A DNA stretch of 7,799 nucleotides from Okeania sp. (GTDB lineage: Bacteria > Cyanobacteriota > Cyanobacteriia > Cyanobacteriales > Microcoleaceae): contig NZ_JAYKGW010000064.1 in NCBI RefSeq assembly GCF_035285525.1, positions 1 to 7,799 on the forward strand, read 5' to 3'. The notes under the pieces are model-generated. The model made no database searches and was not told where the DNA came from. It saw nothing but the letters and a program-made list of their open reading frames with translations. This document shows positions 1 to 7,799 of the stretch, in pieces. Within the stretch, counting starts at the first letter, position 1; every line of letters starts with the position of its first letter. The position numbers and the translations under genes are program-made.

Positions 1-300
1 ATAGTGTAAGTTAAGTTGAGGAACCAAAGCCAAAATTAATTTTTCATAGTTAAATTAATAGTGTAAGTTAAGTTGAGGAACCAAAGCCAACATTAATTTT
101 TCATAGTTAAATTAATAGTGTAAGTTAAGTTGAGGAACCAAAGCCAACATTAATTTTTCATAGTTAAATTAATAGTGTAAGTTAAGTTGAGGAACCAAAG
201 CCAAAATTAATTTTTCATAGTTAAATTAATAGTGTAAGTTAAGTTGAGGAACCAAAGCCAACATTAATTTTTCATAGTTAAATTAATAGTAGTTCAGTCG
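1..300. repeat. 57-bp tandem direct repeat with 5 full units (1-57, 58-114, 115-171, 172-228, 229-285) and a degenerate partial sixth (286-300). The array is open at the window edge.
   Basis: Direct reading: the unit is atagtgtaagttaagttgaggaaccaaagccaaMattaatttttcatagttaaattaa. Units are identical except for one A/C position (34, 91, 148, 205, 262 = A, C, C, A, C). All six frames of the unit contain stop codons, so it is non-coding. There are no unique spacers. Confidence 0.95.
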
Positions 301-301
301 T

Positions 302-416
302 AATTTATTAGAGTGCGTTTTCGGCGCTTGAGCCGACATAAAAAACAGACCGTAACACACCGAAATATTTGAGGGAAACGGTACGTTAAATTATCATTAA
401 TACACTCTACTAAATT
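302..416. repeat. About 115-bp element bracketed by an imperfect 14-bp inverted repeat; MITE-like or a structured RNA
   Basis: aatttattagagtg (302-315) matches the reverse complement of cactctactaaatt (403-416) at 13/14 positions. Inside is the hairpin tcggc-gcttga-gccga (321-336), followed by an A-run. Confidence 0.35.
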
Positions 417-434
417 GACAGTTTGTTTATTGTT

Positions 435-459
435 GTTGGGTTTCGTGCCTCAACCCAAC
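435..459. repeat. Hairpin gttgggtt-N9-aacccaac, resembling a common cyanobacterial small dispersed repeat
   Basis: There is a perfect 8-bp stem (435-442 / 452-459) with a 9-nt loop. The motif gttgggtttcgtgcctcaacccaacctac is one I recall as widely dispersed in cyanobacterial intergenic DNA. Confidence 0.55.
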
Positions 460-510
460 CTACGTTTATTGTGCAATTAATATCATACATTAATTAGGGA
501 AATTTTCAAA

Positions 511-1455
511 ATGGCAACAACTACTTTAGGTAAAACAGACATAACTGTTAATCCAATTTGTATTGGTACTTGGTCTTGGGGCGATACACTTTTTTGGAAT
601 TATGGCAGTAACTATGGAAAAAATGAAGTAGAAAATGCTTTTAAAACTTCCTTAGAAGCTGGCATAAATTTCTTTGATACTGCCGAAGTTTATGGTAATG
701 GTTTATCAGAAGAATTGCTCGGCAAATTTATGCAAGAAACTGAACAACCTGTGCAAATTGCTACTAAATATGGTCCTGTACCTTGGCGGTTTTTTCCAGA
801 GTCCGTTGCTGATGCTGTAACTGCTAGTTTAAAAAGATTAATGGTGCCAAAAGTTACTCTTTATCAAGTACATTGGCCGTTCACTTTTTTTATGAGTCAG
901 GAAACTTTATTAAATGCTTTAGCAGATGAAGTGAAACAGGGTAGAATTGCAGCGATTGGTGTTAGTAATTATTCTGCCGATGAGATGGTTCAAGCTTCAG
1001 AAATTCTAGAAAAACGAGGAGTAATATTAGCAACAAATCAAGTCAGATATTCTTTGCTTTCTCGTCAAATAGAAACTAAAGGAATTTTGCAGAAAGCTAG
1101 AGAATTAGGTGTAACAATTTTAGCTTATAGTCCTTTAGCTCAAGGATTATTAACAGGCAAATATACTGTCGAAAATCAACCTATAGGTGCTCGTAAATTT
1201 GATTCTCGTTTTCAAAAGATTGGTTTAGAAAAAATTGCTCCTGTCATATCTTTGTTAACAGAAATTGGCGAAAAATATGACAAAACTGTGGCACAAGTTG
1301 CACTTAATTGGTTGGTTTTTCAAGATAGTGTAATTCCCATTGCTGGTTGTAAAAATGCCGAACAAGTTCGACAAAATGCTGGGGCGATAGATTGGGAAAT
1401 GACTCAAGAGGAATTTGATAGATTAGAGGAAATTACTCGTCCTTGGTTAAGTTGA
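511..1455 (+). CDS. Aldo/keto reductase family oxidoreductase (314 aa)
   Basis: The ORF has an ATG start. The AKR catalytic tetrad sits in its usual contexts: D56 and Y61 in FFDTAEVYG, K86 in IATKYG, H121 in YQVHWP. The C-terminal IPIAGCKN...Q segment is typical of the cofactor-binding end of AKRs. Confidence 0.93.
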   Translation: MATTTLGKTDITVNPICIGTWSWGDTLFWNYGSNYGKNEVENAFKTSLEAGINFFDTAEVYGNGLSEELLGKFMQETEQPVQIATKYGPVPWRFFPESVADAVTASLKRLMVPKVTLYQVHWPFTFFMSQETLLNALADEVKQGRIAAIGVSNYSADEMVQASEILEKRGVILATNQVRYSLLSRQIETKGILQKARELGVTILAYSPLAQGLLTGKYTVENQPIGARKFDSRFQKIGLEKIAPVISLLTEIGEKYDKTVAQVALNWLVFQDSVIPIAGCKNAEQVRQNAGAIDWEMTQEEFDRLEEITRPWLS

Positions 1456-1472
1456 TTGAATCCCCCTAAATC

Positions 1473-1494
1473 CCCCTTTGAAAAGGGGACTTTG
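1473..1494 (+). terminator. Candidate intrinsic terminator of the aldo/keto reductase gene
   Basis: The hairpin cccctt-tgaa-aagggg (1473-1488) lies 18 nt after the stop codon and is followed by acttt. The U-tract is short, so this call is weak. The stronger hairpin at 1535-1553 has no T-run after it. Confidence 0.3.
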
Positions 1495-1569
1495 AGTTGA
1501 ATCCCACTTTTCCCAGGGGAACTTTTTCTTGACTCCCCCCTTTCAAAGGGGGGCAGGGGGATTCTGAGC

Positions 1570-1577
1570 GCGATCGC
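1570..1577. repeat. HIP1 octamer GCGATCGC
   Basis: Exact match to the highly iterated palindrome typical of cyanobacterial genomes. Confidence 0.9.
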
Positions 1578-1658
1578 AATGTCTAAAATCCCCCTGAATT
1601 TCCCTTGGAAAGGCAGACTTTAAGTGTTGGTGGGTATTTTCTTTAGTGCTTTCTTTGA

Positions 1659-1877
1659 AGTGAAATTAATAGAAACCTTATTATCAGCACTGATACCAAA
1701 TTCAAAAGTAAGATTGTTTGGCAAGAAACCTTAAAGGAAACTATTCTTAATTTGCTCGAAAATAAGGAAGATGAAATTATTGTATCTGAAGCGATGAAGG
1801 AATTAAAAAATGCTGGTGGCAATCCCCAAAAAACCAAATGGTTAGACTGGAATCCAGTTAAAAATGAATGGGATTAA
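1659..1877 (+). pseudogene. 5'-truncated copy of a small antitoxin-like ORF, paralogous to 3457-3639
   Basis: My own translation of the frame that is open from the TGA at 1656-1658 gives SEINRNLIISTDTKFKSKIVWQETLKETILNLLENKEDEIIVSEAMKELKNAGGNPQKTKWLDWNPVKNEWD*. The only in-frame ATG is at 1794, and the repeat cluster 1458-1640 abuts the 5' side. Positions 1779-1890 align without gaps to 3547-3658 at 102/112 identities. Confidence 0.5.
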
Positions 1878-1910
1878 AGAAACCCGGTTTATTCAAGAAA
1901 CCGGGTTTCT
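1878..1910. terminator. Perfect 13-bp-stem hairpin made of two copies of the palindromic agaaacccggtttct repeat; possible bidirectional terminator for the convergent genes
   Basis: agaaacccggttt (1878-1890) and aaaccgggtttct (1898-1910) are exact reverse complements separated by the 7-nt loop attcaag. The hairpin starts 1 nt after the TAA at 1875-1877 and lies about 155 nt past the stop of the minus-strand gene. No clear U-tract is present. Confidence 0.45.
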
Positions 1911-1960
1911 AGCTTCGTTAGTTGAGTAGTGGACTATTTCATCTAAAACAGTCCATTAGT

Positions 1961-2027
1961 TTTTAACTTGAAAATTCTTAATGCATGAATTCAATAGCTT
2001 TTAACTGGAAAATTCTTAATCCATGAC
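1961..2027. repeat. Imperfect direct repeat of about 28 bp, in two copies
   Basis: ttttaacttgaaaattcttaatgcatga (1961-1988) resembles ttttaactggaaaattcttaatccatga (1999-2027, one extra base). The repeats lie in the 3' flank of the minus-strand nuclease gene. A small inverted repeat ggact...agtcc is at 1931-1954. Confidence 0.7.
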
Positions 2028-2065
2028 TTTTTAATTTTGACTTTTGAATTTAATCTAAAGAAAAA

Positions 2066-3139
2066 CTATATCAGTTCAATCAGCTCTAAAAATTCATCTA
2101 CAACTTTCCTGGGATTATTGTAACAAACTTCTGAATCAAAACGAAAAACTCTGATACCATTCCTTTCAAAATCTCTTTCTTTTTGTTGTTCTTCTACTCG
2201 TATTTCAGGTCCATGATAGACACCATCTACTTGGATAATTGCATATTTCTTACGATGAAAAACTAAGAAATCTGCCTGTTGATTTTCACGCCCTTTTTTA
2301 GTTGTAAGTCGAACAGCACTTTTAGGTAAAAAAAGTAAGCCTCTTCTATCAAGTTCTTCTGCTATTTTAACTTCTGAGTGGGAACGAAATTTAATATTTT
2401 TCCATTGAATTACATCTTCTGCAAATCTAGAGTTATTTAATGATTTTGAGATGTTATTTGAGATGTTATTTGAGATATTAATTATATCTAAGTTTGGGAC
2501 ATCGAGGTTTTGAATATCAAATATTCCTTTGCTTTTTGTGTAATCACAAAGAACTCTCCAACAATGTAATAATTCACCTCTATTAAAAGAATTACTGCTT
2601 TCTATATCATGTAATTCATCATAATTTTGATAGGAGTATTCTGGATACGGATTTAAAAATGTTTTGGCTTCAGGTACAAAAAATTCATCATACATCAAAT
2701 TTTTGGTAAACCACCAATCATTATCCATTACTAAGTAAACACTCTCCATAAAAGAAGACAAATTTTTTCTTAGCTCTACTGGTATTTTCTCTATTGTATC
2801 TTCTATTAGATTTACATTTGAGTTTCTTTGATGGTCAAAGGGGTTAAAAATGTCAAATATTCCTTTGGTTTTTGTGTAATTACAAAGAACTCTCCAACTA
2901 TATAATAACTTACCTCTATTCCACCAATTTTTACTTTCTAAATTAAATAATTTTTCATAAAATAATTCATCATATAATTTTGCTTCATTATAGTCATACA
3001 TTGGAAATGGTTGTAAAAAAGTACCTTTAATTTCTTTGGCTTTCCTTTTTGTGTTCTCCCAGTCAATCTCAAACACGAAATAAAAATATTTCATAAATTC
3101 AGACAAATTTGTTTTTAAATCTTTTGGTATTTCAACCAT
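2066..3139 (-). CDS. Hypothetical protein (357 aa) with a tandemly duplicated N-terminal module of unknown family, an NIS-repeat linker and a C-terminal DUF559/Vsr-like PD-(D/E)xK endonuclease-fold domain
   Basis: The ATG at 3139 is preceded by AAGGAG (plus-strand ctcctt, 3147-3152) with a 7-nt spacer. Module copy 1 (aa 4-97) and copy 2 (aa 119-209) share IP..L..NLS.FM...Y.V...DW..TK and NRG.LL..WRVLC.YTK.KGIFDI. The C-terminal part (about aa 246-357) is FRSHSEVKIAEELDRRGLLF...ADFLVF...IIQVDGVYHG...ERDFERNGIRVFRFDSEV. This follows the S..E..L..G, DF, E.DG.H, R...G..V.RF..EV pattern I recognise from DUF559/Vsr-like nucleases. Confidence 0.85.
   Translation of the reverse strand: MVEIPKDLKTNLSEFMKYFYFVFEIDWENTKRKAKEIKGTFLQPFPMYDYNEAKLYDELFYEKLFNLESKNWWNRGKLLYSWRVLCNYTKTKGIFDIFNPFDHQRNSNVNLIEDTIEKIPVELRKNLSSFMESVYLVMDNDWWFTKNLMYDEFFVPEAKTFLNPYPEYSYQNYDELHDIESSNSFNRGELLHCWRVLCDYTKSKGIFDIQNLDVPNLDIINISNNISNNISKSLNNSRFAEDVIQWKNIKFRSHSEVKIAEELDRRGLLFLPKSAVRLTTKKGRENQQADFLVFHRKKYAIIQVDGVYHGPEIRVEEQQKERDFERNGIRVFRFDSEVCYNNPRKVVDEFLELIELI
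2448..2483 (-). repeat. In-frame 12-bp microsatellite (gagatgttattt x2 plus a degenerate third unit) encoding the NISNNISNNIS linker
   Basis: Units are 2448-2459 and 2460-2471 (identical) and 2472-2483 (gagatattaatt). They map to aa 221-231, between the duplicated modules and the nuclease domain. Confidence 0.85.
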
Positions 3140-3206
3140 ACTAATTCTCCTTATTTACCATCATCCCAGTTGTGAAAGCTTTGCCTTCTAGACTTCGTCC
3201 ATTTAG

Positions 3207-3235
3207 ATATTAGACTTGTCGCTTTATAACTCCAA
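3207..3235 (-). promoter_or_regulatory. Candidate sigma70-type promoter of the nuclease gene
   Basis: On the minus strand, TTGGAG (3230-3235) is followed by an exactly 17-nt spacer and then TAATAT (3207-3212). This would give a 5' UTR of roughly 60 nt. Confidence 0.3.
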
Positions 3236-3277
3236 AAAAACTGGCACACCCTGGTTATATAAGGATTTTAGCTTTTG

Positions 3278-3325
3278 AACTGCTCAACCCTCTAGAATGA
3301 CTGCTATGTCTTAGTTTGAGCAGTT
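3278..3325. other. Perfect 10-bp inverted repeat in the divergent intergenic region
   Basis: aactgctcaa (3278-3287) and ttgagcagtt (3316-3325) are exact reverse complements with a 28-nt loop. They are nested inside a second 8-bp inverted repeat, ttgtcgct (3215-3222) / agcgacaa (3340-3347). Confidence 0.6.
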
Positions 3326-3456
3326 TTATCCACCTATTTAGCGACAACTCTATTATACCAAATCTGCTTTACTAAGGAAAAACTCAGTTGACTTACAAAT
3401 AGCACTATAATTGAGAAAAAGCATTTTAAAAAAAAGATGGTAATACCATTACCGAT

Positions 3457-3639
3457 TTGCCAGCAACCTTAAAATTTGTGAGATTTTTGGTGGATTCTCA
3501 AGGCAATAAAACAGCAGTACAATTGAGTATTACTGACTGGGAGACGATTGTATCTGAAGCAATGAAGGAATTAAAAAATCCTGGTGGCAACCCCCAAAAA
3601 GCAAAATGGTTAGACTCGGATGCGGTTAAAAATGAATGA
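3457..3639 (+). CDS. Small antitoxin-like protein (60 aa from the TTG start); possibly decayed, start uncertain
   Basis: The start codon in the track is TTG (3457). An in-frame GTG at 3478 would give MRFLVDSQGNKTAVQLSITDWE..., which looks like the N-terminus of Phd/YefM- or RelB-style antitoxins. No in-frame ATG exists and no clear SD is present. Relative to copy 1659-1877 it lacks a 16-codon segment (LKETILNLLENKEDEI). No toxin partner ORF lies downstream. Confidence 0.45.
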   Translation: MPATLKFVRFLVDSQGNKTAVQLSITDWETIVSEAMKELKNPGGNPQKAKWLDSDAVKNE

Positions 3640-3710
3640 GATTAAAGAAACCCGGTTTCTGGGTTCAGAGTGCGGTTAAAAATGAATGAGATTAAAGAAA
3701 CCCGGTTTCT
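3621..3710. repeat. Perfect 40-bp direct duplication (period 50 bp) of the small ORF 3' end plus the palindromic repeat
   Basis: tgcggttaaaaatgaatgagattaaagaaacccggtttct occurs at 3621-3660 and again at 3671-3710 with no mismatch. Confidence 0.95.
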
Positions 3711-3728
3711 TTAAGAAACCGGGTTTCT
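3696..3728. terminator. Second perfect 13-bp-stem hairpin of the agaaacccggtttct family
   Basis: agaaacccggttt (3696-3708) pairs with aaaccgggtttct (3716-3728) across a 7-nt loop. The architecture is the same as at 1878-1910. It lies between the convergent small ORF and the DUF1501 gene. Confidence 0.45.
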
Positions 3729-3831
3729 GGGTTCGTTATAATAAACCTATACCCCGATCAAAAAGAAACCGGGTTTCTGGGTTCGTTAGAGTTTCTAGCT
3801 TCGTTACAATAAACCTATACCCCCATCAAAA
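3715..3831. repeat. Nested tandem repeats of agaaaccgggtttctgggttcgtta, including a duplicated copy of the DUF1501 3' end
   Basis: Unit A is 3715-3764. Unit B (3765-3831) equals unit A plus an extra gagtttctagcttcgtta. Positions 3733-3763 match 3801-3831 at 29/31, so the last 8 codons plus stop of DUF1501 (FDGGIGLL*) reappear 68 bp beyond the real stop as FDRGIGLL*. Confidence 0.85.
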
Positions 3832-5030
3832 GAATAACCAGGAAACACTTGTGCTATTCGCGATCGCTCCATACCAAGATGCTGTTCTAAAACACTAGAA
3901 ATCACACTCCGAAAATCCGTCGTCACTGCCAAATCCCGTCCCTGGAACAACTCCGATTCATCCAAACCAGGCCATTCTCCATAAACCTGACCCCCACGAA
4001 CACCACCACCTAAAACCCACATTACATTACCATGACCATGATCCGTACCACCATTACCATTTTCCTTAACGGTGCGACCAAATTCTGACATTACTAAAAT
4101 CACCGTATCTGAATAAAGGGAATCCAACTCCCGAACCAAAGTAGCTAAACCGTTCCCCAGAGGTTTCAATCTTCTTGCTAAAATACCTTCACTGTTGCCT
4201 TGGTTAATGTGAGTATCCCAGTTACCCAGAGCCAGAAATCCTAACTGAGTTCTGGAGTCACCCACCATTATTTGAGCTAAATTTTTCGCATCAGCAGCAA
4301 AACCTTTTGGTGGTGGAGCGCCACCGGAAGCTTCTTCCATTTCTTTCTCCAAGTCAGCAAGTAATAAATCTCTAGCTTCACGACCTTCCTGGTAAACTGT
4401 ACTCAGTTCATCATTACCTTTGTATAAACTATCGAATGCTCCAGAAACTCTAGGACGATCTATCGGCAACCGACGAGTTGACTTTCTACCTGTCGCGAGA
4501 TTAGCAACTGGCATTTCACCCATGAGAATGCGGGGTGGTGTATCCCCTAAGTTAACTGCTTGAGTAGGTCTATCTTTAGGAAGATTTCCTAACAAACGAT
4601 TCATCCATCCATCAAGAATTTTTTTATTGCCAGGAACACCTGTTTCCATATAATATTGAGCATCAAAATGGGAGCGAGTATCATTGTTGGAACCGCAAGC
4701 GTGAACAAAAGCTAAACTGCGATTTTGCCAGAGAGGCATAATATTTGCGAGAGCGGGATGTAAACCAAATTGATTATCTAAATTTATAGCTCCGTTTGGT
4801 TCTCCAGGAGCAGGAATTGCAATTTTTGGTCGCACATCATAATAAGCGTCTTCTTGATGGGGAATAACTACACTTAATCCATCAACTGCTCCTCGGAGAA
4901 AAACCACAATTAATCTTTTACGATTATTGGTTTCAGCTAATCCTTTGGCGACCCAACCATGAGTACCAACAGAGATGATTCCGGAAGCAGCTAATAAGCT
5001 GGTTAATTGTATAAAATTACGTCTTTTCAT
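3804..5030 (-). CDS. DUF1501 domain protein (alkaline phosphatase/sulfatase-like superfamily) with a twin-arginine export signal
   Basis: The N-terminus MKRRNFIQLTSLLAASGIISVG contains an RR motif followed by a hydrophobic stretch. The motifs GNWDTHINQ and SEFGRTVKENGNGGTDHGHGN are those I recognise as DUF1501. GAGG lies 4 nt upstream of the ATG. A HIP1 site is inside the gene at 3860-3867. Confidence 0.9.
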   Translation of the reverse strand: MKRRNFIQLTSLLAASGIISVGTHGWVAKGLAETNNRKRLIVVFLRGAVDGLSVVIPHQEDAYYDVRPKIAIPAPGEPNGAINLDNQFGLHPALANIMPLWQNRSLAFVHACGSNNDTRSHFDAQYYMETGVPGNKKILDGWMNRLLGNLPKDRPTQAVNLGDTPPRILMGEMPVANLATGRKSTRRLPIDRPRVSGAFDSLYKGNDELSTVYQEGREARDLLLADLEKEMEEASGGAPPPKGFAADAKNLAQIMVGDSRTQLGFLALGNWDTHINQGNSEGILARRLKPLGNGLATLVRELDSLYSDTVILVMSEFGRTVKENGNGGTDHGHGNVMWVLGGGVRGGQVYGEWPGLDESELFQGRDLAVTTDFRSVISSVLEQHLGMERSRIAQVFPGYSFDGGIGLL

Positions 5031-5076
5031 AATACCTCAAAAGTTATAGCGCTACTTGAATCGGGAATAGGGAACA

Positions 5077-5430
5077 CAGAAGGTGGGAATAGGAAAGAAT
5101 AATTGATAATCACTATATCTGAGTCATTGCGACTGGAACCGAGTGACCTGAGATTGCTTCCCTTCGGTCGCAATGACAGAACGATTTGTTATATTCAATT
5201 CCGTTACGGTTGGAACCAAATGTCATTATTAATTGATAGTTTACCTTTCGTCCGCAATAGACATATCCAGAAAGGTGGGAACAGGAAGAAATAATTGATA
5301 ATTTATGGATAAGAATTGATTGGATATTTTATTTTTGGAGATGTCTAATGACAGAACGATTTGTTATATCGAATTCTGTTACGGTTGGAACCAAATGTCA
5401 TTATTAATTATTAATTAATAGTTGATCTTT
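5077..5430. repeat. Imperfect tandem duplication of about 180 bp, made of two shared blocks
   Basis: Block 1 is cagaaggtgggaataggaaagaataattgataat (5077-5110) versus cagaaaggtgggaacaggaagaaataattgataat (5268-5302). Block 2 is 63 bp, 5172-5234 versus 5347-5409, at 60/63 identity. Both copies continue into tagtt.a.ctttc, which resembles the sequence at the DUF1800 stop (5781-5790). Confidence 0.8.
5123..5177. repeat. 11-bp-stem hairpin resembling a cyanobacterial small dispersed repeat
   Basis: gtcattgcgac (5123-5133) and gtcgcaatgac (5167-5177) are exact reverse complements. The loop contains gagattgcttcccttcg. Translation gives the RLLPFGRNDR-type peptide that I recall from spurious ORFs over such repeats. 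Confidence 0.6.
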
Positions 5431-5535
5431 CCATCATTTCCGGACTACCTAACATTAAAGCAGCTTGTCAATCACCTGGATTCTAATAAGCTTATTAATT
5501 GTATAAAATTTCCTCTTTTCATAATACCTCAAAAT
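5427..5535 (-). pseudogene. Chimeric relic in which a copy of the DUF1501 start region is fused to a copy of the DUF1800 3' end
   Basis: Positions 5427-5484 match the DUF1800 3' end (5787-5844) with 2 mismatches in 58. Positions 5483-5535 match the DUF1501 start region and RBS (4991-5043) with 4 mismatches in 53. On the minus strand the relic reads MKRGNFIQLISLLESR*, compared with MKRRNFIQLTSLLAASG in the real gene. Confidence 0.8.
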
Positions 5536-5782
5536 TAAGTTATCAATTATCAGTTACAGCAAATTCCAAATACATTAAGTAAAGATTTCATTATTAGTCG
5601 TCTCAGTGCGATTTTTCGGGAACTGTGCATCTTGCTCCCGTGAGTTTACCTCTCAATCAGTTATCATTACCTCCTATGAATTACAGTTTGAATAGTAAAA
5701 TTATTGTAGTGCGCGCATCTTGCCCGCGACAATAGAAAATTAGAGATTAAAAAAACTCTTTCATTATCAATTATCCATTATT

Positions 5783-7264
5783 TTACCTTTCCATCATTTC
5801 CGGACTACCTAACATTAAAGCAGCTTGTAAATTACCTGGATTCTGATTAATTACAGCTTCAGTTTGAGGAGAAAAATTATTTCCTAATGTCACCCTTAGT
5901 TGCTCATGATTTATTGGTTTAGGTTTCCCTTGATTTAACTGCCCACGAGAGATAATTGTCGCAAAGCTAGTTCGACGAATTATAGCATCAGAATTTAACC
6001 AAGCATCTCTAGTATTTTTATAACCGTCAGGAGTAGCACAGCTATAAAGAGGCATTCCTAGTTGGGATAACATTCCATTAATTCTACCAAATTTAGGTTG
6101 GTCAATACCCGCAGCTCTCACTACAGAAATAATATATTGATAAGGAGTTTTAAATTTATTGCCGTAGTATTTTTCATCCCAAAATTCATTACTAGCAAAT
6201 AAGGTTCCTAATACAGAACGAATGTCACCTTTAGTTTCTTGAAATCTTTTAGCTAATTTATCAATTAGAGTTTCTGGAGGTTCATCGGCAACAAAATATT
6301 GAGCTAATTTATAACTAATAAAACGAGCAGTAGATGGATGATTTGCCAAAATATCTAAAGCTTTTTCTCCTTCTGCCATTCCACCTCCTTTTATGGGTAT
6401 TCCTAAGAATATTTTATCCTTATTATCATGGCGGTTGGCATCAAACTTAAATCCACTGCCATCTCCAGTACGACGTTGTATTCCCCAACCTGTAAAAATC
6501 TTGGCTAAAGTAATAATATCTTCTTGTTTATAACCTCCATTTACCCCCAGAGTATGAAGTTCCATAAGTTCCCGGGCATAGTTTTCATTTAACCCTTTAA
6601 ATATGCCCCGAACACCTTTACTTCCTGGTGCAGTATTTAGCCAATTATCTAAATAGAATAACATGGCTGGATGATGGGCCGTTGCTCCTAATAAATCCCG
6701 AAAATTACCAAGTGCATAAGGTCGAATTGCATCTCTTTCATAAGTTCCTATCCAAAGACGAACTGCTCGCCCTTTTGTAACAGAAACATTGAAGTGATTA
6801 AACCAAAAGTTAATCATTACTTCTTCCAGTTGTCTATTACTAGATATGGCTCTGATTAAGTTAGCTTGTATAGCTTCGTTGACAACTTTTTTTGTCCCCT
6901 GACGTCTGGCTTTTTTTTCTTTTTCAGTTGCTTGTTTTTTTTGGTTTGGTGGCAGAGGACCGTACTGTTGAAAAAGCTGAACAGGAGTTAAATATAAAGT
7001 TTTTAAAGTAGATAATTTGTTTGTGAATTGTTGAGATTCTTTAATAGTTTCTGGTCTCAGTTGAGATTGAACATAATTATCAATTCCCATAGATCTAACT
7101 TGTTGTATATCTCCTGGTCTAGGACCAAAAGTCAAACGATTTAAAACATGGATTGTTTGACTATTAGTAGATTGACTATCGGTGTAGCTAGGACTTGATA
7201 ATCCTAACAAAATCATTAACCCTAATAGCAAAGATATAATCCAGTACCTAGAGGCTTTTATCAT
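5783..7264 (-). CDS. DUF1800 domain protein (493 aa) with an N-terminal hydrophobic signal or anchor
   Basis: LNRLTFGPRPGD near the N-terminus, NFWFNHFNV, and ENYARELMELHTLGVNGGYKQEDI..FTGW are motifs I recognise as DUF1800. AGGAGA (plus-strand tctcct, 7273-7278) lies 8 nt upstream of the ATG. The hydrophobic stretch YWIISLLLGLMILLGL is near the N-terminus. Confidence 0.9.
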   Translation of the reverse strand: MIKASRYWIISLLLGLMILLGLSSPSYTDSQSTNSQTIHVLNRLTFGPRPGDIQQVRSMGIDNYVQSQLRPETIKESQQFTNKLSTLKTLYLTPVQLFQQYGPLPPNQKKQATEKEKKARRQGTKKVVNEAIQANLIRAISSNRQLEEVMINFWFNHFNVSVTKGRAVRLWIGTYERDAIRPYALGNFRDLLGATAHHPAMLFYLDNWLNTAPGSKGVRGIFKGLNENYARELMELHTLGVNGGYKQEDIITLAKIFTGWGIQRRTGDGSGFKFDANRHDNKDKIFLGIPIKGGGMAEGEKALDILANHPSTARFISYKLAQYFVADEPPETLIDKLAKRFQETKGDIRSVLGTLFASNEFWDEKYYGNKFKTPYQYIISVVRAAGIDQPKFGRINGMLSQLGMPLYSCATPDGYKNTRDAWLNSDAIIRRTSFATIISRGQLNQGKPKPINHEQLRVTLGNNFSPQTEAVINQNPGNLQAALMLGSPEMMER

Positions 7265-7511
7265 TAGTTATTTCTCCTGAAATACTCTAATTTTGTGCTT
7301 TTGGTAAATATTCTTGACAAAACAATTATAACTCTAATATGGTAATTTTACCACTATTAAATTTCTTCCCAAAAATCAGGAATTATTTTATATTCTTTAA
7401 GTGAGGATTGAAGCATTCGGTTATTAGCTTTTTGAGGTAAGTATTTGTTTAACTTCTAATGCTACAGGACTTACCCATGGTTAAACTCGTTAATTTTCAG
7501 CAATATGTGAG

Positions 7512-7567
7512 CTTTGTAACACAGCCTGGCTGTACAAGCAAGATTCTGAGTCTTTGTAACACAGCCT
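7512..7567. repeat. 16-bp perfect direct repeat ctttgtaacacagcct, two copies 40 bp apart
   Basis: Copies lie at 7512-7527 and 7552-7567. The first runs into the palindrome acagcc-t-ggctgt (7521-7533). Confidence 0.85.
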
Positions 7568-7652
7568 TCTTTTGCTGTAACAACCTGGAAGGTTGTGTTA
7601 CCAAATACAGCCTTCTTTTGCTGTAACAACCTGGAAGGTTGTGTTACCAAAA
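7561..7652. repeat. Perfect 46-bp tandem duplication, each unit containing an imperfect hairpin
   Basis: acagccttcttttgctgtaacaacctggaaggttgtgttaccaaat occurs at 7561-7606 and 7607-7652 with no mismatch. Each unit contains gtaacaacc-tggaa-ggttgtgttac. Confidence 0.95.
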
Positions 7653-7799
7653 TAATGAAACAGCCCAATTAAGGTAAGCTCATCTAAAAGAGCCTTAACA
7701 GAAGGCATGGAGAACAGTGATCATATAATTGTTGTTCATAGCAGCCTGGTTCATTTTTTGGCGAAGCCTGGGTTTAAATGTTCTCTCTTGATGTAGAAC

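Follow-up and report, generated by a model that had tools for sequence, protein, structure and literature searches.

Two tandem copies of a proposed new protein module joined to a predicted DUF559/Vsr-like nuclease domain in Okeania sp.

What is the role of a protein that joins two copies of an unassigned module to a nuclease-like C-terminal domain, and does it still play that role? The question is raised by a complete ORF of Okeania sp. (Table 1). We refer to the stretch of DNA that was analyzed, the 7,799-nt contig NZ_JAYKGW010000064.1, as the window. The ORF stands free, flanked by genes for an aldo/keto reductase and a DUF1501 protein, and its product is identical to WP_324235853.1, which carries the NCBI label “hypothetical protein [Okeania sp.]”. 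The first-pass annotation, which was made from the DNA letters, described the product as an orphan with two tandem W/Y/F-rich modules and a DUF559/Vsr-like C-terminus, and raised the possibility of a single-gene defence or selfish-nuclease system. That role is still speculative.

Table 1. Features of the Okeania gene and its surroundings (positions are those of the window)
Feature	Position	Strand	Remarks
Complete ORF: two modules, linker, nuclease domain	2066..3139	minus	357 aa plus stop codon, ATG start
Module copy R1, aa 1-100	2840..3139	minus	Family motif retained: IDWENTK, GTFLQP, ESKNWWNRG; pI 8.6, basic
Module copy R2, aa 114-213	2501..2800	minus	DNDWWFTK, KTFLNP, ESSNSFNRG; pI 4.5, acidic
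Asn/Ser-rich disordered linker, aa 214-240	2420..2500	minus	pLDDT <50 for aa 216-240 (AlphaFold)
In-frame 12-nt microsatellite, NISN repeats, within linker	2445-2480	minus	Tandem Repeats Finder: period 12 x3
Predicted DUF559/Vsr-like PD-(D/E)xK nuclease domain, aa 241-357	2069..2419	minus	Pfam, 3hrl profile match, AlphaFold and Foldseek
D290 codon, “PD” aspartate, predicted metal ligand	2270..2272	minus	Motif A-D here, P-D in close relatives
Q303 codon (CAA), Glu position of E-x-D-G motif	2231..2233	minus	Glu in 8/8 other aligned relatives
Shine-Dalgarno AAGGAG	3147..3152	minus	7 nt upstream of ATG; read from sequence; conserved in ortholog
RelB-like antitoxin gene remnant, 60 aa	3457..3639	plus	Internal deletion relative to the 79-aa protein of the ortholog contig L001; divergent from ORF
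Second fragment, 3' half, same antitoxin gene family	1752..1877	plus	Downstream of nuclease gene; 86% identical to L001 2265-2408
112-nt direct repeat bracketing gene, left copy	1779..1890		91% identical to right copy
112-nt direct repeat bracketing gene, right copy	3547..3658		1768 nt from left copy

The two N-terminal modules, R1 and R2, are 47% identical (BLASTP, E=7e-27), and both hold the core NRG.LL..WRVLC.YTK.KGIFDI, as had been read from the sequence at the outset. At the DNA level, positions 2497-2624 and 2833-2960 are 79% identical, with an offset of 336 nt. By profile-profile comparison, the module and the nuclease domain are unrelated.

The C-terminus is supported as a DUF559/Vsr-like restriction-endonuclease-fold domain, i.e., a predicted nuclease. 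The Pfam match to DUF559 (PF04480) covers aa 290-354 and is marginal, with E=2.7e-4 and a score of 21.2 bits where the cut-off is 20.6; closer relatives of the domain score 24-30 bits against DUF559, and the score of the Okeania protein for the Pfam family MTES_1575 falls below its cut-off. Comparison of a profile of the domain with PDB sequences retrieves 3hrl, a DUF559 protein (E=1.7e-4). The AlphaFold model of aa 241-357 has a pLDDT of about 90-97, and Foldseek matches this model to 3hrl (probability 1.00, TMt 0.71, where TMt is the TM-score normalized to target length), to 3r3p, the catalytic domain of I-Bth0305I (probability 1.00, TMt 0.66), and also to 1y88 and Hjc. Searches with the whole protein gave noise only in the PDB (phmmer), no match in NCBIfam, PADLOC, or PHROGs, and 0 families at E<=1 among the PADLOC-DB 2.0 defence models. 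The domain is a member of a small subfamily, found mostly in cyanobacteria, whose N-termini are interchangeable and include DnaA_N-like domains, pentapeptide repeats, and unknown domains; relatives with a DnaA_N-like N-terminus are located among housekeeping-type genes. In fold and in the order of motifs, the C-terminal 117 aa agree with DUF559 proteins such as Neisseria NGO0050 (the protein of 3hrl) and Caulobacter VsrA; the motifs are an S..E helix, (P)D, E-x-D-G-x-x-H, and D..R...G..v.RF. The Okeania domain differs from them in its marginal Pfam score, in having Gln for the Glu of E-x-D-G, and in being preceded by two unrelated modules, whereas typical DUF559 proteins consist of a single domain or are attached to a helicase.

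The motifs of the domain are readily located, with D290 in ADFLV, IIQVDGVYH at residues 301-309, and ERDFERNG..RF. The predicted catalytic residues D290, D305, H309, and D323 are all present, D290 being the equivalent of D51 in Vsr and D196 in I-Bth0305I (PMC3239194). Nevertheless, the active-site set conserved in the DUF559 clade (the D of PD, the E and D of E-x-D-G, the H, and the downstream D) is incomplete, since Gln occupies position 303, a substitution already pointed out from the sequence and the sole case among 9 aligned relatives, the Okeania protein included. With Gln at the second acidic active-site residue and AD in place of PD, the nuclease arm of the Okeania copy appears to be attenuated. 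Where Vsr has Phe62, I-Bth0305I carries an acidic residue (PMC3239194), as does the nuclease family of the Okeania protein; in the Okeania copy this acidic residue is mutated. Vsr is active with Phe at this position (PMC3239194), and Q303 is therefore no proof of inactivity.

The term “orphan” does not survive a wider search, since the nuclease domain has its own small family and the module has about 100 relatives in our sample. When 1.84 billion representative proteins were searched with a profile made from 4 repeat copies, 34 relatives scored E<1e-3, almost all of them 80-120 aa long, and an enlarged profile added a further 58. Among the 101 module proteins collected, 88 are stand-alone modules (median 104 aa); only the Okeania gene and its ortholog have the module in tandem. 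The relatives are spread over several bacterial phyla and some viral contigs. We propose that the module represents a new, uncatalogued family of acidic helical proteins of ~90-100 aa, which we refer to as “NNW-NRG”. The family unit spans ~85 aa with three predicted helices and the pattern F..FELVFd.DWe.T ... TFl.P ... (D)ESNNW.NRG.LL..YR.L. Both Okeania copies align to the family and qualify as members; hmmsearch with a family profile that itself includes both Okeania repeats reports them as two domains spanning aa 6-212. The family is acidic, with a median pI of 4.55 and a pI below 5.5 in 52 of 56 members. R1 departs from this pattern in being basic.

Searches of Pfam, NCBIfam, PHROGs, PADLOC, the PDB, and BFVD place the module in no catalogued family, in keeping with the initial failure to assign it. 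The free-standing module proteins had no match in Pfam, PHROGs, NCBIfam, or PADLOC, and a permissive Pfam scan (E<=10) of all 56 members of the module alignment gave no recurring family. The module profile had no match among PDB sequences, and tblastn of a typical module had none among cultured phage genomes and plasmids. AlphaFold predicts R2 with a pLDDT of 82.9 and a pTM of 0.74, as a three-helix structure in which helix 6-33 would be followed by a long conserved loop and helices 58-68 and 70-88. Foldseek of this model against the PDB and BFVD found no match with E<1. The model places the conserved residues D-W...T, T-F-x-P, and E-S-N-N-W-x-N-R-G within the long loop and next to it, and R1 and R2 retain nearly all of the conserved residues of the family.

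Independent fusions join the module to no fewer than four enzymes, toxic or nucleolytic, that are unrelated to one another: TIR, HNH, MazF, and DUF559. The TIR fusion is P0047. PADLOC has a TIR-TM match to this protein, which was considered as an identity for the module and rejected, because splitting the protein showed that only the TIR half (aa 1-186) is matched; the isolated module gave 0 PADLOC families. HNH fusions are found in P0064, P0065, P0072, and P0108, and the HNH partner is a common phage HNH family whose toxin nature is not a given. The MazF fusion is a single 280-aa ORF with its own MazE antitoxin gene upstream. None of the 101 module proteins exceeds 357 aa, and the set therefore contains no fusions to large NTPases. 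A DNA-binding role for the module, one of the roles first suggested, is unlikely, given the acidic character of the family and its occurrence in TIR and MazF fusions as well.

Some stand-alone modules are carried by phages, by a P4-like (satellite-like) island, and by toxin-antitoxin-rich islands. On one IMG/VR contig, the module has a portal gene on one side and a Mu_F gene on the other, and on two IMG/VR contigs it is upstream of ORFs that, read by eye, are primase/helicase-like. Further copies are in an integrase-AlpA-Toprim/DUF3987 island and between a PIN gene and an ORF that by eye is HigA-like. Fused module proteins adjoin PDC-S06 and Mrr genes, which lends a single-gene defence or selfish-nuclease role indirect support; for example, the TIR-module gene (locus L009) is beside an AAA_13/PDC-S06 ABC-type ATPase gene, which is convergent with it and shares no operon. 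All-against-all BLAST of the flanking ORFs revealed no conserved neighbor of free-standing modules, and the tiny ORFs upstream in three module loci are mutually unrelated. That no partner gene is conserved across module loci counts against a model in which a partner gates the module.

The account that we favor, tentatively and with somewhat less than an even chance of being right, is that the Okeania gene encodes a nuclease of the conflict type, with a promiscuous accessory module as its gate, and that it is now decaying. The effector would be the C-terminal domain, tethered by a floppy linker to the two tandem modules. The module would act as an accessory gating domain rather than in DNA recognition; the conserved motif residues in and beside the loop would bind a common partner or ligand, and the tandem copies could form an intramolecular pseudo-dimer. 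Until a trigger arrived, the modules would restrain the nuclease or couple it to that partner; the trigger would then release the nuclease, and DNA would be nicked or cut. Weighing against this account are the lack of structural analogues of the module in the PDB and BFVD, the lack of a PADLOC model for the protein, the basic R1, the membership of the HNH partner in a common phage family, and the housekeeping-type surroundings of the DnaA_N-like nuclease relatives. A more general and rather unlikely extension makes NNW-NRG a new promiscuous regulatory domain of conflict systems that binds one common trigger (a phage protein or small molecule) in a conserved loop pocket and switches TIR, HNH, MazF, and DUF559 effectors, with phages and satellites carrying free copies as decoys or sponges. 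If this were true, the Okeania gene would be the first tandem-sensor version of the module.

Non-catalytic modules with interchangeable toxic effectors are familiar from CARF- and SAVED-effector fusions and from CapRel-type fused toxin-antitoxins. The effector repertoire of the module fusions is the same as in these systems (TIR, HNH, PD-(D/E)xK, and mRNA interferase). However, the module, at ~90 aa and helical, is far smaller than theirs, has no CARF, SAVED, EAD, Pfam, or PADLOC match, and has neither a signal-producing enzyme nor a conserved partner near its genes. Effector-associated domains and ABC-3C C-terminal domains (Aravind-lab classes) are small helical domains found on diverse effectors, as the module is; unlike effector-associated domains, the module occurs on no large NTPase or STAND partner among the 101 proteins, and it has no conserved neighbor. 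The useful result is the module family; the nuclease half is unremarkable. Promiscuous effector partners on mobile elements have repeatedly proved to be sensors, immunity factors, or anti-defence proteins, and the module family is therefore a concrete and cheap test set.

The locus itself bears on whether the gene is intact in function. The only other copy, on contig L001, shares just an antitoxin-plus-gene block with the window, and the flanks differ; the context is variable, a point in favor of the first-pass interpretation. No further ortholog was found in the protein databases, and JGI metagenome contigs gave the L001 contig only. The RelB-like remnant on the plus strand lies within the shared block; its Pfam RelB-like match (E=2e-4) is below the cut-off. 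This neighbor was considered as a partner antitoxin and rejected: the genes are divergent, so that they do not form a co-directional adjacent type II toxin-antitoxin pair, and the intact antitoxin gene beside the ORF in L001 is paired with its own RelE/ParE-like ORF. The surroundings are repeat-rich, the adjacent toxin-antitoxin genes are degraded, and the direct repeats that bracket the gene consist of antitoxin gene ends. Rfam found neither RNA families nor an intron in the 7.8-kb contig, and the contig has no methyltransferase, a lack that had been remarked on from the start.

In a rival reading, the gene is a decaying relic of a once functional nuclease fusion, drifting and no longer of any use in Okeania. 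We regard the relic reading as unlikely, though as the likeliest of the rivals. The Okeania copy looks weakly constrained: dN/dS against the ortholog is about 0.65 for the whole gene (Fisher p=0.05) and 0.75 for the modules taken separately (p=0.32), and because the latter is indistinguishable from neutral, the protein may no longer do anything. In the nuclease domain, 12 changes are specific to the Okeania copy and 3 to the ortholog (p=0.035), and the Okeania changes E303Q and L302I fall at columns that are invariant in 8 other relatives. The sole ortholog has ATA for the ATG start codon and a nonsense codon (TCA to TGA) at a linker position; because this only ortholog is disabled, nuclease function is probably being lost at the locus. 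The degraded neighbors, the repeat-filled region, and the failure to find any other copy also fit a relic. Against this, the 357-codon ORF is open in sequence of 29% GC, where 6.2% of point changes create a stop, so that the probability of no stop under neutrality is about 0.03 for about 55 substitutions; the Shine-Dalgarno and ATG are intact, nearly all family-conserved residues are kept in both modules, and the four predicted catalytic residues are retained. The locus illustrates the decay of genes of this kind, with an active-site substitution in one lineage and a nonsense codon plus start-codon loss in a related lineage. The apparent decay of the nuclease in both copies was not foreseen in the first-pass annotation.

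Three other readings give the modules or the nuclease a different role. An improbable one is a fused toxin-immunity unit, in which acidic modules mimic nucleic acid and fill the nuclease cleft in cis, and free phage copies are anti-nuclease (anti-restriction-like) proteins. The small, helical, strongly acidic character of the family speaks for it, as do the fusion partners, all of which act on nucleic acids or nucleotides, and the free-standing copies on phages and the satellite-like island. In one nuclease relative, the modules are replaced by pentapeptide repeats, a fold that mimics DNA in MfpA/Qnr. Yet the MazF fusion comes with a MazE antitoxin of its own, conservation in the module falls on N, R, W, and G instead of on a generic acidic surface, R1 is basic, and Foldseek against the PDB and BFVD matched the module to no known DNA mimic or colicin immunity protein. 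It is less probable still that the gene is a free-standing selfish homing-type endonuclease, whose modules recognize a long DNA target in the manner of the NUMOD repeats of I-Bth0305I and whose nuclease domain cuts. The EDxHD homing endonuclease I-Bth0305I has the same bipartite layout, in which motifs repeated at the N-terminus precede a Vsr-like catalytic domain at the C-terminus (PMC3239194; Foldseek match to 3r3p). The HNH-module fusions resemble phage HNH homing enzymes, the Okeania gene is bracketed by direct repeats of antitoxin gene ends, and the antitoxin-plus-gene block has differing surroundings on the two contigs. Unlike in I-Bth0305I, the repeats are acidic rather than DNA-binding in character, and the family is also fused to TIR and an RNase; Pfam found no NUMOD or other DNA-binding domain. 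The gene also lies outside any intron (Rfam) or intein and interrupts no host gene, the L001 antitoxin gene being intact beside the ORF, and two known copies are unlike the multi-copy spread of a homing element.

In the remaining reading, which has a very slim chance of being correct, the protein would be a Vsr-type nuclease that serves housekeeping mismatch repair together with an unlinked cytosine methyltransferase. The fold resembles Vsr, and a functional tie of DUF559 proteins to an unlinked methyltransferase is possible, as has been proposed for the DUF559 protein VsrA of Caulobacter (PMC12907096). On the other side, there is no match to the Vsr family (PF03852) at E<=1, the Zn-site Cys/His motif GCFWHGH.C is absent, and, as noted, the contig carries no methyltransferase. 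The extremely narrow distribution, variable N-termini, and dead ortholog argue against a housekeeping role, as do the replaced active-site Glu and the variable region rich in repeats and toxin-antitoxin remnants.

The expression signals and composition of the gene had been taken as those of a compositionally foreign cassette with its own Shine-Dalgarno and a plausible promoter. Overall GC is low (0.286) because of amino-acid composition. GC3 is 0.207, within the 0.18-0.27 of neighboring genes; this host-like value leaves the foreign cassette unsupported. The Shine-Dalgarno stands as described. A promoter scan found nothing above chance, with 7 sites against 8.2 expected and none of them upstream of the gene; by eye, an extended -10 element, TGGTATAAT, can be made out on the minus strand at 3352-3360.

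The N-terminal module of the window protein represents a new family not yet catalogued, of interest for its pattern of fusions and its carriage on mobile elements. A profile of the window protein's two repeats and the two of its ortholog, searched against 1.84 billion representative proteins, recovered 34 relatives at E<1e-3, nearly all of 80-120 aa and aligned over almost the full module; a wider profile added 58 more. The family signature is F..FELVFdnDWefT ... GTFLnP.v.DESNNW.NRG.LL..YR.L, and genome matches come from Cyanobacteria, Acidobacteriota, Alpha-/Gammaproteobacteria, Nocardia and Planctomycetes. Searches of NCBIfam, PHROGs, PADLOC and Pfam, the last also member by member at E<=10, matched no family, and no sequence relatives were found in the PDB. 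AlphaFold with the family alignment gave a confident model (pLDDT 82.9, pTM 0.74): one long helix is followed by a 24-residue loop, where the TFLNP and DESNNW motifs lie, and then by two more helices. Foldseek found no comparable structure for it in the PDB or BFVD. Most of the module proteins collected stand alone (88 of 101, with a median length of 104 aa), while nine have an N-terminal partner and two a C-terminal tail. A tandem arrangement, at the N-terminus, is unique, among these 101, to the window protein and its dead ortholog.

Free-standing modules occur in varied surroundings, with no single neighbor gene conserved across the module loci. The module adjoins HTH_3 and SieB genes (L006-8), lies among consecutive small ORFs of one orientation that have no Pfam match, close to a Lambda_Bor gene (L003), or, in Sphaerospermopsis (L010), has a HigA-like ORF on one side and a PIN gene on the other. 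On IMG/VR contigs, it is found between a portal-like ORF and a Mu_F gene (L019) and upstream of primase/helicase ORFs (L020 and L021); the HigA-like, portal-like and primase/helicase ORFs were read by eye. At a further locus (L026), it lies inside a P4-type integrase-AlpA-Toprim/DUF3987 island. The copy there belongs to a ~130-aa subfamily with the N-terminus MANQIS... and a C-terminal HPCGRV motif. No copy was found in cultured phages or plasmids.

The fusion partners are toxic or nucleolytic enzymes of several kinds. In P0047, a TIR domain precedes the module; the TIR half matches the PADLOC "TIR-TM" model (E=6e-79) and the module half has no match, standing where the C-terminal part of that model would be. 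The adjoining gene encodes a PDC-S06 AAA_13 ATPase, a candidate defense gene, with a CPLC zinc-hook-like motif. Four proteins (P0064, P0065, P0072 and P0108) have an HNH endonuclease ahead of the module, and one of their genes is two genes away from an Mrr restriction gene. Their HNH part is a member of a phage HNH family of ~100 aa that is very common and never carries the module in IMG/VR. On an alphaproteobacterial chromosome (L016), a PemK/MazF toxin (E=1e-22) reads through into the module with no intervening stop, downstream of a bona fide MazE gene (E=1.6e-17 to PDB 7d2n).

The window is an entire contig of 7799 bp from Okeania sp., a filamentous marine cyanobacterium. For the window protein there is an identical NCBI entry, annotated "hypothetical protein". 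Its two tandem N-terminal repeats, noticed in the first-pass annotation, are confirmed: R1 (aa 1-~100) and R2 (aa 114-~213) share 47% identity (E=7e-27, BLASTP), and the duplication is visible in the DNA (79% identity, offset 336 nt). Synonymous divergence between them is uneven, with dS of 0.25 in the 3' core half and 0.98 in the 5' part, which suggests gene conversion or a staggered duplication history. Disorder is predicted for the linker (aa 214-240), which contains an in-frame 12-nt microsatellite encoding NISN three times.

The same annotation had correctly assigned the C-terminus to a DUF559/Vsr-like nuclease. Pfam DUF559 matches at 21.2 bits, just above the curated cut-off of 20.6 (REase_MTES_1575 falls under its own), and scores higher for closer relatives. 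A profile of nine sequences finds the DUF559 structure 3hrl (E=1.7e-4) and, weakly, PvuRts1I. Residues 241-357 reach pLDDT ~90-97 in an AlphaFold model of the whole protein (mean pLDDT 80.8), and their Foldseek matches are exclusively PD-(D/E)xK nucleases: 3hrl (TMt 0.71), the I-Bth0305I catalytic domain (TMt 0.66) and AF1548 (1y88) at probability 1.00, and Bax1, Hjc and the R2 endonuclease domain at 0.99-1.00. D290 directly precedes one predicted β-strand and the following strand bears Q303-x-D305; these are the usual sites of the PD and (D/E)xK motifs. The nuclease half belongs to a known family, as a marginal member with a variant active site. The last ~125 aa of the window protein are found again in a handful of others, all cyanobacterial where a source is named, behind DnaA_N-like (P0003-5), pentapeptide-repeat (P0006) or unassigned (P0007-10) N-termini. 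The DnaA_N-like relatives have housekeeping-type surroundings, arranged identically in three assemblies; the pentapeptide relative is near an MmeI-like restriction-modification gene, XisI and PIN/MazE genes. With this small subfamily on one side and the module family on the other, the protein is no orphan, as it had been called.

Position 303 is Glu in the other eight of nine aligned relatives and Gln in the window protein, where the Leu beside it is likewise replaced. In classical enzymes, Glu-to-Gln at the corresponding place in the motif (for example EcoRI E111Q) abolishes cleavage and keeps DNA binding. Position 303 aligns with Phe62 of Vsr and is described in the I-Bth0305I paper as an "additional strongly conserved acidic residue"; Vsr is active although it lacks that residue (PMC3239194). 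Q303 therefore suggests attenuation of the predicted nuclease and is no proof of inactivity.

The only other copy of the gene, full length on a 7.8-kb contig of GCA_905169125.1 (L001), shares 85% DNA and 75% protein identity with the window copy. It has ATA for ATG at the start and a TCA>TGA nonsense codon in the linker. The TGA falls at the microsatellite site, where the ortholog lacks two of the 12-nt units. Comparing the copies gives a dN/dS of 0.65 for the whole gene (Fisher p=0.05); taken separately, the modules give 0.75 (p=0.32) and the nuclease domain 0.53 (p=0.12). Polarized by outgroups, nuclease-domain changes number 12 in the window, P289A and E303Q among them, and three in the ortholog (p=0.035). 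About 6.2% of point changes in the window ORF create a stop, giving a chance of ~0.03 of finding none after ~55 neutral substitutions, and the ORF is open. The window copy is therefore not long dead. Amino-acid constraint is weak, and potentially disabling changes are present in the nuclease arm of both lineages.

For the module, we infer an accessory or gating role, which we favor over DNA recognition because the family is acidic (median pI 4.55) and the module is attached to a TIR domain and an RNase besides DNases. In addition, the conserved positions hold polar or aromatic residues and are grouped within or next to the long loop of the model, which points to one common partner or ligand. 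TIR, HNH, PD-(D/E)xK and mRNA interferase domains form the typical repertoire of regulated immune effectors. Counting against gating, neither a partner nor a signal-producing enzyme nor any structural analogue was found for the module, and the window copy may be fading functionally. One rival, in which the module is a cis nucleic-acid mimic or immunity domain, would also suit an acidic protein; the MazF fusion comes with an antitoxin of its own, an argument against a simple role as cis-antitoxin and for gating. A homing-type enzyme is another rival: the homing endonuclease I-Bth0305I has a catalytic domain resembling the nuclease domain in fold, and the TIR and RNase fusions of the module count against it. 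Vsr-like repair is a third, with the Vsr-like C-terminus on its side and the varying N-termini and the replaced Glu on the other. The protein may also be a relic, as the changes in the nuclease arm would allow and the open ORF speaks against. The earlier proposal, a nuclease fused to a putative sensor or DNA-binding module in a defense or selfish system, is partly supported.

Coordinates of features in the window and at related loci
Feature	Location	Strand	Remarks
Nuclease-module gene	window 2066-3139	-	ORF, 357 aa
Module duplication in DNA	window 2497-2624/2833-2960
Linker microsatellite	window 2445-2480
RelB-like antitoxin remnant	window 3457-3639	+	internal deletion, no toxin partner
Second 3' fragment of RelB-like antitoxin gene	window 1752-1877	+	downstream of nuclease gene
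Palindromic AGAAACCCGGTTT(n)AAGAAACCGGGTTTCT, four copies	window 1878-1910, 3642-3660, 3696-3728, 3763-3788
DUF1501 gene	window 3804-5030	-	paired with DUF1800
DUF1800 gene	window 5783-7264	-	paired with DUF1501
DUF1501-DUF1800 spacer	window 5031-5782		750 nt
Duplications, DUF1501-DUF1800 spacer	window 4991-5042/5483-5534, 5403-5487/5763-5847, 5172-5241/5347-5416, 5080-5110/5272-5302
57-nt tandem repeat	window 1-290		contig start
GC-rich repeats	window 1459-1625		~32-nt period
46-nt tandem duplication	window 7561-7651
79-aa antitoxin gene, then short RelE/ParE-like ORF	L001 2024-2500
Microsatellite site of ortholog, with nonsense codon	L001 3360-3365
TIR-module protein	L009 134-997	convergent
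PDC-S06 AAA_13 ATPase	L009 1192-3912	convergent
mazE, then mazF-module read-through	L016 5294-6222		MazF toxin with extra C-terminal domain; Alphaproteobacteria MAG OZ219787.1
Locus of ~130-aa module subfamily	L026 1-6058		GCA_964953095.1; cargo position of P4-satellite-type island

The window and the L001 contig have in common only the block of RelB-like antitoxin and nuclease-module genes, and their flanks differ. Set against the full antitoxin and RelE/ParE-like ORF of the ortholog's contig, the window remnants indicate a toxin-antitoxin locus decaying alongside the nuclease gene. With an antitoxin gene copy on one side and a 3' fragment on the other, the window gene lies between 112-nt direct repeats of 91% identity, and palindromic AGAAACCCGGTTT...AAACCGGGTTTCT elements come after each; the region is rearranging and repeat-rich. 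The palindrome, always directly after antitoxin gene copies or fragments, could form a terminator hairpin or represent a small dispersed repeat. The gene had been described as compositionally foreign, but its GC3 of 0.207 lies within the 0.18-0.27 of its neighbors, so recent foreign origin is not indicated. Of the strong Shine-Dalgarno sequence and plausible promoter proposed for it, the former stands (a canonical AAGGAG 7 nt upstream of the ATG); for the latter, a promoter scan is at chance level. The only other substantial coding content of the window is the DUF1501/DUF1800 pair, whose spacer is made of duplicates of both gene ends and itself, and an aldo/keto reductase gene. Upstream of the latter is the 57-nt tandem repeat (5.1 copies, 98% identity), and directly after it the GC-rich repeats (AATCCCCCT...GGGGA) form a local GC peak. 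The 46-nt tandem duplication is perfect and contains an inverted repeat (ACAGCCTTC...GAAGGTTGT).
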